From Escherichia coli (GTDB lineage Bacteria > Pseudomonadota > Gammaproteobacteria > Enterobacterales > Enterobacteriaceae), in the NCBI RefSeq assembly GCF_003018235.1, contig NZ_CP027437.1: a stretch of DNA of 64,000 nt; one strand, written 5' to 3'. Shown piece after piece: positions 1 to 64,000 of this stretch (positions are counted from its first letter, which is position 1; each line of letters begins with the position of its first letter). The position numbers and the translations under genes were made by a program. The notes under the pieces were generated by a model. The model did no database searches. It had not been told where the DNA came from and saw only the letters and a list, made by a program, of their open reading frames with translations.

Positions 1-968
1 TGGACGGCAAACCGATTTATACGCTCTACATCGCGCTTTCGATCGATTTTCATCTTCATTACATAAATGATTTGATGAATAAACTTATTATGACCGCATC
101 GATCATCAGCATCCTGATCGTCTTTATCGTGCTGTTGGCGGTACATAAAGGTCACGCACCGATCCGCAGCGTCAGCCGTCAAATCCAGAACATTACCTCG
201 AAAGATCTCGACGTTCGCCTTGACCCGCAGACCGTGCCGATTGAGCTGGAACAGCTGGTACTGTCGTTCAACCATATGATCGAGCGTATTGAGGATGTCT
301 TTACCCGCCAGTCCAATTTCTCAGCGGATATCGCCCACGAAATTCGTACACCAATTACGAATCTCATAACGCAAACGGAAATCGCCCTCAGCCAGTCGCG
401 CAGCCAGAAGGAGCTGGAAGATGTGCTCTACTCTAATCTCGAAGAGCTGACGCGAATGGCGAAAATGGTCAGCGATATGCTGTTTCTCGCCCAGGCCGAT
501 AACAACCAGTTAATCCCCGAAAAGAAAATGCTCAACCTGGCGGATGAAGTCGGCAAAGTGTTCGATTTTTTCGAGGCATTAGCGGAAGATCGCGGCGTGG
601 AGTTGCGGTTTGTTGGTGACGAGTGTCAGGTTGCGGGCGATCCGCTGATGCTGCGTCGGGCGTTAAGCAACCTGCTTTCGAACGCCCTGCGTTATACGCC
701 GCCCGGAGAGGCGATTGTAGTGCGCTGCCAGACGGTCGATCACCAGGTGCAAGTTTCCGTCGAAAACCCCGGTACGCCCATTGCGCCCGAGCACTTACCG
801 CGATTGTTTGACCGTTTCTACCGCGTTGACCCCTCCCGCCAGCGAAAAGGCGAAGGTAGCGGCATTGGTCTGGCGATAGTGAAATCGATTGTTGTCGCGC
901 ATAAAGGCACGGTTGCAGTAACGTCAGATGCTCGGGGGACAAGGTTTGTTATCACATTACCCGCTTAA
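1..968 (+). CDS. cusS: Sensor histidine kinase CusS, C-terminal part (CDS enters the window from upstream; reading frame is open from base 3)
   Basis: Translation contains the HisKA phospho-acceptor motif (SADIAHEIRTPITNL) and HATPase motifs (LLSNALRYTP, GSGIGLAIV); matches CusS as I recall it; no in-frame stop upstream of 72. Confidence 0.9.
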   Translation, partial: DGKPIYTLYIALSIDFHLHYINDLMNKLIMTASIISILIVFIVLLAVHKGHAPIRSVSRQIQNITSKDLDVRLDPQTVPIELEQLVLSFNHMIERIEDVFTRQSNFSADIAHEIRTPITNLITQTEIALSQSRSQKELEDVLYSNLEELTRMAKMVSDMLFLAQADNNQLIPEKKMLNLADEVGKVFDFFEALAEDRGVELRFVGDECQVAGDPLMLRRALSNLLSNALRYTPPGEAIVVRCQTVDHQVQVSVENPGTPIAPEHLPRLFDRFYRVDPSRQRKGEGSGIGLAIVKSIVVAHKGTVAVTSDARGTRFVITLPA

Positions 969-1117
969 TTATTCAGCAAACGGCAACTTTTATAACCAGT
1001 GTAAAAATAACGTGCCGCAATAGTCATACCTATTAATGGTAAAAAGCTGTCACAATTCATAAAAAACCTTAATATACGCCACCCTAAACATAACCAGCGT
1101 TAATGTAAGGTTTTTGT

Positions 1118-3355
1118 GTGGACTGGCTTCTTGATGTTTTTGCTACCTGGCTCTACGGCTTAAAAGTAATCGCGATAACGTTAGCGGTCATCATGTTCAT
1201 CAGCGGGCTGGACGATTTTTTTATTGATGTCGTCTACTGGGTACGCCGCATTAAACGCAAGTTGAGTGTTTATCGCCGCTACCCGCGAATGAGTTACCGC
1301 GAACTGTATAAACCAGATGAAAAACCGTTAGCGATTATGGTTCCGGCGTGGAATGAAACGGGCGTCATCGGCAATATGGCCGAGCTGGCGGCGACCACGC
1401 TCGACTATGAAAACTATCATATCTTTGTTGGCACCTACCCCAACGACCCCGATACTCAGCGTGATGTTGACGAAGTGTGCGCTCGCTTCCCAAACGTGCA
1501 TAAGGTAGTCTGCGCGCGTCCTGGCCCCACCAGCAAAGCCGACTGCCTGAACAACGTGCTGGACGCCATCACCCAGTTTGAGCGTAGCGCCAATTTCGCA
1601 TTTGCTGGTTTTATTCTGCATGACGCCGAAGATGTGATTTCACCGATGGAATTGCGTCTGTTCAACTATCTGGTCGAGCGTAAAGATCTGATTCAGATCC
1701 CGGTGTACCCATTCGAACGCGAATGGACGCACTTCACCAGCATGACTTACATTGATGAGTTTTCAGAACTGCATGGCAAAGATGTTCCGGTGCGTGAAGC
1801 CCTCGCCGGACAGGTGCCCAGCGCAGGCGTCGGCACCTGTTTCAGCCGCCGCGCCGTGACCGCACTGTTAGCTGACGGTGACGGTATTGCTTTCGACGTG
1901 CAGAGTCTTACTGAAGATTACGACATTGGTTTCCGCCTGAAAGAAAAAGGTATGACGGAAATTTTTGTCCGTTTTCCGGTGGTGGACGAAGCCAAAGAAC
2001 GCGAGCAGCGTAAATTTTTACAGCACGCGCGGACGTCAAACATGATCTGCGTGCGCGAATATTTCCCCGATACCTTTTCGACTGCGGTTCGACAAAAATC
2101 TCGCTGGATCATCGGCATTGTTTTCCAGGGCTTTAAAACCCACAAATGGACCTCCAGCCTGACGCTGAACTACTTTCTCTGGCGCGACCGCAAAGGGGCA
2201 ATCAGTAACTTTGTCAGCTTCCTCGCGATGCTGGTGATGATCCAGCTTTTGCTGTTGCTGGCGTATGAAAGTTTGTGGCCCGATGCCTGGCATTTCCTTT
2301 CTATTTTCAGCGGCAGCGCATGGTTAATGACTCTGCTGTGGCTAAACTTTGGCTTGATGATTAACCGCATCGTGCAGCGGGTGATTTTCGTTACTGGCTA
2401 CTACGGCCTGACGCAGGGGCTGCTATCTGTCCTGCGTCTTTTCTGGGGCAACCTGATTAACTTCATGGCCAACTGGCGCGCGTTAAAACAGGTACTTCAA
2501 CACGGCGATCCACGTCGTGTCGCGTGGGATAAAACAACGCATGACTTCCCCAGCGTGACTGGCGATACCCGCTCGTTGCGTCCGTTAGGTCAAATCCTGC
2601 TGGAAAATCAGGTCATCACTGAAGAACAACTCGATACAGCACTGCGTAATCGCGTCGAAGGTCTACGCCTGGGCGGTTCAATGCTGATGCAGGGGCTGAT
2701 TAGCGCCGAACAGCTGGCACAGGCGCTGGCAGAGCAAAACGGCGTGGCGTGGGAGTCGATCGACGCCTGGCAGATCCCTTCATCACTGATTGCCGAAATG
2801 CCGGCCTCCGTGGCGCTGCATTATGCAGTACTGCCGCTGCGTCTGGAAAATGATGAGTTAATTGTCGGCAGTGAAGATGGTATTGACCCGGTTTCGCTGG
2901 CGGCCCTGACGCGTAAAGTCGGACGCAAAGTGCGTTACGTCATTGTTCTGCGGGGACAAATTGTCACGGGGTTACGCCACTGGTATGCGCGCCGACGCGG
3001 TCACGATCCGCGGGCAATGTTGTACAATGCGGTTCAGCATCAGTGGCTCACGGAACAGCAGGCCGGTGAAATCTGGCGGCAATATGTGCCGCATCAGTTC
3101 CTGTTCGCCGAAATACTGACCACGCTCGGTCATATTAATCGTTCAGCAATTAACGTGTTGTTATTGCGCCATGAACGCAGTTCTCTGCCGCTCGGCAAGT
3201 TTTTGGTCACCGAAGGCGTTATCAGCCAGGAAACGTTGGATCGCGTCCTGACAATTCAACGCGAATTACAAGTTTCGATGCAATCACTATTACTCAAAGC
3301 AGGTTTAAACACAGAACAGGTTGCGCAACTGGAGTCCGAAAATGAAGGAGAATAA
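1118..3355 (+). CDS. nfrB: Bacteriophage N4 adsorption protein B, inner-membrane glycosyltransferase-like (745 aa, GTG start)
   Basis: 745-aa ORF with N-terminal TM segment; size and sequence match K-12 NfrB; conserved position next to cusS and nfrA. Confidence 0.88.
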   Translation: MDWLLDVFATWLYGLKVIAITLAVIMFISGLDDFFIDVVYWVRRIKRKLSVYRRYPRMSYRELYKPDEKPLAIMVPAWNETGVIGNMAELAATTLDYENYHIFVGTYPNDPDTQRDVDEVCARFPNVHKVVCARPGPTSKADCLNNVLDAITQFERSANFAFAGFILHDAEDVISPMELRLFNYLVERKDLIQIPVYPFEREWTHFTSMTYIDEFSELHGKDVPVREALAGQVPSAGVGTCFSRRAVTALLADGDGIAFDVQSLTEDYDIGFRLKEKGMTEIFVRFPVVDEAKEREQRKFLQHARTSNMICVREYFPDTFSTAVRQKSRWIIGIVFQGFKTHKWTSSLTLNYFLWRDRKGAISNFVSFLAMLVMIQLLLLLAYESLWPDAWHFLSIFSGSAWLMTLLWLNFGLMINRIVQRVIFVTGYYGLTQGLLSVLRLFWGNLINFMANWRALKQVLQHGDPRRVAWDKTTHDFPSVTGDTRSLRPLGQILLENQVITEEQLDTALRNRVEGLRLGGSMLMQGLISAEQLAQALAEQNGVAWESIDAWQIPSSLIAEMPASVALHYAVLPLRLENDELIVGSEDGIDPVSLAALTRKVGRKVRYVIVLRGQIVTGLRHWYARRRGHDPRAMLYNAVQHQWLTEQQAGEIWRQYVPHQFLFAEILTTLGHINRSAINVLLLRHERSSLPLGKFLVTEGVISQETLDRVLTIQRELQVSMQSLLLKAGLNTEQVAQLESENEGE

Positions 3356-6314
3356 CCTTAATCGCGTCATCGGATGGTCTGGTTTACTGCTGACGTCTTT
3401 ATTGAGTACCAGCGCACTCGCAGACAATATCGGCACCAGCGCAGAAGAGCTGGGGCTGAGCGATTATCGCCATTTTGTTATTTATCCCCGTCTCGACAAG
3501 GCGCTGAAGGTACAGAAAAATAACGACGAAGCAACCGCCATCCGCGAATTTGAATATATACACCAGCAGGTGCCGGATAATATTCCGCTAACTTTATACC
3601 TTGCGGAAGCCTATCGCCATTTTGGTCATGATGACCGGGCGCGGCTGTTGCTTGAGGATCAACTGAAACGTCACCCAGGAGATGCCCGACTTGAGCGCAG
3701 TCTGGCGGCTATTCCAGTTGAAGTGAAAAGCGTTACGACTGTTGAAGAACTGCTTGCCCAGCAAAAAGCGTGCGATGCTGCGCCGACCCTGCGTTGTCGC
3801 AGTGAAGTTGGGCAGAATGCCCTGCGGCTGGCACAATTACCTGTCGCCAGAGCGCAACTGAACGATGCGACGTTTGCTGCATCGCCGGAAGGAAAAACGC
3901 TGCGAACCGATCTGCTGCAACGGGCAATCTACCTGAAGCAATGGTCCCAGGCAGATACGCTATACAATGAAGCACGCCAGCAGAACACATTAAGCGCGGC
4001 AGAACGCCGCCAGTGGTTTGATGTGCTTCTTGCCGGGCAGCTGGACGATCGGATCCTGGCGCTGCAATCACAGGGGATCTTCACCGATCCGCAGTCATAT
4101 ATTACTTACGCGACCGCGCTGGCTTATCGTGACGAAAAAGCACGCCTCCAGCGTTATCTCATTGAAAATACTCCGCTATTTACCACGGACGCACAAGAGA
4201 AAAGTTGGCTCTATCTGTTATCTAAATACAGCGGCAACCCCGTTCAGGCGTTGGCGAATTATACGGTACAGTTTGCCGACAACCGCCAGTATGTTGTTGG
4301 CGCGACGCTACCGGTGCTGTTAAAAGAAGGTCAGTACGACGCAGCGCAAAAACTGCTCGCCACCCTCCCCGCCAATGAAATGCTTGAGGAGCGTTATACC
4401 GTTAGCGTAGCGACCCATAACAAGGCTGAAGCTCTGCGTCTGGCACGATTGCTGTATCAGCAAGAACCGGCAAATCTTACCCGCCTGGATCAACTGACCT
4501 GGCAACTGATGCAGAACGAGCAGTCACGCGAAGCTGCCGATTTATTGCTGCAACGCTATCCTTTCCAGGGCGATGCGCGTGTCAGCCAGACTTTAATGGC
4601 GCGACTGGCGTCTCTGCTGGAAAGTCATCCTTACCTGGCAACTCCGGCGAAGGTGGCGATTTTATCGAAACCCTTACCGCTGGCGGAGCAACGTCAGTGG
4701 CAAAGTCAGTTGCCGGGTATTGCAGATAATTGCCCGGCAATAGTTCGCTTGCTGGGCGATATGTCGCCTTCCTACGATGCCGCCGCCTGGAACCGTCTGG
4801 CAAAGTGTTATCGGGACACGCTACCCGGTGTGGCGTTGTATGCATGGCTTCAGGCCGAACAACGACAACCGAACGCCTGGCAACATCGTGCGGTAGCCTA
4901 TCAGGCGTATCAGGTTGAGGACTACGCCACCGCACTGGCGGCCTGGCAGAAAATCAGTCTTCACGACATGAGCAATGAGGATCTGCTTGCTGCTGCCAAT
5001 ACCGCCCAGGCGGCAGGAAATGGTGCGGCTCGCGATCGCTGGCTTCAGCAGGCAGAACAACGTGGGCTGGGAAACAATGCCCTCTACTGGTGGCTGCATG
5101 CGCAACGTTACATTCCTGGTCAGCCGGAACTCGCACTGAACGATCTCACGCGCTCAATCAATATTGCGCCTTCTGCCAACGCTTACGTTGCGCGGGCGAC
5201 AATTTATCGCCAACGTCATAATGTCCCGGCGGCGGTGAGTGATTTGCGCGCCGCGCTGGAACTGGAACCGAATAATAGCAACACCCAGGCAGCGCTCGGT
5301 TACGCCTTGTGGGATAGCGGTGATATCGCACAGTCGCGGGAAATGCTCGAACAGGCGCATAAAGGGCTACCGGACGATCCGGCACTTATCCGACAACTGG
5401 CCTACGTGAACCAGCGTCTGGATAACATGCCTGCGACGCAGCACTACGCCCGGCTGGTGATTGATGACATTGATAATCAGGCGCTGATAACCCCACTGAC
5501 CCCAGAGCAAAATCAGCAACGCTTCAATTTCCGCCGTCTGCATGAGGAGGTCGGTCGCCGCTGGACGTTCAGTTTCGATTCTTCCATCGGCTTGCGTTCC
5601 GGCGCAATGAGTACCGCTAACAATAATGTCGGCGGCGCAGCGCCAGGGAAAAGCTATCGTAGCTACGGGCAACTGGAAGCCGAGTACCGCATCGGACGCA
5701 ATATGCTGCTGGAAGGCGACCTGCTCTCGGTTTACAGCCGTGTATTTGCCGATACCGGAGAAAACGGGGTGATGATGCCGGTGAAAAATCCGATGTCCGG
5801 CACCGGTCTGCGCTGGAAGCCGCTACGCGATCAGATCTTTTTCCTCGCCGTCGAACAGCAGTTGCCGCTGAACGGGCAAAATGGCGCATCCGATACCATG
5901 CTGCGCGCCAGCGCCTCATTCTTTAATGGCGGCAAATACAGCGACGAATGGCACCCGAACGGTTCAGGCTGGTTTGCCCAAAACCTGTACCTCGATGCGG
6001 CGCAATATATCCGCCAGGATATTCAGGCGTGGACGGCAGATTATCGCGTCAGCTGGCATCAGAAGGTAGCTAACGGACAGACTATTGAGCCTTACGCTCA
6101 CGTTCAGGACAACGGCTATCGTGATAAAGGCACTCAGGGCGCGCAGCTTGGCGGTGTCGGGGTCCGCTGGAATATCTGGACCGGCGAGACGCACTACGAC
6201 GCCTGGCCGCACAAAGTCAGTCTCGGCGTCGAGTATCAACATACCTTTAAGGCGATTAATCAACGTAACGGAGAGCGCAACAACGCGTTTCTCACCATTG
6301 GAGTGCACTGGTAA
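3342..6314 (+). CDS. nfrA: Bacteriophage N4 adsorption protein A, outer-membrane TPR protein
   Basis: Start chosen at MKENNLNRVIGW (signal peptide follows); overlaps nfrB end as in K-12. Confidence 0.85.
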   Translation: MKENNLNRVIGWSGLLLTSLLSTSALADNIGTSAEELGLSDYRHFVIYPRLDKALKVQKNNDEATAIREFEYIHQQVPDNIPLTLYLAEAYRHFGHDDRARLLLEDQLKRHPGDARLERSLAAIPVEVKSVTTVEELLAQQKACDAAPTLRCRSEVGQNALRLAQLPVARAQLNDATFAASPEGKTLRTDLLQRAIYLKQWSQADTLYNEARQQNTLSAAERRQWFDVLLAGQLDDRILALQSQGIFTDPQSYITYATALAYRDEKARLQRYLIENTPLFTTDAQEKSWLYLLSKYSGNPVQALANYTVQFADNRQYVVGATLPVLLKEGQYDAAQKLLATLPANEMLEERYTVSVATHNKAEALRLARLLYQQEPANLTRLDQLTWQLMQNEQSREAADLLLQRYPFQGDARVSQTLMARLASLLESHPYLATPAKVAILSKPLPLAEQRQWQSQLPGIADNCPAIVRLLGDMSPSYDAAAWNRLAKCYRDTLPGVALYAWLQAEQRQPNAWQHRAVAYQAYQVEDYATALAAWQKISLHDMSNEDLLAAANTAQAAGNGAARDRWLQQAEQRGLGNNALYWWLHAQRYIPGQPELALNDLTRSINIAPSANAYVARATIYRQRHNVPAAVSDLRAALELEPNNSNTQAALGYALWDSGDIAQSREMLEQAHKGLPDDPALIRQLAYVNQRLDNMPATQHYARLVIDDIDNQALITPLTPEQNQQRFNFRRLHEEVGRRWTFSFDSSIGLRSGAMSTANNNVGGAAPGKSYRSYGQLEAEYRIGRNMLLEGDLLSVYSRVFADTGENGVMMPVKNPMSGTGLRWKPLRDQIFFLAVEQQLPLNGQNGASDTMLRASASFFNGGKYSDEWHPNGSGWFAQNLYLDAAQYIRQDIQAWTADYRVSWHQKVANGQTIEPYAHVQDNGYRDKGTQGAQLGGVGVRWNIWTGETHYDAWPHKVSLGVEYQHTFKAINQRNGERNNAFLTIGVHW

Positions 6315-7205
6315 ATGCGTAAGTTCATTTTCGTATTGCTGACACTGCTTTTGGTCAGCCCTTTTTCCTTTGCGATGAAAGGTATTATCTGGCAACCACA
6401 AAACCGTGATAGTCAGGTTACCGATACCCAGTGGCAGGGGCTGATGAGTCAGTTACGTTTGCAAGGCTTCGATACCCTGGTTTTGCAATGGACCCGTTAC
6501 GGCGATGCATTCACCCAGCCAGAACAGCGCGCGTTATTGTTTAAGCGTGCCGCAGCTGCGCAACAGGCTGGCCTGAAGCTGATTGTCGGGCTGAATGCCG
6601 ATCCGGAATTTTTTATGCACCAGAAACAGTCATCCGCGGCGCTGGAAAGCTATCTTAATCGCCTGCTGGCTGCCGATCTCCAGCAAGCCAGATTATGGAG
6701 CGCCGCGCCTGGCGTAACGCCGGATGGCTGGTACATCAGCGCGGAAATTGACGACCTGAACTGGCGCAGCGAAGCCGCCCGTCAGCCTTTGCTAACATGG
6801 TTAAACAACGCGCAGCGGCTGATTAGCGATGTTTCAGCAAAACCGGTTTATATCAGTAGTTTTTTCGCCGGAAACATGTCGCCAGATGGCTATCGCCAAC
6901 TGCTGGAACAAGTTAAAGCAACCGGCGTTGATGTCTGGGTACAGGATGGCAGCGGCGTGGATAAACTTACCGCTGAACAGCGTGAACGTTATCTACAGGC
7001 CAGCGCCGATTGCCAAAGTTCCGCCCCTGCCAGCGGCATTGTTTATGAACTGTTTGTCGCCGGCAAAGGTAAAACCTTTACAGCGAAACCGAAACCGGAT
7101 GCAGAGATCGCCTCGCTGTTAGCGAAACGTTCCTCTTGCGGTAAAGACACGCTCTATTTCTCTCTGCGCTATTTGCCCGTTGCGCACGACATTCTCGAGT
7201 ATTAA
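6315..7205 (+). CDS. ybcH: Uncharacterised periplasmic protein YbcH (signal peptide)
   Basis: 296-aa ORF with N-terminal signal sequence immediately after nfrA, same order as K-12. Confidence 0.8.
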   Translation: MRKFIFVLLTLLLVSPFSFAMKGIIWQPQNRDSQVTDTQWQGLMSQLRLQGFDTLVLQWTRYGDAFTQPEQRALLFKRAAAAQQAGLKLIVGLNADPEFFMHQKQSSAALESYLNRLLAADLQQARLWSAAPGVTPDGWYISAEIDDLNWRSEAARQPLLTWLNNAQRLISDVSAKPVYISSFFAGNMSPDGYRQLLEQVKATGVDVWVQDGSGVDKLTAEQRERYLQASADCQSSAPASGIVYELFVAGKGKTFTAKPKPDAEIASLLAKRSSCGKDTLYFSLRYLPVAHDILEY

Positions 7206-7739
7206 ATCTCCTCCAGGTAAGTCGGGTACGACCTGGCTTACCTCTTTCGCTCTCGTCAGAATTCCATCAAGATTAATTGCTAAAAAGCGTGCTAAAGAAA
7301 GAAGATCGTTATCGGCGAACGGGCCGATCACTCATGCAGGAAGCATAGATCCTTTGAGCGGAGTTTCTGATATCTGAGGAGTGCGAAATGCAATTGAGCA
7401 GCAGTGAACCTTGCGTGGTGATCCTGACCGAAAAAGAGGTAGAGGTAAGCGTTAATAACCATGCCACGTTTACCCTTCCGAAAAACTACCTGGCCGCCTT
7501 CGCGTGCAACAATAACGTCATTGAACTCTCAACGTTAAATCACGTATTAATCACCCACATCAACCGCAACATCATCAACGATTATCTGTTGTTTTTAAAT
7601 AAGAACTTAACCTGCGTAAAGCCCTGGTCGCGGCTGGCTACCCCGGTTATCGCTTGTCATAGCCGTACACCGGAAGTGTTCCGGCTAGCCGCCAACCACA
7701 GCAAGCAGCAACCCAGCAAACCCTGCGAAGCGGAGTTGA

Positions 7740-9810
<2,071 letters not shown>

Positions 9811-10151
9811 TCAAAGCGATATTCAGCATTACTGGAATCTGCGAATTGTCGCCAGTTCGCTATGTTTAAGCCCCAGCCTGCTCAAAAAGAAATTAAAAAA
9901 CGAAAATACCAGCTATAGCCAGATTGTCACAGAGTGTCGTATGCGTTACGCCGTACAGATATTATTGATGGATAACAAAAATATCACTCAGGTAGCGCAA
10001 TTATGTGGCTATAGCAGCACGTCGTACTTTATCTCTGTTTTTAAGGCGTTTTACGGCCTGACACCGTTGAATTATCTCGCCAAACAGCGACAAAAAGTGA
10101 TGTGGTGAAGGGCAAAGCGGAAACAGATAAGACGGGCATAAATGAAGAAGA

Positions 10152-10198
10152 AATGGCGCGCCCTGCAGGATTCGAACCTGCGGCCCACGACTTAGAAG
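10152..10198. other. Prophage attachment-site copy: 47 bp identical to the 3' portion of argU (partial tRNA, not a functional gene)
   Basis: Exact 47-nt match to 52089-52135 (reverse complement of the tRNA-Arg 3' end including acceptor stem and T-arm); sequence diverges on both sides. Confidence 0.85.
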
Positions 10199-10620
10199 TT
10201 CCTAGAACGACATTTTAAGTCAACAAATTACCGCGCCATCTCTGCGCTCACACGTCCCACTACCTCAAAACATGTAAAGCCTTGCAAGCCATTGTGAGGC
10301 CTTATGTGTCTCAGTTTTGTCCCTCTTTTTTGTACTAAAAAACATAGTAATTGAGGATAAACCTCATGCTATTTTCGCTTATATGCCTCTAAAGGCATGG
10401 CACTTAAATAGATAAAAGCACCACAAAAGCATAAAAAACCACACAGTAAAACCGCAATATGAAACAATAACAGATAATTAAACCAAAAACAGATAGCGCA
10501 TTGTGATAATCATTCAATACTAAACAAAATATAAACAGTGGAGCAATATGTAATTGACTCATTAAGTTAGATATAAAAAATACATATTCAATCATTAAAA
10601 CGATTGAATGGAGAACTTTT

Positions 10621-11574
10621 ATGCGGGCGAAACTTCTGGGAATAGTCCTGACAACCCCTATTGCGATCAGCTCTTTTGCTTCTACCGAGACTATATCGTT
10701 TACTCCTGACAACATAAATGCGGACATTAGTCTTGGAACTCTGAGCGGAAAAACAAAAGAGCGCGTTTATCTAGCTGAAGAAGGAGGCCGAAAAGTCAGT
10801 CAACTCGACTGGAAATTCAATAACGCTGCAATTATTAAAGGTGCAATTAATTGGGATTTGATGCCCCAGATATCTATTGGGGCTGCGGGCTGGACTACTC
10901 TCGGCAGCCGGGGTGGCAATATGGTCGATCAGGACTGGATGGATTCCAGTAACCCCGGAACCTGGACAGATGAAAGTAGGCACCCTGATACACAACTCAA
11001 TTATGCCAACGAATTTGATCTGAATATCAAAGGCTGGCTCCTCAACGAACCCAATTACCGCCTGGGACTCATGGCCGGATATCAGGAAAGCCGTTATAGC
11101 TTTACAGCCAGAGGTGGTTCCTATATCTACAGTTCTGAGGAGGGATTCAGAGATGATATCGGCTCCTTCCCGAATGGAGAAAGAGCAATCGGCTACAAAC
11201 AACGTTTTAAAATGCCCTACATTGGCTTGACTGGAAGTTATCGTTATGAAGATTTTGAACTCGGTGGCACATTTAAATACAGCGGCTGGGTGGAATCATC
11301 TGATAACGATGAACACTATGACCCGGGAAAAAGAATCACTTATCGCAGTAAGGTCAAAGACCAAAATTACTATTCTGTTGCAGTCAATGCAGGTTATTAC
11401 GTAACACCTAACGCAAAAGTTTATGTTGAAGGCGCATGGAATCGGGTTACGAATAAAAAAGGTAATACTTCACTTTATGATCACAATGATAACACTTCAG
11501 ACTACAGCAAAAATGGTGCAGGCATAGAAAACTATAACTTCATCACTACTGCTGGTCTTAAGTACACCTTTTAA
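10621..11574 (+). CDS. ompT: Outer-membrane protease OmpT (omptin family)
   Basis: 317-aa ORF with signal peptide and beta-barrel C-terminal Phe; matches OmpT. Confidence 0.9.
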   Translation: MRAKLLGIVLTTPIAISSFASTETISFTPDNINADISLGTLSGKTKERVYLAEEGGRKVSQLDWKFNNAAIIKGAINWDLMPQISIGAAGWTTLGSRGGNMVDQDWMDSSNPGTWTDESRHPDTQLNYANEFDLNIKGWLLNEPNYRLGLMAGYQESRYSFTARGGSYIYSSEEGFRDDIGSFPNGERAIGYKQRFKMPYIGLTGSYRYEDFELGGTFKYSGWVESSDNDEHYDPGKRITYRSKVKDQNYYSVAVNAGYYVTPNAKVYVEGAWNRVTNKKGNTSLYDHNDNTSDYSKNGAGIENYNFITTAGLKYTF

Positions 11575-11823
11575 GAACGCCAACTAAAATTTCCCCGAGG
11601 TGAAAATCGCCCCGGGGAATAACTAGCCATATCAATGTAACAATTAACCCTTAAAATAAACCCAGAAGGTTATTAACTGAATCACATAGAAAACCATCAA
11701 TTATAGTGTGTATAAAATGGGCGACAGCAACCCAATTACAAATTAATGGTTCCAGAATATCACATCAAAAAACACGCTATATAATATTATAATTAATATG
11801 TAGACAACTTGTAATAAACATTA

Positions 11824-12573
11824 TCAGTCAATTGTTTTGTTTATTCCATCTGTGACGCCGATTACTTTCTCAAAATAATGAGATGGCGTGACACCATAAT
11901 AATCTTTAAATGCACATATGAAATATGAAGTACTGTTATAGCCACATTTCTGGGCTACAACATTGATAGAATAAGAGTTTGAAGTTATGAGTTTTTTTGC
12001 ATACCTCATCCTAGTGTCTCTCAATACTTCAGTAAATGACGTTCCTTCATCCCTTAATCTTTTTTTTATTAAACTTTCACTCGTATAAATCAATTCCGCA
12101 ATATCTTTTAAATGCCATTGCCGCTCAATATTAAAACTGATTATTCCAGTAATTTTACAGGTAAATGTATTTATATTTGTTAGTATAAATGAATTTACAC
12201 TTTCGCGTTTTTTGAACATGGCAAGTAAGGATATACATAGTCGTTCTTTTAACCAAAGGGAGTGTGAGTCTGCTATTTTAATCCCTTCAAACAGAGAAAA
12301 AACAAGCGATAATGGAGGTTCCTCTTCAGCAATATAGTCATTCTTATCAAGAGTAAATTTGCCAGGCAGCTCATTATTCACGTCGATAAAAAAGGATAAA
12401 CATGTTTTCTTATCTATATCAACAATTCTTAGTTTAGAGGGGCATACTGGTAACTCCCTTCTAATTTTGTCGCTTACAATAAACAATGAATTTTTTTTGA
12501 ACGAGATAACTCTCCTGTTTATAATTAAATCAAATGATTGACAGATGAAAACTACGGAGCAAACATAATCCAT
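11824..12573 (-). CDS. appY: AraC-family transcriptional activator AppY
   Basis: 249-aa ORF with C-terminal AraC HTH (…[26 protein letters not shown]); AT-rich gene as in K-12. Confidence 0.85.
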
Positions 12574-13234
12574 CTTGCACCTATCATAAAATTAAAACAA
12601 GTTGATAATAGTCAAATAACAACCAATTAAATACACAATCATAATCAGGATGATGTGCATTTATATTTTTATACACAAAATTATAGTTTGCAAATTTTAA
12701 TAAATTTCATTTAAGATTAAATTATTATATGTATATTATTTTTTATTCTAACGTATTTCAAAGTTACATTTTTCAACGCTTACTATGCTTTTTATTAACA
12801 TAAACTCACTACAACGCACCTGAAACCTCTTGCTATATATATGTCAACCGTTTGAATTTAAAATAAAAAGAGTATCATTTTTACTTGCATTTCTTATCAA
12901 GTCACATTCAACAACAGTAACAAAACATTATTAGAACCATTCAATTAACAAAAAACCAACATCCGGATTGCTTAACTTTTCTTTATTAAACGATATTGAA
13001 AATCAATTGATAAAATACATCTAAACAACTTTTTGGGGCGCAAAAGCATAACATCAAACCAACAAATAACACACCGAAAAAACTCACAATTAATAACCTA
13101 TGATATACATACTGTTTATTATGGTTGAATAAGCCACTCGATATCTGGCGTAACGGAAGTGTCTACACTGTTCAGCAGCACCCGATACTTCCATGCCTCT
13201 AGCAACAATCTTTCCTCCTCCGTTGTAATTTCCA

Positions 13235-13378
13235 GATCTACAGCATGCTGAAGTGGCGCAATATGCTCACTCTCATTTTACCCTCAAAAATCCGGTCACA
13301 TTCTGCACAGTTCAACGCATTACGTTGTAGATCGGTGTTCTGGTCATTTGTTGATACACGTACATAGCCAATAAGCAT
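13235..13378 (-). pseudogene. Truncated Gin/Pin/Cin-family serine DNA invertase (only about 30 N-terminal residues conserved, then frame decays to a stop)
   Basis: Minus-strand translation from ATG at 13378: MLIGYVRVSTNDQNTDLQRNAL… (canonical invertase N-terminus with catalytic Ser region) followed by unrelated residues and stop after 47 codons; no ORF of invertase length in 12.6-13.4 kb. Confidence 0.7.
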
Positions 13379-13439
13379 GTTAAATCCCCTTGGTAAAAGC
13401 AGGAATGATGCCATTTGCTTGTTATTTCTTCATTTTCAT

Positions 13440-13460
13440 AAACGTTGGTTTGGGAGAAGG
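13440..13460. repeat. Left inverted repeat / recombination site of invertible tail-fibre segment (gix/pix-like)
   Basis: AAACGTTGGTTTGGGAGAAGG; reverse complement partner at 15279-15300 with 15-nt perfect core TTGGTTTGGGAGAAG. Confidence 0.75.
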
Positions 13461-13926
13461 CTCTGCATTACCTGTTGGTGTGCCTGTTCCATGGCCTTCA
13501 GCCACACCGCCAACAGGCTGGCTGAAATGCAACGGTGCGGCATTTTCTGCTGAAGAATACCCGGAACTGGCAAAGGCTTATCCAACAAATAAATTACCTG
13601 ATTTACGCGGTGAGTTTATTCGTGGCTGGGATGACGGGCGCGGTATTGATGCAGGACGTGTTTTATTGAGTATTCAGGCCGGAATGCTGGAAAAGCACCG
13701 TCATCCTGTTGTCGCCAACGATGAGTATGACTCAAAAGAGGAATGGGAACTAGCGACAATCTTCAGAAGAGCATATAAGCAAGGCAGGGGGCTTGATGCT
13801 GCCGCTGCCGGAGGGAGTCTGATCCCATCACCGACACTTCATTCACGAGGGAGTATCGGTAATACTGGCGGGAGTGAAACCCGTCCACGAAATATTGCAT
13901 TTAACTATATCGTGAGGGCTGCATAA
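13441..13926 (+). CDS. Alternative tail-fibre C-terminal (variable) segment, currently in the non-expressed orientation
   Basis: Contains the conserved side-tail-fibre C-terminal motif (PWPSATPPTGWLKCNGAAF…YPELAKAYP…LPDLRGEFIRGWDDGRGID); begins exactly at the inverted repeat; the ORF-track start at 13390 is read-through. Confidence 0.7.
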   Translation, partial: NVGLGEGSALPVGVPVPWPSATPPTGWLKCNGAAFSAEEYPELAKAYPTNKLPDLRGEFIRGWDDGRGIDAGRVLLSIQAGMLEKHRHPVVANDEYDSKEEWELATIFRRAYKQGRGLDAAAAGGSLIPSPTLHSRGSIGNTGGSETRPRNIAFNYIVRAA

Positions 13927-14528
13927 TGGATAACGCCGTATTAAATAGCGAGCTTATTACCACGAAGGCGGGGAATATTACCGTCTATAACTATGATGGT
14001 GAGACGCGGGAATATATTTCTGCATCAACTGAATATCTTGCAGTGGGTGTCGGTATTCCAGCATATTCCTGTTTAGACGCTCCTGGTACATCTAAGGCTG
14101 GTTATACAATTTGCCGTTCTGTGGATTTAAAATCATGGGAATATGTGTCAGACCATCGCGGTGAAATCGTCTATAACACCGAAACGGGAGATGCCAAAGA
14201 AATCACAGCACTAGGCGACTATCCCGAAAATACAACCACTATCGCCCCGTTAACGCCATACGATAAATGGGATGGTGAAAAATGGGTGACAGATACTGAG
14301 GCACAACACGGTGCCGCAGTAGAAGCGGCAGAAGCACAGCGCCAGTCACTGATTGATGCAGCAATGGCTTCCATCAGTCTGATTCAACTGAAATTGCAGG
14401 CCGGACGTAAACCGACGCAGGCAGAAACAACCAGACTTAACGCTGTGCTGGATTACATTGACGCGGTGACGGCAACAGATACCAGCACCGCGCCGGATGT
14501 CATCTGGCCTGAACTGCCGGAGGCGTAG
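13926..14528 (+). CDS. Tail fibre assembly protein (Tfa family), partner of the alternative fibre segment
   Basis: 200-aa ORF, start overlaps fibre stop; C-terminal Tfa-type motif (…DYIDAV…TSTAPDVIWPELP). Confidence 0.75.
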   Translation: MDNAVLNSELITTKAGNITVYNYDGETREYISASTEYLAVGVGIPAYSCLDAPGTSKAGYTICRSVDLKSWEYVSDHRGEIVYNTETGDAKEITALGDYPENTTTIAPLTPYDKWDGEKWVTDTEAQHGAAVEAAEAQRQSLIDAAMASISLIQLKLQAGRKPTQAETTRLNAVLDYIDAVTATDTSTAPDVIWPELPEA

Positions 14529-14943
14529 GCCATTCAATATCTGGCGCACTGGAGGTATCAACCAGCTCCAGTGCATCCAGATAATCCAGCCACAAATTAT
14601 ATTGCGCCAGTTCCTCACCTTTCAGACGACCAATAGCGGCTTTACCGGGCCATTGTTTACTGTTCATGTATTCGTTGGCCTGGTTAATCAATAATTGCCT
14701 CTCTGATTCGGCCTGTTCAATAAGTTCCTCATGTGATGGTGGAGGTATTTCAGCCCATGTGGGAAAACCATTTTCCCCTGCAACTCGGATTTTCCCTTGT
14801 GGCGGTTCCGCCATATATTTTACAGAAATATCATCAGGAATATCTAATGCATTAGCAGGCCATGTTCCATTTACTTCATAAGTGTTTTTTAAATTAACAG
14901 CATAAAAAGCATTTTCCGAAGGGGAATAAATATATTGATTCAT
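14500..14943 (-). CDS. Tail fibre assembly protein (Tfa family), partner of the expressed fibre
   Basis: 147-aa ORF with the same C-terminal Tfa motif (…DYLDALELVDTSSAPDIEWPTPP); convergent with the other tfa. Confidence 0.75.
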   Translation of the reverse strand: MNQYIYSPSENAFYAVNLKNTYEVNGTWPANALDIPDDISVKYMAEPPQGKIRVAGENGFPTWAEIPPPSHEELIEQAESERQLLINQANEYMNSKQWPGKAAIGRLKGEELAQYNLWLDYLDALELVDTSSAPDIEWPTPPAVQAR

Positions 14944-14944
14944 A

Positions 14945-15583
14945 TTATCTTCCTATTGCGATAATCATAGTTCCATACAAACCATTTCCGGTTGATACTT
15001 TTAAGGTTACTGATGTCCTTGTTGTCGTGTACCCCATAAGTTTAAAGGTCGGAGCAGCCGTTAATGTGCCATCTGACCATAAGGCACTAACAGCCAGTGC
15101 GCCTGAAGGAAATGCAATAGGGAAATTACCTGTAGTTCCGTTAGTGTCCGCCCCATAAACATTCATCGAAAACATTTGGACAATATGACCACTTGGTAAC
15201 TGAAACCAGTTTTTGCCAGATGGAAATGCAGACATATCTGGTATCTGATTTTCCCCTGTTCCCACATTCCGTTTTGCCGCTTCTCCCAAACCAAGGTTTT
15301 CGAGAGCCGTTTTCACCGTGCCGTCCGATTTGATATCGCCAAACGGATTTTTGCGGCTTAACAGCAGCGCACGAAGCGCGGTAAGCAGCTGGTCATGCCG
15401 CCCCTTCTCCAGGCTGGCACCGGATGCCTCCACCACGCTGCAGAGTTCTTCCTGCAACATGTCAAAGTAGTCATCATCCAGATCGGTGGCAGGTGTGCCG
15501 GTCTGGGGGTTACCACGGGTAAAACCGTTCTTACCCGCGCCGAACTTATCCTTCTGCGCGGTTTTCGTGTCTATACGATGCAT
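14945..15583 (-). CDS. Tail fibre protein: constant N-terminal region (to about residue 100) fused to the currently expressed variable C-terminal segment
   Basis: 212-aa ORF directly downstream of baseplate genes; the right inverted repeat lies inside it at codons encoding [13 protein letters not shown]. Confidence 0.75.
15279..15300. repeat. Right inverted repeat / recombination site of invertible tail-fibre segment
   Basis: Reverse complement AAAACCTTGGTTTGGGAGAAGC pairs with 13440-13460. Confidence 0.75.
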
Positions 15584-15586
15584 GGA

Positions 15587-16171
15587 TTACTCCGGATATT
15601 TAAAAATTACGTAGGTATGCGAAGGGCAGAGTTTGTTAAGCACACACTCGACAACGGTGTCGCCCCAGATACGCAGTGCGGAATCACAGGGATCACCACA
15701 TGTCATCCAGGTGGTGTTGGTGGCAGCTGGCATGTTGACCTGCCAGTAATACCGCCATTCCGGCGCATTCACCGCGTCAGTACAGGCCGATGAGCAGGTG
15801 AAGGTGCTTTTGTCGTATCGCGTGATGGTGGCATCTGGTCTGCCCAGGGCAGCAAGCTGTGCAAGATAAAAATCCTCGTTGATGCCGCCCGCCAGGTTAA
15901 CCTTCGCATCCAGCCGTTGCTGACGCTGGCGAAGGGTCTGTGTCCCTGCGGGAATACATTCATCCGGCAGGCCGCACAGACGCTCCCAGCGGTTTATCAG
16001 TTCGGTGGTGGTGCGCGGATCCAGCTCCCGCATCAGGGCATCCGCACGCTGATGAACACGGGTTAATGACGGTGCTGCACCGGCAATCGCCGGATCGCTG
16101 GCTGACCACGCCGGACCGGGCGGCAACAGTGCTGACAACAGACGGATGTAATCATCGTTTGTCACGTCCAT
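15587..16171 (-). CDS. Mu gp48-like tail/baseplate protein (YmfQ-like)
   Basis: 194-aa ORF between baseplate J and tail fibre; order matches the Mu/e14 baseplate cluster. Confidence 0.65.
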
Positions 16172-17220
16172 GAAATCGTCCCCAGAACCGCCAGTTCGTT
16201 TTTCGCAATGGAGATATTGTCTGCCGGTGCAAGCAACTGATGGCTGTATTCCCCGTTCGCACCGGAAATCGCTTCACTGATACGCGACACCTTCAGCTCT
16301 CCCTGCGGATAACCATCACGCAGCAGGAACGAACGCAACTCCGCGGTAATGGCAGCCCGTATTTCTGGTGTGTCCGGCGTCACGCGGATATGAAAATCCA
16401 CTTTATGCGCCACCGGCCTGAATACATACAAATCAGAGCCTGCCACCGGGGCCAGTGGCTCAATGTGTTGTCTTGCAGCCGTTTCCGTTGATTCTTCCGG
16501 AATGGGATTAATCAGGTCACTGCTGGCAATCATCACACCGACAGTCCCCGTTCCCATCCAGTGGCGGTATGTCCATGCACGGGTAATGCCTGGCACTTCT
16601 TTAGCCCAGACGACATAGTCCCCGTCAGCCCCGCCCTGAGGCGTCCAGTAATACCGCTCAATGACGCGGGCGCGCCACGTTTCCAGCTCTTCAGTATCAA
16701 ATCCGCCTGTAAGGGTGTCAGCCACACCGGAAGACGGCAGACCATTCACCGGTGTGACCAGGATTAATGCCGTACCGTCGTCAGCGTTACCGACCGCACC
16801 TGCACTTGAGCAGGCGATCGGCACGCGCAGGACTCCACCTGAGCTGGTTGCATCAGAAGTTGCCGTGTACTGCACCAGGTCATCGCGCTGAATAACACTC
16901 CCGGCGGTCACCTTCAGGCCATCGCTGACACCTTCCCAGCGCATATACCCGCTGGCAGACGTGGCCCCCTTGCGCGGACACCGTTTCATCGCAGCATGTC
17001 GCGCCAGCCAGGACTCATCGCACAGGTCAGGCAGCATGTTCATTGCCAGATAATCGATGTAACCGTAAACCGTATGCAGCGCCGCCGCATACACCTTTGC
17101 CCGCACGTCTTCATCCATGCGCCGGAGCGTGTCGCTGACGTCCAGCCTGGCGAATAAATCGTTACGGAGCATACTGATATTTTCTGCCAGCGTCGGGCGC
17201 TGAAATTCACTGTCCGCCAT
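16162..17220 (-). CDS. Baseplate J-like protein (Mu gp47 family)
   Basis: 352-aa ORF in conserved position; overlapping starts and stops with neighbours. Confidence 0.7.
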
Positions 17221-17635
17221 GCGTTATCGCACTCCACAGATCATCAAAAGAAATCATTACCGGTCCGTCACGACGCCAGAGAGTGATACTGTTACCCAGT
17301 TCATTAATCCCGGTGCGGCGGATATCCAGATCAATACGGGACACCACGCCGTCATCAATCATCCATTGCAGGCATTCGCGGATATACCCCCTTACCGTCT
17401 GCACCAGTTGATTGGTCAGTTTGCTGCGCTGAAGCAGCCACAGTCGGGAGCCGTAACGGTCATTCTGTACCGCAGGCCAGGTATCCCCCCACCATCCCAT
17501 CGGGACGTCGGCATTGTCATCAGGTTCCGCCCGCCGCCAGGTAAACAGGGAAATCACCACGGCGCGGGTCAGCGGATCCAGCGGTGCGCTGGCGCAGGTG
17601 CGTTTACCGTTCACCGTCAGCCACACTTCCATCAT
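17207..17635 (-). CDS. Baseplate assembly protein (Mu gp46 family)
   Basis: 142-aa ORF, conserved position in Mu-like tail cluster. Confidence 0.6.
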   Translation of the reverse strand: MMEVWLTVNGKRTCASAPLDPLTRAVVISLFTWRRAEPDDNADVPMGWWGDTWPAVQNDRYGSRLWLLQRSKLTNQLVQTVRGYIRECLQWMIDDGVVSRIDLDIRRTGINELGNSITLWRRDGPVMISFDDLWSAITHGGQ

Positions 17636-18183
17636 GCCTCCATCGCTTTATCAGGTTTGTCGGTGTTACTGCCCTGACCGTTCTCTCTGTGACGATGCCC
17701 GTTATAGGCAAGCCGCATCGCTGACATGGTGGTGCCGCCGGAGTCGCACAGGTCTTTCACCTGTCCGGTCACTTCCAGGTCCATTTCAAAACGTGCCTTA
17801 GGCGCATTGTGAAACGTGATCGTTTTACCTGCACCGTCCACCACGATCCCCTCCCGGGTCAGCGTCACGGACTGCCCCTGATCGTCATAGACAGCCACCT
17901 CACCCGTCTGCAGCCCTTTCAGGCGGTAGCGACGGTCCGACACCGTAACAACCACCGCATGAGAACGGTCGCCATCCGGAAACAACACCACCGCTTCCGC
18001 ACCGCTGTTTGCCCTTGCGGTAAAACCGTAGGGTTCAAGATGTTCAACCCCGGCTTTGGGTTCACCGGCAATCAGGGACACATCCACGGTCTGACATTTC
18101 GTGGCGGCACTGATGCTTTTCACCACTGCCCGCCCAATCAGGCCGAGGAGTTGTCGCTGCATGGCTTCAATCGTCCTCATCAA
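17632..18183 (-). CDS. Baseplate spike/assembly protein (Mu gp45 / gpV-like)
   Basis: 183-aa ORF, conserved position; OB-fold-like N-terminus typical of spike proteins. Confidence 0.6.
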   Translation of the reverse strand: MMRTIEAMQRQLLGLIGRAVVKSISAATKCQTVDVSLIAGEPKAGVEHLEPYGFTARANSGAEAVVLFPDGDRSHAVVVTVSDRRYRLKGLQTGEVAVYDDQGQSVTLTREGIVVDGAGKTITFHNAPKARFEMDLEVTGQVKDLCDSGGTTMSAMRLAYNGHRHRENGQGSNTDKPDKAMEA

Positions 18184-19259
18184 AACGGGTCCTCCTGTAC
18201 TCTGGCTTTTTTCTTTTTCCGCGCGCCGGGGGCTTCGGGTTCAGGCAGATAAGCATCAGGTGGGCCGACACGGATTTCCGTCAGGGTGCCATTCTGGTCC
18301 TGAGTAAACGTGACTTCCGAGACAAGCAGTTCGGTATTGTCGAAACCACAGACCGGATCGAAGACAATCACCCGCTGGTTGGGCTGCCACAGCGTACCGT
18401 TACCCTGTCGCCAGCCCTGCACCACATAGGTGGTTTCATCCGTCCGCGCCGCCCGTTGTCGGGCTTCAAAGTCAGCACGCGCAATACAGCCTGCCCCCGT
18501 GGCCTGCCCTGTCTGCCTGATATACATCGGACGGTAACGGGCAATAAATGCGTCCTCTGTGCGGGCCCGCAGCGCGGTGGTGGTGGCCTCACCGAAATCA
18601 TCGTCGTTTCCGGCACGCTGCCCCGCCACCTGGTAAACTGAAAACCGCTCCCGGATACTCTTCTCCGTATCACAGGAAAGGATGTTTTCCCCAAGTACCA
18701 GCGCGGTATGTGCCCGCGTTGAGCCAATACCGCCAATCACCAGCCTGCCGTGCGGGTCGTCATAAGCCAGCGCCTGCTGCTGACCGAGTATTTTGTTGAT
18801 TACCTCAATCACCGTTTCACCGTGATCAGGCTGGACATCAGGAATAACACCCGACGGCGCACCGCTGTTCACCACCTCAATGCCGAAAGGCGCAGCAAGC
18901 GCCTGCGCAATCTGTACCAGCGATCGTCCGTTAAACTGTGTCGGTTCGGCTGCACAGTCAATCAGGTCAGCGGTCAGACTACGCCCAGCAATACCGGTGC
19001 TGACCGAACGGGCATCGTAACGAACGGGAGTCGCCTCCACCCAGCCGGTGATCACCAGCTCATCACCAATCAGCACCTCCACTTTTGAACCGTTTTTAAT
19101 GCGCGGCTGAAGCGTGGTGATACCCTCATCTCCCGGCCACTGGCGGGTGATCTCCACACTGAAATCCCGCGCCAGTCGTTCAACACCGGCACCGATGCGC
19201 ACCGATGTCCAGCCATTCCACTCCCGGCCATTTACCCGTAGCGTGACGTTATCGTTCAT
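18180..19259 (-). CDS. Tail/baseplate hub protein (Mu gp44 / P2 gpD-like)
   Basis: 359-aa ORF following the DNA circulation gene as in Mu. Confidence 0.6.
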   Translation of the reverse strand: MNDNVTLRVNGREWNGWTSVRIGAGVERLARDFSVEITRQWPGDEGITTLQPRIKNGSKVEVLIGDELVITGWVEATPVRYDARSVSTGIAGRSLTADLIDCAAEPTQFNGRSLVQIAQALAAPFGIEVVNSGAPSGVIPDVQPDHGETVIEVINKILGQQQALAYDDPHGRLVIGGIGSTRAHTALVLGENILSCDTEKSIRERFSVYQVAGQRAGNDDDFGEATTTALRARTEDAFIARYRPMYIRQTGQATGAGCIARADFEARQRAARTDETTYVVQGWRQGNGTLWQPNQRVIVFDPVCGFDNTELLVSEVTFTQDQNGTLTEIRVGPPDAYLPEPEAPGARKKKKARVQEDPF

Positions 19260-20632
19260 TGCACTGGCACCTTCAGAGGGATCACCGGCACAAAGCCGGG
19301 ATGCGTAATGGCATTACGCCGGATAATGTCCGCGTCACGCGCCGCGTTATCAAACCAGGTCGCCGCCAGCACCAGCGCGGGTAAAACCTCATCCGGCGTG
19401 CGCTGAATGATCCGTGCAGACTGTTCAAGGCGCGTGTTGATATCCGCATTCAGATCTGCTTTCACCCGGCGCAGCGCCAGAAACAGCGCATCACTGGTTG
19501 TACGGGACAACTCCTTATCAATTGCCGTATTCAGTGTGTCGCGAATGTCAGTCAGTTCTTCCCACGTTGGCAGGTCAACCGTGTTTTTCACCGCCGGTGC
19601 ATTGTTCAGTGCCGGATGCGTGACGGAAGGCCAGCCGGAGCTCTGCGCGGGTGTTGTTGACTGCCCCACTGCGGCATTCTGCATCACCGCAGAAGTTGTT
19701 GGCGCAGGCAATCGGGTGACGGCATACGCCGCTTCGCTGATTGCGGTCGTACGAAGGATGCTGGCAACCACGTTACGCTGCTGCGTCGCCGTGGCGGTGG
19801 TTTTACTGTCCGTTTTCCAGACGCCGCGCGGTTGCAGATCGCTGCCGAGGCTGACACCGGAAAGCGTTTTGATCATGGTGACCAGGTCGCTGGCGTTACC
19901 ATAAAGGCGTTTCCCGGTACGCCACATTTTCTGCACCTGCTCAACGAAATTTTTTCCTGACGATGGCGGCGGCAGAAGTACCGAGATATCCCCCTGCAAC
20001 AGCCTGGCAGCATCCGATACGGCAGAATCCACCACTTTCATCGCATCAGAAATATACCCAAGCATTGTGCCGGCATTACCGACGACGTCGTTCTGCACAA
20101 AATCTGCCACGCCATCGATACTGAAACCACTGAAACTGTCACTGATGCAGTCATCCAGTGCAGAACAGGATGACATCAGCGTCTGCGCCGTCGCCGCACC
20201 TGATGTGGGGTAAGAGAGTTCTCCCGCTTCGACAAACTTCAGGTCAAAGCGGACAATACGCCCTTCACTCTTCGATGTGCTGACCCGAACTTCTCCGTCA
20301 ACACAGACTTTCAGCTCACCGTATGTCGGATGGACAAGCGTGCCGGGACCGGGTTTATTCAGCGCGTCAATCAGGCGATCGCGCTGGTCAAAGCAGTCAT
20401 CTCCCACCACATAAGCCGTGATGGACGGGCGAAAAGTGATTTTCCCCAGGTCTTCGGTATAGGGTTTGTCGCGGTTCGGGTATTCATGTGTTTCCACACG
20501 GCGACCGGTTCCCGCACTTTCTTCTTCAACCTTAAACGGCACGCCGCGAAATGACGCGTCCTGAAGTCTGTCACGCCAGCCTGAAGACGACGAAAGTAAT
20601 GAAGGTCGGGTGGGAAATGAGGATAAATCCAT
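19256..20632 (-). CDS. Mu N-like DNA circulation protein
   Basis: 458-aa ORF immediately downstream of tape measure; N-terminal region resembles the Mu gp43 family. Confidence 0.6.
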   Translation of the reverse strand: MDLSSFPTRPSLLSSSSGWRDRLQDASFRGVPFKVEEESAGTGRRVETHEYPNRDKPYTEDLGKITFRPSITAYVVGDDCFDQRDRLIDALNKPGPGTLVHPTYGELKVCVDGEVRVSTSKSEGRIVRFDLKFVEAGELSYPTSGAATAQTLMSSCSALDDCISDSFSGFSIDGVADFVQNDVVGNAGTMLGYISDAMKVVDSAVSDAARLLQGDISVLLPPPSSGKNFVEQVQKMWRTGKRLYGNASDLVTMIKTLSGVSLGSDLQPRGVWKTDSKTTATATQQRNVVASILRTTAISEAAYAVTRLPAPTTSAVMQNAAVGQSTTPAQSSGWPSVTHPALNNAPAVKNTVDLPTWEELTDIRDTLNTAIDKELSRTTSDALFLALRRVKADLNADINTRLEQSARIIQRTPDEVLPALVLAATWFDNAARDADIIRRNAITHPGFVPVIPLKVPVQ

Positions 20633-20656
20633 AGACTGACCTCAAAAAGGACTGCG

Positions 20657-22564
20657 TTATCGTGGAAAACGAAAAGGGGAATACCCCACATCGTGCGTGA
20701 TTTTCATCAGGGGATCGGCTTTGCCCGGTACATCAATTATCTTCATACCTGGCGGAGCATTCTCGAACGTAACTTTCAGCTCGCTGTGCTGTGTCATGGA
20801 AGAAGATGGATTCAACAGCGGAACATTGGGTTTGTACTGACTCAGGCTGGCCTGATACTGCTCGTACTCTTTACGATCAAAAAAAGGCGTCCAGTCTGAA
20901 GCCAGAAACAGCCCTTTATTATCCAGCCAGTTAACCGTATCTTCAGGAACAACACTTTCCAGAGTATCTTTAACCGGCTCATACATCAGGGTTCCCAGAA
21001 AACCATATACCCCGGCCTTCCCGATAAAGCCGCGGCCTTTCCCCATCAATCCCGTTTCTGCCGATACCTTCCCCAGCGTACGCATCTCTCTGGTCACTGC
21101 GGTAATGGATTTGGTAACGTCAGCAACCCATTTGGTTGCCATAAACAGGGCAATCGCTTTCAGAACAGTTTCCCATCCCCCCATCGCCTGCGCCGTTTCA
21201 TCCACCACGTGCCAGACTTTTTTTATGACAGGACCTACGGTTTCCCAGTTATCAATAATGAGGTAAGCGCCACCAACCAGAAGAGCAATCAGCCCCTTAG
21301 CAGGCGTCATATTCATCACACCGCCGAGAACTTTCATAATTCTGGACAAAGAGCCTGCAGCGGCTCCCACCGTCAGTAAGGCCAGACCGATTTTAGCAAT
21401 GGTCTTAACGAGCTCCGGGGTTTCACGGACAAACGTTCTCACTTCCTCAAGGAGCGGTTTTACCGCTTCAAGACCATCATTAACCTCAGGAAGAAACGTT
21501 CCCCCCAGCGTGGAAGAAATGGCATCAAGTTGATTTTGCAGAAGTAAAAGCTGGTTTTCCGTCGTCGCTGCCCTCGAAGCATATTCCTTCTGCATCGAAC
21601 TGCCATACTGCTGGGAATCCGCAACCCGTCTGAAGTTGGTACGCAACAAATCAAGGTTAGTCAGCAGAGGTGCTATCGCGCCCAGAGACTCTTTCCCGAA
21701 CAGGGCATTCAGCACAGCTGCCTGTTTTTCTTTGGGCACTTTAGCCATCGCATCCAGTACAGACAGCATGGTTCCCCGGGCATCTTTCTGCATATCAGCA
21801 GCTAATTTCTTCGGATTGATCCGCAGAAAACGTAATGCCTGTTTCTGCGATTTTGTCGCGGAATTTCCCGCGGTCAGGGAAAGCATGAAGTTCTTGATCC
21901 CTGTGGCGGCAATTTCTGACTCCACGCCCATCCCGGCAATGGTTGCCCCCATTGCCGCGATTTCGCCGGAAGCCACACCTGCAACACCACCTAAAGGACC
22001 AATACGCGTAACAATATCGGAGATTCTCTTCGCATTCGCCGGGCCGGTATTACCAAGGTAGTTGATTTTGTCAGCCAGCCCGGCCACTTCATCCTGCGTC
22101 ATATTAAACGCAGTACGCCACTGGGCCATCATCTGCCCGGACTCTTCAGCCGTGGTATCAAAGGCCACGCCCATCTTCACCGCATCAGTGGCAAACTGCA
22201 TCAGTTCATCACGTGCAATCCCGGCCTGACCGCCAGCCGCCACAATTTCCGCGATCCCGTCTGCAGACATGGGAAGCTCAGTAGACAAAGCGCGTACCTG
22301 CTCCGTCATGGCCTTAAACGCATCCGGCGTATCCAGACCGTCTACCACTTTGCGGACATCAGCCATCTTCGATTCAAGGGTGATGGCTGATTTTACAGGG
22401 AGTGCCAGTGCCCCCATTATTGCAGTACCCGCCCCGGCAGCGCCCAGAGCAAGGCTGGAGACTTCTTTCTGAAACCCCTTAAGCTGACGCTGCATACCTT
22501 TAAGCGGGCCGGACAGCCTGTCAACGGCGGTGATGATGGCTTTCAGCTGAAAATTATCAGCCAT
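20657..22564 (-). CDS. Tail tape measure protein
   Basis: 635-aa Ala/Gly-rich largely helical protein with hydrophobic segments, located between tail assembly chaperone and baseplate genes. Confidence 0.8.
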   Translation of the reverse strand: MADNFQLKAIITAVDRLSGPLKGMQRQLKGFQKEVSSLALGAAGAGTAIMGALALPVKSAITLESKMADVRKVVDGLDTPDAFKAMTEQVRALSTELPMSADGIAEIVAAGGQAGIARDELMQFATDAVKMGVAFDTTAEESGQMMAQWRTAFNMTQDEVAGLADKINYLGNTGPANAKRISDIVTRIGPLGGVAGVASGEIAAMGATIAGMGVESEIAATGIKNFMLSLTAGNSATKSQKQALRFLRINPKKLAADMQKDARGTMLSVLDAMAKVPKEKQAAVLNALFGKESLGAIAPLLTNLDLLRTNFRRVADSQQYGSSMQKEYASRAATTENQLLLLQNQLDAISSTLGGTFLPEVNDGLEAVKPLLEEVRTFVRETPELVKTIAKIGLALLTVGAAAGSLSRIMKVLGGVMNMTPAKGLIALLVGGAYLIIDNWETVGPVIKKVWHVVDETAQAMGGWETVLKAIALFMATKWVADVTKSITAVTREMRTLGKVSAETGLMGKGRGFIGKAGVYGFLGTLMYEPVKDTLESVVPEDTVNWLDNKGLFLASDWTPFFDRKEYEQYQASLSQYKPNVPLLNPSSSMTQHSELKVTFENAPPGMKIIDVPGKADPLMKITHDVGYSPFRFPR

Positions 22565-22648
22565 GCTTCATCTCCTCATTTATACGGACGGCCTCTGCCT
22601 CCAGATCAGCAAAGTGGGAAATAGCCGTCCGGCGAAGTTCAAGGGGGT

Positions 22649-22972
22649 TTAATTTCCAGAACCACGCGACATTGTAGAATCGCTTCCGGAGGTCTCTTCC
22701 GTCTCCAAGCCGGTAAAAAAACGCATTACAATCATGCCTGCCTTGAAAATATCCAGCTTCGTCATCTGCGCTGCAGACGAGCGCGGGATCCCGGCCAGAA
22801 GCGGGATATATTTCAGCGCTACCTGACTGTCCATTTTCATACCACCATCAGGTGAAACAGAGAAAGGGAACCCCAGCGCCTCAATCTCGTCATACGTAGG
22901 CTCACGTATTTCCAGCACATGCAGTGTTTCTTTGTGGGCGATGATCGGTTTTTTAAGTACAAGCTCAATCAC
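22649..22972 (-). CDS. Tail assembly chaperone (Mu gp41-like)
   Basis: 107-aa ORF between tail tube and tape measure. Confidence 0.55.
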   Translation of the reverse strand: MIELVLKKPIIAHKETLHVLEIREPTYDEIEALGFPFSVSPDGGMKMDSQVALKYIPLLAGIPRSSAAQMTKLDIFKAGMIVMRFFTGLETEETSGSDSTMSRGSGN

Positions 22973-23325
22973 TGGTAATCCCCTTCTTCACCGTGGAACT
23001 CAAGATCAACCGTGCCTTCTTCGGCATTATGGTTCGCTTCGCCGTGCAGCCAGGCAGACGACAGTACATAGACCTGACCGTTCGCCAGCTCGGCAGTGAT
23101 GGTCATCTCATCAGACGAGGTGATTTTGCTCACCGGAAAATTCTTCGGCACCTTGAAGGTCCCTTTGACATAGGGCGCACGGTGAGTTTCCTTGCGGTCC
23201 ACTGAACCGTCCAGGCCGATGATGTCATCATTGACCGTCCTGTTCATGGGCACCTCAATGCCGCCGGTCAGCGATAGCTGCTGACCGTCAATTTTGAAAT
23301 AACAGGTTCCCCCGATACGGGCCAT
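22969..23325 (-). CDS. Contractile tail tube protein
   Basis: 118-aa ORF directly downstream of sheath gene. Confidence 0.7.
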   Translation of the reverse strand: MARIGGTCYFKIDGQQLSLTGGIEVPMNRTVNDDIIGLDGSVDRKETHRAPYVKGTFKVPKNFPVSKITSSDEMTITAELANGQVYVLSSAWLHGEANHNAEEGTVDLEFHGEEGDYQ

Positions 23326-24821
23326 TATGCAGACTCCTCTGAATACTGAAGACGGAACTGGTTAACCACGGCAAAGACACGCAACTGGTTAACATAGTCA
23401 GGCGGGAACAGCGTGTTCAGGCGGTTCGGATCGCTGGCATCACGCTCCACAACCAGGTACTGCTTAAACAGTTCGTAGTTTTCCACGATCCCCGCACGCT
23501 CAAGCTGACGGTAGGTTGCCAGCAGTTCCCCTTTGATCACCGCCGGGGTGACAATCGCCTGACCGGGACCAAAGCGGGTACCGTCACTGGCAAGCTTGTG
23601 ACGCCCGTACTTACTGGTAATGACGGATTTCAGTTTGCGCAGTACATACGCGCTGGTATGCAGTGTCTCACTGTCGAGGTAGCTGTTATCCGCAACCCCG
23701 TAAGCGTTTTTCCTGTACGTGGTGACATCACGCTGAATGCGCAGTACCCCGCTTTCGACATACGCCGTTGCCACGCCATGAGACAGCAGGGTCTGTTGTT
23801 CTGTCATCGTGAACCGTTTCCCCTTCGGCGCAGGCAGCATACCCACCATCTCACCGGTCTGCGTGGGACGTGCCGGATCGTTGCGGATAAACACCGCTGC
23901 GCGGGCGGTACGGCTGGCTGCCAGCTCGTCGGCAGGCGTCTGGGTCTCTTTTTCGTACCCCGCCAGGGTAATGTGCTGCTGGTTAAACTGGTCACCTGCG
24001 TTCACCAGTTCTGACAGTGTGCCGGCCTTTGCCGTATACACATGACCATACAGCTGACGCGCATAGCTCCAGCGACCGCTGGTATCGTTCATCTCGGTCA
24101 CCAGCGTGTTAACAGAGGCCGTGTCGTTGAACGGCAGACCGATATAATCAAACGGCTCATCCGCCATTGCAGCCACCGCGCCGGTGAGAACCGGAGCGCC
24201 CGTTCCGGCGGTCCCCGTCGCCACGGCAATCTGTACGCCCGCTGGCAGCACTTCGCCCCCACCGAAGCCGTAGTAATTGAGGCTGACAGGAATTTCATTC
24301 CCGCAAAGCCCCTTATGGCGAGCGGTCAATGTAACCACACCAGCCGAAGATGAGGCCGTAAACGGCAGGGCCGGAACGGCATTGATGGCATCTTTGATAC
24401 TGCTGGCAATCGTCGCGACGTTATCGCCGTTGGTCACCGGTGCCTGCACGCGGGTACGTCCCACATAAACATTCACCGTGCCGGTTTCGGTTGCTGCCCC
24501 GGTCACCGTCAGCGTAACTGTTGCCGCCGCGCCTGTGGATTCAGGAACGGCAATCACATACAGCTCGCCAAACGGGTCGGTCTGGCGATAAGCCTCGACC
24601 ATACGCGCCAGCTGACTTCCCGCACCACAAATCTGGCGTGCATAGTCTGCCGACGGCATCAGTACCAGACTGTTGGCAACAATCTCTGCACCGTTATTGG
24701 CATGACCAATCAGCAGCGATGCTCCGCTGTCCTGTGCAGTATTCGCCGCCTGGTTATCCATTTCCGCATAAAACAACGGAACCAGCGTATTCGACGGAAT
24801 GGTGTTAAAGCTTATCGTCAT
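23325..24821 (-). CDS. Contractile tail sheath protein
   Basis: 498-aa ORF; size and position (sheath-tube-chaperone-tape measure) typical of myovirus tails. Confidence 0.8.
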   Translation of the reverse strand: MTISFNTIPSNTLVPLFYAEMDNQAANTAQDSGASLLIGHANNGAEIVANSLVLMPSADYARQICGAGSQLARMVEAYRQTDPFGELYVIAVPESTGAAATVTLTVTGAATETGTVNVYVGRTRVQAPVTNGDNVATIASSIKDAINAVPALPFTASSSAGVVTLTARHKGLCGNEIPVSLNYYGFGGGEVLPAGVQIAVATGTAGTGAPVLTGAVAAMADEPFDYIGLPFNDTASVNTLVTEMNDTSGRWSYARQLYGHVYTAKAGTLSELVNAGDQFNQQHITLAGYEKETQTPADELAASRTARAAVFIRNDPARPTQTGEMVGMLPAPKGKRFTMTEQQTLLSHGVATAYVESGVLRIQRDVTTYRKNAYGVADNSYLDSETLHTSAYVLRKLKSVITSKYGRHKLASDGTRFGPGQAIVTPAVIKGELLATYRQLERAGIVENYELFKQYLVVERDASDPNRLNTLFPPDYVNQLRVFAVVNQFRLQYSEESA

Positions 24822-24975
24822 CGGTATTCACCTTTTTATTCACGCGCCGGATATCACCCGCTGCTTCACGGCGCAGCCAGTAGTTGTTCTCGTCAACATT
24901 TCGCCCTTCGGCGGGCAAAAGGTCGCCGCGGGCAGGGTCAGGCACTGACCGCCCTTTAACAGGTTTGACAAACAT
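24805..24975 (-). CDS. Small hypothetical protein (56 aa) upstream of sheath, below ORF-track threshold
   Basis: ATG-initiated ORF MFVKPVKGRSVPDPARGDLLPAEG… whose stop overlaps the sheath start; fills the only gap in a tightly packed operon. Confidence 0.35.
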   Translation of the reverse strand: MFVKPVKGRSVPDPARGDLLPAEGRNVDENNYWLRREAAGDIRRVNKKVNTDDDKL

Positions 24976-24983
24976 GAGGATCC

Positions 24984-25544
24984 TCAGGAAGGAAGGGTTA
25001 TTTCGGTGTGATGTTCGATATCGCCGTCAGGCCCGTTACCGGGCTCGAGATAATCAACATCAATCGCCAGCGTTTGCAGTTCATCCAGACTGTTCAGATC
25101 ATCCTGCTGGCGGGTATCGTCTTCAGTCAGCTCGCTGATGACCGAAAAATCGAACTGATAAGTCAGCTCATGACGATTCAGATCCAGCAGCGTGCCGCCG
25201 TCATAGGTAATCGGGTTACCGCACGCTTCCGGGTTCCAGCCCAGCAGGGCCTTAAAGAGCATCTGCCGGACATCGTCCACCACATCATACGAGGCAAACT
25301 GACCGCGCTCATCACGCCCGTTACTCAGTATGACAACCACGGAGAAGCCCTCTTTCAGCTCCTGCCAGTAGTCGGTCTGGCTTTTGTTTTCTCCCGGAGA
25401 GTCATCACCCGGTACCACATACGCCGCCGGGAGTCTCAGCTTTCCGACCTCCGGCAGATTTTTGAACTGTGCCGCGCCTGCCACCCGGTTTTCAAAATAC
25501 GGGCAGCGGGCACGCAGCGCAGCAATAACAGGCGTCAGTTTCAT
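24984..25544 (-). CDS. Putative tail completion / neck protein
   Basis: 186-aa ORF between head-tail joining genes and tail sheath; function inferred from position only. Confidence 0.4.
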   Translation of the reverse strand: MKLTPVIAALRARCPYFENRVAGAAQFKNLPEVGKLRLPAAYVVPGDDSPGENKSQTDYWQELKEGFSVVVILSNGRDERGQFASYDVVDDVRQMLFKALLGWNPEACGNPITYDGGTLLDLNRHELTYQFDFSVISELTEDDTRQQDDLNSLDELQTLAIDVDYLEPGNGPDGDIEHHTEITLPS

Positions 25545-26047
25545 CTGTGTCGTCGCTCCGGCTTCAGTGATTTACGCAATTCCCGCGCCAGAAAATAGCG
25601 TGTCCAGCTGCGGTTCTTTTCAAGCGCTTCCACCATGAAGTTATTACGTGGAGCCAGTCGCCAGCCGCTGCCACCGGATGCACCACGATGATGACTACGA
25701 CGACGTTTTGCTCCTCCCCGGACACCAAAAAACAGAAACGCCGGATAGAAGTCACCAGAGATCATCCGGTTCCCCTTCCCGTTGCGCTGGTTAGGGGCAA
25801 TGCGTGTCATAAAACCGGCTCGCTTTTTACTGGCTCTCGGCACCATATAACCAATCGAACGAGCCAGGCGTCCGGTCTGATAACCGGGGTTTTCACCCGG
25901 TGCCGACCGCGCACGGCGCATCACCAGCCGACGGGCATCACGCATATGACGCTGCCCAATCGTGACAAACGCCCGCCGGACACGGGCGCGGTTAAAGCGC
26001 ATCTCGGCGGGCTGCTGAACATCAACGTGAAAAAAGGGAGTCGCCAT
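25541..26047 (-). CDS. HK97 gp10-like head-tail joining protein (basic)
   Basis: 168-aa Arg-rich ORF in the head-tail joining block. Confidence 0.45.
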   Translation of the reverse strand: MATPFFHVDVQQPAEMRFNRARVRRAFVTIGQRHMRDARRLVMRRARSAPGENPGYQTGRLARSIGYMVPRASKKRAGFMTRIAPNQRNGKGNRMISGDFYPAFLFFGVRGGAKRRRSHHRGASGGSGWRLAPRNNFMVEALEKNRSWTRYFLARELRKSLKPERRHR

Positions 26048-26432
26048 TGCTGCCTCCGTGACTCTGCCTACATTCGCCCAGCTCCGTACACTCCAGCAGC
26101 AGAAAGCGCCGCGCCCCGTTCAGATCGCGCTGACGTTTCACCCGGTACACACTGTCACCGCAGACCACCTCATAATCAGCGGTGATCCCCCGGCGGTAAC
26201 GAATGGTGATGTAATGGGTGATGGCGTCCCCTGTCTGCGCGGTTTCCTGCCAGGTGGTGGCACTGGTCTGGATAACCTTCGCCCATGTCCGGAACGTAAC
26301 CGGGTATTGAGGCTCCACGCCAAAGTTATCCGCGGGCATATCCACCCGCAGGCGGATCAGGACGCGTTTATTCAGTTCACCGGGGTCCGGCAGAATGTAG
26401 GTTGCGCTGGTCTGCGCCTGACGAATTTTCAT
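26022..26432 (-). CDS. Head closure / head-tail adaptor protein
   Basis: 136-aa ORF in conserved position after the gp6-like connector. Confidence 0.5.
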   Translation of the reverse strand: MKIRQAQTSATYILPDPGELNKRVLIRLRVDMPADNFGVEPQYPVTFRTWAKVIQTSATTWQETAQTGDAITHYITIRYRRGITADYEVVCGDSVYRVKRQRDLNGARRFLLLECTELGECRQSHGGSNGDSLFSR

Positions 26433-26752
26433 TGCGGAAAGTACCTGTACGGGCCGACAAGCCAGCCAAAACTCTGCGGCATGTCGAGTTTCTCCACTTC
26501 CGTAACCGACGAGCGGTTTTCGTAAAAATGGCTGATAAGCATCAGCATCCCCAGACGAATATCATCCGGCAGGTGCAGCCCGTCCGGATCGCTCTCCGGA
26601 ATGGTTTCATCCGGTGCATAGAGCTTCCGGTTCAGATACGTTTCCGTCCGCTTTTGCGCCGCACAGGCCAGCAGTTGCAGATGGCGGTCATCAGCATCGA
26701 AATCCTCATCCAGCCGGAGTTGGGCTTTAATCTCTTCCATTGTCAGAAGCAT
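26429..26752 (-). CDS. gp6-like head-tail connector protein
   Basis: 107-aa ORF downstream of capsid gene; typical size and acidic N-terminus. Confidence 0.5.
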   Translation of the reverse strand: MLLTMEEIKAQLRLDEDFDADDRHLQLLACAAQKRTETYLNRKLYAPDETIPESDPDGLHLPDDIRLGMLMLISHFYENRSSVTEVEKLDMPQSFGWLVGPYRYFPQ

Positions 26753-26754
26753 AC

Positions 26755-26955
26755 TCAGCCCTCTTTACTGGTCGTGGCTTTTTTCTCTTTTGCCGCTTTA
26801 CTGCTTTTTGCACTGGTTCCGCGCTCTGCTAACCCGGCCTGAAGTGCAATCTCCTGCACCCGGGCAGGAAGCGCCCCATCGTCATACTCACCGGCCCGAA
26901 TGACCTCAACACGCATACCGTCCGGTGACCATTTCAGATCTTGTTTCAGGATCAT
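26755..26955 (-). CDS. Small hypothetical head-module protein (66 aa)
   Basis: ORF between major capsid and connector genes. Confidence 0.35.
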   Translation of the reverse strand: MILKQDLKWSPDGMRVEVIRAGEYDDGALPARVQEIALQAGLAERGTSAKSSKAAKEKKATTSKEG

Positions 26956-27004
26956 GATTCTTCACCCGTCAGAACAGGGGGCGCGGTTCCGCGCCCCTGA
27001 GTGA

Positions 27005-28210
27005 TTACGCCGCTGCAATCTTCAGCAGTTTGATGGCCTGCGAATCGACCAGCATCCCGCCGGTGCGCTTGGTGGTATAAAAACCGACAAACGGTTTATT
27101 GGTGTACGGGTCACGCAGAATGCGGGTGCCGATACGGTCAACGATGGTGTAACCCCGTTTGAAGTTACCAAATGCAATGGCTTTCGCATCAGCGGCGATA
27201 TCCGGCATCTGTTCGTTTTCAGCGATACCGTAACCCGCCAGAGAGGACGGCTGCCCCAGTTCCAGCCCCGGACGCCACAGATAGTTACCCTCGCTGTCTT
27301 TAAGCAGACGGATGGCAAACAGGCTGTTGTTGTTCATCATGAACTTCGCGCCAGTGCGGTGTGCCTTACGCAGCGTGTAAATCAGTTTGATAATGGCGTC
27401 TGCGGTCACCGCGGTCGCTTCGCCGGATACAATATGCTGAAGTTTGCCGAACGCCCGGACCTTGTCGGTTTCATCAGTGGATTCATACGCCAGGAACCCT
27501 TTCGGCTTCTTGGTGCCATCGCCTGAGGTAAAGGCAATTTCTTCCTGTTCGGCAAATTCGGTTGCCAGCTCGCTGTTGATCCAGGCCTCCACGTTGAAGA
27601 AGGCATCGTCCAGCATTTTCTGGGTAGCCTGCGGGTTGCCGTAGATTTCCCCCATGAGAGGTTCAATCAGCTCCAGTCTGGAGGTGGCAGTCTGGGATCG
27701 CGTATCCGTTTCCCCCACCCATCCGGAAGCCGTACCGCCCAGATTCACCAGTTTTTTGTAGTCGGAACCGCCAACGGTGATCACCGTGGCTTCCTGACGC
27801 ATCACCACTTCATCTTTCAGCAGGTTAAGAATGTTGCGATCCAGTTCTTCCGGCACGGCGTAGCCACCGTCTTCATCGGTACCCACCTGCAATGCCTTAC
27901 GCTCCAGATCGCGCAGACCGTCTTCACGGCCTTTACGTAGAAAGCCCACAAACGCCTCTTTATGCTCGGTGGCCAGTTTATTTTGCGCTCCACCTGCCGG
28001 ACGTTTCAGCTCAAGCAGCTCTTTTTCAAGGTCGCTTTTGAGATTTTCCAGCTCGCTGAGTTTCCCGTTCAGGGTTTCCACCTGCCCGGCAAGCTTGCCT
28101 TTTTCCTGCTCAATCGCATCCACGCGCTTGTCGTTCTTTGCTTTGAAGTCGTCAAACTTCTGCTGCAGCTCCTGCGCGACCTGTTCGACATCTTTAATAT
28201 CAACCGCCAT
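27005..28210 (-). CDS. Major capsid protein, HK97 fold (N-terminal coiled-coil delta domain)
   Basis: 401-aa ORF after prohead protease; N-terminal coiled coil followed by capsid core. Confidence 0.85.
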   Translation of the reverse strand: MAVDIKDVEQVAQELQQKFDDFKAKNDKRVDAIEQEKGKLAGQVETLNGKLSELENLKSDLEKELLELKRPAGGAQNKLATEHKEAFVGFLRKGREDGLRDLERKALQVGTDEDGGYAVPEELDRNILNLLKDEVVMRQEATVITVGGSDYKKLVNLGGTASGWVGETDTRSQTATSRLELIEPLMGEIYGNPQATQKMLDDAFFNVEAWINSELATEFAEQEEIAFTSGDGTKKPKGFLAYESTDETDKVRAFGKLQHIVSGEATAVTADAIIKLIYTLRKAHRTGAKFMMNNNSLFAIRLLKDSEGNYLWRPGLELGQPSSLAGYGIAENEQMPDIAADAKAIAFGNFKRGYTIVDRIGTRILRDPYTNKPFVGFYTTKRTGGMLVDSQAIKLLKIAAA

Positions 28211-28224
28211 CGTATTTCTCCTGA

Positions 28225-28911
28225 TTAGAAGTTCAGATTTTTCAGTGCATTCAGTGCAGAGCCCACATCCTCAGCGTCGCGCAGGGACAGTGCGCCATAG
28301 CCCCCGGCCATGAATGCTTTGGCCTGGGTACGGGAGAGTCCGACATCACGCAGGACTCTTTCGATTTTTTTCTGTTCGGGGATTTCCCCGCGGGCCAGCG
28401 CGTTCTTGACGTCGCTGATCCGCGCCTCGTCGTTAGACGGAAACGTCACCAGACTGACTTCCCAGAGGTCGATTTCTTTCAACAGAAAGGCTTCTTTGCT
28501 CCGGTCGTATTCCCAGTCTTTCAGGACGTACCCAATAGAAAGGCCGGTTAACGAACCGGCCTTCATGTGTGCATGTGCGCGTTTTGCGAGGGGATCATCA
28601 TCAATAAGCAACCGTCCCCTGACGTAAAGCCCGACATCGTCTTCCTTCATTTCGGTGTAAACACCGATGGGTTCATCCATGCGGTGCTGCCAGAGCAGCG
28701 CAGGTAACGCTTTTCTGTCACTCCACGCCCGCAGGGAAGCAGCAAATGCCCCGGACATCACCACATCATCGTGGCTGTCCTTTACACCAAAGACGGAGCC
28801 ATACCCTTCAAACTCACCGGAGTCACTGACAGATTTCAGACTCAGCGGTACATCAAGACGTTGTTTCGTCTGCATTGGCGTTATCCTTCTGCTTACCGGC
28901 TTTACTGCCAT
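28225..28911 (-). CDS. Prohead protease (HK97 family serine peptidase)
   Basis: 228-aa ORF between portal and capsid; protease-like N-terminal region. Confidence 0.75.
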   Translation of the reverse strand: MAVKPVSRRITPMQTKQRLDVPLSLKSVSDSGEFEGYGSVFGVKDSHDDVVMSGAFAASLRAWSDRKALPALLWQHRMDEPIGVYTEMKEDDVGLYVRGRLLIDDDPLAKRAHAHMKAGSLTGLSIGYVLKDWEYDRSKEAFLLKEIDLWEVSLVTFPSNDEARISDVKNALARGEIPEQKKIERVLRDVGLSRTQAKAFMAGGYGALSLRDAEDVGSALNALKNLNF

Positions 28912-30094
28912 CGGAGGGTTTCGTGGTCATGTTCATCGGTGTGAGATAGACATCCCCACCGGGACGCGGATTCATATCTTCCAGGTCGCGGCAGTCATTG
29001 GGAGAGTAAATTCCCCAGTTAATCCCGGTGGCGTAGGCTTCAAAACGGGACTTCATATCCCCGCGCAGTAACGCCCCGGCGTTAAATTTGGCGTAATAAA
29101 CGCCCTGCTTACTTTTTCGTACCAGTCCGGTGTTGATCCGCTGCTCAATGCGGGTCAGATACGGCACCAGTGAATAGTTGATAAATCCCAGCCCCAGCTC
29201 TTCGATATTGTTGAAGGTGGCGCGATCGGTGTTCTGCACCATGTGCAATGGCACACGGAACAGACGACAGATTTCTTCAAGCTGAAACTTGCGGGTTTCC
29301 AGGAACTGGCTGTCCTCGGCGTTCAGCGCCATCGACTTCCAGTCCAGCCCCATCTCAAGGATCATCGGGCGGTGAGCATTACCAAGCCCGGTGTGACGCT
29401 CCTCAAAATCTTTCTTCAGACGCTCATAAGCCTGATCCGACAGCGTCTGCTCTGTACGCAACACACCGGACGTCACCGCACCATTGCTGAACAGTCTGGC
29501 CCCGTGCTCTTCGGTCGCAGCTGCCAGCGATATTGCCTCGCGGGCATAGGCGATGGGATTCAGTCCCACCAGACCGTCCAGCGTCAGCGTGCGCACATGC
29601 CAGATATCTTCCTGGCTCAGTACATCCGTGGAGCCGTCCGGGAATGTGACCTGGTAAACCGGTTCCCAGCTACTGTTAAGCTTCGGTACCACACAACCTG
29701 GGTCGACGGGCAGCAGTTCAGCCACTTCGCCAAATGCTTTCACTTTGTAGGCGTAAAAGTTTCCCCGCAGGCACAGACAGGTGATCACCAGCTCCCAGAA
29801 CTCCTGCGGCGTCATATAGCCATTGGGATGCGTGGAGATCAGCTTATGCAGACGTTCGCCGGTGGCTCTCTGTTTCAGGCTGCCGTTCAGGTGATACAGG
29901 TTGCAGGGCAACATCCCGACCGACTCCGCCAGCACCCTGACGCAGGAAAAAACCGCCGTCAGTCGCATGGCCCGCTGGCTGCTGATCTGCTTTCCGGTAT
30001 AGGTGTCATATGACAGCCCGATAGCATCCGCCAGCTCTGCTGGCGTGGTCACCGGTGCGTCACTTTTTCGTTGAAATAATCCCGAAAAGAACAC
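28853..30094 (-). CDS. Portal protein (HK97 family)
   Basis: 413-aa ORF after terminase large subunit; conserved order TerS-TerL-portal-protease-capsid. Confidence 0.8.
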   Translation of the reverse strand: MFFSGLFQRKSDAPVTTPAELADAIGLSYDTYTGKQISSQRAMRLTAVFSCVRVLAESVGMLPCNLYHLNGSLKQRATGERLHKLISTHPNGYMTPQEFWELVITCLCLRGNFYAYKVKAFGEVAELLPVDPGCVVPKLNSSWEPVYQVTFPDGSTDVLSQEDIWHVRTLTLDGLVGLNPIAYAREAISLAAATEEHGARLFSNGAVTSGVLRTEQTLSDQAYERLKKDFEERHTGLGNAHRPMILEMGLDWKSMALNAEDSQFLETRKFQLEEICRLFRVPLHMVQNTDRATFNNIEELGLGFINYSLVPYLTRIEQRINTGLVRKSKQGVYYAKFNAGALLRGDMKSRFEAYATGINWGIYSPNDCRDLEDMNPRPGGDVYLTPMNMTTKPSDGSKAGKQKDNANADETTS

Positions 30095-30276
30095 TATTTA
30101 CCTCCGCCGACAGACGGCTGTGTACGGTCGAGATATCGCGCCACCAGCCACGACCAGAACAGGCACAGCGCCCCGGCAACAACAAACCCCGCCGGGGGAT
30201 AAATCAGCCAGGCACCATACGCCAGCAAAAGCGCACCCAGCACGCCCACCAGAGGCGCGAGAATCAGCATGATCAT
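30094..30276 (-). CDS. Small membrane protein (60 aa, two hydrophobic segments)
   Basis: ORF between terminase and portal. Confidence 0.35.
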
Positions 30277-30287
30277 AATTACCTCAG

Positions 30288-32021
30288 TTAAAGCGAGCGG
30301 ATCCCGTAGGACTCAATGTGATCAGACAGCGTGTCTTCTTTCTCGTACAGCATGGCTCTGCCAACCGCCATAATCAGCGCAACTGCACCATCAATTTTGT
30401 TTTCCGCCTGCTCCTTGACGGGCTTCACCACATCATCGTTACCCGGAATGGTTTTGCCGACCACGTTGCCGATACACCAGGTCATGATGGGATTGCCGTC
30501 ATGATGAAAACGCCCCGATTCAATTGCCGCTTCCAGCTCTTTCAGCGGGTCGGACATGTTGGTGTAGTTCTGAATGATGGTGATGGGGTTCAGGTCTTCA
30601 TCCGCAAGGTCATGCGACAGCCCGGTCGCCCCGAAGGGGTCGATGGGTGACTCACTGACCGGGCTGATTTTGTTCGCCGCTTTGGCCTCCTCGAGGATGT
30701 AGCGATAATCCACCTCCGCACCATCGGTAACGGTCAGAACGCCCATTTCCACCCATTTCTGAAAGCGCTCGGCTGTCCGGCGATCTTCATTTTTCTCGAC
30801 GCTGTACACCGTGTCATACGGTACCCAGAAGCGCGGAGCCACACTGTAGTAATGCGTTTTACCGTCAATCTCGCGGGTATAAAGTCGCGCCATACTGTTC
30901 ATATCCAGCTTACGCGCCAGGTCAAAGGCCAGAATGCACGGCTGCCCCTCAAACTGCTCAAGGGTCAGTGATTTATCCTCGCAGCTCTGCCAGCTCACCA
31001 GGTTGAAATACGCCGAACGCGCCGACACCCAGATATTGAGGTGTTTTGTTTTAAAGACGTTTGCCAGACGGGCGTTATTTTTCGCACGCTGCTGCTGACT
31101 TAACAAAAATTCGCGATAAACCGACACGCCAATATTTGGATTGGCTTTTTCCAGCACCTGCGGGTCGGTCCAGTCGTCACCTTCATCAACGGTATAGATG
31201 ATCCCGAACAGTTCATCGTTGGGCACCGAGCCGTTGAGCATCTCGATGACTTCCCGCCGCTTGTCGTAGCACGGCCCCTCAATGTTGTACCCGGCAGTAG
31301 TAATGGCCCACATCAGTGGCTGACGTCGCGCCCCCATCCCGGTAAGCATCGTGGTGTAAAGCGCATCGGTGGCGTGCTCGTGATATTCATCCACCACCGC
31401 ACAGTGGGGTGATGATCCATCACCGGGGTTACCGATCAGCGGTTCAAAACGCGCACCATCCTCCGGACGGTTCATGTTTGAGGCGTTAACCTCAATCCCG
31501 AACGCTTCCGTCAGCATGGGTGTGCGTTTACACATCAGTCGCGCCGGGCGAAAGACTTCCCACGCCTGTTTCTCTGTCGTGGCACCGGAATACACTTCCG
31601 CGCCAAACTCGTTATCACAGGCAAAACAATACAGGGCGACACCGGCAGAGATTGCCGATTTGCCGTTCTTACGGGGGATTTCGGTATACACCTCACGGAA
31701 GCGGCGCAGCCGGGAGCCTTTATTGACCCAGCCAAACGCGCAGCAGATCACAAAGAGCTGCCACGGCTCCAGCGTGATGGGCATCCTCTTGAATGCCCAC
31801 TCACCCTTGGTGTGCGGCAACAGCTGAATAAATTTGGCGGCCCGTTCAGCCAGGTCCTTGTCGAAGCGGTAACGAAACGACTTACTTTTTTCCGCCATCA
31901 GGTCATCAAGATGGCGCTGGCAGGCCTGAATCACAAACTGGCAGGCCACAATCTTTCCGCGAACGACATCCCGGGCATACTGATTGGCAGCATTTACGTT
32001 GGGGTAAGATTTCCGGCTCAT
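30288..32021 (-). CDS. Terminase large subunit
   Basis: 577-aa ORF with Walker A-like motif ([14 protein letters not shown]) and C-terminal nuclease region; overlaps small-subunit stop. Confidence 0.85.
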
Positions 32022-32521
32022 GATTCGATGATTTTCAGAAACGGGTTAGTGGCTTTCTTCTGCCCCGCCAGGCCAATCAGACGCTGGCGGCTGCTGGGGT
32101 CGAGTCCGAGCATTGCCCCCGTGCTGCTCATCTCGGACTCCTGTTCTTTTTTGGCGGTCAGCTCCGGGTTTTTGACCATACCGCCCATTGCACCGGTGAT
32201 GGTGTTGCCCTGGCTGGCAATATTCTTCACGGCACGTCGCCAGAACTCATAGGCCACGCACCACCGCTCAAGTACCGCCAGGTCAGTCACGCACAACAGG
32301 CCCTGACCGCAGAGTTCTTTGGTTGTCAGTTGCCACATGATCGTGGCGAGAGGGAGATCTTCTTCAGCGAACCACTCCGGTGGCTCAACACCTTTGATGG
32401 GCGTAAAAACAGGTTCATCTTTGTTCAGGGCTCGCTTGCCGGGGTTTCCGGCCAGCGCCTTGCGCGCCGTTGGCTTGGGGCGACGCCCGGAACGCCCCGC
32501 CGTTCCAGCCATATGCGGCAC
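32018..32521 (-). CDS. Terminase small subunit (P27 family)
   Basis: 167-aa ORF directly upstream of the large subunit. Confidence 0.75.
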
Positions 32522-32637
32522 TCCTGGTTAAATTTCATTTTTCGCGGGTATAAAAAAACGATGGGGCGGGCAGTCCGGAAGACATCAGGTCACAGGGATT
32601 TGACCCGCCCCTCCCCTCTGGCAGTGGGAACTGGTTC

Positions 32638-32988
32638 TTACTTCAGCCATTCACGGGCCGTCTTCGCCTTGTGGCACGGCCAGCACAGACTCTGCAGATT
32701 ACTGTCGGCATCAGTGCCGCCATGTGCTTTAGGGATGATGTGGTCAACGGTTTTCGCCTCACGCACCACACCGGCACGCAGACATAACTGACACAGGCCT
32801 TTGTCACGCTTCAGGACACGCACGCGGATAACATCCCACTTCGAACCATAACCGCGCTGATGACGAGATTGTCCTGGCTTGTATTGCTTCCAGCCTTCGC
32901 TTTTATGGCTTTCACAATAGCCTGACGGGTCAGTAGTGGTATTGCGGCAACCGCGAACGCGGCAGGCTTTTGGTGTTCGTGGCGGCAT
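32638..32988 (-). CDS. HNH endonuclease associated with terminase (cos-cleavage helper)
   Basis: 116-aa ORF with paired Cys clusters and H-N-H motif (…VDHIIPKAHGGTDADSNLQSLCWPCHKAKT). Confidence 0.85.
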   Translation of the reverse strand: MPPRTPKACRVRGCRNTTTDPSGYCESHKSEGWKQYKPGQSRHQRGYGSKWDVIRVRVLKRDKGLCQLCLRAGVVREAKTVDHIIPKAHGGTDADSNLQSLCWPCHKAKTAREWLK

Positions 32989-33040
32989 ATCTACTCCAAT
33001 GAAAAAGCTACCGGTTGATAACCGATGGCTTTGATTGTTC

Positions 33041-33412
33041 TTACCTGTTTTGAAGAATCTCCCGCTTTCTTACAATACATTCCGTCGTTTCTCTATAGCT
33101 GCACACGTGCTCCCGTGAACATTGGTATGTGTGCAATTCGCCGATGGCATCACCGATACCAGTCAGCACATCTTTTTCATGCAGAATGGTCACCTGCAGA
33201 CGGTTGGTTGGGCAGATAATGTTTGAATAGTTCATTTTGGTGTCTCCTTTGCTTTCGAGACACCAAAATCCCATCACGACACGTTTACCGCCACAAACAT
33301 TATTGCAGGCACCCATTGAATACCTGCGGGACTGATAAACACAGCCTCCTCCATACGTAGTGAAACCATTTTCATATCTCCAGTAATGAATTCTTTGAAG
33401 AGTCGCAATCAA
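33041..33412 (-). CDS. Hypothetical protein (123 aa); coding status uncertain
   Basis: ORF between lysis cassette and HNH; contains a perfect 13-bp hairpin inside it. Confidence 0.25.
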   Translation of the reverse strand: MIATLQRIHYWRYENGFTTYGGGCVYQSRRYSMGACNNVCGGKRVVMGFWCLESKGDTKMNYSNIICPTNRLQVTILHEKDVLTGIGDAIGELHTYQCSREHVCSYRETTECIVRKREILQNR

Positions 33413-33605
33413 TACGACTCACTAATGGGGAGGCATGTCCAACGCGTTGGACGAGTTGCCTACTTGATTTAGATGACACTTTAGAAGGACAGAATGCCTT
33501 CCTCACTCAAATAACATCAATTAAGGAGGTTCAACATGCTTCGTTCCAAAAGTCAGTTGACTGTAATTATTACTACGTCACCTTATGCCGAAGACCTTTT
33601 CCGCT

Positions 33606-33881
33606 TCACTTTGAGCCTGATTCACTTCTACCTGACCGGCTCGCCTCTATCCTTCTGATCCCCGCTTTATCCAGATTGCACTGCCCTAGCGCCGACAACA
33701 GACTGACATTCAAATCTAGACTACCCGCATAAGTCAGCGGTTCAGAAATGGCTGGTTGCGGGGTTTCAGCGGTCAGACTCGCCGGTAACGGTATAGCCGG
33801 AACTGGCACGTAAACTGTCCGCGAACTTTCGCAACCGGTCAGCAGCGGCAGCAGGCACAGGGCGTACAGCACAATCATCAT
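33606..33881 (-). CDS. Putative o-spanin Rz1-like lipoprotein, overlapping and extending past Rz
   Basis: Alternative frame inside Rz: MMIVLYALCLLPLLTGC (lipobox) followed by a Pro-rich segment. Confidence 0.5.
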   Translation of the reverse strand: MMIVLYALCLLPLLTGCESSRTVYVPVPAIPLPASLTAETPQPAISEPLTYAGSLDLNVSLLSALGQCNLDKAGIRRIEASRSGRSESGSK

Positions 33882-34158
33882 CCGCAACAGCCACTTTGAT
33901 ATCAGCCTGGGTTCTCTGTGACTCCAGTGCGATCTGCTGTTTTGCATGCTGGTTAGCCTCCAGAACTGTATTGACGATTTGCAGTGATTGCAGGACGTTA
34001 TTGGTAATAGCGGTTGCCGATTCGGCATTTTGTACAGCCTCATCAGCACGTTTCTTTTCGCGCTGGTATTTGCTGTGGTAGTGGTTAGCTGACCAGACGA
34101 GAGAACCGAATAAAGTCAGGAGGAAAGCAGAAATAACCAGCTTATAGCGAAGTTTCAT
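33766..34158 (-). CDS. i-spanin Rz-like protein
   Basis: N-terminal TM helix then coiled-coil region; directly after endolysin. Confidence 0.65.
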   Translation of the reverse strand: MKLRYKLVISAFLLTLFGSLVWSANHYHSKYQREKKRADEAVQNAESATAITNNVLQSLQIVNTVLEANQHAKQQIALESQRTQADIKVAVADDDCAVRPVPAAAADRLRKFADSLRASSGYTVTGESDR

Positions 34159-34618
34159 TAACCACCCCGCCAGCTTCTTTGAATTTGGCAATCAGACTAT
34201 CGATCTTGTGTTCATACTGACCGTAGCCAGCACCGGGCAATGAGGCCCAAATATTGCTGCAACGATCAATAGCCTGACGAATATCACCCCGATCAATCAG
34301 CGGCAGCGCGCCGCGTTCTTTAATCTGCTGTAACGCCACCGCATCCTGGCTTTTCGGGGAGAAATCTTTCAGTCCAAGCTGTTTACGGTAGGCGTCCCAC
34401 CATTTCGACAGCAGTTGATAACGCCCGGCGGCGGTGGATTTCAGTTTCGGGTTAAGCGTAACCAGCTTACGTGGATGATCGGAGTAATCAGTAAGCAGTT
34501 CGCCACCAACGATAACGTCATAACCATGATTTCTGGTCTTCTGCCATCCGTTATCAGTTCCTTCTGACCACGCCAGCATATCGAGGAAGGCTTTACGCTG
34601 AGGATTAAGGTTTTGCAT
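34142..34618 (-). CDS. Endolysin, lambda R-type lytic transglycosylase
   Basis: 158-aa ORF nearly co-linear with lambda R as I recall it (…QRKAFLDMLAWSEGTDNG…DYSDHPRKLVTLNPKLKSTAAGRYQLLS…). Confidence 0.9.
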   Translation of the reverse strand: MQNLNPQRKAFLDMLAWSEGTDNGWQKTRNHGYDVIVGGELLTDYSDHPRKLVTLNPKLKSTAAGRYQLLSKWWDAYRKQLGLKDFSPKSQDAVALQQIKERGALPLIDRGDIRQAIDRCSNIWASLPGAGYGQYEHKIDSLIAKFKEAGGVVNETSL

Positions 34619-34922
34619 TTTTCACCCCTGTCAGTCGTTCCCAGAAGTAAGTCAGCGCAACTGAACCCATTGCACCGCTGATCCCTGCTGTGGCGAGAAT
34701 CATGTAAATGCTAAATCCGCTTTCGATACTTATCAGGCCACCAATAACACCGGTAAAACCCGATACCACTATCTGAGCCAGAGCATTAATCCAGCTCCAT
34801 GTTGCTTTGCTCTGCTTCACATCAATCAGGTAACGGACAAGCCCGCCCCAGCACGCGAAGATCAGCAGAACGAGCCAGGACATCCCGGCAATGCTCTCTT
34901 TTTCGTGCATATGAATAGCCAT
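34605..34922 (-). CDS. Putative holin (start uncertain)
   Basis: Hydrophobic protein with 2-3 predicted TM segments immediately upstream of endolysin. Confidence 0.6.
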   Translation of the reverse strand: MAIHMHEKESIAGMSWLVLLIFACWGGLVRYLIDVKQSKATWSWINALAQIVVSGFTGVIGGLISIESGFSIYMILATAGISGAMGSVALTYFWERLTGVKNAKP

Positions 34923-34951
34923 GATTTTGCCGCCGACGGATGATCGGGACT

Positions 34952-35449
34952 CTAAATGATAGGGAACAGACTCACGGGGTAATTTAACGACAAAGCACGG
35001 AGTTGAAGATCCCCACAAGCCTGGAATAAAAAAGCCAGCGACAGGCTGGCAATGTGAGGGTAACGCAAAGTGCTTAGAAACAAAAAAAGGCCGCCATCGG
35101 CGACCTTCGAGGTATCTAGCGTGCTGGATACTTTCAGCTTCGCCTTCAATTCAGCGTTGATTTCTTTCAGGCGATCAACATCGTTTTTAAGTTTTTCAAT
35201 GTCTTGCCCTTTATTATCAAGGTCGCGCTGAAGACCTTTAATAATTTCTGTTTGGGCCGCCTGTACTTCTCGTGTCGTCTGGAGAGACTTATCAATATCA
35301 TCAACTTGGTTAATCAAGCGTGTACCGAAAAAGCCTACAACTAACATAGTTATCCCAACCATAAAGTTGAGAACCCAGACTTTTGTTCCGGAAGCAGTGT
35401 TTGGAGTTTCGTCGATAAAGTGCACCTTATGCCAGTTAAAGTTACCCAA
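34952..35449 (-). CDS. Hypothetical membrane-anchored coiled-coil protein; may be partly read-through
   Basis: ORF with one TM segment and a K/E-rich coiled coil upstream of holin. Confidence 0.3.
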   Translation of the reverse strand: MGNFNWHKVHFIDETPNTASGTKVWVLNFMVGITMLVVGFFGTRLINQVDDIDKSLQTTREVQAAQTEIIKGLQRDLDNKGQDIEKLKNDVDRLKEINAELKAKLKVSSTLDTSKVADGGLFLFLSTLRYPHIASLSLAFLFQACGDLQLRALSLNYPVSLFPII

Positions 35450-35908
35450 CGTCTGCGCAGATCGTTAGATTCGGCAACATTGTAACTGGATAAGGAATAG
35501 AAAACCTTGGAATTTTAAGAAGAAACTGATTGATCGATTATTTAACGAGCGAACACATCCATACACCCCAGACGGGTACTACGACAAAGGCCATGAAATA
35601 AGTAACTTTTGCTTGAATGTTTTGCATTTCGCTTCCTTAGCAGTCCGATAAGTACTGTCTGCTCATCCAACCTAACGAATGTAGATCAGAATGACAAGTC
35701 TTTCGCGCTAATTTCAATTTGATATCTGTTCGTAAACATGATGGCGCGAAATATTACGCATGAAGTGCTTCTACATCAACATAAAAGTTACTTTTTTTGT
35801 GTTCACAGCATGTAAAGTAAAAGCCCCGCACGATGGCGAGGCTGTTAATTCTTTGTCGACCAACAAAGCTATGGCGACGATATCAGATTTACATGAAATA
35901 TAAGCGTT
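35450..35908 (-). promoter_or_regulatory. Probable late promoter / Q-utilisation region between Q-like gene and lysis cassette
   Basis: Long non-coding AT-rich gap in the position of lambda PR'-qut; no specific site assigned. Confidence 0.3.
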
Positions 35909-36598
35909 TCAGTTCGGTTTTGCAAGACTTACGTGCAAACTTGTCGCCTTTTGTTGTGAACGTGATCGCGTTACTGAGATAAGCGCACCGCTATCGAGTC
36001 GCATAAAGCAGCTACGCATTGCCAACCAGTGAGGCAGGTATGTCTCTGTCCAGGTGGATTTCGCCACGCCAACCAGTTCCGCCAGCTTCTGGTATTCGTA
36101 GGCATCTTTCCCGACCAACCCTGCTTTGACATCCTGCGCTGCCAGCCATATCAGCTTCTTCAGGCGCTCCATGGTCTTGCCTGCCACCCTCTTCGCGCCG
36201 AGATACCCCCTGAATTCAGACCACGCCCACTGGGTGATCGCCACCTGGTATTCAAAGCTGATGTTTTCACTGTAACTCCACAGCAACCACGCTTTCTGAT
36301 GTTCTTCGAGAGACAGAACCGCGCGGCGCCATGAAGATGTTGAGAACTCAACCTGGCTGACCAGTGCAATGGATGAACCTTTTGCGTACGACTGCTTACC
36401 GGAAATCGGCGGATTATCCAGCGTAATCATCTTGCCCGTTACCTCATCCAGAATGCGCGGCTTCTTTCGTTTATATGTACCAGTATCAAATTGTGCATGC
36501 TCCAGCCAGGCTTCAAGCTGGCCTTTCGTTGCTCCGCTCAAATCAGCAGTAGCCACAATGAGTTGCTCGCGGACATACTGTAAATATTGGGTATTCAT
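35909..36598 (-). CDS. Putative late-gene antiterminator (Q-like)
   Basis: 229-aa ORF located between rusA and the lysis cassette, the canonical Q position; not similar to lambda Q, assignment positional. Confidence 0.5.
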   Translation of the reverse strand: MNTQYLQYVREQLIVATADLSGATKGQLEAWLEHAQFDTGTYKRKKPRILDEVTGKMITLDNPPISGKQSYAKGSSIALVSQVEFSTSSWRRAVLSLEEHQKAWLLWSYSENISFEYQVAITQWAWSEFRGYLGAKRVAGKTMERLKKLIWLAAQDVKAGLVGKDAYEYQKLAELVGVAKSTWTETYLPHWLAMRSCFMRLDSGALISVTRSRSQQKATSLHVSLAKPN

Positions 36599-36731
36599 GC
36601 GGCAGCTCCTTTCAGTGTTTTGGCGTAATTCTTCAGTATCCGGTAATCGGTCAAAACAGAACCGGGGAAACGATATAAGCGCAGGCGCATCCAGCGGTGG
36701 CGAAGACGTTCTGCCATATAAGACTCAAACA

Positions 36732-37094
36732 TCATTCATTCCCCAGTTCGGTGATGGTCAGCTCCAGCTTCCCACCTTTGGTAACGGGCATCTTCACAAC
36801 ACGGTAATCAACGACCTGAACATCATCCAGCCAGAAACCTGCTTTGGTGAGTGCGTCAAAAGCGGCTTTTTGCAGATTATCCAGGTCACGGCGACGGCGA
36901 TCCGGCATGTGGCACTCAATACGGATTTTCACAGGCATAGCCAGGCCGATATCCAGCATTGCGTTTTTAATGATTTGGGCGACGTTATCGCGGTATGCCT
37001 GCCCCTCTGCGCTGACGTGCGTGCGCCCGCGATTATGGCGGTAATAGCGATTATTGCTCGGAGGCCAGGGTAATGTGATGCTGTAGGTATTCAC
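36732..37094 (-). CDS. rusA: Holliday junction resolvase RusA
   Basis: 120-aa ORF, near-identical to RusA as recalled ([23 protein letters not shown]…). Confidence 0.9.
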
Positions 37095-37381
37095 GCCTTA
37101 ATAACCCCCTCTTTCAGCCAGATAACCTGTGTTCTCGCCATACCTTCCAGCGCGCATTCTTTTGCATATCCAGCGTCAACAAAATGCGTGCGACGGTCGA
37201 TCTCATCGTGACAGGCAGAACATGCAATGGTGGCAATCAGGTCTGGCGGTTTGGTACCGGTGCCACACAATCCAGCCAGCCGGATATGTGCCAGTACAGA
37301 CGTTTCAGGGTTGCCATTACATATGCCAGGGATTCTTACCTGGCATTCCCGACCACGCGCTGCTTTTCTCAAATCAGCCAT
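37091..37381 (-). CDS. ybcO: YbcO-like nin-region protein
   Basis: ORF overlapping rusA start; Cys-rich motif; matches DLP12 YbcO. Confidence 0.7.
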
Positions 37382-37541
37382 GATTCCTCCTTGCTGCCAG
37401 TCGCAACCATTTTTTATCAACCAGGCTGGCGGTATACCCTAGCAGCGTTGGTATTTCGGATGGCTTCAGCTCAGGCTTACGCTTACGACGATTTGGTACT
37501 CTGTAGATGTGTCCGTTCATGACCCGAATAAGCGGTGTAGT
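37374..37541 (-). CDS. ninE: NinE-like protein
   Basis: 55-aa basic ORF in the conserved nin order. Confidence 0.55.
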   Translation of the reverse strand, partial: TTPLIRVMNGHIYRVPNRRKRKPELKPSEIPTLLGYTASLVDKKWLRLAARRNHG

Positions 37542-37543
37542 CA

Positions 37544-37999
37544 TTACGCCTCCTGCTTGTCGCGCAGCAGCTGGAACTCGCAGCTCTGTGGAATAGTCAG
37601 GTGGCAACCAATATTCATCGCCCAGGCTTCAACCTTACACAGGAAGACATACATCTCTCCGGTATCAAGATCGGAGGTATGGCGTAACGACTGGATAGTG
37701 GTGATATCACCGGTTACGACATCAACCAGGTCTTTGGTTTCATAACCGAGATATGTGTGTTTGAGAGCATCTTTTACCCAAGCTGGAGTGGCGAACGTTT
37801 TACCCCTGCTGATGAGGTATTCACTGATTTCGCTGTACCACATGTGGCTGAGTGCATTCTGGGAAAGACTGCGTCTCTCGCGCCACGGTTTAAGCACCAT
37901 GCGAAAGCATTTGCCGTCCTCCAGATAAGGCTGGATCTGCCGACCGATAGCGGTGAAGTTACCGCGATGCAATTTGATACCATCTTGTGGGAGGTTCAC
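37544..37999 (-). CDS. ybcN: YbcN-like nin-region protein
   Basis: 151-aa ORF matching DLP12 YbcN as recalled. Confidence 0.7.
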
Positions 38000-38191
38000 G
38001 CTTCACCTCCGCAGAGATCAAACGCTGGATGCAAAATATCGCAGGTGCATTTCTGCATCTGTGAATGGAGAAGAGAGGTTGGATTGTATGTGCGCATAAA
38101 CGTCCCCGTTTAGCGCAGAAGTCACCGGAGGAGTTCAAACTCTGGTGACTTAATTATGGCAAGTTGATTGTTGAAAATCAATTTAGTGGAT

Positions 38192-38974
38192 TTAGGCGCA
38201 ATACAAAGGATCATTAGCAGCTCTAATACCGCCCTGAATCGCAAGCCCTGTATGGCAATTTGACATTGAGCATGATTGCCATCTGTGCAAGGGACCTCCA
38301 TTAATCGAAACTTCCAGCAGATCTTTATCTCCTTTCATCCTGACCCCTTCATACAACATATCAAGACGCTCAACAATCAATCCTGTTGGAGGTTCCATTT
38401 TTAGAACGAGGGCAAACTCTCCTGGCCCACGTCGTATTGTTATACGCGGGCCGGTACACTCCACATCCCAATTGTCTGATTTAGCTTTCCATTCATTTTC
38501 ATCTATCAGTAAAGTCTCCTTACCAATAGAATTACAGAAAATTCCTGATAAAAGCATCGGTCCATGTGGTATGGGTGAAGGTTTCACAGAAAGAATGGGT
38601 TGTTCGTTGACTACAATCAAATTTTGACAGTTATGAAACGTCACTCCTGCAAATTTTACTGTTATAGGCTCATTATGAAAATCAAACATTTCATTTGCAA
38701 AACCAGCCTGTAAGCACTTGGGATTTCTGTCAGCTATTTCCACTGTCTGTGCTGAAAGTCTACCACGAGCTCTTTTTTGATTGCATTGGGAGCAAAGAAG
38801 TGTCATTCCATTCGGATCATGTACTTTGGCATCAACGAAGTCAGGTTTAAAATGCTCATAATCATAAAATCCAAATCCACAAATTACACAGCCAAAGCCG
38901 CACCTTTGCCTTATCTGACGTTTTATTGTCTCAGGTATTCTTCTTGAGAGCCCGTGTTTATTAATATTGTCCAT
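38192..38974 (-). CDS. Hypothetical protein with N-terminal HNH/His-Me-finger nuclease motif and uncharacterised C-terminal domain (260 aa)
   Basis: CGFGCVICG…YEHFKPDF…HDPNGMTLLCSQCNQKR fits the CxxC…(D/E)H…N…CxxC(N/H) HNH pattern; AT-rich gene flanked by non-coding spacers. Confidence 0.55.
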   Translation of the reverse strand: MDNINKHGLSRRIPETIKRQIRQRCGFGCVICGFGFYDYEHFKPDFVDAKVHDPNGMTLLCSQCNQKRARGRLSAQTVEIADRNPKCLQAGFANEMFDFHNEPITVKFAGVTFHNCQNLIVVNEQPILSVKPSPIPHGPMLLSGIFCNSIGKETLLIDENEWKAKSDNWDVECTGPRITIRRGPGEFALVLKMEPPTGLIVERLDMLYEGVRMKGDKDLLEVSINGGPLHRWQSCSMSNCHTGLAIQGGIRAANDPLYCA

Positions 38975-39148
38975 ATGGTTAGTACGCTATAAGTTTGTTT
39001 CTATAATTTTACCACAATAGATAAGTTTGTATCAGAAATCGCTATATGGAGTGAGCGGAATATTTATATTATTCATGCAATTGCTCTCCCGTACGCAGCC
39101 CGCACTTCCGTCATCGCAGAATGACGGAAGCCTTACTAACTAGCGCCT

Positions 39149-39472
39149 TTATTGAAACAGATTCTGAGGTAAATGCGGCAATACTCGACTCCACTTATCA
39201 TCCTGCCACGGCTGAAGTTTTACATGTGCCGTTTCTCGGACGAGGATTGCTCGCGCTCTGTTGAGTATCTGGGGATATTCTTGCTCGATGGAAGTGAAGT
39301 GACCAGCTTCACCATGCTCCGCATCCTGAAGAAGATGAGTAACGTTCTGGTAGGCAATTAACATCACATTCCCTGCTCGCCATAACCAGGCGAGTGTGCA
39401 AAGTTCGTTATCAGTGAATTGTTTTGTGATTGGGGATTGTTGAACTGCTAGAACGAGAACGCCAGCATCCAT
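39149..39472 (-). CDS. Hypothetical protein (107 aa), no recognisable motif
   Basis: ATG ORF in the AT-rich cargo region between ybcK and the HNH-like gene. Confidence 0.45.
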   Translation of the reverse strand: MDAGVLVLAVQQSPITKQFTDNELCTLAWLWRAGNVMLIAYQNVTHLLQDAEHGEAGHFTSIEQEYPQILNRARAILVRETAHVKLQPWQDDKWSRVLPHLPQNLFQ

Positions 39473-39583
39473 TGGCAGTCCCTATAGTAAAACCATAGCT
39501 CAGGACGCTTCGTTCAGGATAGATAATTTTATTGTACTTACCTAACTTTCTTACTATAGCACGGTTGAAAAAGTGATTATTAC

Positions 39584-41110
39584 TCAAAAATAAACCTCAC
39601 CATCAACCATATATTTGAGAGTACTTATCGCCTGCCGGGCGGATATTGTTTTCATTAAAGGATAGTGTTTAAAAACAATGCCATTCATAAAATAGATATC
39701 ACAGGTTTTATTATCTGTATTGATTATGATTTTTTCGAATGTTTTATAGGCAAGTGTACGACATAGCTCTCGCCCATTTTTACTGGTTAAGTCAATAGCA
39801 TGAAAATCACCAAGTGAGCTCACCGCTTTACTCTTCAAAGTTTTTAATGATACAGAAGCCCTTCGTAATTCCTTATCTAATACTCTGATTTTTTCTGCTA
39901 TAGCGGTAACTTCAGGCGCAACAGATAATGCAGCAATTAAATTATTAATTTTCATATGGAGCTCAATAATTCTCAACTCTAAAGTTTCATTAGCATCTTT
40001 CTTGTTTTCAACTGGTTGGATTTTACTACAATTAAAAAGCAACTCATTAATGATATTATAATCAACCAAATCTCTCTTTATTGATGGCCTGCCACATCGA
40101 TGCAGTCTTCTCATCGGACAAACATAATAGCCATGCAAACTTCCAGATACCGCATGAACAATCATGGTATTACCACAAGCCTCGCACTTCATAACTGTTC
40201 GAAGTAGATTTATCAACATAGGATTTTTGCTACTATTGCTAATACCAAAAGGTGCCAACCGAATTTCCTGCACAGCGTAAAACAAATCATCTGATATGAC
40301 TCTGGGATAATAGCCAGCGATTTCACTTATTCCTTTACCTCTTGCACGATATGAAGGTACGCATATACCTATCAGAGCTTTATTCGCTAATAATTTTTCA
40401 ATTACAGAAGGCCCCCATGCACTTTCTTTTCCTGAGAAATTCTTTACAGCATGATCATTTAAATACTTGGCTATTGCATTCAATGAGCGCCTTTCCATCC
40501 TGAGTTTAAAAATTAGCTCAATAGTTTTCACCCTGTCGGGGTCTGGAACAAAAGCCGTTCTTTTGTCATCTAAGGAGAGCCATCTCGGACAAGACGCCGT
40601 CATAATCGTACCTGATTCCAGTGCATCCTGCCGTTTTTTCTTCCATGATAATTTAACCCGACTTGACTTTATCTCGCTTTCTTCATTTGCCCTTTGTGCT
40701 ATAAGTATGGCTTTTATTAATGAATATGGCTCATTCAAAGAGTCAATATTATAGACTGTATTGTCGCAAAGAGTTATAACATCAATACCGTGATTCAAAA
40801 TCAATTTCAGACGTTCAATCGCTTCACCGACTTTTTCTCTTGAAAGTCTGTCCAGACTTTCAACTAACAATGTAGTTCCTGGCAATATATAACCATGCTC
40901 TATAGCATCTAAAAATTCCGAAAAAGCTCCTGATTGTGCATGCTTTCCTTTGAATGCACTTAATCCTAAATCTTCATATGTTATGGTATCAAGATAATAA
41001 TCACTATTTACCTTTAACCATTCAGCAATAAGTCTTCTCTGTCGGTTTAATGAGTCGCCAGACATCTGACCTGGTGATGAAAATCGCATATATGCTATGG
41101 CTTTTTTCAT
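39584..41110 (-). CDS. ybcK: Large serine recombinase (YbcK-like, 508 aa)
   Basis: N-terminal resolvase catalytic region (AIAYMRFSSPGQ…SLDRLSR) and C-terminal Cys-rich zinc ribbon; size equals DLP12 YbcK. Confidence 0.8.
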   Translation of the reverse strand: MKKAIAYMRFSSPGQMSGDSLNRQRRLIAEWLKVNSDYYLDTITYEDLGLSAFKGKHAQSGAFSEFLDAIEHGYILPGTTLLVESLDRLSREKVGEAIERLKLILNHGIDVITLCDNTVYNIDSLNEPYSLIKAILIAQRANEESEIKSSRVKLSWKKKRQDALESGTIMTASCPRWLSLDDKRTAFVPDPDRVKTIELIFKLRMERRSLNAIAKYLNDHAVKNFSGKESAWGPSVIEKLLANKALIGICVPSYRARGKGISEIAGYYPRVISDDLFYAVQEIRLAPFGISNSSKNPMLINLLRTVMKCEACGNTMIVHAVSGSLHGYYVCPMRRLHRCGRPSIKRDLVDYNIINELLFNCSKIQPVENKKDANETLELRIIELHMKINNLIAALSVAPEVTAIAEKIRVLDKELRRASVSLKTLKSKAVSSLGDFHAIDLTSKNGRELCRTLAYKTFEKIIINTDNKTCDIYFMNGIVFKHYPLMKTISARQAISTLKYMVDGEVYF

Positions 41111-41364
41111 GGTGACACCTGCTAACGTATGCTTTTATAAACCTTAGTGGCGAGATATAATTTTTGTTTAATTTTTATTTAAAAAGACAATTAAGGTCAC
41201 ATTATCTTGAATATACAACAATAATCGTATTGCAATTTTCTTACGCCATAATCTTGAAAGCACAAAAGAATACATAAAAAATAAAGACATTAACAAAAAG
41301 CATAAAACGAGGCTCATATAAATATAAGAGCCTCCATATTTTAGTCGTTTAGAAACAAATTATT

Positions 41365-41697
41365 TTAATGTGGTGTGCTTCGTGACAATAAATTAATAAC
41401 CAACACACCGGCACAAATCAACATCATGCCTATAATGGCTGGCAGGTCCAGCCGTTGGCCGAAAAATCCCCATGACAGTAAGCTAATCAGGACAATACCG
41501 ACTCCTGACCAGATAGCATAAGCAATCCCTGTAGGAATATAAGCCAGCGTCTGAGCTAATAACCAGAATGATGCACAATAACAAATAATTGTACCAACAG
41601 ATGGCCATAACCGTGTAAAACCTTCTGAAAACTTCATTAAGGTTGTACCAATGACCTCTGCAAGTATTGCACCACCAAGATAAATATAAGGATTCAT
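41365..41697 (-). CDS. emrE: SMR-family multidrug efflux protein EmrE
   Basis: 110-aa four-TM protein starting MNPYIYLGGAILAEVIGTTLMK; matches EmrE. Confidence 0.9.
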   Translation of the reverse strand: MNPYIYLGGAILAEVIGTTLMKFSEGFTRLWPSVGTIICYCASFWLLAQTLAYIPTGIAYAIWSGVGIVLISLLSWGFFGQRLDLPAIIGMMLICAGVLVINLLSRSTPH

Positions 41698-41764
41698 AGC
41701 ATATTCTTTCCTGTTCAAACTGGAGAGAATTGTACTACAGTTTGAACTCAACTCACCTGTTTCA

Positions 41765-42067
41765 TCATTGTGTACCCATTGATGTTCTTTTATATACCCT
41801 CAATACCCGTTTCATCGCGGCACTCTGGCGACACTCCTTAAAAATCAGATTCGTGCTCACCTTTCCTTCCCGTTCTTCTCTGGTAGCGAACCGGTAATAC
41901 ACCGTTCGCCAGACCTTACCATCAACGACCAGGATTCCTGCCCGCGCCATTTTAGCCGCAGCCTGATTTATGCTGGTTACGGTTGCGCCTGTTACCGCGG
42001 CAACGTCCTGTGCACAGAAGCTCTTATGCGTCCCCAGGTAATGAATAATTGCCTCTTTGCCCGTCAT
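41765..42067 (-). CDS. Ren-like protein
   Basis: 100-aa ORF immediately downstream of P, the position of lambda ren. Confidence 0.5.
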   Translation of the reverse strand: MTGKEAIIHYLGTHKSFCAQDVAAVTGATVTSINQAAAKMARAGILVVDGKVWRTVYYRFATREEREGKVSTNLIFKECRQSAAMKRVLRVYKRTSMGTQ

Positions 42068-42765
42068 ACACTTGCTCCTTTCAGTCCGAACTTAGCTTTG
42101 ATTTCTGCGATCTTCGCCAGAGCCTGTGCACGATTTAGAGGTCTACCGCCCATGACAGGAAGTTGTTTTACTGGTTCAGGTATCGCCTCACCACGGTTAA
42201 TTCGCGCGGTCATACAGGACAGTTCATCGGCAGCCTTGCGCCGTAATTCCGCGTCAGTCAACGCATTGGCCCGCATGTTCTGATACAGGTTGGTAACCAG
42301 CCAGTAGTGCGCGTTTGATTTCCACGGATAAGACTCTGCATCCGGATACAGACCACGCTTCCGGCAATACTCGTAAACCATATCAACCAGCTCGCTGACG
42401 TTTGGCAGCCCGGCGGTAACGGATGCTTCTTCCCGGCACCATGCAACAAACTGCCCGGGTGATGGCAGAAATGGTCTATTCTGCCGACGGGCAACACGCA
42501 TTCCGGCGCTCACCTGTTCCATCGTGGTGATCCCGTTTTCCCGGAAAGCCAGAACCCACTGGCGGCGGATTTCGTTCAGTTCGTTCTGGTCACGATTAGC
42601 CAGGCTCGCCGGGAAAGTTGCCAGTAACTGGCTGAATACACCGTTGATTATCTGCGCTACCTGCTGTACCTGCGGCTTTTCGTCGTACTGTTCCGGCATG
42701 TTGTTGGCGATCCGACGCATCTGCTCACGGTCAAAGTTAATCATCTGTGCGGCGATGTTTTTCAT
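42064..42765 (-). CDS. Replication protein P (DnaB helicase loader, lambda P-like)
   Basis: 233-aa ORF following O; length and sequence consistent with lambda P. Confidence 0.8.
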   Translation of the reverse strand: MKNIAAQMINFDREQMRRIANNMPEQYDEKPQVQQVAQIINGVFSQLLATFPASLANRDQNELNEIRRQWVLAFRENGITTMEQVSAGMRVARRQNRPFLPSPGQFVAWCREEASVTAGLPNVSELVDMVYEYCRKRGLYPDAESYPWKSNAHYWLVTNLYQNMRANALTDAELRRKAADELSCMTARINRGEAIPEPVKQLPVMGGRPLNRAQALAKIAEIKAKFGLKGASV

Positions 42766-43781
42766 AGATCCACCCCGTAAATCCAGTCTGTGTTTGTCAG
42801 GTCGAGTTTTGGTTTGCTAGCTGTCACGCCTGCCTGTTGCTTGTTACGGTTGATTTCGAGTTGGGTCCACTTGTCGCGGAGTTTGGCCGGACTTAGCACG
42901 TTACCGGACCAGAAGTTGTCCTGGCATGCCCAGCGGAACAGCACGCACATGTCGCGGTGGTTACGTCCGTCACGTTCACGCATCAGGCGGATATCGTTAG
43001 CCCACCCTGCAAAATTCGGTTTTCTGGCTGATGGCGCGATGGTCTTCACCATGTCAAACATCCACTCTGCGGCGGTCAGGTCTTCTGCTGTCCCCCACTT
43101 GCTGCCGCTCTGAATTGCAGCATCCGGTTTCACCACAGGAAGATCGTTTTCTGGTTGGTCAGAGGATTCGCCAGAATTCTCGGACGAAAAAGGTTTTATA
43201 TTGTCTTTTGTTAGTTTGTCTTTTGTGTTTACCTGATTCGGGTAAACGCCTTTACCTGATTTGGGTAAACTTTTTTTACCTGATTCAGGTAAATTTACCT
43301 CTTTCAGGTAAACTTTATTTTTCTTACCTGATTCGGGTAATGTTGACCATTCACTGACCACATTATTAATGCCGGTATTCCGCCCGCTCTGAATAAAAAT
43401 CCCACGCTTTACCAGAACACTTTTTGCAGCAGAACACTTGTGCGGCAATATCCCGGTTAATTCGGAAAGTTGCTCGTTGCTAACCCAATCCAGTTTTTTA
43501 TTAAAGCCATATGTTTTGCGCATGACAGCCAGAAAGACCAGAAGCTGGTGCTGTGTTAATCCGGCCAGCATCACAGCTTCCAGCAACTCATTTGCAATGC
43601 GCGTATAACCATCATCGAGATCTGCCACGCGCGGCTCCTTTTGTGCCGCATCCGGCACTGGAAAATTGAATATCTCAGCAGTGTTTGCCATAATTCCTCC
43701 CGCAATGAGTGTGTTACGATTTGCACCTGAAAGTCGGTTCTGTTCCAGCAGACCGGCTTTCGCCATTTCTGAACCTGTCAT
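42762..43781 (-). CDS. Replication initiator O, with ori iterons embedded in the coding sequence
   Basis: 339-aa ORF; the internal repeated peptide LPESGKK corresponds to the DNA iterons. Confidence 0.8.
   Translation of the reverse strand: MTGSEMAKAGLLEQNRLSGANRNTLIAGGIMANTAEIFNFPVPDAAQKEPRVADLDDGYTRIANELLEAVMLAGLTQHQLLVFLAVMRKTYGFNKKLDWVSNEQLSELTGILPHKCSAAKSVLVKRGIFIQSGRNTGINNVVSEWSTLPESGKKNKVYLKEVNLPESGKKSLPKSGKGVYPNQVNTKDKLTKDNIKPFSSENSGESSDQPENDLPVVKPDAAIQSGSKWGTAEDLTAAEWMFDMVKTIAPSARKPNFAGWANDIRLMRERDGRNHRDMCVLFRWACQDNFWSGNVLSPAKLRDKWTQLEINRNKQQAGVTASKPKLDLTNTDWIYGVDL
43229..43341. repeat. Replication origin iterons: five ~19 bp direct repeats (TTACCTGATTCGGGTAAAC-like, each internally palindromic)
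   Basis: Copies at about 43229, 43251, 43277, 43295 and 43323, inside the O gene as in lambda ori. Confidence 0.8.
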
Positions 43782-44317
43782 ATTGCCCCCAGCATGGTGG
43801 TGACCATTGCCATCAGTGGACCAGCCAGATCCGGGTCCACTCGAAACATCGACACAATGCCTTCACTCATCTCCTTCAGTTTCTGGTGGCGTGGTGCGTT
43901 GAGAATGACCGCCTGCTTTGCCTCACTGAGTTCCTTTTCCATTTCAGCCAGCCGAGCCATGAAGCTATCCTGCTCAACTAGGTAACCGCGATATTCCAGC
44001 GGTAGTACCGCCAGAATTGCCGGGGTCAGTTCACGCACGTTATTTCTGTATTTTTCAGAATCGAATTTGTTATCGAGGAAGCGGAACAGCTTCTGGCGTG
44101 CACGGCTGACATCATCAGGGAAATCGATGGTGCCGCCGCCCTGCTCCCGATACTCATTCACAATGAGTGCGGCAACGACATCCTGATTATCTACAGCCGA
44201 CCAGGCGCGGACGGCATCACGGATTTTTTCGTGGCCTGGAGCTTGTTTTGTTTGAGAACGATTTATCACCGCAGTCGGGCTAAATCCGCTAGTCTGTTGG
44301 TATGTAAGTGGTTGCAT
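43778..44317 (-). CDS. CII-position regulatory protein (YdaT-like family suspected)
   Basis: 179-aa ORF directly downstream of the cro-like gene and upstream of O. Confidence 0.45.
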   Translation of the reverse strand: MQPLTYQQTSGFSPTAVINRSQTKQAPGHEKIRDAVRAWSAVDNQDVVAALIVNEYREQGGGTIDFPDDVSRARQKLFRFLDNKFDSEKYRNNVRELTPAILAVLPLEYRGYLVEQDSFMARLAEMEKELSEAKQAVILNAPRHQKLKEMSEGIVSMFRVDPDLAGPLMAMVTTMLGAI

Positions 44318-44386
44318 AATTGACTCCTTTAGTTTGAATTGACTGTTAAGTTGATTGCTTATTGTTAAAGAGCGTGAAATGGAAAT

Positions 44387-44617
44387 TTAAGCTGCGTTCT
44401 TTTCAGTGTGTGGAAACAACTTCGGAAGATCCGGGCGAATCTGGTATGCCTTCACTACTCCACCAGTAGCCGTAACAATGCTGCCGACATGTTCAGGGGA
44501 TACCTTTGCTTTGTTGTGAAGCCACTTATAGACGGCCTGCTGTGAAACTTCGCAGGCAGCGCCTAGTTTCTTTTGTGAACCAACGATATTGATCGCTGTT
44601 TTGATGGCTGGGTTCAT
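44387..44617 (-). CDS. Cro-like HTH DNA-binding protein (YdaS-like)
   Basis: 76-aa ORF divergent from cI with HTH (QKKLGAACEVSQQAVYKW). Confidence 0.7.
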   Translation of the reverse strand: MNPAIKTAINIVGSQKKLGAACEVSQQAVYKWLHNKAKVSPEHVGSIVTATGGVVKAYQIRPDLPKLFPHTEKNAA

Positions 44618-44721
44618 AACAACCTCCGTGGTTAATTTGAATCAAGATTAAAACCATGGTTGTTTTTAGTCAACAACCATTTTCGTTTGATGAAATAAAA
44701 CCTTGGTTGTACATTTGGACT
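44618..44721. promoter_or_regulatory. Divergent immunity promoter/operator region (OR-like) with three related operator sites
   Basis: AAAACCATGGTTGTTTT (about 44650-44666), CAACAACCATTTT (about 44671-44683), AAAACCTTGGTTGTACA (about 44697-44713) share the CAACCA/TGGTTG half-site. Confidence 0.6.
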
Positions 44722-45411
44722 ATGAAAACAACACTCTCAGAAAGACTTAAAGAAGCCAGATTAGCGCGAGGCCTTACACAAAAGGCGCTTGGGGATTTGG
44801 TCGGGGTTAGCCAAGCAGCTATTCAGAAAATCGAAACAGGGAAAGCTAACCAAACAACTAAAATCGTGGAGATCGCGAACGCTTTGGGTGTGCGCGCAGA
44901 ATGGTTATCTTCTGGCGTTGGAAATATGTCAGACAGTACAGTGCAACCAATACAAACAACTGTCAGCCATTCCAAATACTTTAAGATTGACGTTCTTGAT
45001 ATCGAAGTGAGTGCCGGGCCGGGAGTCATCAACCGTGAGTTTGTAGAAGTTCTACGCTCGGTTGAGTACTCGTTTGACGATGCTCGTCACATGTTCGATG
45101 GTAGGAAGGCAGAAAATATCCGCATCATTAACGTACGCGGTGACAGCATGTCAGGAACGATTGAACCTGGTGATCTTCTATTCGTTGATATCACGGTTAA
45201 ATCTTTCGACGGTGATGGTATCTATGCGTTTCTGTACGACGACACAGCCCATGTAAAGCGCCTGCAAATGATGAAGGATAAGCTGCTGGTTATCTCTGAT
45301 AACAAAAGCTACTCACCGTGGGACCCGATCGAGAAAGATGAGATGAACCGGGTATTTATCTTCGGGAAAGTTATTGGGAGCATGCCGCAGACGTATAGGA
45401 AGCATGGATAG
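44722..45411 (+). CDS. CI-like repressor (N-terminal HTH, C-terminal LexA/S24 autopeptidase domain)
   Basis: HTH (LTQKALGDLVGVSQAAIQKIETG) and S24 catalytic region (GDSMSG…, …HVKRL); start at MKTTLSERL chosen over the upstream in-frame TTG/ATG. Confidence 0.85.
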   Translation: MKTTLSERLKEARLARGLTQKALGDLVGVSQAAIQKIETGKANQTTKIVEIANALGVRAEWLSSGVGNMSDSTVQPIQTTVSHSKYFKIDVLDIEVSAGPGVINREFVEVLRSVEYSFDDARHMFDGRKAENIRIINVRGDSMSGTIEPGDLLFVDITVKSFDGDGIYAFLYDDTAHVKRLQMMKDKLLVISDNKSYSPWDPIEKDEMNRVFIFGKVIGSMPQTYRKHG

Positions 45412-45479
45412 TACCAATTAAAAATTATCAACCGGGCATTGTGCTCATTCAGTAAAACAACTTAATTATTCATTTTAGA

Positions 45480-46553
45480 ATGGAGAACTTAATGGATACT
45501 TTAAAATATGAGAAATTCTCTGATTTTGATCACAATGACCCATTTTTTGACTCTTTAAAAAAAGATTATAAAGAGTTTCCTCTTTGGTTAGAAAAAAAAG
45601 CCAGAGAAGGAGAATCAGCTTATGTGCTCTATGATGACAAGCATAAAATCGAAGGTTTTATGTATCTAAAAGAAAATGATGATGCAAATGACATTAATCC
45701 AGCGCTCCCACCAGGACGTCATCTAAAGATAGGAACATTCAAATTTGAATCTAAAGGCACCCTTCGCGGACAACGATTTCTAAAAAAAGCGTTTGACCAT
45801 GCATTTTCATCAAAATCTGATGATATTTATGTTACTGTTTTCGACAAACACGTCCATCTAATAAAACTTTTCCAAACGTACGGATTTTACATTCATGGTG
45901 AAAAAGAAACACATAACGGGAAAGAGTTTGTATATGCGAGGTCTTTGCATGAGCCTTATGGTGATATTTTATTAGATTACCCTCGAATAATGACATCAAG
46001 GGCCAACAAATATTTACTGGCGATTTATCCCGAATATCACACTAGACTATTCCCTGATTCAAAACTTGTAAATGAATCACCAGATATTGTCAAAGATATA
46101 TCCCATGCTAACAGCATTCATAAAATTTACATATGTGGAATGCGTTCTGTGATGGGAATGAAAAGAGGAGATATCATTGTCATCTATAGAACCGGAGACA
46201 AAAAAGGGCCAGCTCGCTATCGTTCTGTAGCCAGTACATTATGTGTAGTTGAGAGCGTAAAAAATATTTCTGAATTTTTAAGCGAAGATAGTTTTGTAGA
46301 CTATTGTATTCGTTTTAGCGTATTTTCTGAAGATGAACTCAGAAAAATCTATAAAGAACGTCGATACCCTTTCATTATAAGATTCACATACAATCTGTCT
46401 TTGCCAAAGAGACCCAATCGTGCTATTTTAATAGATCATGTGGGGCTAAATGGTTCGCGTGCATTCCGATGGAGTCACTTTAAACTCACAAATGAGCAGT
46501 TCTTAAAGATCATCGAGTTAGGCAAGATAAATGAAAGTTTTATTATCCATTAA
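45480..46553 (+). CDS. Hypothetical two-domain protein: N-terminal GNAT-like acyltransferase fold, C-terminal PUA/ASCH/EVE-like domain (357 aa)
   Basis: Pattern resembling GNAT motifs (…IGTFKFESKGTLRGQRFLKKAFDHAF…LIKLFQTYGFYIHG…); C-terminal half has a KRGDIIVIYRTGD segment reminiscent of PUA-like beta barrels; strongly AT-rich. Confidence 0.5.
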   Translation: MENLMDTLKYEKFSDFDHNDPFFDSLKKDYKEFPLWLEKKAREGESAYVLYDDKHKIEGFMYLKENDDANDINPALPPGRHLKIGTFKFESKGTLRGQRFLKKAFDHAFSSKSDDIYVTVFDKHVHLIKLFQTYGFYIHGEKETHNGKEFVYARSLHEPYGDILLDYPRIMTSRANKYLLAIYPEYHTRLFPDSKLVNESPDIVKDISHANSIHKIYICGMRSVMGMKRGDIIVIYRTGDKKGPARYRSVASTLCVVESVKNISEFLSEDSFVDYCIRFSVFSEDELRKIYKERRYPFIIRFTYNLSLPKRPNRAILIDHVGLNGSRAFRWSHFKLTNEQFLKIIELGKINESFIIH

Positions 46554-46908
46554 GCCTGAGTTTGCAGAAAAAATATTGAACGGAACAAAGCGGTTCGAGT
46601 TTCGTAAAGGTATATTCAAAAATCCGCAAATTAGCACCGTTGTTATTTATGCCACGATGCCATTAGGTAAAGTTGTTGGTCAATTCCGTATTGAATCAAT
46701 ACTAAGTGACGAACCGGAATCTCTTTGGAAAAAGACGGAAAAACACGCAGGTATTTCTAAGCAATTTTATGACTCATATTATTCAGGTAGAGAAAAGGCC
46801 TACGCAATAAAAATTGGTGAAGTGGAAAGATATAAAGAACCAATTCCTATCTCTGCTCTAGGTAGTAATATTAAGCCACCACAATCATATCTTTACCTAC
46901 CTGCGTAA
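46531..46908 (+). CDS. ASCH-domain protein (125 aa)
   Basis: MKVLLSIKPEFAEKILNGTKRFEFRK… is the characteristic ASCH N-terminal beta strand/helix signature; overlaps the preceding gene by 23 nt. Confidence 0.6.
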   Translation: MKVLLSIKPEFAEKILNGTKRFEFRKGIFKNPQISTVVIYATMPLGKVVGQFRIESILSDEPESLWKKTEKHAGISKQFYDSYYSGREKAYAIKIGEVERYKEPIPISALGSNIKPPQSYLYLPA

Positions 46909-47039
46909 GAATCCCGGCCACCGTGCCGGGTTTTCTTTTATCCCCTCCCCTCATCACATATACCGTTCAAAAAACCACCACAATCTCCCTTCAGTTATCG
47001 CTATGCGATGCAAGTCACAAAATAAACCCATCCTAAATA

Positions 47040-47130
47040 CAACCAGTTACATCTAAAACAACCAATAAAACAACTTTTGTTGTTGACGATAAAACAACTA
47101 TAGTTTTAAATAAATTCATCGCAACAACAC
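47040..47130. promoter_or_regulatory. OL/PL-like operator-promoter region
   Basis: Repeated AAAACAAC(C) operator-like motifs including the inverted repeat AACAACTTTTGTTGTT and a TTGACG -35-like hexamer; same half-site as the OR region. Confidence 0.5.
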
Positions 47131-47184
47131 AACGATACGGCAACCACCTGATTCACCGTTGCGATGACCGCTTAGATCCGCAGC

Positions 47185-47595
47185 TTGAATTTCAGCAGGC
47201 TCCGGGGAGTGCGAGGGGTGAAGCGGACGCGTGAACGTCGGTGTGACCAGCTGAAATCAACTCAACACTTCATACCTCAGTCGCTTCAACGAGGCGGCTT
47301 AGTTATGACAACCGGCGGCCATCCACCGCCTGAATACGCGCAGAAGTCTCCATATGTTCAGCAGCCCAGCTTACGGGCAGGAGTTTTTATGGTTCATCAA
47401 CATTATGGAACGCAGACCGTTAATCGAGGTGCGGTCATGCCAGGAATGCTGGTCAAACACAAAGATGGTACCTGGACTGCATCAGCTAATTTACGCGGAC
47501 GGCTTTATCTGCATCGCGGCATCGAGCGCACTTATACCCGTGATTTGCTCGTGGAAGTTTTTCTCGACGGACGCGGTAACGGCCTGAATCACTAA
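47185..47595 (+). CDS. Hypothetical early-left protein with N-terminal arginine-rich motif (possible N/Nun-like antiterminator); start uncertain
   Basis: N-terminus [15 protein letters not shown] resembles an ARM; first ORF downstream of the PL-like region. Confidence 0.3.
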
Positions 47596-47670
47596 TCCCC
47601 TTTCCTGTTTTCCTAATCAGCCTGGCATTTCGCGGGCGATATTTTCACAGCCATTTTCAGGAGGTCAGCC

Positions 47671-47967
47671 ATGAACGCTTATTACATTCAGGATCGTCTT
47701 GAGGCTCAGAGCTGGGCGCGTCACTACCAGCAGATCGCCCGTGAAGAGAAAGAGGCAGAACTGGCAGACGACATGGAAAAAGGCCTGCCCCAGCACCTGT
47801 TTGAATCGCTATGCATCGATCATTTGCAACGCCACGGGGCCAGCAAAAAAGCCATTACCCGTGCGTTTGATGACGATGTTGAGTTTCAGGAGCGCATGGC
47901 AGAACACATCCAGTACATGGTTGAAACCATTGCTCACCACCAGGTTGATATTGATTCAGAGGTATAA
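47671..47967 (+). CDS. gam: Gam (RecBCD inhibitor), short form
   Basis: 98-aa ORF starting [21 protein letters not shown]…, near-identical to lambda GamS; AGGAGG ribosome-binding site upstream. Confidence 0.9.
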
Positions 47968-47972
47968 AACGG

Positions 47973-48758
47973 ATGAGTACAGCACTCGCAACGCTGGCAG
48001 GGAAGCTGGCTGAACGTGTCGGCATGGATTCTGTCGACCCACAGGAACTGATCACCACTCTTCGCCAGACGGCATTTAAAGGTGATGCCAGCGATGCGCA
48101 GTTCATCGCATTACTGATCGTTGCCAACCAGTACGGCCTTAATCCATGGACGAAAGAAATTTACGCCTTTCCTGATAAGCAGAATGGCATCGTTCCGGTG
48201 GTGGGCGTTGATGGCTGGTCCCGCATCATCAATGAAAACCAGCAGTTTGATGGCATGGACTTTGAGCAGGACAACGAATCCTGTACATGCCGGATTTACC
48301 GCAAGGACCGCAATCATCCGATCTGCGTTACCGAGTGGATGGATGAATGCCGCCGCGAACCATTCAAAACCCGCGAAGGCAGAGAAATTACGGGGCCGTG
48401 GCAGTCGCATCCCAAACGGATGTTACGGCATAAAGCCATGATTCAGTGTGCCCGTCTGGCCTTCGGATTTGCTGGTATCTATGACAAGGATGAAGCCGAG
48501 CGCATTGTCGAAAATACTGCATACACTGCAGAACGTCAGCCGGAACGCGACATCACTCCGGTTAACGATGAAACCATGCAGGAGATTAACACTCTGCTGA
48601 TCGCCCTGGATAAAACATGGGATGACGACTTATTGCCGCTCTGTTCCCAGATATTTCGCCGCGACATTCGTGCATCGTCAGAACTGACACAGGCCGAAGC
48701 AGTGAAAGCTCTTGGATTCCTGAAACAGAAAGCCACTGAGCAGAAGGTGGCAGCATGA
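47973..48758 (+). CDS. bet: Bet single-strand annealing recombinase (RecT family)
   Basis: 261-aa ORF near-identical to lambda Bet as recalled. Confidence 0.93.
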
Positions 48759-49435
48759 CACCGTACATTATCCTGCAGCGTACCGGGATCGACGTGAGAG
48801 CTGTCGAACAGGGGGATGATGCATGGCACAAATTACGGCTCGGCGTCATCACCGCTTCAGAAGTTCACAACGTGATAGCAAAGCCCCGCTCAGGAAAGAA
48901 GTGGCCTGACATGAAAATGTCCTACTTCCACACCCTGCTGGCTGAGGTTTGCACCGGTGTGGCTCCGGAAGTTAATGCTAAGGCGCTGGCCTGGGGAAAA
49001 CAGTACGAGAACGACGCCAGAACCCTGTTTGAATTCACTTCCGGCGTGAATGTTACTGAATCCCCGATCATCTATCGCGACGAAAGTATGCGCACCGCCT
49101 GCTCTCCAGATGGTTTATGCAGTGACGGCAACGGCCTTGAACTGAAATGCCCGTTTACCTCCCGGGATTTCATGAAATTCCGGCTCGGTGGTTTTGAGGC
49201 AATAAAATCGGCTTACATGGCCCAGGTGCAGTACAGCATGTGGGTGACGCGAAAAGATGCCTGGTACTTTGCCAACTATGACCCGCGCATGAAGCGTGAA
49301 GGCCTGCATTATGTCGTGATTGAGCGGGATGAAAAGTACATAGCGAGTTTTGACGAGATGGTGCCGGAGTTCATCGAAAAAATGGACGAGGCACTGGCTG
49401 AAATTGGTTTTGTATTTGGGGAGCAATGGCGATGA
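48755..49435 (+). CDS. exo: Exo 5'-3' exonuclease (lambda Exo)
   Basis: 226-aa ORF near-identical to lambda Exo as recalled; overlaps bet stop. Confidence 0.93.
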
Positions 49436-49586
49436 CGCATCCTCACGATAATATCCGGGTAGGCGCGATCGCTTTCGTCTACTCCGTTACAAAGCGAGGC
49501 TGGGTATTTCCCGGCCTTTCTGTTATCAGAAATCCACTGAAAGCACAGCGGCTGGCTGAGAAGATAAATAATAAACGGGAGGCGGT

Positions 49587-49778
49587 ATGCACAAAGCATC
49601 TCCTGTTGAGTTAAGAACGAGTATTGAGATGGCACATAGCCTTGCTCAAATTGGAGTCAGGTTTGTGCCAATACCAGTAGAAACAGACGAAGAATTTCAT
49701 ACGTTAGCCACATCCCTTTCACAAAAGCTGGAAATGATGGTGGCGAAAGCAGAAGCAGATGAGAGAGACCAGGTATGA
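49587..49778 (+). CDS. Small hypothetical protein (63 aa)
   Basis: ORF in the exo-xis intergenic gene block. Confidence 0.3.
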   Translation: MHKASPVELRTSIEMAHSLAQIGVRFVPIPVETDEEFHTLATSLSQKLEMMVAKAEADERDQV

Positions 49779-49788
49779 CAACCACTGA

Positions 49789-50070
49789 ATGCATTTTTCT
49801 GGCAGCGGGCTTCATATTCTGTGTGCTTATGCTTGCCGACATGGGGCTTGTTCAATGACACCTCAGCAAGAAAACGCCCTTCGCAGCATTGCCCGTCAGG
49901 CTAATTCTGAAATCAAAAAAGCCAGACAGCATTTTCCGGATAAAAACGTCGATGACATTTGCCGTAGCGTACTAAAGAAGCACCGCGAAACGGTAACGCT
50001 GATGGGATTCACACCGACTCATTTAAGCCTGGCGATCGGCATGTTGAACGGCGTCTTTAAGGAACGGTGA
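49789..50070 (+). CDS. Hypothetical protein (93 aa)
   Basis: ORF in the exo-xis block. Confidence 0.3.
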   Translation: MHFSGSGLHILCAYACRHGACSMTPQQENALRSIARQANSEIKKARQHFPDKNVDDICRSVLKKHRETVTLMGFTPTHLSLAIGMLNGVFKER

Positions 50071-50168
50071 ACATGAAAAGCAAAATCATCAGGGAGCTAC
50101 AGGCTCCTTTTTTATTATTCGCATTTACCCTCAAGCGTATTAACCAACAATTCAGGGATTAATGAAAG

Positions 50169-50387
50169 ATGGCAGACATCATTGATTCAGCATCAGAAAT
50201 CGAAGAATTACAGCGCAATACAGCAATAAAAATGCGTCGTCTGAACTACCAGACTGTATCCGCAACTCATTGTTGTGAGTGTGGCGATCCGATAGATGAG
50301 CGAAGACGCCTGGCTGTTCAGGGTTGTCGGACTTGTGCTAGTTGCCAGGAGGAGATCGAACTTAAGAACAAACAATGGGGACTGTGA
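50169..50387 (+). CDS. TraR/DksA-family C4 zinc-finger protein
   Basis: 72-aa ORF with CCECGDPI…CRTCASCQ four-Cys motif. Confidence 0.7.
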   Translation: MADIIDSASEIEELQRNTAIKMRRLNYQTVSATHCCECGDPIDERRRLAVQGCRTCASCQEEIELKNKQWGL

Positions 50388-50434
50388 TGGCCTCAAAGCA
50401 GCAAATTTCAACATCGTCCAACTGAGGTGTAAAA

Positions 50435-50713
50435 ATGTTCAGAATCATTTTTCCTAACACCTGGTACGTCGACCACCACGGCACTCCCTGCAAAATCCTG
50501 CGTTCTACCCACAACAAAGTTCACTACATCCGAAAAGGCAGAACATGTATCGCCAGCATGTTCCGCTTTAATCATGACTTTGAACCTGTGAATAAAGCTG
50601 ATGCAGATCGGATAGCAGAAGAGATCGAAACGGCAGAACACATTAAGAAGTTACGTGACATGCGTTCAAAAAGCAGAGGTAACCATGGAATCATACAGCC
50701 TCACACTCGATGA
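50435..50713 (+). CDS. Hypothetical protein (92 aa)
   Basis: ORF upstream of xis. Confidence 0.3.
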   Translation: MFRIIFPNTWYVDHHGTPCKILRSTHNKVHYIRKGRTCIASMFRFNHDFEPVNKADADRIAEEIETAEHIKKLRDMRSKSRGNHGIIQPHTR

Positions 50714-51056
50714 GGCCTGTCAGTTTCTTAAGATATCCAGACCAACCGCCACCAACTGGATACGAACAGGCCGCCTACAGGCAACACGTAAAGATCCAAC
50801 CAAGTCAAAATCTCCTTACCTCACAACACGGCAAGCCTGCATTGCGGCGCTTCAGTCTCCGCTGCATACTGTCCAGGTGAGCGCGGGTGATGGCATAACA
50901 GAGGAAAGAAAATGTCACTCTTCCGCAGAAATGAAATATGGTATGCCTCGTATTCGCTCCCGGGCGGGAAACGAATTAAGGAATCTCTTGGCACAAAGGA
51001 CAAGCGGCAAGCTCAGGAGTTGCACGACAAGCGAAAAGCAGAACTCTGGCGAGTAG
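50685..51056 (+). CDS. xis: Putative excisionase (Xis), overlapping int start; C-terminal extent uncertain
   Basis: HTH-like N-terminus ([26 protein letters not shown]) immediately upstream of and overlapping int. Confidence 0.5.
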
Positions 51057-52075
51057 AAAAGCTAGGGGATTTACCTGATGTCACTTTTGAAGAGGCCTGC
51101 CTAAGATGGCTTGAGGAAAAAGCTGATAAAAAATCTCTCGATTCAGATAAAAGCCGGATTGAGTTCTGGCTTGAACATTTTGAGGGTATAAGGCTTAAAG
51201 ATATCTCGGAGGCAAAGATTTACTCTGCTGTAAGCAGAATGCATAACAGAAAGACGAAAGAAATATGGAAACAGAAAGTTCAGGCCGCCATCAGGAAAGG
51301 TAAAGAACCGCCTGTTTATGAACCAAAGCCAGTATCAACTCAGACAAAGGCAAAGCATCTTGCCATGATAAAGGCCATTCTCCGTGCTGCAGAACGCGAC
51401 TGGAAGTGGCTGGAAAAAGCGCCTGTCATCAAGATACCAGCGGTCAGAAACAAGCGAGTCAGATGGCTGGAAAAGGAGGAAGCAAAACGCCTTATTGATG
51501 AGTGCCCCGAACCACTGAAATCTGTCGTCAAGTTTGCGCTGGCAACTGGTCTGAGAAAGTCGAACATCATAAATCTGGAATGGCAACAAATCGACATGCA
51601 GCGACGAGTTGCCTGGGTGAATCCAGAAGAGAGCAAATCAAACCGCGCCATTGGTGTGGCGCTGAACGATACCGCCTGTAAAGTGTTGCGTGATCAAATA
51701 GGCAAGCATCACAAATGGGTGTTTGTACATACCAAGGCGGCTAAGCGAGCAGATGGAACATCAACGCCTGCGGTCAGGAAGATGCGCATCGACAGCAAGA
51801 CATCATGGCTATCAGCTTGTCGTCGTGCAGGAATTGAAGATTTCCGTTTCCATGACCTCAGACACACCTGGGCAAGCTGGCTGATTCAGTCAGGCGTCCC
51901 ATTATCAGTGCTTCAGGAAATGGGCGGATGGGAGTCCATAGAAATGGTTCGTAGGTATGCTCACCTTGCGCCTAATCATTTGACAGAGCATGCGAGGAAA
52001 ATAGACGACATTTTTGGTGATAATGTCCCAAATATGTCCCACTCTGGAATTATGGAGGATATAAAGAAGGCGTAA
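50912..52075 (+). CDS. int: Tyrosine integrase (lambda Int family; DLP12 IntD-like)
   Basis: 387-aa ORF with C-terminal catalytic signature (…[15 protein letters not shown]…VRRYAHL) adjacent to argU. Confidence 0.92.
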
Positions 52076-52090
52076 CTGATTGAATTGTAA

Positions 52091-52167
52091 TGGCGCGCCC
52101 TGCAGGATTCGAACCTGCGGCCCACGACTTAGAAGGTCGTTGCTCTATCCAACTGAGCTAAGGGCGC
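52091..52167 (-). tRNA. argU: tRNA-Arg (anticodon UCU)
   Basis: Reverse complement reads GCGCCCTTAGCTCAGTTGGATAGAGCAACGACCTTCTAAGTCGTGGGCCGCAGGTTCGAATCCTGCAGGGCGCGCCA: cloverleaf with TCT anticodon and CCA end. Confidence 0.93.
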
Positions 52168-52409
52168 GTTGATACCGCAATGCGGTGTAATCGCGTGAAT
52201 TATACGGTCAACCCTTGCTGAGTCAATGGCTTTTGATCTGGTTGCTGAACAAGTGAACGACCGCGTCTGATTTTCTGATTTATTTCGCTATAGCGGCAAA
52301 CAAACGTACACCGCTGCGCGTCTGAATCAAGAAAACCCGTATTTTCATGTATCAAAGTACAATTTCCCGCCCTAACGGAAAATTGTCCGATCCTATGAGA
52401 CTGGTAACT

Positions 52410-53042
52410 ATGAAACCAACGTCGGTGATCATTATGGATACTCATCCTATCATCAGAATGTCTATTGAAGTTCTGTTGCAAAAAAACAGTGAATTGCAAA
52501 TTGTCCTGAAAACGGATGATTATCGCATAACCATCGATTATCTCCGAACCCGTCCTGTTGATTTAATCATTATGGATATAGACTTGCCCGGAACAGACGG
52601 TTTTACCTTCCTGAAAAGGATCAAACAAATCCAGAGCACAGTGAAAGTATTATTTTTATCATCGAAATCAGAATGCTTTTATGCTGGCAGAGCGATACAA
52701 GCTGGTGCTAACGGTTTTGTCAGTAAATGCAATGATCAGAATGATATTTTTCATGCCGTTCAGATGATCCTCTCCGGATACACTTTTTTTCCCAGCGAAA
52801 CGCTCAACTATATAAAAAGCAATAAATGTAGCACGAATAGTTCAACGATCACTGTGCTATCTAATCGTGAAGTGACCATATTACGTTATCTGGTCAGCGG
52901 ATTATCTAATAAAGAAATTGCCGATAAGTTATTACTTAGCAATAAAACAGTTAGTGCGCATAAATCTAATATTTATGGCAAGCTAGGATTGCATTCAATT
53001 GTAGAGCTTATCGACTACGCCAAATTATATGAATTAATATAA
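52410..53042 (+). CDS. fimZ: LuxR/NarL-family response regulator FimZ
   Basis: Receiver domain (IIMDTHPI…DLIIMDIDLPG) and C-terminal LuxR HTH (LSNREVTILRYLVSGLSNKEIADKL). Confidence 0.88.
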   Translation: MKPTSVIIMDTHPIIRMSIEVLLQKNSELQIVLKTDDYRITIDYLRTRPVDLIIMDIDLPGTDGFTFLKRIKQIQSTVKVLFLSSKSECFYAGRAIQAGANGFVSKCNDQNDIFHAVQMILSGYTFFPSETLNYIKSNKCSTNSSTITVLSNREVTILRYLVSGLSNKEIADKLLLSNKTVSAHKSNIYGKLGLHSIVELIDYAKLYELI

Positions 53043-53044
53043 TA

Positions 53045-53560
53045 TTAATTATAATTGATCATAAATATCGCATCCGCTTTCGCCACACCTGGCTGAACAC
53101 CGCTGGCTAACGCTCGATAATTGGCAAAAAAGTTTAGTGTGACATTGCCATTTGCATCTACTTCCTCAGTCGGGCTCGCCTCCCCCAGTGCGAGCCGGGA
53201 GCGATCGCTATTACGTAATTCGATGGCGACGGTTTGTGCCATTGCGGGATCATCCAGAGCCAGCAGGTTGGCATCAGATGCCGGCGTTCCCGTAAATAAA
53301 ATCGCAACTGAACCCGGAGGACATCCCTCCAGCCGCAGGCTAAAAGGGACGAGTGCCGTGGTATCGCCAGCGCTCAGTAATTGTGTCGTAGGCCATCTGC
53401 CTAAATCTACCGTCTTATCCTTATCCGCTGTGTTTACGGTACAGGAGAAATCAACAACGTTACCGTGCAAATTGATATTAATCGTTCCTAAAGGGTCAAC
53501 TGCCCATCCACTGGAACTCCACAGTAGCCCGCAGAAACAGCTAAAGAGTACTCTTCTCAT
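53045..53560 (-). CDS. sfmF: Fimbrial minor subunit SfmF
   Basis: Start chosen at MRRVLFSCF (signal peptide); fimbrial subunit fold; last gene of sfm operon. Confidence 0.8.
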   Translation of the reverse strand: MRRVLFSCFCGLLWSSSGWAVDPLGTININLHGNVVDFSCTVNTADKDKTVDLGRWPTTQLLSAGDTTALVPFSLRLEGCPPGSVAILFTGTPASDANLLALDDPAMAQTVAIELRNSDRSRLALGEASPTEEVDANGNVTLNFFANYRALASGVQPGVAKADAIFMINYN

Positions 53561-53570
53561 TCTCCGTACC

Positions 53571-54578
53571 TCATTGATAATCGACGCGTAAATACCCCAG
53601 CGCGCTAAACGGCCCTTCGGTCGGTTTTTGACCGGTAATACTGATAGGCCAGGCGCGAAGTGTGACATTGGCTGCCGCAGCTGCATCCAGACGGAAAGGA
53701 ATAACGCTATTGAGATCGTTAGGCGTGATCGGCGTATCGTTCTGATCGGCCACAATAAAACCTAAATCCTGATTGTCCGACACCATCGCCTGACCAGAAA
53801 CGGCACTGGCTTCCAGACGCATTGTTAAATAAGCCTGCGCAGCAACATTCGTACATTTGATCGCAATGCTCTTGGTTTGCGGCATGACACCAGCTGGTCG
53901 ATTCCCCGGCCCTGCCGCACTAAATAACGATGCGCCGATATCACCAAAATCAAATTCAACAATTTGCCCGGCATTTAATTCGCAGTTTTGCGGTACTTCA
54001 ACCCGGCCACCAAAACTAATGGTATAAACAGGTGTAACCAACGGATCGTTAGGCGTTGATGTCACATACACGGTAAACATCACCTGTCTGGGGATCTCCA
54101 CCATGTTAATAAAGGGACGAATAACCTTTAAACGAAATATCAAACGAGAATCCATCACCCCGAACGGAAGGTTTTGCGAAACGTTAGGATCTGTTCCCAT
54201 ACGGATATAATTTTGCGGGGGAAACTGAATATCCATCACGCTATCAACCAGACTCATCGCACCTAATAGATAATCATTTAATTTCATATATTTATAATTA
54301 TCGATAGTTTCCTGAACAATAAAGTTGGTGACATAACTACGGTATGTATAATTCACCAGCGTGCCGGGTGGACAAATTGCTGACACACCTACCCAGCCGG
54401 ATTTTTCCGGTAAAACAACAATCTGGCCTGGCTGGTTATTGGTGCTATTAAAGACATTTGAGAGATCATAGTGTTCATCTTCTGCTACGCCAGTACTATT
54501 TGCACAAACAGTAGCCCAGGATATGTTTGCCAGACACAAACATGCCATTGCCAATAATAATCTGCAGATTATCTTCAT
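53571..54578 (-). CDS. sfmH: Fimbrial adhesin-like protein SfmH
   Basis: 335-aa ORF with signal peptide, FimH-like position. Confidence 0.8.
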   Translation of the reverse strand: MKIICRLLLAMACLCLANISWATVCANSTGVAEDEHYDLSNVFNSTNNQPGQIVVLPEKSGWVGVSAICPPGTLVNYTYRSYVTNFIVQETIDNYKYMKLNDYLLGAMSLVDSVMDIQFPPQNYIRMGTDPNVSQNLPFGVMDSRLIFRLKVIRPFINMVEIPRQVMFTVYVTSTPNDPLVTPVYTISFGGRVEVPQNCELNAGQIVEFDFGDIGASLFSAAGPGNRPAGVMPQTKSIAIKCTNVAAQAYLTMRLEASAVSGQAMVSDNQDLGFIVADQNDTPITPNDLNSVIPFRLDAAAAANVTLRAWPISITGQKPTEGPFSALGYLRVDYQ

Positions 54579-54590
54579 TGATAATTTCCT

Positions 54591-57200
54591 TTATGAGCCA
54601 GAATGTGTGCAAACTGCCGAAATAACAGTGACGGCTTGCTGTAAGCTTTGCTTCGGCAATACATAGTGCGCAATGCAGCGTGAGTTCGCGCCGTCTCCCC
54701 ACTGAACCAGTAATTCACCAGACAATGGCGCACCACTTAAATAAACTTGCCCGTCATCACCCACCATACTGGTTATTCCGGTACTGTTTTCCCGTACCAG
54801 TGATCCAAACGGCACCGGTTTTCCGCCCTGGGTAACGGTAATGAGCGCCCGCACGCCTATGCGGGTATCAAAATTGGCACGAACCAACGCGCCTTGCGTC
54901 GGCACAACGCTGCTAATATTTTTTTCAACATCGATGGAATTCCCCATCGTATTGGTATCAAGCGCGATACGGTTATACCGATAAACCGTGGCATACGGCA
55001 TCACCGCATAGCCGCGCCAGTCGGTTAAAATTCCAGTTTGATTTTCAATGCGTACACCGCCTGCGCCTGGCGCTTTAATCAAAACATTGGTATCCCCTAA
55101 AGGCTGGCTCAGCGTTATACCATTTTCATGCCCGACCACACCGCCAGACAGCTGCCAGTTAACGTCATGTTGATCGCGGTCGTAGTTATACCCGACCCCC
55201 AGCGTACCGTAAGCGGCCTGCCAGTTTGCCGTGGCGCTGCCCGTATACCCATTATTCGAGGTATCGCCCTGGCTTACGTGATAACTCAGGTTGTGGCCTT
55301 CCAGTAAGGTCCCACCAACGCCTGCCAGCCAGCTATTTTGCCCGTTGCTGTTACGGTTGGCGTTAAAGGAGGCATAAGCGCGGTCGAGCGCATTTTCCCG
55401 GGTGTAGCGACGTTTGGTCAGAACATTGAAAGGCACTGAAACATTAAGTCCGACAATACGTTCGTTATCGGGGATCCCTACAGATTCATTCCACGAAAAT
55501 GAGAGTGAATAACTGATGCCAACCCAGCTGCTGGTATACCCCACCTGATACCAGGTATCTGAATCCGAAGTATTCCAGTATTTTTGATGGGTACCAGAGA
55601 TATAAAGCGAGCCAAAGTCATTAAGTGATTGTGAAATATTTAACTGCAAACGGTCTTTACGGCTAAAGCGTAAATTGTGGTAATTCACGATTATCGGTTC
55701 ATCGCGATGCTCACCGTCATAATCGTAATCATATTCGTACCCCTCCATTCGACGATACGCAACATCATCAAGGGTATAAAAACCTTGTGTCGAATAGCGG
55801 TAACCCATTAACTGAAAATTGGTGCCGAAAGTGTTCATTGATTTCGCATAGAGGAAGCGAATGGAATCCCCCTCATGACGACTGTCGTCGGCTAACTGAC
55901 TGCGCGCATGCGTTACATCCAGCGACACTGCGCCCCAGTTCCCGAGGTTGCGCCCCAGCCCTAACAAAAAGGCGGTGTAATTGGCAGATAATTGCGTCCC
56001 GCCGTAGGCAGTAAATTCCTGTGGTAAACCGCCGAGTGCCGTACCCTGAAAAAAGAAAGGCGATGATTGCTGACTATTACCGCTACGAAAATCGCCCGCC
56101 GTCAGGTCAAATTTGAAACGCCCTTCGCGTTGTAAAATTGGCACTGTTGAATACGGAATCGTGTAATTCTGCTGATTACCATCGCGCTCGTCGATGGTGA
56201 CGTCCAGATCGCCATTTGAAGATGTCGGGTGCAAATCTGTAATTTCAAAAGCGCCGGGGGAAACATAGCTTTGATAGATAATAAAACCATTTTGCCGAAT
56301 CGTTAGCTGGGCCGCCGTACGGGCAATCCCACGTACCGTTGGGGCAAACCCTTGCTGGCTATCAGGATACATATTATCGGAAGAGTAAAGCCGTACACCA
56401 CGAAATCCAACGCCATCGAAAATATCACTTCCTGTATTGCCGTCTCCCATTACCAGTTCACTTTTCAGCGGAATAATGGCGCGCTGTACCCAGGTGCCAA
56501 TATTATTCCACTGTTCTGAATGATATCCATTTCCGCGAAAATAGTTCCAGGAACCATTGTTGCGTAAACGCCACGGGCCAATATTAATCCCGCTGAGCTC
56601 ACTAAAAAAATAGCTATCGTTACCATTACCTCTGTTACCGGTGAAATTATAATTCAGGAGTAAAGCAGGAATACCTTCATCCCACTCTTCAGGCGGAATG
56701 TAACCGTGAGCGCTACTCAACAACGCTATCTGAGGAATAGTGATGTTCAGGCGCATCGCTGCAAAATCAAAGTTAATTGTGGCATCAGGTACAGCTTTCA
56801 GTAAATTAATGCATTTATTATTTTGCTGCTGGGCTAACTCGGGGAATGCACTGCTATTAAGGCCAATTCGTTCAAGGAGTGCCTGATTAAAACAAGGCAT
56901 TAACCCACCTGATTTATCACCTGTATTTACTGTCGTCGATTCAAATACGATATCCTGTGAACCAATGAACTCATCATTACGCCAGAGATCCACCCGATAC
57001 ACGCCTGCAGGTTGATGATTACCTCTCTCAAAGCGCGATAAATCAGCAACGGATGTGCCATTCTCTAATAAAAATGCCGGGTTGAAATAACTTTCCGCAT
57101 AGCTTAAAAAGGAGGGTAAAATGGCAAGAGATGAATAACAAATTCCGGCCAGACACCAGGTATACCTCTGCGGAATATCCGTAGTAGTGGGTATTTTCAT
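54591..57200 (-). CDS. sfmD: Fimbrial outer-membrane usher SfmD
   Basis: 869-aa ORF, usher size and position. Confidence 0.88.
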
Positions 57201-57230
57201 AATTAGCTCTGATATTGTCAGATGATTCGG

Positions 57231-57923
57231 TTAGTTTAAGTTCACTTCTCTGACCGGGGTTACTGAACCATAATCATTAACGGTCTGAAATTTCAGCTTT
57301 CCCTGCACTCCTGAGGGTAAGGGAATTTGTGAATTAACTCTGGGTGCAGCCATAGCATTCCCCAGTTTTTGGCTGCCCACTTGCAAGTTAACCAGGGTGA
57401 CATAAAAAGGTGATGGATTATGAACATTGATATAGTTACCGGATCGCGAAAACTTGAGTGTGTCCGGCGCTTCTGCGGGTAATTCTTGTAATTGAATTGG
57501 ACGGAGAAATAATTTCATGCGCGATAAAATCGCCAGTTGCAAAACATTCCTGCCGTTCAATGCATTTTTATCTACCGAAGGGATCGTCTTAACATTCATC
57601 CAGAACAGAGACTCACGATCTGCCGCCAGCGGTGGACCGGTGTAAATAATACGCAAAGTATTTTCGCTTTTGGGTTCACTAACAAACAGTGGCGGTGTAA
57701 TGATGAATGACTTTTCTTTTACACCGCTGCTGTTTTCAATCCACGAATTGACCAGAAAGCGCTCATTGGTATGGCTATTTCTAATCCATACTGCAGTCTG
57801 TTTAGCATCAGCGGGATAAATAATACGCGTGGCACCTAATGCGATCCCTCCGGCAGCATGGGCGCTGGCCGAAATGATTAAATAAAATATAATGAGCATC
57901 AATAACTTTATTTTAGTCATCAT
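57231..57923 (-). CDS. sfmC: Periplasmic fimbrial chaperone SfmC
   Basis: 230-aa ORF with signal peptide; PapD-like chaperone position. Confidence 0.85.
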
Positions 57924-58142
57924 AGTTAATACGCCTTGTGTATTCCTGACGGCAAAAATAAGAATTATAAAGAAATGATTGCTTTGGTTTCTTACAACAC
58001 ATCATTCCCTTTTCATTTAATAAAGCGGCATGATACAAAGTGAACATGATTTCGATTTACATTGCCACCATACCGCTTCTGACAACCGGTACATTACTTT
58101 GTTATAAGACGTGATATATAATTCAAAACAACGTGGTTTTGA

Positions 58143-58685
58143 TTATTCGTATCTCATAATAAAAGTCGCGTCAGCATTTGCTTGCCCTGCTGATGCACTT
58201 GTACCGGTGCCTTTATAACGTGCAGAAAAATGAAGAACGTTGGTCCCGGGGATCAAGTTCTGGTTGGTTGAGAAGCTATTCCCATCAGGTTTGAGAATTG
58301 CGGATGTATTATCAAGTATTTCAATACCGACACCCGTTGCTGTTGTTGTATTAGTACTGGATGCAATGGCCAATAAATTATCATTGATTGCATCCGCCTG
58401 ACCAGAAAATGCAACGGCAGCATTAGCGGCAACGACAGGATCGCAGTCGTTCAACTGTATAGTGAATGGAATTAATGCAGAGGTATTACCAACAGCATTG
58501 AAAATATCGGTACGATATTGACCGAGTGTGACAACCTGGTCTGCCGAGTCAGTATTCACTGAACAGGCAGCATTCACCAGTTCGCCCTCAAAGTGAATTG
58601 TACCGCCATCTACAACGGCAGCATAACTACCCGTAGCGGCGAATAGTGCGGCGGCCAGCGCAGACGAAATAAATCTTAATTTCAT
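58143..58685 (-). CDS. sfmA: Type 1-like fimbrial major subunit SfmA
   Basis: Start at [16 protein letters not shown] (signal peptide); FimA-like. Confidence 0.85.
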
Positions 58686-59155
58686 ATATATTCCTTCAAT
58701 CTCATTTATCGACTCCACATCCGTATATAACCGATTACTTTATTTAAGACACTGATAGTAGTAAATTCCTTTTTATCCTCTAAGAATGTCTTAATTGAAA
58801 ATATGCACTCTATTCTAAAAAATAGAGAGCCCCGTTAGATGAATACTTCCGCGCAAAATATATTCAACACAAATATAGACCTGAAGCGGTAAATTACCAG
58901 GCTGAAAATTCTTTTTATATTGTCAGGTATTTCTTAAATTATCTTAATCCTTTGACAAGGAAATAAGTCAGTTCCAGATTTACAACGCCATCATGGACGA
59001 AAAATGAAGCTTTCAATCTCAGCGACAGTACGCCTCACCTTCGCACGAGGTCGCTTCACGCGATAAATCTGAAACGAAACCTGACAGCGCGTCCCGCTTC
59101 TGACAAAATAGGCGCATCCCCTTCGACCTACGTAACAGATGGAATCCTCTCTCTG

Positions 59156-60022
59156 ATGGCAGCAAAGATTATTGACGGTAAAACGATTGCGCAGCAGGTG
59201 CGCTCTGAAGTTGCTCAAAAAGTTCAGGCGCGTATTGAAGCCGGACTGCGGGCACCAGGACTGGCCGTTGTGCTGGTGGGTAGTAACCCTGCATCGCAAA
59301 TTTATGTCGCAAGCAAACGCAAGGCTTGTGAAGAAGTCGGGTTCGTCTCCCGCTCTTACGACCTCCCGGAAACCACCAGCGAAGCGGAGCTGCTGGAGCT
59401 TATCGATACGCTGAATGCCGACAACACCATCGATGGCATTCTGGTTCAACTGCCGTTACCGGCGGGTATTGATAACGTCAAAGTGCTGGAACGTATACAC
59501 CCGGACAAAGACGTAGACGGTTTCCATCCTTATAACGTCGGTCGCCTGTGCCAGCGCGCGCCGCGTCTGCGTCCCTGCACCCCGCGCGGTATTGTCACGC
59601 TGCTTGAGCGTTACAACATTGATACCTTCGGCCTCAACGCCGTGGTGATTGGCGCATCGAATATCGTTGGCCGCCCGATGAGCATGGAACTGCTACTGGC
59701 AGGTTGCACCACCACCGTGACTCACCGTTTCACTAAAAATCTGCGTCACCACGTAGAAAATGCCGATCTATTGATCGTTGCCGTCGGTAAGCCAAGCTTT
59801 ATTCCCGGTGACTGGATCAAAGAAGGCGCAATTGTGATTGATGTCGGCATCAACCGTCTGGAAAATGGCAAAGTTGTGGGCGACGTCGTGTTTGAAGACG
59901 CGGCTAAACGCGCCTCATACATTACGCCTGTTCCCGGCGGCGTTGGCCCGATGACGGTTGCCACGCTGATTGAAAACACGCTACAGGCGTGCGTTGAATA
60001 TCATGATCCACAGGGTGAGTAA
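59156..60022 (+). CDS. folD: Bifunctional methylenetetrahydrofolate dehydrogenase/cyclohydrolase FolD
   Basis: 288-aa ORF matching FolD as recalled. Confidence 0.93.
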
Positions 60023-60023
60023 C

Positions 60024-60236
60024 ATGGCGACATTTTCTTTAGGTAAACATCCGCACGTTGAGCTGTGCGACTTGCTGAAACTGGAAGGCTGGAGCGAAAG
60101 CGGCGCGCAGGCGAAAATCGCGATTGCCGAAGGCCAGGTGAAAGTCGACGGTGCGGTTGAAACGCGCAAACGCTGCAAAATCGTTGCCGGGCAGACAGTG
60201 AGTTTTGCAGGTCACAGCGTACAGGTTGTTGCCTGA
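60024..60236 (+). CDS. ybcJ: Ribosome-associated S4-like RNA-binding protein YbcJ
   Basis: 70-aa ORF starting MATFSLGKHPHVELCDLLK. Confidence 0.85.
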   Translation: MATFSLGKHPHVELCDLLKLEGWSESGAQAKIAIAEGQVKVDGAVETRKRCKIVAGQTVSFAGHSVQVVA

Positions 60237-60343
60237 TCCCTTTCCCGGCCTGTAACAACAGGCCGGTTCTCTTTTCAGACTTTTGCCCTCTACGCCCCGT
60301 TCATCCATGCTGATAGCATCGACATTTTGCCGAAGTGACCATC

Positions 60344-60865
60344 ATGCCAACCGTTATTACGCACGCCGCCGTTCCCCTTTGCATTGGTTTAGGGTTGGGT
60401 TCGAAAGTCATCCCTCCGCGCCTGTTATTTGCCGGAATCATCCTGGCGATGCTGCCCGATGCCGACGTCTTGTCGTTTAAATTTGGCGTTGCTTACGGCA
60501 ATGTTTTTGGTCATCGCGGGTTTACCCATTCGCTGGTGTTTGCGTTTGTTGTCCCGCTGTTATGTGTGCTGATTGGGCGTCGATGGTTCAGGGCTGGGCT
60601 GATTCGCTGCTGGCTGTTTTTAACCGTCTCGTTGCTATCGCACAGCTTGCTGGATTCGGTAACCACTGGCGGTAAAGGGGTTGGCTGGCTGTGGCCGTGG
60701 TCAGATGAACGCTTTTTCGCTCCCTGGCAGGTGATTAAAGTCGCGCCGTTTGCATTGTCTCGTTACACCACGCCGTACGGGCATCAGGTGATTATTTCTG
60801 AATTGATGTGGGTGTGGTTGCCGGGGATGCTACTGATGGGAATGTTGTGGTGGCGCAGACGATAA
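60344..60865 (+). CDS. ybcI: Inner-membrane protein YbcI (metal-dependent hydrolase-like)
   Basis: Multi-TM ORF starting MPTVITHAAVPL. Confidence 0.8.
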   Translation: MPTVITHAAVPLCIGLGLGSKVIPPRLLFAGIILAMLPDADVLSFKFGVAYGNVFGHRGFTHSLVFAFVVPLLCVLIGRRWFRAGLIRCWLFLTVSLLSHSLLDSVTTGGKGVGWLWPWSDERFFAPWQVIKVAPFALSRYTTPYGHQVIISELMWVWLPGMLLMGMLWWRRR

Positions 60866-60900
60866 CCGGATGCGAAAACTCGCATCCGGTAATAGCGCAA

Positions 60901-62286
60901 TTACTTACGACGCCAGGTGGTCCCTTGCGGGCCATCTTCCAGCACGATCCCCATCTCGTTAAGACGGTCACGCGCCGCATCTGCCGCCGCCCAGTCTTTC
61001 GCTTTACGGGCATCCAGACGCTGTTGAATTAACGCTTCAATCTCAGCCACTTCACTGTCGTCTGCCTGCGCACCGCTTTGCAGGAACGCTTCCGGTTCTT
61101 GCTCCAGCAGGCCCAATACAGCGGAAAGTTTACGCAGATGAGACGCCATTGCATTCGCCGCTGCCATATCTTCTGCTTTCAGACGGTTCACTTCACGGGC
61201 CATATCAAACAGCACGGAATAGGCTTCCGGGGTGTTGAAATCGTCATCCATCGCTTCAATAAAGCGCGCTTCAAACGCTTCGCCACCGGCAGGCGCAACG
61301 GTTTTATCTGTGCCGCGCAGCGCAGTGTAGAGGCGCTCCAGCGCCGCACGCGCCTGCTTCAGGTTCTCTTCGCTGTAGTTCAACTGGCTGCGATAGTGGC
61401 CCGACATCAGGAAGTAACGCACGGTTTCAGCATCGTAGTATTTCAGCACATCGCGCACGGTAAAGAAGTTACCCAGCGATTTGGACATCTTCTCGCGGTC
61501 AACCATTACCATCCCGGAGTGCATCCAGTAGTTCACATACTGACCATCATGTGCACAGGTGGACTGCGCGATTTCGTTTTCGTGGTGTGGGAACATCAGG
61601 TCTGAACCACCGCCGTGGATATCAAAGTGGTTACCCAACTGCTTGCAGTTCATTGCCGAACATTCAATGTGCCAGCCTGGACGGCCCGCGCCCCACGGAG
61701 ACGGCCAGCTCGGTTCGCCCTCTTTCGACATCTTCCACAGAACGAAGTCCATCGGGTTGCGTTTGTCGTCGACCACGTCAACGCGCGCGCCTGCCTGCAG
61801 CTGGTCGAGATCCTGACGCGACAGCACGCCATAAGTCGGATCGGTCGGGACGTCGAACATCACGTCGCCGTTGTCCGCCACATAAGCGTGACCTTTGGCG
61901 ATCAGTTGTTCAGTGAGTTCAATAATTTCTGCGATATGGTGCGTCGCGCGCGGCTCCATATCCGGGCGCAGAATGTTCAACGCATCAAAATCTTTGTGCA
62001 TTTCGGCGATCATGCGATCCACCAGCGCCACAAAGCTTTCGCCATTTTCATTGGCGCGTTTGATGATTTTGTCGTCGATATCGGTAATGTTGCGCACATA
62101 CTTCAGCTTATAGCCGAGGAAACGCAGATAGCGCGCAACCACGTCAAAGGCAACAAAGGTACGCCCGTGACCGATATGACAGAGATCGTAAACGGTGATT
62201 CCACACACGTACATGCCGACTTCCCCGGCGTGAATAGGCTTAAATTCCTCTTTTTGGCGTGTCAGAGTATTGAAGATTTTTAGCAT
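60901..62286 (-). CDS. cysS: Cysteine--tRNA ligase
   Basis: 461-aa class I aaRS with HIGH (CHIGHGRT) and KMSKS (KMSKSLGN) motifs. Confidence 0.95.
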
Positions 62287-62459
62287 CGAAGATTCCGTTT
62301 AGACATGTGTGGGTAATTGAGTTGCGTATAATACCCATATTTCCCGCGCGAATCAGCATACATTGCGTGATGATCCGATCGTGCGGTTATGCTATAACAC
62401 CACCCTATATATGACCCGAACCGGGTTGAAGCACCAATCAAACGGAACAGGATGCAAAA

Positions 62460-62954
62460 ATGGTTACTTTCCACACCAATCACGGCGATATTGTCATCAA
62501 AACTTTTGACGATAAAGCACCTGAAACAGTTAAAAACTTCCTGGACTACTGCCGCGAAGGTTTTTACAACAACACCATTTTCCACCGTGTTATCAACGGC
62601 TTTATGATTCAGGGCGGCGGTTTTGAACCGGGCATGAAGCAAAAAGCCACCAAAGAACCGATCAAAAACGAAGCCAACAACGGTCTGAAAAATACCCGTG
62701 GTACGCTGGCAATGGCCCGTACTCAGGCACCGCACTCTGCAACTGCACAGTTCTTCATCAACGTGGTTGATAACGACTTCCTGAACTTCTCTGGCGAAAG
62801 CCTGCAAGGTTGGGGCTACTGCGTGTTTGCTGAAGTGGTTGAAGGCATGGACGTGGTAGACAAAATCAAAGGTGTGGCAACCGGTCGTAGCGGTATGCAC
62901 CAGGACGTGCCAAAAGAAGACGTTATCATTGAAAGCGTGACCGTTAGCGAGTAA
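62460..62954 (+). CDS. ppiB: Peptidyl-prolyl cis-trans isomerase B (cyclophilin)
   Basis: 164-aa cyclophilin fold ([14 protein letters not shown]). Confidence 0.93.
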
Positions 62955-62956
62955 TC

Positions 62957-63679
62957 GTGGCGACACTCTTTATTGCAGATCTTCATCTCTGCGCGGAAGA
63001 ACCGGCGATCACCGCCGGTTTTCTGCGTTTTTTAGCGGGGGAAGCCCGCAAGGCCGACGCGCTGTATATTCTTGGCGATCTGTTTGAAGCATGGATTGGC
63101 GACGACGATCCCAACCCACTCCATCGCCAGATGGCGGCAGCGATCAAAGCGGTGTCCGATTCCGGCGTTCCCTGTTATTTCATTCATGGCAACCGTGATT
63201 TTCTGCTCGGCAAACGCTTTGCCCGTGAAAGCGGCATGACGTTATTGCCGGAAGAAAAGGTGCTCGAACTGTATGGTCGTCGGGTGTTGATTATGCATGG
63301 CGACACGCTGTGCACCGATGACGCGGGTTATCAGGCTTTTCGCGCCAAAGTCCACAAGCCGTGGCTGCAGACGCTATTCCTCGCCCTGCCGTTGTTTGTG
63401 CGCAAACGCATTGCCGCGCGAATGCGAGCGAACAGCAAAGAAGCCAACAGCAGTAAATCGCTGGCGATCATGGACGTTAACCAAAACGCGGTGGTCAGTG
63501 CGATGGAAAAACATCAGGTGCAATGGCTGATTCACGGGCATACCCATCGCCCGGCAGTACATGAACTTATCGCCAATCAGCAACCTGCTTTCCGCGTCGT
63601 GCTGGGTGCCTGGCATACGGAAGGTTCAATGGTGAAAGTCACGGCGGATGACGTTGAGCTAATTCATTTCCCGTTTTAA
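62957..63679 (+). CDS. lpxH: UDP-2,3-diacylglucosamine hydrolase LpxH (GTG start)
   Basis: 240-aa calcineurin-like phosphoesterase (DLHL…GDLFE…GNRD…HGHTH). Confidence 0.92.
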
Positions 63680-63796
63680 AAAACCCGCAACTTTGCTGAT
63701 TTCACAGCCACGCAACCGTTTTCCTTGCTCTCTTTCCGTGCTATTCTCTGTGCCCTCTAAAGCCGAGAGTTGTGCACCACAGGAGTTTTAAGACGC

Positions 63797-64000
63797 ATGT
63801 CTTCCCGCAATAATCCGGCGCGTGTCGCCATCGTGATGGGGTCCAAAAGCGACTGGGCTACCATGCAGTTCGCCGCCGAAATCTTCGAAATCCTGAATGT
63901 CCCACACCACGTTGAAGTGGTTTCTGCTCACCGCACCCCCGATAAACTGTTCAGCTTCGCCGAAAGTGCCGAAGAGAACGGTTATCAGGTGATTATTGCG
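63797..64000 (+). CDS. purE: N5-carboxyaminoimidazole ribonucleotide mutase PurE, N-terminal part (runs off window end)
   Basis: Translation MSSRNNPARVAIVMGSKSDWATMQFAAEIFEILNVPHHVEVVSAHRTPDKL matches PurE. Confidence 0.9.
   Translation, partial: MSSRNNPARVAIVMGSKSDWATMQFAAEIFEILNVPHHVEVVSAHRTPDKLFSFAESAEENGYQVIIA

Follow-up and report, generated by a model that had tools for sequence, protein, structure and literature searches.

A hairpin with a perfect 13-bp stem covers the Shine-Dalgarno sequence and the start codon of a small gene, called here orf64, that lies between the lysis and packaging genes of a temperate lambdoid phage integrated in Escherichia coli. We consider it probable that this hairpin is a cis-acting translational block on the orf64 mRNA, which acts by hiding the ribosome binding site; it most likely keeps the translation of orf64 off or very low. 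This is a known kind of control, here on a rare accessory gene of unassigned function. Masking of the ribosome binding site is well documented for phage T4, and rarely described for the accessory, or moron, genes of lambdoid phages; the region would provide a concrete case, open to test, in which translation of an accessory gene of a lambdoid prophage is blocked inside the most heavily transcribed phage operon. All positions given below refer to the window, a stretch of 64,000 nucleotides of contig NZ_CP027437.1 (assembly GCF_003018235.1).

The hairpin extends over positions 33234..33269 of the minus strand. A repeat search reports a perfect inverted repeat, with arms of 13 nt at 33234-33246 and 33257-33269 (in plus-strand letters, ATTTTGGTGTCTC and GAGACACCAAAAT) that are 100% complementary and 10 nt apart, and both a hairpin scan and the predicted fold recover the same element. 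Written as minus-strand RNA, the whole hairpin is GAUUUUGGUGUCUC-GAAAGCAAAG-GAGACACCAAAAUG: its 5' arm is AUUUUGGUGUCUC (33269-33257), its loop is GAAAGCAAAG (33256-33247), and its 3' arm is GAGACACCAAAAU (33246-33234). These are the perfect 13-bp stem and 10-nt loop of a preliminary description of the region, whose coordinates included one more flanking base at either end.

An exhaustive scan, with loops of 3 to 20 nt, finds this element to be the sole perfect hairpin of at least 12 bp in the window, hence the longest. The single perfect stem of at least 13 bp compares with 0.025 expected, the mean over 40 dinucleotide-preserving shuffles of the window. Folded alone as minus-strand RNA, the 38-nt hairpin reaches -19.2 kcal/mol (z = -7.35 against shuffles), and in folding energy the 60-mer that holds it ranks in the bottom 0.3% of the 60-mers with similar G+C in the window. 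The Rfam covariance models leave the hairpin region unmatched, save for a chance miRNA match (E = 7.1), and a search that allowed 2 mismatches found neither arm again nearby in the window beyond chance.

Five alleles of the orf64 leader serve in the comparisons that follow: allele A, found in the window, in other E. coli and in Salmonella; allele B, in L010 and L011; allele C, in L021; allele D, in L022; and allele E, in L020, from a G+C-rich organism. Searches of INPHARED, of GTDB representative genomes, of IMG/VR and of JGI metagenomes yielded no further alleles; they covered 5.8 billion + 1.84 billion proteins, in addition to viral, genome and metagenome scans.

The preliminary description had placed the hairpin inside an ORF of 123 amino acids, and had taken its presence as a reason to doubt that this ORF is coding. 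The ORF exists as a mechanical reading frame, at 33041..33412 of the minus strand with a TTG start at 33412, and it consists of the frame of orf64 preceded by 59 upstream codons. In a profile search, orf64 (33041..33235, minus strand, stop codon included) aligns with phrog_31491 over residues 1-64 of 64 (E 5.5e-50), and the 123-aa version matches the same profile through residues 60-123 only. The profile begins at the Met encoded by the AUG at 33233..33235. PGAP chose the same start in E. coli EC17CM13, whose sequence is 99.6% identical to the window; the CDS that it annotates there, WP_109161702.1, has exactly these 195 nt. Homologues of 64-66 aa are identical to orf64 at 80% (P0002), 64% (P0004) and 38% (P0007) of their residues; a match to a protein of 3442 aa (P0005) was rejected as a repeat-protein artefact. 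Four cysteines, C8, C39, C45 and C53, are invariant in the homologue alignment, and dN/dS is 0.39 between alleles A and B, 0.18 between A and D, and 0.14 between B and D. Judged by these ratios, orf64 is under purifying selection.

The upstream extension, on the other hand, is out of frame in allele B, through a net 2-nt deletion inside the hairpin, and stop codons interrupt it in alleles D and E. The 123-aa ORF is thus ruled out as the gene: the real gene has 64 codons, and the longer ORF is this gene plus a non-conserved upstream extension. The doubt on the coding status was well founded for the first 59 codons, and misplaced for the last 64. Given that the gene is the 64-aa part and that other alleles interrupt the frame upstream of it, the hairpin falls outside the coding sequence, in the 5' leader of orf64, where it overlaps the Shine-Dalgarno sequence and the start codon. 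The annotation is corrected on both points, the length of the gene and the place of the hairpin. A comparison of the conservation of the hairpin with that of the ORF had been suggested as a check: the stem is kept in alleles A-D, the 64-aa ORF is conserved, and the upstream extension is not. Synonymous variation through the hairpin had been proposed as a refutation, and it is inapplicable because the hairpin is non-coding.

The orf64 protein is hydrophilic. Searches of Pfam, NCBIfam, PADLOC and the PDB gave no match to it, and its AlphaFold2 model is unusable, with a mean pLDDT of 52.7. Some lineages carry frameshifted copies of the gene (P0003 in L012-L014, P0006 in L021), so that orf64 is dispensable. 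Given these copies, the cassette that contains orf64 may be decaying, and the perfect stem may perhaps be without a current role.

The Shine-Dalgarno sequence of orf64, AAGGAG (33244..33249, minus strand), recognized from the sequence and its predicted pairing, is 8 nt from the AUG. The 3' arm of the stem holds the bases GAG of this sequence (33246-33244), the entire spacer, and the first two bases of the start codon, A and U (33235-33234). These two are the last paired bases of the arm, and the next base is the G. This overlap had been missed because the element had been read on the plus strand. The start region of orf64 is an outlier: its mean unpaired probability in the interval -14..+3 is 0.25, versus a median of 0.56 over 42 other candidate starts of the window that have a Shine-Dalgarno sequence, and a single one of these 42 equals orf64 in inaccessibility or in the stability of its fold.

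A hairpin occupies the same position in alleles B, C and D. The perfect stem of allele A lies over the Shine-Dalgarno sequence and the AUG. Allele B, UUUUGUGCCUUU / GGAGGUACAAAA, has 12 pairs, including three G·U, around a loop of 7 nt (-12.5 kcal/mol); allele C has 9 pairs, or 12 with a bulged C, and a loop of 6 nt (-9.7 kcal/mol); allele D has 7 + 5 pairs around a 2x2 internal loop, with a terminal loop of 8 nt (-10 to -11 kcal/mol). In alleles A-D, the 3' arm always reaches from GGAG into the AUG, as far as its A or its U. In allele E, the fold covers part of the Shine-Dalgarno sequence and is no better than shuffles (z -0.46), and this allele was accordingly left out of the conservation evidence.

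Alleles A and B have 12 differences in 39 aligned columns, and the stem of B still covers AGGAGG and extends as far as the A of the AUG. Counted from the AUG, seven consecutive pairs differ: in five, both bases are replaced (C-G to A-U, A-U to U·G, C-G to G-C, A-U to G-C, and G-C to A-U), and in two, a change of one base gives a wobble pair. As a null model, allele A was randomly mutated with an equal number of changes, in 5000 trials; the mutants that fold as well as the real allele amount to 2.5% for B, 10% for C and 9% for D, the four alleles not being independent. Per allele, this support is modest (p 0.025-0.10), and we regard the result as suggestive rather than overwhelming; over the four alleles, the support for a stem kept through compensatory or wobble changes is moderate.

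The alleles also indicate the strand and the molecule in which the structure forms. Through their G·U pairs, the sense strands of alleles B and C fold better than the antisense strands, with -12.5 vs -5.1 kcal/mol for B, and -9.7 vs -4.0 kcal/mol for C. Such strand-specific folding favours an RNA on the gene's own strand and disfavours a DNA cruciform. Just 5' of the hairpin, the leader motif GUCGUGAU (33273..33280, minus strand) is invariant in A-D, and its part GUCGUGA is also found in the distant allele E. An AUG that overlaps the motif, at 33274-33272, occurs in A, B and C; D has lost it.

Consider now the surroundings of orf64. The adjacent genes are all on the minus strand: on one side the holin (34605-35018), the lysozyme (34142-34618) and Rz (33766-34191, with an overlapping Rz1/LysC ORF that ends at 33606), and on the other side an HNH endonuclease (32638-32988), the small terminase (32018-32521) and the large terminase (30288-32021). 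Around orf64, a segment of ~340 nt (~33340-33001) is missing from Shigella phage SfIV and from E. coli EC958, both flanks being shared. This absence in relatives delimits an inserted, moron-like cassette at 33001..33340 of the minus strand, which comprises a remnant of a junction hairpin, the leader with the RBS hairpin, orf64, and a terminator. The empty arrangement occurs in about 617 E. coli records, and the cassette in 19 of 5426 E. coli genomes, each time with an identity of at least 99%. Strains with the cassette include E. coli H7, 90-9281, MS 69-1 and EC17CM13. Its G+C content is 0.45, versus 0.56 for the packaging genes. In L021, the cassette follows an Rz-like gene and a 65-aa ORF, with no HNH gene downstream; in L022, it is preceded by a lipoprotein gene.

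The cassette ends with an intrinsic terminator, AAAGCCAUCGGUU-AUC-AACCGGUAGCUUUUUCA (33000..33032, minus strand), which was found by the terminator scan and is conserved in alleles B, C and D. Its stem of 13 pairs is followed by UUUUU; a single C/A mismatch, at 33027/33009, is absent in relatives, and the apical stem contains compensatory changes across alleles B, C and D. The terminator is textbook-like in L021 and in L022, and is called as such in the latter. The moron architecture of HK97-like and lambdoid prophages is present-or-absent and terminator-ended (PMC3594210). The cassette agrees with it, being present or absent between collinear relatives and having its own terminator; it is extra DNA with respect to close relatives, has a lower G+C content than its neighbours, and sits in a known hot spot of accessory genes, between the lysis and packaging genes. 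It differs from classical morons in that no convincing promoter of its own was found, and in that the classical descriptions include no translational block. A candidate extended -10 promoter upstream of the leader, TGCAATAAT / TGTGATAAT, was withdrawn, as it is the 3' half of a 39-nt junction hairpin that we describe below.

The 30S ribosomal subunit requires a single-stranded ribosome binding site, as established by the biophysics of translation initiation. A stem of -19 kcal/mol, or of -10 to -12.5 in the other alleles, would hold the translation of orf64 at or near zero. We infer that translation is silent, or nearly so, because both the ribosome binding site and the AUG are inside a stable helix in which 30S binding would be blocked, and because there are precedents in T4. 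The block would apply to any transcript that contains both arms, including the abundant late read-through RNA that runs from the lysis genes to the HNH-terminase genes, and expression of orf64 would need an active unfolding of the stem, or the removal of its 5' arm.

The stability of the stem varies between alleles, from -10 to -19 kcal/mol. Such a wide range is hard to reconcile with tuning to one level of expression, and it suggests that what has been selected is a state that is off by default, rather than a tuned level. This default-off state is the only part of the mechanism to which we commit, the alleles having no opener in common. For allele A, a tentative candidate for the opener, and the likeliest one, would be ribosome traffic through a short upstream ORF. 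This ORF has a good Shine-Dalgarno sequence, GGAG, followed after 8 nt by an AUG at about 33369, and its stop codon UGA (33276-33274), which forms UGAUG together with an in-frame AUG, lies 5 nt ahead of the stem. However, the upstream ORF, of 31-33 aa, is a chimera of flank and cassette, ends early in allele B, and has no counterpart in C or D. A conserved leader peptide read through the stem was also considered and fails generally, the AUG at 33274 being in frame only in A.

The closest known systems are found in phage T4, where helices that sequester the ribosome binding sites of e, soc, 49 and I-TevI lower translation, by about 100-fold for gene e (PMC3014915). These helices, together with that of mobE in phage Aeh1, were described by McPheeters 1986 and Gibb & Edgell 2009, and are reviewed in PMC3014915. 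The likeness is extensive: a local helix contains the Shine-Dalgarno sequence, the AUG, or both; the gene is part of a phage operon that is heavily transcribed; several of the T4 and Aeh1 genes are mobile insertions too; and the helix cuts translation from read-through RNA. There are two differences. A documented late promoter, between the 5' arm and the ribosome binding site, lifts the block in T4, and none is detectable here; moreover, the phage here is temperate and lambdoid, and orf64 has no known function.

It is natural to ask whether orf64 has a complete gate of the type of T4 gene e, I-TevI or mobE, in which the late read-through RNA is silent, and a shorter RNA that lacks the 5' arm, made from a promoter or a processing site within or just upstream of that arm, is translated, for example in the lysogen. 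The arrangement fits the T4 cases, with a mobile gene in a strongly transcribed operon and its ribosome binding site in a helix (PMC3014915), and a default-off state, whatever the strength of the stem, suits the wide range of stabilities. The sequence TGGGATTTT, which resembles an extended -10 element (TGn + GATTTT), lies across the foot of the 5' arm, and alleles A, B and C have it in identical form. However, GATTTT agrees with TATAAT at 3 of 6 positions, it has no -35 element, and its TG is lost in allele D. Promoter scans of the window region on both strands, of L021 and of L022 gave no sigma-70 match, with the reservation that these scans require both hexamers and would pass over an extended -10 promoter. 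We hold a complete gate of this type to be unlikely.

Three other systems share some features with the hairpin. The start region of the Lactococcus gene AbiD1 folds, and the gene's translation is poor unless a phage protein switches it on (PMC2661086). The start region of orf64 is likewise folded; it differs from AbiD1 in having no PADLOC match, no sequence relation to it and no known activator. In type I toxin mRNAs such as hok/mok, tisB and zorO, the Shine-Dalgarno sequence is held in a stable stem, and upstream translation or 5' processing activates the message. With orf64 they share a small ORF whose Shine-Dalgarno sequence is hidden in a stable stem, but the product of orf64, hydrophilic and with cysteines, is no membrane peptide. 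The search for an antisense RNA, or for a nearby sRNA complementary to the orf64 leader, was negative; the opposite strand has no promoter-like site, and the neighbourhood has no copy of either arm, so that the pattern is not that of a type I toxin-antitoxin pair. Finally, the operator hairpins of the RNA phages MS2 and Qβ, at the replicase and coat starts, control translation. They too contain the initiation region, but they are short, bulged and bound by a protein; the stem here is long and perfect, and has no known binding protein.

The preliminary description had proposed an RNA processing or regulatory element. A regulatory RNA element is indeed the most likely, and the processing half of the proposal has drawn no specific support. 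Under the latter, the hairpin would be a target of RNase III, a hairpin next to RNase E sites, or a 5' or 3' protective structure that sets the half-life of the late mRNA on its flanks, and the masking of the Shine-Dalgarno sequence would be incidental. The perfect 13-bp duplex is compatible with this, as are its A/U-rich single-stranded flanks, and the minimum-energy fold of allele A lengthens the stem by 5 weak pairs. However, a stem of 13 bp is on the short side for RNase III; that of alleles C and D comprises 9-12 pairs, interrupted by bulges or internal loops, and the 5-pair extension is not conserved in the Salmonella allele. Furthermore, the hairpin always accompanies orf64 and ends at its AUG, neither of which a generic stability element needs, and phages without the cassette have no such stem. 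A role in RNA processing or stability is thus quite unlikely to be the main function.

A strong palindrome in a mobile cassette that is bounded by hairpins could also be a terminator or attenuator, or else a DNA site, cruciform or recombination target, that moves the cassette. The sequence that follows the stem, AAAAUGAACUAUUC on the minus strand and AAAAUCCCAUCAC on the plus strand, contains no U-run, and none is present in any allele; the terminator scan does not call the hairpin, and a canonical terminator of the cassette is already present at 33032-33000. The earlier statement that the hairpin lacks a downstream U-tract on either strand, and is hence no canonical intrinsic terminator, holds in all alleles. 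The hairpin is internal, 70 nt from the edge of the cassette; the strand-specific structure of alleles B and C is unlike that of a DNA palindrome, and the covariance model built from the junction hairpin does not match the RBS hairpin. Both possibilities, taken together, are very unlikely.

Because the Shine-Dalgarno sequence is in a stem with an A-U-rich base (AUUUU/AAAAU), the hairpin could be thought of as an RNA thermometer that melts at the body temperature of the host and frees the ribosome binding site, and a fourU thermometer in a prophage is reportedly a precedent. This is extremely improbable: in silico, GGAG stays paired up to 60-70 °C in all alleles, allele A being unchanged from 25 to 70 °C, and the perfect stem has none of the mismatches typical of thermometers. 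Equally remote is a chance palindrome without function, for although allele A is nearly clonal, at least 99% identical in all 19 E. coli genomes, so that its perfection could be recent, perfect stems of this length are expected far less than once per window, and the stem persists in diverged alleles.

A further hairpin of the cassette lies at its 5' edge. It is a degenerate copy, at 33296..33336 of the minus strand, of a 39-nt element with canonical sequence GCATTACAGCAGGCATTCACTGAGTGCCTGYGATAATGC, detected as a match of 33.2 bits to a covariance model (E 7e-7). Its inner stem-loop, 33327-33305, is intact, and the outer 5' half was lost at the insertion boundary; complete copies are found at the same place in L021 and L022. 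Exact 39-nt copies occur in phi80, at 44299-44337 and 5 nt after the stop codon of rha, in Klebsiella phages, in Pectobacterium ZF40, in mEp390, and in 94 E. coli genomes, and the core pattern of the element in at least 120 IMG/VR contigs. The element was never annotated, and the copies examined are always between lysis and terminase genes, 1-6 nt after a stop codon. Conservation falls sharply outside the element, with 102 different downstream sequences among the matches listed. The covariance model also reveals tandem arrays, with a spacing of 311-341 nt in the clearest one (L046/L069), where small sense-strand ORFs end at, or just before, 3 of the 4 copies of the element. This 39-nt hairpin separates small gene cassettes in many enterobacterial temperate phages, including phi80.

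The inner helix of the element covaries, between the fixed flanks GCATTACAG and YGATAATGC. Compensatory changes are seen in 5 of 16 pairs, and 95.9% of the cells are paired, a value that 0 of 500 shuffles reach, in an alignment that was fitted to the model and thus favours this result. The element folds at -22.1 kcal/mol in the sense of the late genes, versus -16.4 in antisense. Its architecture has parallels in the attC sites of integrons, in REP elements, and in the RNase III sites of T7. A literature search for the 39-nt sequence found no paper that contains it. The nearest published analogue known to us is the PeSL motif of T4 (PMC2839356, PMC4122927), and the 39-nt hairpin may be the lambdoid counterpart of these T4 shuffling motifs.

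Masking of ribosome binding sites does not appear to be general in the cassettes that follow the 39-nt element. Among first ORFs after the element, the Shine-Dalgarno sequence is fully paired in 12 of 59, compared with 139 of 739 controls (Fisher p 0.44), and the shift in accessibility is small, with a median of 0.46 vs 0.52.

If the block on orf64 is conditional, the gene becomes a candidate regulated effector, and a more elaborate scenario can be drawn by analogy. In this scenario, orf64 would be a conditional effector, for example a small metal-binding or disulfide anti-phage or anti-host protein, kept locked by the hairpin until a specific trigger appears. The hairpin would be the sensor switch in an undescribed system of mini-cassettes, delimited by the 39-nt element (GCATTACAG...GATAATGC), that shuffles accessory genes among enterobacterial temperate phages. 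By analogy with AbiD1, the trigger might come from a superinfecting phage, as a protein or an RNA; it might also be the passage of ribosomes along the late transcript after induction. We regard the whole of this scenario as rather improbable.

Three further observations concern the DNA around the cassette. A non-coding stretch of about 300 nt, at 33341-33625, is conserved upstream of the HNH gene in about 617 E. coli records; it contains hairpins with compensatory changes, and the invariant sequence ACCUCCUUA, which, on the opposite strand, is a perfect Shine-Dalgarno sequence in front of a 40-aa ORF. A match to isrJ is located at 35820-35893, and an identity of 14 nt to the core of the T7 promoter at 33409-33431.

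At the edge of the inserted cassette that carries orf64, the 64-amino-acid accessory gene, lies a discrete hairpin of 39 nucleotides, without annotation, that reads GCATTACAG, then a covarying helix, then YGATAATGC. The copy in the window, a degenerate one, is at 33296-33336 on the minus strand, and complete copies are found in L021 (2407-2447), L022, a metagenomic phage (1502-1542), and L151, which is phage phi80 (2000-2040). At least 120 IMG/VR contigs carry the hairpin, as do phi80, Klebsiella phages, Pectobacterium ZF40 and 94 E. coli genomes. Its position is constant: it always has the lysis genes on one side and the terminase genes on the other, is in the sense of the late genes, and follows a stop codon by 1-6 nucleotides. 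The flanks are fixed in sequence, unlike the inner helix, in which 5 of the 16 pairs are compensatory and whose level of pairing was reached by none of 500 shuffles.

Several loci have two or more copies of this hairpin on the same strand. Arrays are found in L046, at 703, 1044, 1355 and 1687, and L069, at 6253, 6585, 6896 and 7237; in the clearest array, the copies are spaced by 311-341 nucleotides, with small open reading frames between them. The role of the hairpin may be to mark cassette junctions or to take part in RNA processing, which would make it comparable to the PeSLs of T4, motifs that flank shuffled cassettes.

Upstream of the cassette, a stretch of about 300 nucleotides (33341-33625, minus strand) that runs from the Rz1 stop codon to the cassette or the HNH gene is conserved and without annotation. 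About 617 E. coli records and the Shigella phage SfIV share it, with about 86% identity, and Rfam gives no match for it. Two hairpins in this stretch have compensatory changes: the first goes from GTCCAACGCGTTGGAC to GTCTCACGTGTGAGAC, and the second from GAGTCG..CGACTC to GAGTTG..CAACTC. A U·G intermediate is compatible with the late-sense strand only. The plus strand at 33409-33431 reads CAATACGACTCACTAATGGGGAGG, of which 14 consecutive nucleotides, AATACGACTCACTA, also occur in the T7 class III promoter consensus; since this sequence makes up the loop and one arm of the GAGTCG/CGACTC hairpin, its likeness to a promoter is probably a coincidence.

Antisense to the late genes, a candidate open reading frame of 40 amino acids (33536-33658, plus strand) has a perfect SD in front of it: TAAGGAGGT, then 5 nucleotides and ATG. 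Gene callers predict this frame in Logan contigs, and in the E. coli sequence EC958 its length is kept, yet just 6 of the first 19 residues are identical. Read in the late sense, the SD bases give ACCUCCUUA, which matches the 3' end of 16S rRNA exactly. The region 33518-33658 may encode a protein or may be an RNA motif.

Directly 5' of the hairpin that covers the SD and start codon of orf64, the motif GUCGUGAU (33273-33280, minus strand) is found at the same position in loci L010, L021 and L022, and is unchanged across leader alleles A to D; in the very distant allele E, that of L020, GUCGUGA is present at this position, as the 5' arm of the stem adjoining the SD.

The gene orf64 itself is in decay in some prophages. 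Two homologues, P0003 (55 amino acids) and P0006 (52 amino acids), are frameshifted and truncated; in L012-L014, the frameshift is a GG insertion of 2 nucleotides after codon 25, and the L021 copy is likewise frameshifted. These copies (L012-L014, L021) still keep the leader hairpin. The stem of the window's cassette terminator, with its 13 pairs, is interrupted by a C/A mismatch at 33009, where the minus strand has A and the relatives have G; the terminators of E. coli EC17CM13, L012 and L014 are without this mismatch.

In L022, three independent accessory units separate the lysis genes from HNH (1135-2474): a gene for a lipoprotein of 117 amino acids, the orf64 cassette and, on the opposite strand, a membrane protein of 67 amino acids. 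These three units mark the site out as a hot spot for accessory genes. Elsewhere in the window, at 35820-35893 on the minus strand, Rfam finds a match to the Hfq-binding sRNA isrJ (64.9 bits, where the gathering score is 37); it lies in the late-promoter region, upstream of the holin gene.

Follow-up and report, generated by a model that had tools for sequence, protein, structure and literature searches.

In the region examined here, a LysC-family o-spanin gene overlaps the Rz gene. The two almost certainly stand at the distal end of the lysis cassette of a lambdoid prophage, an SfIV/SfV-like element of E. coli that has an HNH/terminase module of the HK97 type. The pair combines an SfIV/SfV-type Rz with a P2 LysC-type lipoprotein; it is of an overlapped spanin type that is known and annotated already, and in this sense is ordinary. 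Coordinates refer to the window, the whole stretch of 64,000 nucleotides of E. coli DNA that was analyzed. A first-pass annotation of this DNA had proposed a spanin pair of the overlapped rather than the embedded architecture. Comparison across related loci upholds this proposal, as the o-spanin gene starts inside Rz and ends beyond it in 81 of 81 loci that could be evaluated.

Organization of the lysis cassette

The lysis genes are all encoded on the minus strand, in the order holin, endolysin, Rz-like gene and +1-frame lipoprotein open reading frame (ORF). The features of the region are:

34605-34922, minus strand: holin (LydA-type, holin superfamily III); Pfam PF16083 at 1.7e-22 and phrog_785 (holin) at 2.4e-40
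34142-34618, minus strand: endolysin; phrog_90 (endolysin) at 1.3e-62, lysin/endolysin in the SfIV and SfV annotation
33766-34158, minus strand: i-spanin (Rz-like), 130 aa; phrog_214 (Rz-like spanin) at 7.4e-48, i-spanin in the SfIV annotation
33606-33881, minus strand: o-spanin (LysC-type Rz1), 91-aa precursor; Pfam PF23793, phrog_456, o-spanin in SfIV
33766-33881, minus strand: two-frame region of 116 nt, with Rz codons 93-130 and Rz1 codons 1-38
33606-33765, minus strand: extension of the o-spanin gene past the Rz stop, 160 nt, with Rz1 codons 39-91 and the stop
33536-33658, plus strand: 40-codon ORF outside the spanin, convergent with lysC and antisense to its last 17 codons

The holin and endolysin genes lie directly upstream of the spanin pair on the same strand, as in cassettes of the overlapped-spanin type. 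The endolysin gene shares 14 nt with the end of the holin gene and 17 nt with the beginning of Rz. Two Met starts are available to the holin (in MAIHMHEK), and the RefSeq annotation places its start at 34910. The holin counterpart at a 98.3% identical RefSeq locus is named 'phage holin family protein', and the endolysin counterpart in RefSeq is a 'glycoside hydrolase family protein'. NCBIfam searches provided no useful match for any of the four lysis proteins, a permissive Rfam search of 32900-34300 gave no match, and a sigma-70 promoter scan of 32900-35600 found none.

A further minus-strand ORF (34952-35449) lies between the holin and the gene for the Q antiterminator (35909-36598); its product is TM-plus-coiled-coil-like and has weak matches only (phrog_739 'Rz-like spanin', 5e-4). 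Inside the 3' part of this ORF are two strong terminator-like hairpins (35108-35086 and 35050-35034), which possibly represent the tR' region of the late operon.

The inner-membrane subunit

Counted from its first TTG, the Rz-like ORF occupies 33766-34191. Translation probably begins at the ATG at 34158 (MKLRYKL..., 130 aa, 393 nt), which is preceded by GGGGTGG. This 393-nt form is annotated alike in SfIV, SfV and the 98.3% identical RefSeq locus, and the Rz homologues are nearly all 130 aa in length. The coordinates originally assigned to the pair were all correct except for the upstream limit of Rz, which is likely to be 34158 and not 34191.

The protein carries an N-terminal transmembrane domain (TMD) at residues 7-23, with a Kyte-Doolittle maximum of 2.05. 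In the AF2 model, helices span residues 3-93 and 103-119 (mean pLDDT 79) and are separated by a short break around DDDC96AVRPVP, where Cys96 is the single cysteine of the protein. This TMD-helix-linker-helix layout is the one described for i-spanins (PMC6139136), and an N-terminal TMD joined to a predicted helical periplasmic domain is the combination by which an i-spanin would be recognized. Pfam PF10828 (DUF2570), the family that NCBI uses in naming Rz homologues, scores 20.7 bits on Rz, below its cut-off of 26.6. SfV Rz reaches 28.0 bits on the same family, and precomputed PF10828 hits are also found on close homologues of the window Rz. The i-spanin is best described as SfV-type, with the LysC-family label applied to the o-spanin only.

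The phrog_214 profile matches Rz over positions 7-131, and its positions 132-175 match LysC residues 37-80 (E 3.3e-4). This composition suggests that some PHROG members are fusions of Rz with the LysC C-terminus or frameshifted annotations. A fused Rz::Rz1-C gene as the source of the tail match was considered and rejected, as locus H9 is unfused and a fusion is found in none of the 81 loci.

The overlapping lipoprotein

The alternative-frame ORF extends in full over 33606-34049, in the +1 frame relative to Rz. Its lipobox peptide, MMIVLYALCLLPLLTG with the cysteine directly following, begins at 33881 and defines a product of 91 aa (276 nt). The ORFs and the Pfam match to PF23793 bear out the initial observation of a lipobox-bearing alternative-frame ORF (MMIVLYALCLLPLLTGC, from 33881) that starts inside Rz. 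PF23793 (LysC) scores 57.1 bits (1.8e-15; cut-off 27) and aligns over profile positions 2-68 of 69 with residues 13-81; P2 LysC itself scores 64.9 bits. It is the sole Pfam family found for this protein at E<=0.01. The PHROG matches, phrog_456 (1e-26) and phrog_3001, are both labeled 'Rz-like spanin', and a 100% identical E. coli protein is named 'Rz1-like lysis system protein LysC' by NCBI. A homologue search of 5.8 billion proteins returned 424 clusters, all with PF23793 and 81-115 aa long as annotated. The LysC score, these homologue clusters and the codon-position evidence for purifying selection on the Rz1 frame argue that the +1-frame ORF is far more than a chance reading frame.

The lipobox reads L-T-G-C17, and L14, G16 and C17 show no variation among the 16 homologues, from nine genera, that were aligned. 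The hydrophobic core of the signal peptide has a Kyte-Doolittle value of 2.24. Under the +2 rule, lipoproteins that lack Asp at position +2 after the lipidated cysteine are sorted to the outer membrane. The +2 residue here is Glu and is Gly, Asn, Thr, Ser or Ala in the homologues, with Asp in none, and the putatively lipidated protein is predicted on this rule to be sorted to the outer membrane.

The mature form would comprise 75 aa with 7 Pro, all within the linker at residues 26-48. An earlier description of the product as Pro-rich is fitting for this linker and only partly apt for the protein overall. The AF2 model places a C-terminal helix at about residues 51-88, with pLDDT of 82-85 over 61-80 in a model that is weak as a whole (64). 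Cys68 within this helix is invariant. No solved structures matching the LysC family profile were found.

Two other spanin types were considered for the lipoprotein and rejected. A unimolecular spanin of the T1 gp11 type does not fit, as the C-terminus is hydrophilic (ending in RRIEASRSGRSESGSK) and the signal peptide is the only hydrophobic segment. A lambda-type embedded Rz1 is likewise incompatible with a stop 160 nt beyond that of Rz and with LysC as the sole Pfam family.

Translation start of the lipoprotein

Translation may begin at an upstream ATG (33947) and not at the MM codons at 33881/33878; the precursor would then have 113 aa and a long n-region with positive charge. We consider this variant plausible, if somewhat less than probable. 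The ATG is in frame, 22 codons upstream, with GGAGG/GAGG about 9 nt before it, and the unique sequences keep both elements; no clear Shine-Dalgarno sequence precedes the MM codons. However, conservation of the stretch at 33947 is uninformative as to the start codon because these bases are also Rz coding sequence and are constrained by that frame. Existing annotations differ as well. SfIV and SfV carry genes of 342 and 339 nt (113 and 112 aa) and the NCBI LysC has 113 aa, whereas RefSeq annotates the 276-nt (91-aa) form at the closest locus. Signal peptidase II cleavage would yield an identical mature lipoprotein from either start, and the 91-aa form beginning at 33881 is the one used throughout this description.

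Predicted function of the pair

Rz would sit in the inner membrane with type II topology and a helical domain in the periplasm, and the +1-frame product would be an outer-membrane lipoprotein of the LysC family. By analogy with lambda Rz-Rz1, the two proteins would assemble into a complex that bridges the periplasm. Once holin and endolysin have removed the peptidoglycan, this complex would be expected to fuse the inner membrane with the outer and so complete lysis. The shared 116 nt would specify the linker, second helix and tail of Rz in one frame, and the signal peptide, lipobox and Pro-rich linker of Rz1 in the other. The functional C-terminal helix of Rz1 would be encoded by the 160 nt beyond Rz.

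An alternative role for the lipoprotein is that of a lysogenic-conversion or exclusion lipoprotein, a Bor/Iss- or Cor-like moron overlapping Rz by chance. What speaks for such a role is the placement of the gene: in related prophages bor/iss is found where this small lipoprotein is encoded, at the end of the lysis genes. We nevertheless regard it as very improbable. The gene is co-oriented with the i-spanin gene and translationally nested in it, its Pfam family is common with P2 LysC, and in the relatives bor/iss stands apart as a gene of its own on the other strand. The cassette also contains no other o-spanin candidate, and assignment of the lipoprotein as the o-spanin partner of Rz remains the preferred reading.

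Coding status of the 160-nt extension

The o-spanin gene shares 116 nt with Rz (33766-33881) and, after the Rz stop, continues for exactly 160 nt (33606-33765), in agreement with the continuation of about 160 bp reported in the first-pass annotation. To evaluate the geometry we used 80 related IMG/VR loci that were fetched, the reference loci and the window, of which 81 were evaluable. All 81 have a +1-frame start inside Rz, with an overlap of 113-131 nt (116 nt in 79/81) and an extension of 136-163 nt. Homologues with a conserved stop within Rz had been named as the pattern that would make the extension read-through, and a stop of the lipoprotein frame inside Rz is present in 0 of the 81 loci.

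The extension evolves as coding sequence in the Rz1 frame. Among 61 unique nucleotide sequences, diversity (pi) at the three Rz1-frame codon positions is 0.153, 0.136 and 0.524. Stops are present in none of the 61 in the Rz1 frame, in 58 of 61 in the Rz frame and in all 61 in the third frame. The best-conserved block of the o-spanin in the 16-member alignment, ETPQPxIPxPLTYGxSLDLNVSLLSALGQCNxDK, is encoded entirely past the Rz stop. The extension thus shows the pattern expected of translated sequence under purifying selection.

In the two-frame region (33766-33881), diversity is low at all positions (pi 0.14-0.28). The o-spanin frame appears to be more constrained here than the i-spanin C-terminus, because most change falls at positions that are third in Rz1 codons and first in Rz codons (pi 0.27-0.28 versus 0.14-0.16). 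This Rz1-biased constraint agrees with the reported divergence of i-spanins in the part encoded by the overlap (PMC6139136).

That the extension is an artefact, in which a sequencing frameshift or a lost stop lengthened an embedded Rz1 and the tail is read-through, has in its favor only the a-priori expectation from lambda that Rz1 lies wholly inside Rz, with nothing in the data behind it, and it is excluded by the same geometry in every related locus from independent assemblies, by 99-100% identity of the o-spanin to database entries, by the position of the most conserved part of the protein in the extension, by the third-position variation and lack of stops in the Rz1 frame, and by alignment of the LysC profile through the extension. 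The sequencing frameshift first raised as a possible cause of the length was checked in this way and is discounted; there is no assembly error at the spanin locus.

A conserved small open reading frame downstream of lysC

The plus strand at 33400-33660 carries a small-ORF module, which is the only nearby element that might repay more work. Its 40-codon ORF (33536-33658) covers the last 17 lysC codons (33606-33658) in antisense. The ORF is preceded by TTAAGGAGGTTCAACATG, with a perfect and invariant Shine-Dalgarno sequence at 33523-33529. An IMG/VR scan with the 18-mer TTAAGGAGGTTCAACATG identified 90 stretches, which together with the other loci and the window provide 94 carriers. In 92 of these the ORF is uninterrupted and has exactly 40 codons.

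The C-terminal 20 residues of the product (DLFRFTLSLIHFYLTGSPLSF) are nearly invariant, with two substitutions among 16 peptide variants. Variable sites in codons 21-40 number 1, 0 and 7 at codon positions 1, 2 and 3. By coordinate arithmetic the third positions of these codons are the second positions of the lysC frame, so selection follows the plus-strand ORF and not the variable LysC tail. Judged from this codon-position pattern, the C-terminal half of the ORF is under purifying selection. The N-terminal half occurs as two haplotypes, with variable sites of 10, 10 and 5 and no third-position pattern.

The leader contains a hairpin (33436-33453) in which three pairs are kept through two-sided changes (for example CG/UA and AU/CG exchanges, each seen in 8 of 16 sequences). 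Where one side alone has changed, the pair still fits G-U pairing on the plus strand only. An anti-Shine-Dalgarno element, CCUUCC (33497-33502), is predicted to have two alternative partners, an upstream GAAGG and the Shine-Dalgarno sequence. We tentatively suggest that the 40-codon ORF may specify an uncharacterised product of lambdoid prophages, a small protein or moron under translational control. The 40-aa peptide is found on hundreds of contigs and is labeled only 'hypothetical', and its homologue search gave 15 clusters, all unnamed. Rfam, Pfam and PHROG searches of the module gave no match.

The module is present, unannotated, in 625 of 5,426 complete E. coli genomes (about 11%). In most carriers, what is left of lysC is a 3' remnant (from about codon 52) that has bor/iss after it on the ORF strand and HNH upstream in antisense, and the ORF itself stays intact there, with purifying selection on its C-terminal half; a full lysC beside the module, as in the window, is seen in few. 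Two of the loci (L004 and L005, positions 2501-2887 in each; E. coli W60 and O157:H7 prophages) have the lysC 3' remnant and the module between iss and HNH. These prophages carry a lambda-type 'lysis protein'/RzpD gene and iss/bor, and their lysC remnant looks like a recombination scar left by replacement of a LysC-type spanin cassette.

At 33411-33433 on the plus strand is a 23-nt look-alike of a T7 promoter, AATACGACTCACTAATGGGGAGG, which occurs once in the window and includes the 14-nt core stretch of the consensus for T7 class III promoters. A role as a promoter for a phage RNA polymerase was rejected, as no lineage other than that of the window and SfIV has the exact 14-nt core, and ATACAACTCACTAAT stands in its place in most relatives; the resemblance is probably coincidental. 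Between the module and the HNH gene lies a segment of about 330 bp (33041-33412, minus strand) that is absent from SfIV. Within it are a terminator-like hairpin (33327-33305) and an ORF of 64 aa (33041-33235) with a match to phrog_31491, a family of unknown function (5.5e-50).

Comparison with known spanin systems

Kongari et al. (2018) define embedded, overlapped and separated spanin architectures, comprising 182, 228 and 118 systems, respectively (PMC6139136). The overlapped class is the commonest, with 228 of 528 two-component spanins, and o-spanins had been left unannotated in 196 of the 528 systems (PMC6139136). Gene callers often miss o-spanins of this type, and an annotation is due here at 33606-33881 (or from 33947).

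Shigella phages SfIV and SfV encode the closest annotated relatives, and the same census places these phages in its spanin family groups once as a pair and once inside a Mu-named group (PMC6139136). The SfIV cassette (KC814930, SfIV_52/SfIV_53) has 90.8% nucleotide identity to the window, and its genes are annotated as holin, lysin, i-spanin and o-spanin; the same four genes are annotated S, R, Rz and Rz1 in SfV (U82619). Over the annotated ORFs, o-spanin identity is 99% to SfIV and 78% to SfV. The SfIV o-spanin differs from that of the window by a handful of substitutions, whereas SfV has another LysC C-terminal tail and lacks the downstream module of about 230 bp. Both phages have an Rz of 393 nt, the +1 frame and an overlap of 116 nt, with an extension of 160 nt in SfIV and 157 nt in SfV. 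The comparison with known spanin pairs that had been proposed as a check thus finds the same order, frame and geometry in SfIV and SfV. The 98.3% identical RefSeq locus has the 393-nt and 276-nt genes annotated exactly as read here.

P2 LysB/LysC is the prototype of the overlapped architecture. The P2 lysC gene begins within lysB, in the +1 frame, and its end lies 145 nt past that of lysB (from the sequence; PMC3091744). P2 LysC and the window o-spanin have in common the PF23793 domain, a lipobox, a Pro-containing linker and a conserved cysteine near the C-terminal helix, and their lengths are 96 and 91 aa. Pairwise similarity is weak for the o-spanins (BLASTP 26% identity, E 0.048), and pairwise comparison detected none between the window Rz and P2 LysB, so the link to the characterized P2 pair rests on the LysC profile and applies to the o-spanin only. 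The surroundings differ too, as P2 lysC runs into the tail gene R whereas lysC of the window runs into a non-structural intergenic module. The Burkholderia P2-like LysC proteins are mature lipoproteins of 72-74 aa with 7 Pro (PMC3091744), essentially the same as the mature o-spanin of the window.

The statement that the protein is longer than typical Rz1 proteins stands against lambda Rz1 only, as its length is normal for the LysC family. Lambda Rz/Rz1 is the only spanin pair with extensive experimental work. The lambda pair resembles that of the window in predicted topology (a type II inner-membrane helical protein with an outer-membrane lipoprotein), in its position after the endolysin gene and in the +1 frame. 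Mature lambda Rz1, with 10 Pro among its 40 aa, has no predicted structure (PMC6139136). Its gene lies entirely within Rz, whereas the o-spanin of the window has a conserved C-terminal helix that is encoded outside Rz.

Follow-up and report, generated by a model that had tools for sequence, protein, structure and literature searches.

The serine recombinase gene ybcK and the accessory cargo beside it in a DLP12-type prophage of Escherichia coli

Why would a prophage that already has a tyrosine integrase at argU also encode a large serine recombinase beside a variable cassette of accessory genes? This question is raised by a stretch of Escherichia coli DNA of 64,000 nucleotides (NZ_CP027437.1; the window), for which an earlier note had suggested that the recombinase belongs to a nested element or mediates exchange of the adjacent cargo.

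The prophage is 41.9 kb long and is delimited by a 50-nt att repeat at positions 10152-10201 and 52089-52138. The genes on which the argument depends are as follows.

38192-38974, minus strand: 260-aa cargo gene (PHROG 6544, unknown function, E 2e-141)
39149-39472, minus strand: truncated antirepressor gene, 107-aa open reading frame (Pfam P22_AR_C, the P22AR C-terminal domain, E 1e-13)
39584-41110, minus strand: ybcK, intact large serine recombinase of the integrase type, 508 aa (Pfam, PHROG, AlphaFold model)
41168-41317, minus strand: ylcJ, hydrophobic small protein of 49 aa (Pfam YlcJ, E 2.4e-35; RefSeq name ylcJ)
41365-41697, minus strand: emrE, SMR multidrug efflux transporter, 110 aa (Pfam Multi_Drug_Res; RefSeq name emrE)
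41765-42067, minus strand: ren (PHROG 142, Ren-like), whose 3' end holds the right border of the cargo hotspot
50912-52075, plus strand: tyrosine integrase of the prophage, adjoining argU (Pfam Phage_integrase, E 5.5e-47)
52091-52167: argU, tRNA-Arg(tct), beside the tyrosine integrase gene

The nin-region location and the second, tyrosine integrase at argU were both read correctly in the earlier note: ren, P, and O lie upstream of the ybcK-emrE position, and ybcN, ninE, ybcO, rusA, and Q lie downstream. The interval 39584-41697 had been described as ybcK and emrE, and both genes are present, but it also holds a third gene, ylcJ, which that description left out. ylcJ and emrE are directly upstream of ybcK, and all three genes sit between ren and ybcN; RefSeq uses the same three names in genomes that are ∼99% identical across the region. 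The gene order ren-emrE-ylcJ-ybcK and its spacing are constant in 77 of 77 loci, with no case of inversion or relocation. An Rfam search of positions 37000-43000 returned zero matches, and no PADLOC defence model matched any of the seven proteins tested.

The recombinase and its gene module

Three Pfam domains follow one another in YbcK, namely Resolvase (PF00239, residues 4-161, E 7.7e-19), Recombinase (PF07508, residues 191-284, E 2.2e-14), and Zn_ribbon_recom (PF13408, residues 302-357, E 2e-7), which bears out the earlier description of a 508-aa serine recombinase with a resolvase region and a zinc ribbon. The protein also matches PHROG 95 ("integrase", E 2.5e-119). Across 17 homologues, R9, S11, Q15, and the ESLDRLSR segment at residues 84-91 (including D87, R88, and R91) are invariant, as are the zinc-binding residues C309, C312, C331, and C339. 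The AlphaFold2 model (pLDDT 79) gives full-length matches to serine integrase-att complexes (Foldseek, best E 3e-19) and contains a helix at residues 128-166 (the long alpha-E), a helical domain at 191-284, and long helices at 346-430, in which a coiled-coil motif is predicted only. A catalytic domain, a recombinase domain after alpha-E, and a four-Cys zinc ribbon, the attributes of a large serine recombinase, are thus all present in YbcK.

The same domain order (catalytic domain, alpha-E, recombinase domain, and zinc ribbon with an embedded coiled coil) is found in the Bxb1, PhiC31, A118/LI, and TP901-1 integrases. YbcK shares the catalytic Ser/Arg and the four Cys with phage serine integrases and matches them over its full length in Foldseek (E 3e-19 to 4e-11), although sequence identity is only 14-20%. 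It differs from them in its setting, as ybcK is inside the prophage, ∼11 kb from the nearer att end, with no attP or attL/attR identified and no known RDF, and the phage of the window integrates through its tyrosine integrase. A prophage-borne serine recombinase catalytic domain is also found in PinE, PinQ, and PinR of E. coli cryptic prophages. Small serine invertases are ∼190 aa in length, have a C-terminal HTH, and act on inverted repeats that enclose tail-fibre segments. Inversion of prophage DNA is reported for PinQ, and the class is distinguished by having neither recombinase nor zinc-ribbon domains (PMC12529663). An assignment of YbcK to the small invertases (Pin/Gin/Hin) was rejected on the basis of its 508-aa length, its recombinase and zinc-ribbon domains, and the constant orientation of its surroundings in the 77 loci. 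Inverted repeats in the region around ybcK occur at the level expected by chance.

Eight ybcK alleles were compared; all eight are free of stop codons, and dN/dS is 0.06-0.14 at a dS of 0.10-0.18. Purifying selection of this strength implies that the ybcK product does something. The module is carried by 1426 of 5426 complete E. coli genomes (at least 80% of it is present in 1399), with one or two copies of ren-emrE-ylcJ-ybcK per genome, and it also occurs in viable isolated phages, Perceval, 4A7, and Turner among them. These data show that YbcK is a complete integrase-type large serine recombinase that is kept intact by selection; judged by its residues and its model, the protein looks functional. 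We found no functional study of YbcK in the literature.

The presence of ybcK beside emrE in a lambda-like prophage is an already known, ordinary feature. YbcK of the K-12 cryptic prophage DLP12 is the orthologue (dN ∼0.013 between K-12-type alleles and the gene in the window), and DLP12 has the same ren-emrE-ylcJ-ybcK order in the same hotspot upstream of ybcN-ninE-ybcO-rusA. Unlike cryptic DLP12, the prophage in the window is full length between its att repeats, and it carries the truncated antirepressor gene and the 260-aa gene downstream of ybcK where DLP12 carries ybcL-ybcM.

Three non-coding features accompany the genes of the module.

39473-39583, minus strand: non-coding tail of 111 nt, a constant companion of ybcK (comparison of loci)
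41309-41335, minus strand: stable hairpin with a trailing U run, between emrE and ylcJ (-15.5 kcal/mol, z -2.8)
41713-41747, minus strand: emrE-leader hairpin, from the ren stop to the emrE ribosome-binding site (z -0.8, not significant)

The tail occurs in all non-K-12-type loci, with a diverged version in the K-12 type. It contains an extended -10-like element, TGCTATAGT, which is oriented toward the cargo and may act as a promoter. The RNA fold of the tail is not significant (z +0.8), and no dyad-symmetric site stands out in it in repeat and fold scans. The hairpin at 41309-41335 looks like a terminator for emrE, and in its predicted fold the GGAGG and AUG of ylcJ are buried. EmrE itself matches PF00893 (Multi_Drug_Res) over residues 3-94 (E 2.1e-35), which places it by sequence in the SMR family and agrees with the efflux gene noted earlier beside the recombinase.

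Borders, junctions, and candidate recombination sites

The cargo beside ybcK had been called variable, and among 80 related loci at least nine cargo types are found downstream of the gene. The antirepressor remnant in the window aligns with the last 324 nt, on the 3' side, of the full-length gene (705 nt) found in a cassette without ybcK. The 260-aa cargo gene is found in 12 of the 80 loci; its product has a weak N-terminal HNH-like match (PHROG 7785, E 5e-4) and no match in Pfam or PADLOC. On the side away from ybcK, the cargo ends at two adjoining elements.

38119-38151, minus strand: conserved hairpin, leader of the sORF-ybcN operon (80-nt fold of 38102-38181 including the border palindrome, z -2.1)
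38153-38181, minus strand: left hotspot border, promoter-like TTGATT-17 nt-CATAAT (promoter scan; homology break)

All 10 informative comparison loci, whether ybcK is present or absent, lose homology to the window at 38181-38184, and the border element at 38181 is common to 13 cargo types. The right border is inside the 3' end of ren, at 41800/41801, where four cargo types diverge after ...AAACGGGTRTTG. Both borders are identical in cassettes that contain neither ybcK nor emrE, and the ybcK-less cassettes found there encode GNAT/Arc/Ant, DUF4145, DUF4041, a 472-aa unknown protein, and others. Because the borders are unchanged in these cassettes, they belong to the hotspot and not to the recombinase; related genomes therefore have the conserved junctions that the earlier note had called for, but these do not depend on ybcK. 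The conserved flanks and the many unrelated inserts that share these borders make the ren-ybcN gap a moron hotspot. It resembles the hotspots of P2/P4 temperate phages, which also have conserved flanks and many alternative cassettes (PMC9122126), and differs from them in its position between ren and ybcN of DLP12-type phages; a description of this gap as a hotspot under that name was not found in the literature. Some of the cargo (SIR2, HEPN) is a candidate for defence, as judged by domain names. The plus strand at 38164-38181 forms a palindrome, TTGATT-N6-AATCAA, which was rejected as a recombination site, as it has no common central dinucleotide and also flanks recombinase-less cassettes; it reads as the -35/-10 promoter of the ybcN operon.

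Where the cargo meets the ybcK side, the junction differs among loci, with 324, 317, 312, 304, 220, 174, or 0 nt of the antirepressor remnant kept. A simple deletion between the short direct repeats CTATC and CCATC accounts for the O157-type junction, and insertions of IS1, IS2, IS3, and IS66 are present in the interval. In one case (H160) 79 nt of the tail stand alone, as the result of an IS1-mediated deletion.

No att-like repeats flanking 38.0-41.8 kb were detected in a repeat search, and neither blastn (word size 7) nor tblastx found a flank duplication or duplicated gene fragments at the cassette borders. The module and cassette borders have no conserved repeats, dyads, or duplications, a lone attP-like site being unrecognisable from sequence alone, and no repeated site was found between cargo units. 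Further candidates for a mobile unit or its sites were considered and rejected. The best flanking pair (I7, an inverted repeat with 16-nt arms at 38131-38146 and 41734-41749) has a constant right arm and an inconstant left arm; the latter falls within a hairpin loop whose sequence is shared solely by a near-identical locus (L001) and is different in all eight other types compared, ybcK-bearing or ybcK-less. An inverted repeat around the ybcK open reading frame (I9, 39568-39582 and 40995-41009, 14/15 matches) was rejected since ∼0.5 such pairs are estimated to occur by chance per 5 kb of AT-rich DNA. A 229-bp DUF1367 duplication around the recombinase in one locus (L019) could be taken for a target duplication, but it is unique to that locus and is part of a 4.3-kb SIR2 cargo insertion. 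Finally, the recombinase gene alone has no fixed ends as a mobile unit, as homology across contexts ends at the stop codon and its beginning precedes the start codon by 10, 40, 59, or 68 nt, depending on the comparison. Across the 77 loci, the element was seen neither at a second target nor in the opposite orientation.

Origin of the block and exchange of the cargo

The ylcJ-ybcK block has a GC content of 0.25-0.36, compared with 0.49 for the prophage. A chromosomal relic beside fliE has emrE, ybcL, and ybcM contiguous and lacks ylcJ and ybcK; against this relic, the block in a phage copy is a 2.1-kb indel that separates emrE from ybcL. The relic retains ∼130 and ∼70 bp of nin-backbone sequence and the emrE-leader hairpin, which is kept together with emrE at both loci; the hairpin between emrE and ylcJ belongs to the missing segment. 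The indel junction is non-conservative, with 17 bp at the fliE locus replaced by 2096 bp in the K-12-type phage locus, and with a divergence of 8-10% between the two loci, insertion and deletion are indistinguishable. The clean insertion of a nested element would leave hybrid junctions, but neither indel junction retains B-half sequence.

Homologues of YbcK with 50-59% identity and the same length are found at outer prophage ends in Atlantibacter, Yersinia, Erwinia, and viral contigs. The genes for these relatives are outermost, after tail-fibre and chaperone genes, whereas ybcK of the window is internal; they read outward, have a GC content below that of their flanks, are preceded by accessory cargo (for example UmuDC or an autotransporter), and have a fixed module end with unrelated DNA beyond it. 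In one clade of them (L118-L120) a conserved 67-aa open reading frame follows, which has no equivalent after ybcK, and the module stops where unrelated or host DNA begins. Divergent relatives (42-60% identity) occur in further lambdoid phages, again in the nin region and beside variable cargo (for example SIR2, colicin immunity, KGG, and DinI), a recurrence that suggests something beyond a one-off accident. Taken together, the sequence comparisons support the view that ylcJ-ybcK is a discrete, foreign-looking unit. The earlier proposal of a nested element therefore holds for a foreign, discrete, low-GC 2.1-kb indel with relatives at prophage ends, and fails for flanking repeats and a conservative junction.

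The reading that we favour, with a probability of roughly 55%, is that emrE-ylcJ-ybcK is fixed accessory cargo in a DLP12-type hotspot and that the neighbouring cargo is exchanged by ordinary mosaicism without YbcK. The block would sit as a fixed unit with ren on one side and the sORF-ybcN operon on the other and would not be a currently mobile nested island. Its low GC, the 2.1-kb indel, and the prophage-end relatives suggest that it was originally the integrase-proximal end of a different temperate element and came to lie inside through illegitimate or relaxed homologous recombination. The cargo would be swapped through recombination in the conserved DNA that borders it, in ren/P or ybcK at one end and in the ybcN leader at the other, with the shared antirepressor remnant possibly serving as a further recombination stretch in cargo replacement and with local deletions and IS insertions probably contributing additional variation. 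We favour ordinary flank recombination because the borders are independent of ybcK, the junctions are heterogeneous, att repeats were not found, and the order is fixed. Experiments have demonstrated that lambdoid phages recombine with defective prophages, the DLP12 nin region included, by relaxed homologous recombination of the Red/Rad52-like type (PMC3945230), and mosaicism of this kind can explain the exchange here. YbcK itself would still recombine conservatively, by attack of Ser11, 2-bp staggered cuts, and subunit rotation at two sites of ∼40-50 bp, and these sites would differ from the borders of the cargo interval and be invisible in the sequence.

The next alternative, which we consider possible though unlikely, is that a phage or island encoding the recombinase once entered between emrE and ybcL and was mostly deleted, leaving ylcJ-ybcK and an attR-like end as its now immobile remains. 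The contiguity of emrE, ybcL, and ybcM at a fliE locus that retains some nin backbone fits this history, as do the low GC of the block and the outward-reading relatives at extreme prophage ends. It is also consistent with the end of the ybcK module: in E. coli, two independent types of junction (one with the antirepressor remnant, the other with K-12 DNA upstream of ybcL) both place this end ∼105-111 nt past the stop codon, as an old att junction would be expected to appear. However, there are just two such junction types, and the non-conservative indel junction and the divergence of the two loci leave its direction undecidable. A remnant should also decay, yet all eight alleles are intact, dN/dS is ∼0.1, and most of the module persists in 1399 genomes.

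It is improbable that YbcK and an attP-like site in the 111-nt tail or the upstream leader constitute a second integration system, used at a secondary site or in resident prophages when argU is unavailable. The complete integrase-type architecture with its predicted coiled-coil motif, the conserved non-coding tail, the selection on ybcK, and the relatives in integrase positions would all suit such a system. On the other hand, among 30 genomes evenly sampled from the 1426 and 80 viral contigs, the module invariably occupies an internal position and its tail is broken solely by IS elements, no prophage permuted at the nin region was observed, and the tail has no prominent dyad-symmetric site.

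Less probable still is that YbcK-family recombinases actively capture and swap adjacent accessory genes, as an integron-like device for phages: family members from three lambdoid clades and from prophage ends do always adjoin variable accessory genes (emrE, UmuDC, DinI, KGG, SIR2, colicin immunity, autotransporter), and E. coli ybcK is followed by its many cargo types, but the hotspot borders are common to cassettes without a large serine recombinase, the ybcK-side junctions are heterogeneous, cargo units are not separated by a repeated site, the border palindrome has no common central dinucleotide, the variable start of homology upstream of the gene leaves no fixed element ends, and the DUF1367 duplication is confined to one locus.

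Nothing in the loci compared shows YbcK moving its neighbouring cargo, and the earlier suggestion that the recombinase mediates this exchange is not borne out: the borders are shared with ybcK-less cassettes, the ybcK-side junctions are heterogeneous, and the module is never inverted. YbcK may nevertheless have an undetected role in cargo capture or secondary integration.

The favoured reading of emrE-ylcJ-ybcK as fixed cargo leaves the understanding of lambdoid cargo exchange unchanged. A long shot is that YbcK-family large serine recombinases are a selected, recurrent part of enterobacterial phage accessory hotspots (nin and tail-distal), where they might act through an as yet undetected site to capture foreign DNA ends or integrate phage into phage; if true, the family would be a driver of cargo gain and not a passenger. 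YbcK is also possibly a source of a new integrase tool. For E. coli itself, the comparison shows that emrE, the gene of a textbook efflux pump, exists as two diverged copies: a chromosomal relic beside fliE that lacks ybcK and gives the best match in 2285 genomes, and a phage-borne allele that is almost perfectly linked with ybcK (1407 genomes, compared with 1426 for the ybcK module, of 5426).

Gene content of the ybcK–emrE interval

The genes of the ybcK–emrE finding were already part of the E. coli K-12 annotation, and their description in the earlier note, as nin-region genes of a prophage with a tyrosine integrase at argU, was right in every particular by gene calls, Pfam, RefSeq and the att repeat. 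RefSeq also gives the names ybcK, ylcJ and emrE (genomes ∼99% identical over the region). The surroundings are those of a lambdoid early-right operon, with O, P and ren upstream and, in order downstream, a truncated antirepressor gene, a 260-aa gene, a 33-aa sORF, ybcN, ninE, ybcO, rusA and Q.

Features of the interval and its prophage
10152-10201 and 52089-52138, prophage ends, a 50-nt repeat of the argU 3' end
38119-38151, conserved hairpin, after the promoter-like site of the left border
38153-38181, left border element, palindrome TTGATT-N6-AATCAA; on the transcribed strand, promoter-like TTGATT-17 nt-CATAAT (-35/-10)
38192-38974, 260-aa cargo gene, PHROG 6544 (function unassigned in PHROG)
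39149-39472, truncated antirepressor gene, downstream of ybcK
39584-41110, minus strand, ybcK, 508 aa, Pfam Resolvase, Recombinase and Zn_ribbon_recom
41168-41317, minus strand, ylcJ, 49 aa, matches its own Pfam family
41365-41697, minus strand, emrE, 110 aa, SMR family match
50912-52075, tyrosine integrase of the prophage, adjoins tRNA-Arg

The 260-aa protein has no match in Pfam or PADLOC; its N-terminal 70 residues, in which CxxC motifs occur, give a weak HNH-like match. Apparently this gene has a separate promoter-like site, and the gene upstream of it is followed by a hairpin. The GGAGG ribosome-binding site and start codon of ylcJ, which encodes a hydrophobic peptide, lie inside a stable hairpin (41309-41335, z -2.8) that also resembles an emrE terminator; this arrangement is similar to that of a translationally masked small membrane toxin. 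Elsewhere in the prophage (45480-46908), two overlapping genes follow the cI-like repressor gene directly downstream and on the same strand; one encodes 357 aa with no Pfam match, the other a 125-aa ASCH-domain protein. Lambda has rexAB at roughly this position, so the two genes may serve in exclusion or defence.

YbcK as an enzyme

YbcK is a bona fide, selected large serine recombinase of the integrase type. Across 17 aligned members of the family, at 42-61% identity, the invariant positions include the RFSxxxQ catalytic motif (R9, S11, Q15), ESLDRLSR at 84-91, the residues of alpha-E and four cysteines of the zinc ribbon. The AlphaFold model (mean pLDDT 79) has a catalytic domain, the long helix alpha-E, a recombinase domain built of helices, the strands of a zinc ribbon and, at 346-430, long helices. 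Over its full length, Foldseek aligned it with cryo-EM and crystal structures of att-bound serine integrases, Bxb1, PhiC31 and A118 among them (E 3e-19 to 4e-11).

All eight E. coli ybcK alleles compared were full length, with pairwise dN/dS of 0.06-0.14 at dS of 0.10-0.18. Of 5426 complete E. coli genomes, 1426 carry the module, at one or two copies per genome, and isolated phages have it as well. ybcK is no decaying pseudogene, and the sequence evidence all points toward a working enzyme.

Borders and turnover of the cargo

The window was set against annotated loci of E. coli and against 80 viral contigs. Between ren and the sORF-ybcN operon lies a general cargo hotspot, which can also hold recombinase-free cassettes (GNAT/Arc/antirepressor, DUF4145, DUF4041, HEPN, NADAR, YajG lipoprotein and uncharacterised genes). 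On the left, homology stops at 38181 (±3) in all informative loci; on the right, 41800/41801, within the ren 3' end, is the break point for four cargo types. In the whole 64-kb window, the left-border palindrome pattern has a single occurrence. Its cargo-proximal TTGATT arm was kept at 13 of 13 intact cargo ends, with a decayed copy at the fliE-locus relic, and its distal arm has a few variants. The 6-nt spacer changes with every cargo type and is constant within one type. Because cassettes share these borders whether or not they carry ybcK, the borders must be attributed to the hotspot itself.

The earlier note had proposed that the recombinase exchanges the adjacent cargo or belongs to a nested element. 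The first proposal finds no support in the borders common to ybcK-less cassettes, in the heterogeneous junctions on the ybcK side, or in the ren-emrE-ylcJ-ybcK order, which was constant, with no inversion, in all 77 loci extending upstream. At the ybcK-side junctions the antirepressor remnant is kept for 324, 317, 312, 304, 220, 174 or 0 nt, and in the O157 type the junction arose by deletion between CTATC and CCATC. Repeats bracketing the interval were looked for in direct and inverted orientation, as were duplicated fragments, and none turned up. A DUF1367 duplication in one locus, considered as a target duplication, was rejected as part of a separate cargo insertion. We found no evidence that YbcK defines a nested mobile element today or swaps neighbouring cargo.

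The simplest account of cargo turnover is relaxed homologous recombination plus deletions. Phage Rad52-like recombinases have been shown experimentally to build such mosaics, the DLP12 nin region included (PMC3945230). A full-length version of the same antirepressor gene is present in ybcK-less cassettes and offers a homology stretch usable for exchange. Several of the compared loci contain IS elements.

YbcK relatives and origin of the module

The module is in part a foreign insert; GC content is 0.36 in ybcK, 0.25 in ylcJ and 0.49 in the prophage. In the E. coli CP66-6 chromosome, emrE-ybcL-ybcM are contiguous between fliE and yedF (L012 3262-5415, 90-92% identity; emrE, here a second, diverged copy, 92%), flanked on both sides by short nin-backbone stubs and adjoined by IS1. 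Where this locus has 17 bp, phage cassettes of the K-12 type carry 2096 bp that comprise ylcJ, ybcK and flanks. This junction is unlike the product of conservative serine recombination, and it may have arisen by insertion or by deletion. The best emrE match was the phage-type allele in 1407 genomes, nearly the number of ybcK carriers, and the fliE-type allele in 2285 of 5426. About 500 genomes have more than one emrE copy and presumably hold phage and chromosomal alleles together.

Different lambdoid phages carry relatives (60% and 42% identity) in their nin regions, beside DinI, KGG, SIR2 or colicin-immunity genes. SOS- or stress-type neighbours recur beside YbcK-family genes (UmuD/UmuC, DinI and KGG; loci L024, L109, L118-L120, L019, L023, L026 and L114-L117); beside E. 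coli ybcK, the neighbour is emrE. In a Citrobacter koseri contig (L020, ∼7690-7810), the heptamer CTTGTTT is repeated ∼20 times in tandem immediately upstream of the gene for a YbcK homologue (49% identity). The repeats adjoin a divergent protein of 555 aa that matches Shufflon_N faintly, the context is plasmid-like (TraD/MobA), and the tract could be phase-variable. Between contexts, conservation is limited to the recombinase ORF, from 10-68 nt upstream of the start codon to the stop codon, which looks like a gene selected within a highly recombining region rather than fixed element ends.

Homologues with 50-59% identity (Atlantibacter, Yersinia, Erwinia and viral contigs) are found at the outer prophage end, reading outward after tail-fibre and chaperone genes, with cargo such as UmuDC or an autotransporter ahead of them. 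One such clade has a conserved unit made up of the recombinase and, ∼200 bp downstream, a 67-aa acidic ORF.

L118 5938-6141, L119 11732-11935 and L120 11733-11936 (loci of this clade), 67-aa acidic ORF

The conserved block stops at the stop codon of this ORF, exactly where unrelated DNA starts; at one of these loci, the next long ORF resembles a host aldehyde dehydrogenase (by eye, N-terminal sequence). The ORF has no Pfam match and may encode a recombination directionality factor. The outer prophage end occupied by these relatives is the position of true integrases, and YbcK most probably came into the hotspot as the integrase end of a different element.

Follow-up and report, generated by a model that had tools for sequence, protein, structure and literature searches.

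The window, a 64-kb stretch of Escherichia coli DNA, carries a prophage at approximately 13000-52170, and the integrase gene of this element (50912-52075) abuts a tRNA-Arg(tct) gene (52091-52167). The prophage looks complete because genes for the integrase, Q, and structural and tail components (terminase, portal, capsid, tail sheath, tape measure, and baseplate) are all carried. Its lambdoid early region is paired with contractile-tail genes, and the following tail genes are present:

23325-24821: tail sheath gene
20657-22564: tape measure gene
16162-17220: baseplate wedge gene

The early region includes a minus-strand gene coding for an O-type replication initiator, and five short dyad repeats (iterons) lie inside this coding sequence. 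The features of the locus are given here in the order in which they are read in the O sense, with reference to the four lambda iterons (ITN1-4) where positions correspond:

42762-43691, minus strand: O-type initiator gene with an ATG at 43691 and a GGAGG Shine-Dalgarno sequence; 309 aa, MANTAE...
43324-43340, minus strand: iteron 1, TTACCCGAATCAGGTAA; extra AT-distal copy, 29 bp before iteron 2; encodes LPESGK
43295-43311, minus strand: iteron 2, TTACCTGAAAGAGGTAA; arms intact, center divergent; other frame (VYLKEV); positional equivalent of lambda ITN1
43276-43292, minus strand: iteron 3, TTACCTGAATCAGGTAA; positional equivalent of ITN2; encodes LPESGK
43252-43268, minus strand: iteron 4, TTACCCAAATCAGGTAA; positional equivalent of ITN3; encodes LPKSGK
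43229-43245, minus strand: iteron 5, TTACCCGAATCAGGTAA; positional equivalent of ITN4; abuts the AT-rich element; read as VYPNQV
43186-43228, minus strand: AT-rich, A-strand-biased element, ACACAAAAGACAAACTAACAAAAGACAATATAAAACC..., with two ACAAAAGACAA repeats 15 bp apart
43158-43185, minus strand: imperfect inverted repeat GTCCGAG-N14-CTCTGAC, right of the AT-rich element; read directly from the sequences
42064-42765, minus strand: P-type helicase-loader gene, matching Pfam PF06992 (Phage_lambda_P, E 1e-61) and overlapping the O stop codon

The array resides in a minus-strand ORF of 339 aa (42762-43781) that matches the Pfam family Phage_rep_O (PF04492, E 1e-33). The match covers residues 51-145 of this ORF, and iteron 1 begins three codons later; in the numbering of the 309-aa protein, residue 115 is the last of the domain and residue 118 the first of iteron 1. 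The ATG at 43691 is the most likely start of O. The O proteins of SEN34 and Klebsiella phage GZ7 begin at MANTAE, as does the 309-aa O of the window, and the phage and E. coli database records that we examined annotate the longer ORF, to 43781. A PDB sequence search with the 309-aa protein found no solved structure of a relative.

Upstream of O are YdaT-type and YdaS/Cro-type genes, and beyond them an S24/HTH repressor gene is transcribed divergently. Where the longest repressor ORF begins, just beyond the cro-like gene, there is a palindrome (ATGGTTGTT-N7-AACAACCAT, 44656-44680; 9-bp arms) that is a possible operator. The true start of the repressor is probably further inside this ORF, since in the E. 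coli SK1144 record the S24 peptidase gene annotated there is shorter (690 nt). On the other side of the replication genes are a ren-like gene (41765-42067) and, downstream of it, an ORF for an SMR (emrE-like) transporter (41365-41751) and one for a ybcK-like recombinase (39584-41110, 508 aa), an arrangement that is shared with phage PhiR34_1.

A first-pass annotation had reported five direct repeats at 43229-43341 inside O, each forming an internal palindrome TTACC…GGTAA, and both statements hold. Five 17-bp dyad repeats with 5-bp inverted arms (TTACC-N7-GGTAA on the plus strand) occupy 43229-43340 in the Phage_rep_O ORF, and the arms-only pattern has five perfect matches in the 64-kb window, all within this interval. 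A search of the window with TTACCTGATTCGGGTAA, allowing up to three mismatches, likewise gave matches confined to the five array sites, where 0.16 matches are expected by chance and the observed count was reached in none of 100 shuffles. The repeats also resolve as periodic by computation. A repeat-family search returned a single family of five copies spaced 23/24/19/29 on the plus strand, or 29/19/24/23 bp in the O sense. Tandem Repeats Finder also detected the array and, because the spacing of the repeats is uneven, split it into overlapping periods of 23, 19, and 43, making the repeat-family and pattern searches the more informative of these methods for the array.

A replication origin inside the O initiator gene is a textbook arrangement. 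The lambda origin is composed of four 18-bp iterons and a 38-bp AT-rich sequence within O (PMC3349717). In the phage 434 record, four gpO-binding sites are labeled 'ori lambda' at the matching place in O, with an O-sense spacing of 20/24/23 bp. Since the 19/24/23 spacing of the four proximal sites of the window parallels the 20/24/23 spacing of lambda/434 ITN1-4, iterons 2-5 are the positional equivalents of these sites. None of the four lambda/434 iterons corresponds in position to iteron 1 (43324-43340), which matches the window consensus perfectly. The arms of iteron 2, whose center is divergent, are identical in the Klebsiella phage copy.

In the window as in lambda/434, the array is placed inside O just past the N-terminal DNA-binding domain, the iterons are dyads of 17-19 bp, the P gene comes next, homology extends through the AT-rich element and right arm (91%), the C-terminal domain of O is 98% identical, and a pO-like antisense promoter overlaps the O start codon. 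The earlier proposal that the arrangement is that of the lambda origin is therefore borne out by the in-O position, the proximal spacing, the AT-rich element, and the P gene match, with four sites at the ITN1-4 positions. The likeness fails for the fifth site, which is extra, and for the iteron sequence, which is TTACCCGAATCAGGTAA in the window versus TCCCTCAAAACGAGGGA in lambda. In addition, the gene upstream of O is of the YdaT type rather than cII, and no match to the window iteron consensus was found in the lambda/434 O gene. Because the iteron sequence is not that of lambda, the specificity of this origin is predicted to be different, and the origin appears to lie outside the rep-lambda specificity group (lambda, 434, 21, and the Stx phages), whose TCCCTCAAAACGAGGGA iterons are recognized by lambda O.

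The features by which a lambda-type origin can be recognized are found at this locus. There are at least three to four dyad repeats of about 17-19 bp that are about 19-24 bp apart, they lie inside a PF04492 initiator gene after its N-terminal domain, an AT-rich element is directly downstream of the last iteron, and a helicase-loader gene is directly downstream of O. Thus, with a probability of about 0.9, we propose that the five repeats are the iterons of the lambda-type replication origin of the prophage and are embedded in the part of O that codes for its linker. This reading draws on the anatomy of the array, on homology, on conservation at the DNA level, and on the occurrence of the same origin in isolated phages, which are observed directly.

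The two halves of O have different affinities. Over its C-terminal 129 aa, the window protein matches 434 O at 98% identity (96% for the DNA of that part), whereas the N-terminal domain is only 49% identical to that of lambda/434. Given this difference and the different iterons, the origin appears to sit at the junction of two exchangeable modules, one for specificity and one for interaction with P. In phage D2 (L002, OM475427.1, locus 501-1522), the O gene is annotated as two CDS. In this phage, 255 nt in the part coding for the N-terminal domain match the query and are 98% identical to the window type, and the iterons are of the lambda type. The D2 O gene is a chimera across the specificity module and is possibly broken.

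The expected AT-rich unwinding element is present on one side of the array only, directly downstream in the O sense. The stretch at 43184-43228 has 27% GC, with 24 A versus 9 T on the O-sense strand, and the AT-rich element together with the inverted repeat that follows it is 91% identical to 434 over 75 nt. Immediately past the last iteron, the window and 434 both read ACACAAAAGACA..., and at the position of GTCCGAG-N14-CTCTGAC in the window, phage 434 has GTCAGAG-N14-CTCTGAC. The first 28 nt of the element are identical in P22 and HK97. In a duplex-stability profile, the AT-rich element scores -50.0 kcal/mol per 45-mer, compared with a mean of -61.9 (sd 5.0) for the O gene. A segment of the iteron array itself ties with it (-49.9 kcal/mol), and these two are the least stable in the gene, so stability alone does not single out the site of unwinding. 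By analogy with lambda, duplex opening would take place in the AT-rich element at 43186-43228.

A short motif within this element has a wide distribution. The sequence ACACAAAAGA(C/A)A right after the last iteron (43217-43228 in the window) is common to six lambdoid origin types: lambda/434, the window type including Klebsiella phage GZ7, P22, HK97, N7, and Sf101. The motif is shared irrespective of iteron sequence or type of loader gene (loci L001, L005, L006, L007, L094, and L095, and the window). Phage phi80 carries a diverged version, GACACCCAATACAAGAAC..., and SEN34 has no exact match to ACACAAAAGA after its last repeat.

The first-pass annotation also described the repeats as translating into a repeated LPESGKK peptide, which is correct for three of the five copies. 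Iterons 1, 3, and 4 are read in one frame as LPESGKK, LPESGKK, and LPKSGKG, whereas a second frame is used for iterons 2 and 5, giving VYLKEVN and VYPNQVN. A very improbable explanation is that LPESGKK is a protein-level tandem repeat in a flexible O linker, retained for the sake of the protein and with no role of the DNA in cis. The three copies that encode LP(E/K)SGK in a single frame would fit this idea, as would the location of the repeat region between two folded domains. However, the use of another frame by two copies (VYLKEV and VYPNQV) indicates that the conserved unit is a DNA motif and not a peptide, and each unit is a DNA palindrome, which is meaningless at the protein level.

Patterns of variation also argue against retention for the protein, in that spacers are more variable than repeats and third codon positions in the repeats are nearly invariant. 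Among 70 gapless, near-identical IMG/VR copies, 4 of 85 sites are variable in iterons versus 7 of 27 in spacers (Fisher p 0.004), and variable third codon positions number 1 of 27 in iterons versus 58 of 258 elsewhere in the gene (p 0.02), although these p-values are indicative only since the sequences compared are closely related. The IMG/VR scan yielded only relatives that are 97-100% identical, which suits counts of polymorphism and copy number rather than deep comparison, and the divergent relatives were drawn from a phage collection instead.

Among the divergent relatives, the Klebsiella phages GZ7 and 6 LV-2017 and one E. coli prophage have DNA that is about 80% identical and carry five sites with the same 29/19/24/23 spacing, with the three AT-proximal sites matching the consensus perfectly. 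The layout is kept in these relatives despite a different O C-terminal domain and a DnaC-like loader. Since two reading frames are used, the repeats vary less than the spacers, and the ~80% identical relatives retain the five-site layout, selection acts on the DNA of the repeats, and the peptide repeat is a by-product.

O genes with unrelated linker peptides also carry palindromic repeats of their own at the matching place, which further disfavors a role at the protein level. Lambda/434, phi80, P22, HK97, SEN34, N7, and Sf101 each have their own dyad repeats at the matching position in O. Across eight phages, the iteron sequence co-varies with the type of O N-terminal domain, which points indirectly to recognition of the sites by the cognate O. 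A comparison with the lambda and phi80 origins, as the first-pass annotation had suggested, thus finds dyad iterons specific to each phage. The repeats at the matching O position in phages other than lambda/434 are as follows:

phi80: TTCCCGAAAACGGGAA, annotated as gp15 sites
HK97 and SEN34: TTAGC-N7-GCTAA
N7: TGTCTC-N7-GAGACA
Sf101: TGTCAC-N7-GTGACA
P22: TTACC-N5/6-GGTAA-like

The arms of the window iterons (TTACC/GGTAA) and those of HK97 and SEN34 (TTAGC/GCTAA) are one symmetric base apart.

Palindromes in a coding region might instead form RNA or DNA hairpins, such as attenuators or terminators in the O transcript, or they might be sites for a regulator other than O. A single strand of the array does fold far better than shuffled sequence (z -6.2). 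However, we rejected this strong fold as evidence of structure, because repeated palindromes pair with each other by construction and the fold of the array is therefore uninformative. The individual units have arms of only 5 bp and a 7-nt loop, and the sites co-vary with the O N-terminal type and not with the immunity region. A terminator scan reported nothing in the array, and Rfam gave no match at the array locus. We consider hairpins or sites for another regulator to be exceedingly improbable.

Three other groups of phages help to place this origin. The Stx phages P27 and 933W have an extended origin with six iterons, in which two extra AT-distal copies lengthen the O linker (PMC7466680). 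The extra iterons of P27 bind O weakly in vitro, yet they are needed for the establishment of a P27-derived plasmid, and the extra Stx iterons have been proposed to raise the local O concentration or to stabilize the O-some (PMC7466680). Three iterons are enough for lambda growth according to Moore et al. (1981), as cited in PMC7466680. The window and the Stx phages both have a four-site core that is extended on its AT-distal side, which is the characteristic of an Stx-type extended origin. The window has a single extra copy, 29 bp away from the core, where the Stx phages have two, and the Stx iterons are of the lambda sequence type.

Phage P22 gene 18 has the closest N-terminal domain among classical phages (60-65%), has related TTACC...GGTAA-like arms, and is followed by an AT-rich element whose first 28 nt, as noted above, are the same. 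Compared with those of the window, the four P22 sites are less regular and shorter in the center (15-16 bp). Gene 18 also has a C-terminal domain unrelated to that of the window O, and its partner gene (gene 12) codes for a DnaB-type helicase in place of P. Thus, the window origin is not of the P22 gene 18/ori type. The Klebsiella phages GZ7 and 6 LV-2017 share with the window the iteron consensus, the five-site 29/19/24/23 layout, an N-terminal domain that is 82% identical, and the start of the AT-rich element. They differ from it in that the O C-terminus is unrelated, the loader is DnaC-like, and the two distal sites are more degenerate. The origins are unannotated in both Klebsiella phage records. 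The iteron type of the window is distinct from those of lambda, 434, 21, phi80, P22, and HK97.

If the array operates as lambda-type origins do, dimers of the O N-terminal domain would bind each dyad 17-bp site and assemble an O-some, which would strain and open the adjacent AT-rich element at approximately 43186-43228. The lambda-like C-terminal domain of O would then recruit P bound to host DnaB, and bidirectional theta replication would follow induction of the prophage. By analogy with the Stx phages, the fifth site (43324-43340) would be an auxiliary distal site, probably stabilizing the O-some or raising the local concentration of O. In this scheme, the binding of O and the opening of the duplex are inferred from lambda, and the function of the fifth site from the Stx phages.

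The same origin is found in isolated phages, and homologous O genes carry the repeats. Isolated phage PhiR34_1 has an O ORF 100% identical to that of the window (42762-43781); its record gives K-12 MG1655 as the host, and its P, ren, emrE-like, and ybcK-like genes are in the order seen in the window. O ORFs that are 97-98% identical are found in about a dozen further isolated phages, among them Turner, 4A7, Perceval, 1W, 3W, and members of the PhiR series. A 271-bp ori segment is present at a coverage of at least 80% in 2392 of 5426 complete E. coli genomes (~44%), at up to five matching places per genome.

The five-site layout is found in 77 of 80 IMG/VR relatives, and the three exceptions are deletions between repeats. 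These and a chromosomal example are as follows:

IMG/VR L013: 23-bp inter-iteron deletion; O frameshifted
IMG/VR L020: 95-bp inter-iteron deletion; O frameshifted
IMG/VR L035: 24-bp inter-iteron deletion, in frame; four sites left
E. coli DETEC-P793 (L008), chromosomal: 23-bp deletion; O frameshifted; flanking IS elements

These deletions, most of which frameshift O, arose through recombination of one iteron with another. The array is therefore recombination-prone, and its loss accompanies decay of the replication module.

Such cases raise the possibility that the array in the window is a true origin by descent but a relic, in a defective prophage whose iterons no longer fire or only titrate O. 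Decay is frequent among lambdoid prophages at argU, as in DLP12, and inter-iteron deletions that frameshift O do occur in DETEC-P793, L013, and L020. However, the replication module is intact in the window, as seen in the array, O, and P, and isolated phage PhiR34_1 has an identical O ORF. Moreover, the integrase, Q, terminase, portal, capsid, sheath, tape-measure, and baseplate genes are retained. A relic is thus quite unlikely, and the origin is probably active.

This origin would be a common but so far undescribed sequence variant of the lambda type. A full-text literature search with the iteron string and its sub-strings on both strands found no paper with the sequence, and a search for descriptions of the phi80 and phage 82 iterons yielded no paper on the iteron type of the window. 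The iteron sites are annotated in none of the database records examined for this allele, whereas the sequence itself is present in thousands of public records. If our assignment is correct, the replication origin has been placed for a family of lambdoid prophages that is very common in E. coli. The locus also adds a natural pair of iteron and O N-terminal domain, together with a five-site layout, for the study of how lambdoid initiators recognize their sites and how modules are exchanged. The understanding of how lambda-type origins work is unchanged by this finding.

A more ambitious proposal, which we regard as doubtful, is that the locus represents a distinct O/ori specificity class in which a fifth, AT-distal iteron is obligatory, that its arrays serve in trans as sinks for O protein, and that TTACC versus TTAGC is a specificity switch. 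Arrays could act in trans as O sinks since approximately 44% of E. coli genomes carry the class, at up to five places each. Replication interference and incompatibility have been described for cloned ori-lambda iterons. If arrays do act as O sinks, replication interference or incompatibility might arise between co-resident or superinfecting phages of one replication type. If the single-base difference in the arms relative to HK97 and SEN34 (TTACC versus TTAGC) does govern recognition, it would constitute a simple specificity switch.

Antisense to O, the plus strand carries a promoter-like sequence, TTGAAT-17-CATAAT, at 43666-43694, whose CAT corresponds to the O start codon (43689-43691) on the opposite strand. 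Phage 434 has TTGAGT-17-CATAAT at the matching position, where its oop RNA starts. A stable hairpin (43728-43761, z -3.5) without a U tail is located after the promoter-like site. Thus, an oop-like antisense RNA overlapping the start of O is plausible. Elsewhere in the prophage, Rfam reports a match to the Hfq-binding sRNA isrJ on the minus strand at 35820-35893 (64.9 bits versus a gathering score of 37), which adjoins a Q-like antiterminator gene at 35909-36598.

Follow-up and report, generated by a model that had tools for sequence, protein, structure and literature searches.

Two regions flanking a cI-like repressor gene in an Escherichia coli prophage carry related short motifs, one between the divergent cro-like and cI-like genes and one beyond the gene cassette downstream of cI. 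Do these motifs define the operator specificity of this repressor, and what is the operator unit? We addressed these questions in the 64-kb stretch of DNA that contains the prophage immunity region (hereafter, the window), together with relatives from E. coli and other genera.

Organization of the immunity region

The genes and the terminator that frame the motifs are as follows.

44387-44617, minus strand: cro-like gene, 76 aa, YdaS / P22-Cro type HTH (ORF and Pfam)
44722-45411, plus strand: cI repressor, 229 aa, 434-like HTH N-terminal domain and S24 autocleavage domain
45480-46908, plus strand: two-gene accessory cassette in the rexAB position, 357-aa protein and 125-aa ASCH protein
46913-46940, plus strand: intrinsic terminator at the end of the cI-cassette transcript, all-GC stem of 6 bp and then a T run

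The cI protein matched Peptidase_S24 (1e-18) and HTH_3 (5e-13) in Pfam, and Ala98-Gly99, Ser142 and Lys179 were read from its sequence. The PDB matches of its N-terminal domain were dh434, a designed 434 derivative (1sq8, 1.7e-9), the 434 repressor (1per/1r69, 4.5e-9) and 434 Cro (2.7e-7). The cro-like protein matched PF15943 (YdaS_toxin, 4e-17), P22_Cro (8e-5) and HTH_3; its best PDB match is the Xfaso1-type Cro 3bd1, and the gene is annotated as Cro in the GenBank entry of PhiR47_2. Adjoining cro, the cII position encodes a YdaT-family protein (PF06254 at 1.4e-29). The cassette matched PDC-M11A (2e-133) and PDC-M11B (7e-52) in PADLOC, with the ASCH domain assigned by Pfam; PV340567 names the pair GevT/GevA, for which a literature search found no paper. 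The terminator is kept in all aligned relatives, and kil, gam, bet and exo lie downstream of a PL-like promoter. The ORFs, Pfam matches, GenBank annotation and terminator bear out the cI / accessory cassette / PL-like layout proposed in the initial annotation.

Isolated phages sharing this immunity region include IdasGreatGrand, PhiR47_2, PhiR34_1, PhiR5_1 and PhiR26_1. A total of 567 relatives of this cI are present in IMG/VR, of which the best 80 are identical to the window cI.

A 14-bp pseudo-palindrome recurs at OR and OL

Within the 104-bp cro-cI intergenic region, the three related sites initially described are present: AAAACCATGGTTGTTTT (44650-44666), CAACAACCATTTT (44671-44683) and AAAACCTTGGTTGTACA (44697-44713). 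Past the cassette, AAAACAAC occurs three times (47055, 47067 and 47091) around TTGACG at 47083-47088, and the inverted repeat AACAACTTTTGTTGTT was found at 47069-47084. The initial annotation derived from these sites a CAACCA/TGGTTG half-site common to OR and OL. The sharing holds; the half-site, however, is A(C/A)AAC, the full OL operators read ACAACT, and CAACCA at OL is restricted to two upstream half-site copies (47040 and 47059). Similarly, the three motif copies at OL exist but are not equivalent, comprising two clear full sites plus isolated half-sites. The operator unit is thus a 14-bp pseudo-palindrome, A(C/A)AAC-N4-GTT(G/T)T, with a free 4-bp centre. Five such sites are present; the centre-to-centre distances are 23 and 24 bp at OR, and OL1 and OL2 are separated by 24 bp.

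CAACCA alone is weakly enriched in the window (56 copies vs 39.7 expected). AAAACAAC has 12 copies against 3.3 expected, a number reached in 0 of 100 shuffles, and half of the copies (6/12) fall within 44659-47098. The refined pattern AMAACNNNNGTTKT, which was set after the sites had been seen and validated afterwards on other phages, has four exact matches in the window vs 0.34 expected, with 0/100 shuffles reaching four; all four lie within OR or OL (OR1 at 44650, OR3 at 44697, OL2 at 47070 and OL1 at 47094). An unbiased search with all 5-nt palindromic half-sites and spacers of 0-8 over the OR and OL regions (33% and 42% GC, respectively) returned ACAAC-N4-GTTGT as the top pattern, with three sites at OR and two at OL, a result equalled only five times when the two AT-rich regions were dinucleotide-shuffled 1000 times. 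The motif therefore stands out from the local AT-rich background. Among characterised operators, only the 434 ACAA-N6-TTGT 14-mers resemble it; because the 434 repressor is the closest solved relative of this cI, that match speaks for this cI as the cognate protein.

We also considered an alternative register, GTTGT-N9/10-ACAAC across the inter-operator spacer. This register was rejected because the spacer differs between OR and OL and carries 1-nt indels in relatives, while the N4 centre is constant in length.

Probable operators and putative promoters at OR

The elements of OR are listed below; all promoter hexamers were read by eye.

44619-44632, no strand: potential additional weak site ACAACCTCCGTGGT, covering the ribosome-binding site and start codon of cro; status uncertain
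44645-44650, minus strand: putative PR -10, TAATCT, 17 bp after TTGACT
44650-44663, no strand: OR1 AAAACCATGGTTGT, inside the PR spacer, exact match to AMAACNNNNGTTKT
44668-44673, minus strand: putative PR -35, TTGACT, abutting and overlapping the OR2 half-site
44673-44686, no strand: OR2 ACAACCATTTTCGT, weak, between PR -35 and PRM -35, two mismatches to the palindrome
44687-44692, plus strand: putative PRM -35, TTGATG, weak, 17 bp before TACATT
44697-44710, no strand: OR3 AAAACCTTGGTTGT, within the PRM spacer and -10, exact match to AMAACNNNNGTTKT
44710-44715, plus strand: putative PRM -10, TACATT, 6 nt before the cI ATG

OR1 and OR3 differ in their centres only, so their affinity order is not readable from sequence. 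Among relatives, changes in OR1 are limited to centre bases (C>T in 49 sequences and A>G in one), and the sole variant of OR3, whose sequence is identical in Salmonella phage UPF_BP1, also falls in the centre. OR2, centred at -42.5 relative to the cI ATG, shows a single change among E. coli relatives (44686 T>C in L010); the Klebsiella phage has the identical sequence, and the Erwinia phage a similar one (ACAACTATCTTCGT). The possible site ACAACCTCCGTGGT, 31 bp from the OR1 centre, has one mismatch to ACAAC-N4-GTTGT, and the GGAGG ribosome-binding site confounds any reading of its conservation.

A consensus promoter scanner called none of PR, PRM and PL because their -10 hexamers are weak; the promoter assignments thus rest on reading by eye and on positional conservation in other genera. 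At the PR -10 position, the Klebsiella, Salmonella and Erwinia relatives have TATTCT, TATATT or TATAAT, and the PR -35/OR2 arrangement mirrors GTTGT-TGACG at PL. No Shine-Dalgarno sequence precedes the cI ATG. The Klebsiella phage, UPF_BP1, PA28 and HK639 likewise have a -10-like hexamer followed, after a gap of 6 nt, by the ATG. This position of the PRM -10 implies that the cI mRNA is probably leaderless, as the repressor gene of the related CP-933P module is reported to be (PMC8630535). From these hand-called hexamers, we infer that the sites overlap PR, PRM and PL in the arrangement of lambda and 434.

The inverted repeats could instead be RNA or DNA hairpins of an attenuator- or terminator-like kind, or sites for the cII-like YdaT protein. 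A scanner reported a 9-bp hairpin at 44656-44680 with T-rich sequence after it on both strands, and a YdaT-family protein is encoded beside cro. However, this hairpin arises from pairing between the right OR1 half-site and the left OR2 half-site, has only three GC pairs, and has a loop that varies by ±1 nt in relatives, in which the 14-mers are constant in length. An Rfam search of 44200-47700 gave no match. The published YdaT site TTGATT-N6-AATCAA is not enriched (42 vs 40 expected at ≤3 mismatches), and its location in CP-933P is the ydaS-ydaT interval, outside OR (PMC9986795). We consider the hairpin and YdaT explanations scarcely credible and retain the reading of the repeats as repressor operators.

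Probable operators at OL and the putative PL promoter

The second group of sites lies about 2.4 kb from OR.

47024-47118, no strand: immunity-specific OL/PL patch, swapped as a block in heteroimmune phages
47039-47052, no strand: candidate weak OL3, upstream half-site ACAACC(AGTTACAT), 31 bp from OL2
47058-47071, no strand: second upstream half-site ACAACC(AATAAAAC), 2-bp overlap with OL2
47070-47083, no strand: OL2 ACAACTTTTGTTGT, perfect palindrome abutting the PL -35
47083-47088, plus strand: putative PL -35, TTGACG, read by eye
47094-47107, no strand: OL1 ACAACTATAGTTTT, in the PL spacer and -10, exact match to AMAACNNNNGTTKT
47106-47111, plus strand: putative PL -10, TTAAAT, read by eye; alternative TAAATA with an 18-bp spacer

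OL2 is the sole 0-mismatch match to ACAACNNNNGTTGT in the 64 kb, and its half-sites are unchanged across 74 relatives; variation of OL1 among relatives is confined to the centre bases. Farther upstream, a AAAACAACC half-site precedes OL2 by 31, 31, 32 and 42 bp in the window, Klebsiella, Salmonella and Erwinia phages, respectively, while the right half of this candidate OL3 is not conserved. In the half-site at 47058-47071, ACAAC varies among relatives (positions 47058, 47059 and 47061 are changed in nine sequences), and it is probably not an independent operator. In alignments, the PL -35 falls opposite TTGATA in the 4A7-type patch and opposite TTGACT/TTGACA in other genera; the PL -10 shares columns with TATTAT of the 4A7 patch, and TTTTAAAT is kept in the Klebsiella and Salmonella relatives. 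Because an N gene is absent, a putL-like antiterminator RNA after PL was considered and then rejected as unsupported: similarity to the HK639 pL leader is limited to the first ~40 nt, and the fold does not improve on those of shuffled sequences (z = -0.29).

PR and PL align over ~35 bp (GTTGTTGAC-N-AAAACAAC-N4-GTTTTAA), and both regions are AT-rich. The shared motif might therefore reflect common ancestry or the promoter architecture of PR and PL, as paralogous promoters with AT-rich spacers, rather than protein-binding sites. Against this, OR3 bears the motif inside another promoter, PRM; the sites are palindromic; and the observed count is seldom reached by local shuffles. The pattern of polymorphism also argues for protein recognition: variable positions number 0/50 in half-sites, 6/20 in centres and 34/131 elsewhere (Fisher p = 7e-6, for related sequences, so that neither positions nor sequences are fully independent). 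The half-site bases are thus essentially invariant among relatives, in which neighbouring spacer and -35-flank bases vary and indels were found between sites only, and it is to these half-site bases that the invariance is limited.

Exchange of the operators with cro and the cI N-terminal domain

In 4A7, Perceval and PhiR30_1, cro, OR and the cI N-terminal domain all differ from those of the window phage. These phages also carry a different OL patch of ~95 bp, equal in length and with its own 14-mers at the same offsets, while the cI C-terminal domain, the terminator and the PL leader stay 90-97% identical across the swap (~97% for the 4A7 flanks). Exactly 109 nt separate the shared flanks at OL in all eight phages aligned, and the OL patch tracks the type of cI N-terminal domain (five of type A, three of the 4A7 type, none mixed). 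Linkage of cI to the patch was scored by BLAST across further loci. The patch lies 227-1839 bp past the cI stop codon in 80 of 85 loci with this cI, the other five being incomplete; conversely, this cI N-terminal domain is upstream in 108/108 informative IMG/VR loci retrieved by OL core DNA. By sequence comparison, the operators, cro and the cI N-terminal domain travel together as one immunity module.

These exchanges also bear on an origin of the motif in promoter ancestry or architecture, since heteroimmune phages replace the motif block-wise yet keep the promoter position. As the motif moreover covaries with the recognition helices of cI and Cro (below), we regard that origin as very improbable and favor operators recognized by the repressor.

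Recognition helices covary with operator type

The Cro recognition helix VSQQAVYKW mirrors that of cI (VSQQAVYK vs VSQAAIQK). In Klebsiella, Salmonella and Erwinia phages with the helix SQA(A/N)IQK, exact sites occur at both OR and OL and at no other position in the locus. PA28 and HK639 carry SQPA in both cI and Cro, with ATAAC-N4-GTTAT operators, and 4A7 carries AQPT..W in both, with ATAGC-type 14-mers. In 7/7 phages compared, the helix starts of cI and Cro match (SQAA/SQ(Q/A)A, SQPA/SQPA and AQPT.W/AQPT.W), and each set tracks the operator type.

Could one regulator alone use these sites, either Cro/YdaS with cI acting elsewhere, or cI only? The Cro fold family differs from that of 434 Cro, and cro and the cI N-terminal domain are always swapped together, so that the exchange comparison cannot assign the sites to one protein. 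The matched helix starts, however, point to shared recognition, and in CP-933P the footprints of the repressor and of YdaS fall in one and the same intergenic region, and both proteins repress PL (PMC8630535). Use by a single regulator is accordingly improbable, and recognition of the sites by both cI and Cro remains our preferred reading.

The proposal that the motif defines the operator specificity of this repressor is supported: heteroimmune relatives have exchanged the motif along with cro and the cI N-terminal domain, and it stays linked to cI whatever cassette intervenes and is kept in genera that share the recognition helix.

More tentatively, and with more doubt than confidence, we suggest that 14-bp operators form a specificity ladder, A(C/A)AAC, ATAAC, ATAGC and ACAA(G/T) for this phage, HK639/PA28, 4A7 and 434, respectively. 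In such a ladder, operator position 2 would be dictated by the counterpart of 434 Gln29, which is Ala in this phage and Pro in HK639/PA28 and 4A7 and is mirrored in each cognate Cro; single helix changes with matching base changes at five or six sites would yield new Enterobacteriaceae prophage immunity groups. Under the same proposal, the isolated ACAACC half-sites, both those preceding OL2 and the one at the cro ribosome-binding site, may be weak functional sites for looping or for roadblocking cro.

Proposed regulatory mechanism

Taken as a whole, the sequence evidence makes it very likely that the motifs are the operators of a lambda/434-type lysis-lysogeny switch in this E. coli prophage. 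We propose the following mechanism. cI dimers would bind through the 434-like helix-turn-helix, with Gln31 (434 Gln28) reading the invariant A at operator position 1. Cooperative binding at OR1 and OR2 would block PR, and cI at OR2 (centre -42.5) would, by analogy, stimulate the weak PRM, whose transcript would start at or next to the cI ATG and give a leaderless mRNA. The location of OR3 inside PRM would allow negative autoregulation. Occupancy of OL1 and OL2 would block PL and keep kil, gam, bet and exo silent, and looping between OR and OL across ~2.4 kb is no more than a possibility. RecA-stimulated self-cleavage at Ala98-Gly99, with Ser142/Lys179 as the dyad, would lift repression. The YdaS-type Cro, carrying a near-copy of the cI recognition helix, is expected at the same sites, where it would shut off PRM. 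In this scheme, we infer the promoters, the activation at OR2, the leaderless cI mRNA and the occupancy order.

The type of switch is ordinary and already known, and the general understanding of such switches is unchanged; what has no match in the literature searched is the operator sequence, since string searches for the 14-mers, both those of this immunity type and those of HK639/PA28, gave no relevant result. The operator definition is concrete and testable for an immunity type common in E. coli prophages, and known operators permit prediction of homo-immune prophages. They also delimit the cI-to-PL slot where defence or toxin-antitoxin cassettes exchange, and support helix-swap design (e.g., Ala32 to Pro) on 434-type DNA recognition.

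Comparison with known systems

The closest solved relative of the cI N-terminal domain is the DNA-binding domain of the 434 repressor, with ~38% identity across 64 residues (E 4.5e-9) and with Gln31 in place of Gln28. The 434 operators, read from lambda imm434, are ACAA-N6-TTGT 14-mers 22-23 bp apart. In both systems the operators are 14-bp pseudo-palindromes whose outer bases are invariant and whose centre varies, and three of them lie at OR, spaced by 22-24 bp. OL2 ACAACTTTTGTTGT matches the 434 pattern without mismatch, and each of the four remaining sites has one mismatch to it. In both, Cro carries a copy of the repressor recognition helix. However, half-site position 5 is a conserved C here vs G/T/A in six 434 operators, and position 2 is A or C. 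The recognition helix is Q-A-A-I-Q-K rather than Q-Q-S-I-E-Q, so that Gln31-Ala32-Ala33...Lys36 stands in place of the 434 Gln28-Gln29-Ser30...Gln33, and the Arg43 equivalent is Thr. In addition, Cro is of the YdaS/P22-Cro type and not 434 Cro, a YdaT protein occupies the cII position, and just two OL sites are clear.

The locus resembles lambda in the order and strands of cro, OR, cI, accessory genes, terminator and OL/PL leading to recombination genes, in a tripartite OR with the middle site beside the PRM -35 (centre -42.5), in the S24 autocleavage domain of cI, in a probably leaderless cI mRNA and in the OR-OL distance of ~2.4 kb. In contrast to lambda, the operators are 14 bp rather than 17 bp and unrelated in sequence, no N gene follows PL, Cro and the CII equivalent come from other families, and a PDC-M11 candidate defence pair replaces rexAB.

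With the CP-933P and Rac modules (PaaR2 or RacR, YdaS, YdaT; PMC8630535, PMC9986795), the locus shares the families of the proteins encoded downstream of PR (YdaS for Cro, YdaT for the CII equivalent), co-transcription of the repressor with a moron or toxin-antitoxin cassette, operators at OR plus a PL-like promoter, and a repressor gene that here is probably leaderless. The CP-933P operators are 18-bp palindromes with the consensus GTTTAGTAA, footprinted for PaaR2 and YdaS (PMC8630535), and this consensus has no match at ≤1 mismatch in OR or OL. By description, PaaR2, a 15-kDa protein (PMC8630535), is set apart from the 229-aa cI with its S24 domain.

HK639 and the Stx phage PA28 are similar in cI N-terminal domain (56-58% identical), Cro family, and 14-bp architecture and spacing at both OR and OL. 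Their half-site is ATAAC instead of A(C/A)AAC, and their cI and Cro recognition helices have Pro where Ala or Gln is found here. Given these differences in half-site and helices, HK639 and PA28 are presumably heteroimmune with the window phage.

Probable operator sites of the immunity region

The window includes the early region of a lambdoid E. coli phage or prophage, oriented in reverse of the usual lambda map and 98.7% identical to that of phages IdasGreatGrand and PhiR47_2. Its features are as follows.

42064-42765, minus strand: P
42762-43781, minus strand: O
43778-44317, minus strand: cII equivalent, YdaT family
44387-44617, minus strand: cro, YdaS/P22-Cro type, 76 aa
44722-45411, plus strand: cI, 229 aa, HTH_3 and Peptidase_S24 domains
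45480-46553 and 46531-46908, plus strand: two-gene cassette
46913-46930 and a T run, plus strand: intrinsic terminator

The cro–cI intergenic region spans 104 bp, and past the terminator an AT-rich stretch leads to kil-like, gam, bet and exo genes. The initial annotation had proposed a CAACCA/TGGTTG half-site common to the cro–cI control region (OR) and the control region beyond the cassette (OL), and a check of the window sequence located every string it quoted. CAACCA alone is weakly enriched (56 copies vs 39.7 expected) and does not stand as the half-site; there are real sites at these positions, with the half-site A(C/A)AAC. AAAACAAC occurs 12 times in the 64-kb window against 3.3 expected, half of the copies falling inside the 2.5-kb OR–OL stretch. 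The 14-bp pseudo-palindrome A(C/A)AAC-N4-GTT(G/T)T fits the sites better than CAACCA: where 0.34 exact matches would be expected in 64 kb, four occur, at 44650 (OR1), 44697 (OR3), 47070 (OL2) and 47094 (OL1). A fifth, weaker copy, ACAACCATTTTCGT, lies at 44673 (OR2), midway between OR1 and OR3, giving centre spacings of 23 and 24 bp in OR; the OL pair is 24 bp apart.

Because this way of defining the pattern risked circularity, every 5-nt palindromic half-site with spacers of 0-8 was searched without bias across the OR and OL regions. The top pattern was ACAAC-N4-GTTGT, whose count was equalled by 5 of 1000 dinucleotide shuffles of the same AT-rich regions. When independent phages were scanned with A(C/A)AAC-N4-GTT(G/T)T, matches were confined to their OR and OL. 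The motif is real, and the operator interpretation is supported once the half-site and the number of sites have been corrected.

At 44619-44632, ACAACCTCCGTGGT differs by one mismatch from the operator palindrome, spans the cro Shine-Dalgarno sequence and adjoins the cro start codon. It lies 31 bp from OR1, the same distance as from OL2 to an upstream half-site at 47039 and from OL2 to OL3 in phage 434. This site could be an additional weak operator, or it could arise incidentally from the ribosome-binding sequence.

Linkage of the putative operators to the repressor type

At 80 of 85 loci with a window-type cI, the OL patch follows the cI stop codon at a distance of 227-1839 bp, the distances falling into at least 10 classes; at the other five, the locus ends within about 1 kb of cI. 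Conversely, the OL2/-35 core DNA retrieved 115 IMG/VR loci, 108 of which carry a window-type cI N-terminal domain upstream, the remaining seven being too short to tell the cI type. Among relatives, none of 50 half-site positions is polymorphic (one of 50 when locus L010, with T>C at 44686, is counted), compared with 6 of 20 centre positions and 34 of 131 other positions (Fisher p = 7e-6), and indels occur between sites only. In other genera, the cI N-terminal domains of Klebsiella phage ST101-KPC2phi6.1, the Salmonella P22-like UPF_BP1 and Erwinia phiEt88 are 74%, 61% and 61% identical to the window's, respectively. All three have the recognition helix SQA(A/N)IQK, exact sites at OR, and equally exact OL sites flanking a TTGAC -35.

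Natural immunity exchange and helix–operator covariation

Identity to the window is 90-97% across the cI C-terminal domain, terminator and PL leader of the heteroimmune phages 4A7, Perceval and PhiR30_1, whereas their cro, OR and cI N-terminal domain differ, with the break near cI residue 80. The OL patch (window 47024-47118) is also different, and its shared flanks are exactly 109 nt apart in all eight phages compared. The 4A7-type patch has its own ATAGC-type 14-mers at the same offsets as the window's. These phages carry ATAGCAATGCGTAT and ATACGCAAGCGTAT at OR (2185-2248 in the 4A7 locus, L002) and ATAGCAATAAGTAT and ATA(A/G)CAATAGCTAT at OL (4607-4645).

Within each phage the cI helix matches the Cro helix, and each such pair is accompanied by a characteristic operator type.

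Recognition helices and operator half-sites
Window: cI SQAA; Cro SQQA; half-site A(C/A)AAC
UPF_BP1: cI SQAA; Cro SQAA; half-site A(C/A)AAC
PA28 / HK639: cI SQPA; Cro SQPA; half-site ATAAC
4A7 (with Perceval and PhiR30_1): cI AQPT.W; Cro AQPT.W; half-site ATAGC-type

Site architecture, its statistical support, modular inheritance and covariation with both recognition helices are direct observations. The helix residue that changes among the window, UPF_BP1 and PA28 / HK639 aligns with Gln29 of 434, which contacts operator positions 2-3 in the 434 structures; by analogy, a tie between this residue and positions 2-3 is a lead.

Putative promoters and proposed switch

Promoter hexamers were read by eye, so the following assignments are putative.

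44673-44668 (-35 TTGACT) and 44650-44645 (-10 TAATCT), minus strand: PR, 17-bp spacer filled by OR1, -35 adjoined by OR2
44687-92 (-35 TTGATG) and 44710-15 (-10 TACATT), plus strand: PRM, 17-bp spacer, OR3 within the promoter, OR2 centre at -42.5
47083-88 (-35 TTGACG) and 47106-11 (-10 TTAAAT), plus strand: PL, -35 adjoined by OL2, 17-bp spacer filled by OL1

The operator/promoter arrangement at PL copies that at PR. A simple consensus promoter scanner called none of the three because their -10 hexamers are weak; the relatives from Klebsiella, Salmonella and Erwinia, like the 4A7-type patch, have hexamers at the same positions. The cI ATG lies 6 nt past the putative PRM -10 and no Shine-Dalgarno sequence precedes it, which points to a leaderless cI mRNA, like that of lambda cI. 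A leaderless repressor gene has been reported in the related CP-933P module (PMC8630535).

The best explanation of the sites is that they are operators of a lambda/434-type bistable switch. The binding of the proteins, the use and activation of the promoters, cooperativity, the order of occupancy and looping are inferred parts of this model. In it, cI dimers on OR1 and OR2 and on OL1 and OL2 would silence PR and PL, cI at OR2 would assist the weak PRM, and OR3 would mediate cI autorepression. Cro would occupy these sites too, but to the opposite effect. SOS-induced self-cleavage of cI, whose residues Ala98-Gly99, Ser142 and Lys179 were read from the sequence, would lead to prophage induction.

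In the IMG/VR locus L052, a 24-bp deletion within the equivalent of window 47070-47107 fuses the AAAACAACT repeat in OL2 to that in OL1, taking with it the PL -35 and the right half of OL2; PL is probably inactivated in this locus and the prophage decaying. No N-like gene separates PL from the kil-like ORF; the interval (47112-47305) is simply a leader of some 190 nt. Over its initial ~40 nt this leader is similar to the beginning of the HK639 pL transcript, but it does not resemble HK639 putL, gave no Rfam match and showed no unusual folding.

The cI–OL slot and a candidate cII target

The slot from the cI stop to OL (window 45412-47023; loci L001-L087) is a hotspot of cassette exchange, with at least 10 length classes (227-1839 bp) in phages with the same cI. 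In the window, the cassette (45480-46908) matches the PADLOC candidate defence pair PDC-M11 (A, 2e-133; B, 7e-52), and its second gene encodes an ASCH-domain protein. GenBank PV340567 names the pair GevT toxin and GevA antitoxin; a literature search found no paper on GevT/GevA. Elsewhere the slot holds HipA/HipD (PhiR5_1), a lipoprotein (PhiR26_1) or RexA/RexB (ST101-KPC2phi6.1), and in PhiR34_1 it is empty but for the final ~70 nt of the gene encoding the ASCH protein.

Between a 151-aa ORF (37544-37999, minus strand) and a 260-aa ORF (38192-38974, minus strand), the perfect palindrome TTGATTGTTGAAAATCAA (38164-38181) exactly fits the published site of YdaT, the cII equivalent, TTGATT-N6-AATCAA, for which ~0.008 exact matches are expected by chance in 64 kb. 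This palindrome may serve as a cII-type target within the nin/Q region.

Comparison with known immunity systems

The closest characterised system is 434, whose repressor is the best match of the cI N-terminal domain among solved structures. Its six operators, taken from lambda imm434, are 14-mers of the form ACAA-N6-TTGT spaced by 22-23 bp, and all five window sites lie within one mismatch of this form. However, three of four specificity residues differ, the window half-site has a conserved C at position 5, and the Cro and cII proteins are members of the YdaS and YdaT families; the window immunity is therefore not of the 434 type. CP-933P and Rac share the YdaS/YdaT layout with the window but not the operators. 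The regulatory element is of an ordinary kind and its specificity is widespread, although we found no description of it, and no paper with these operator sequences, in the open-access literature. The definition of the operator and the series of covarying helices and bases are the new elements.
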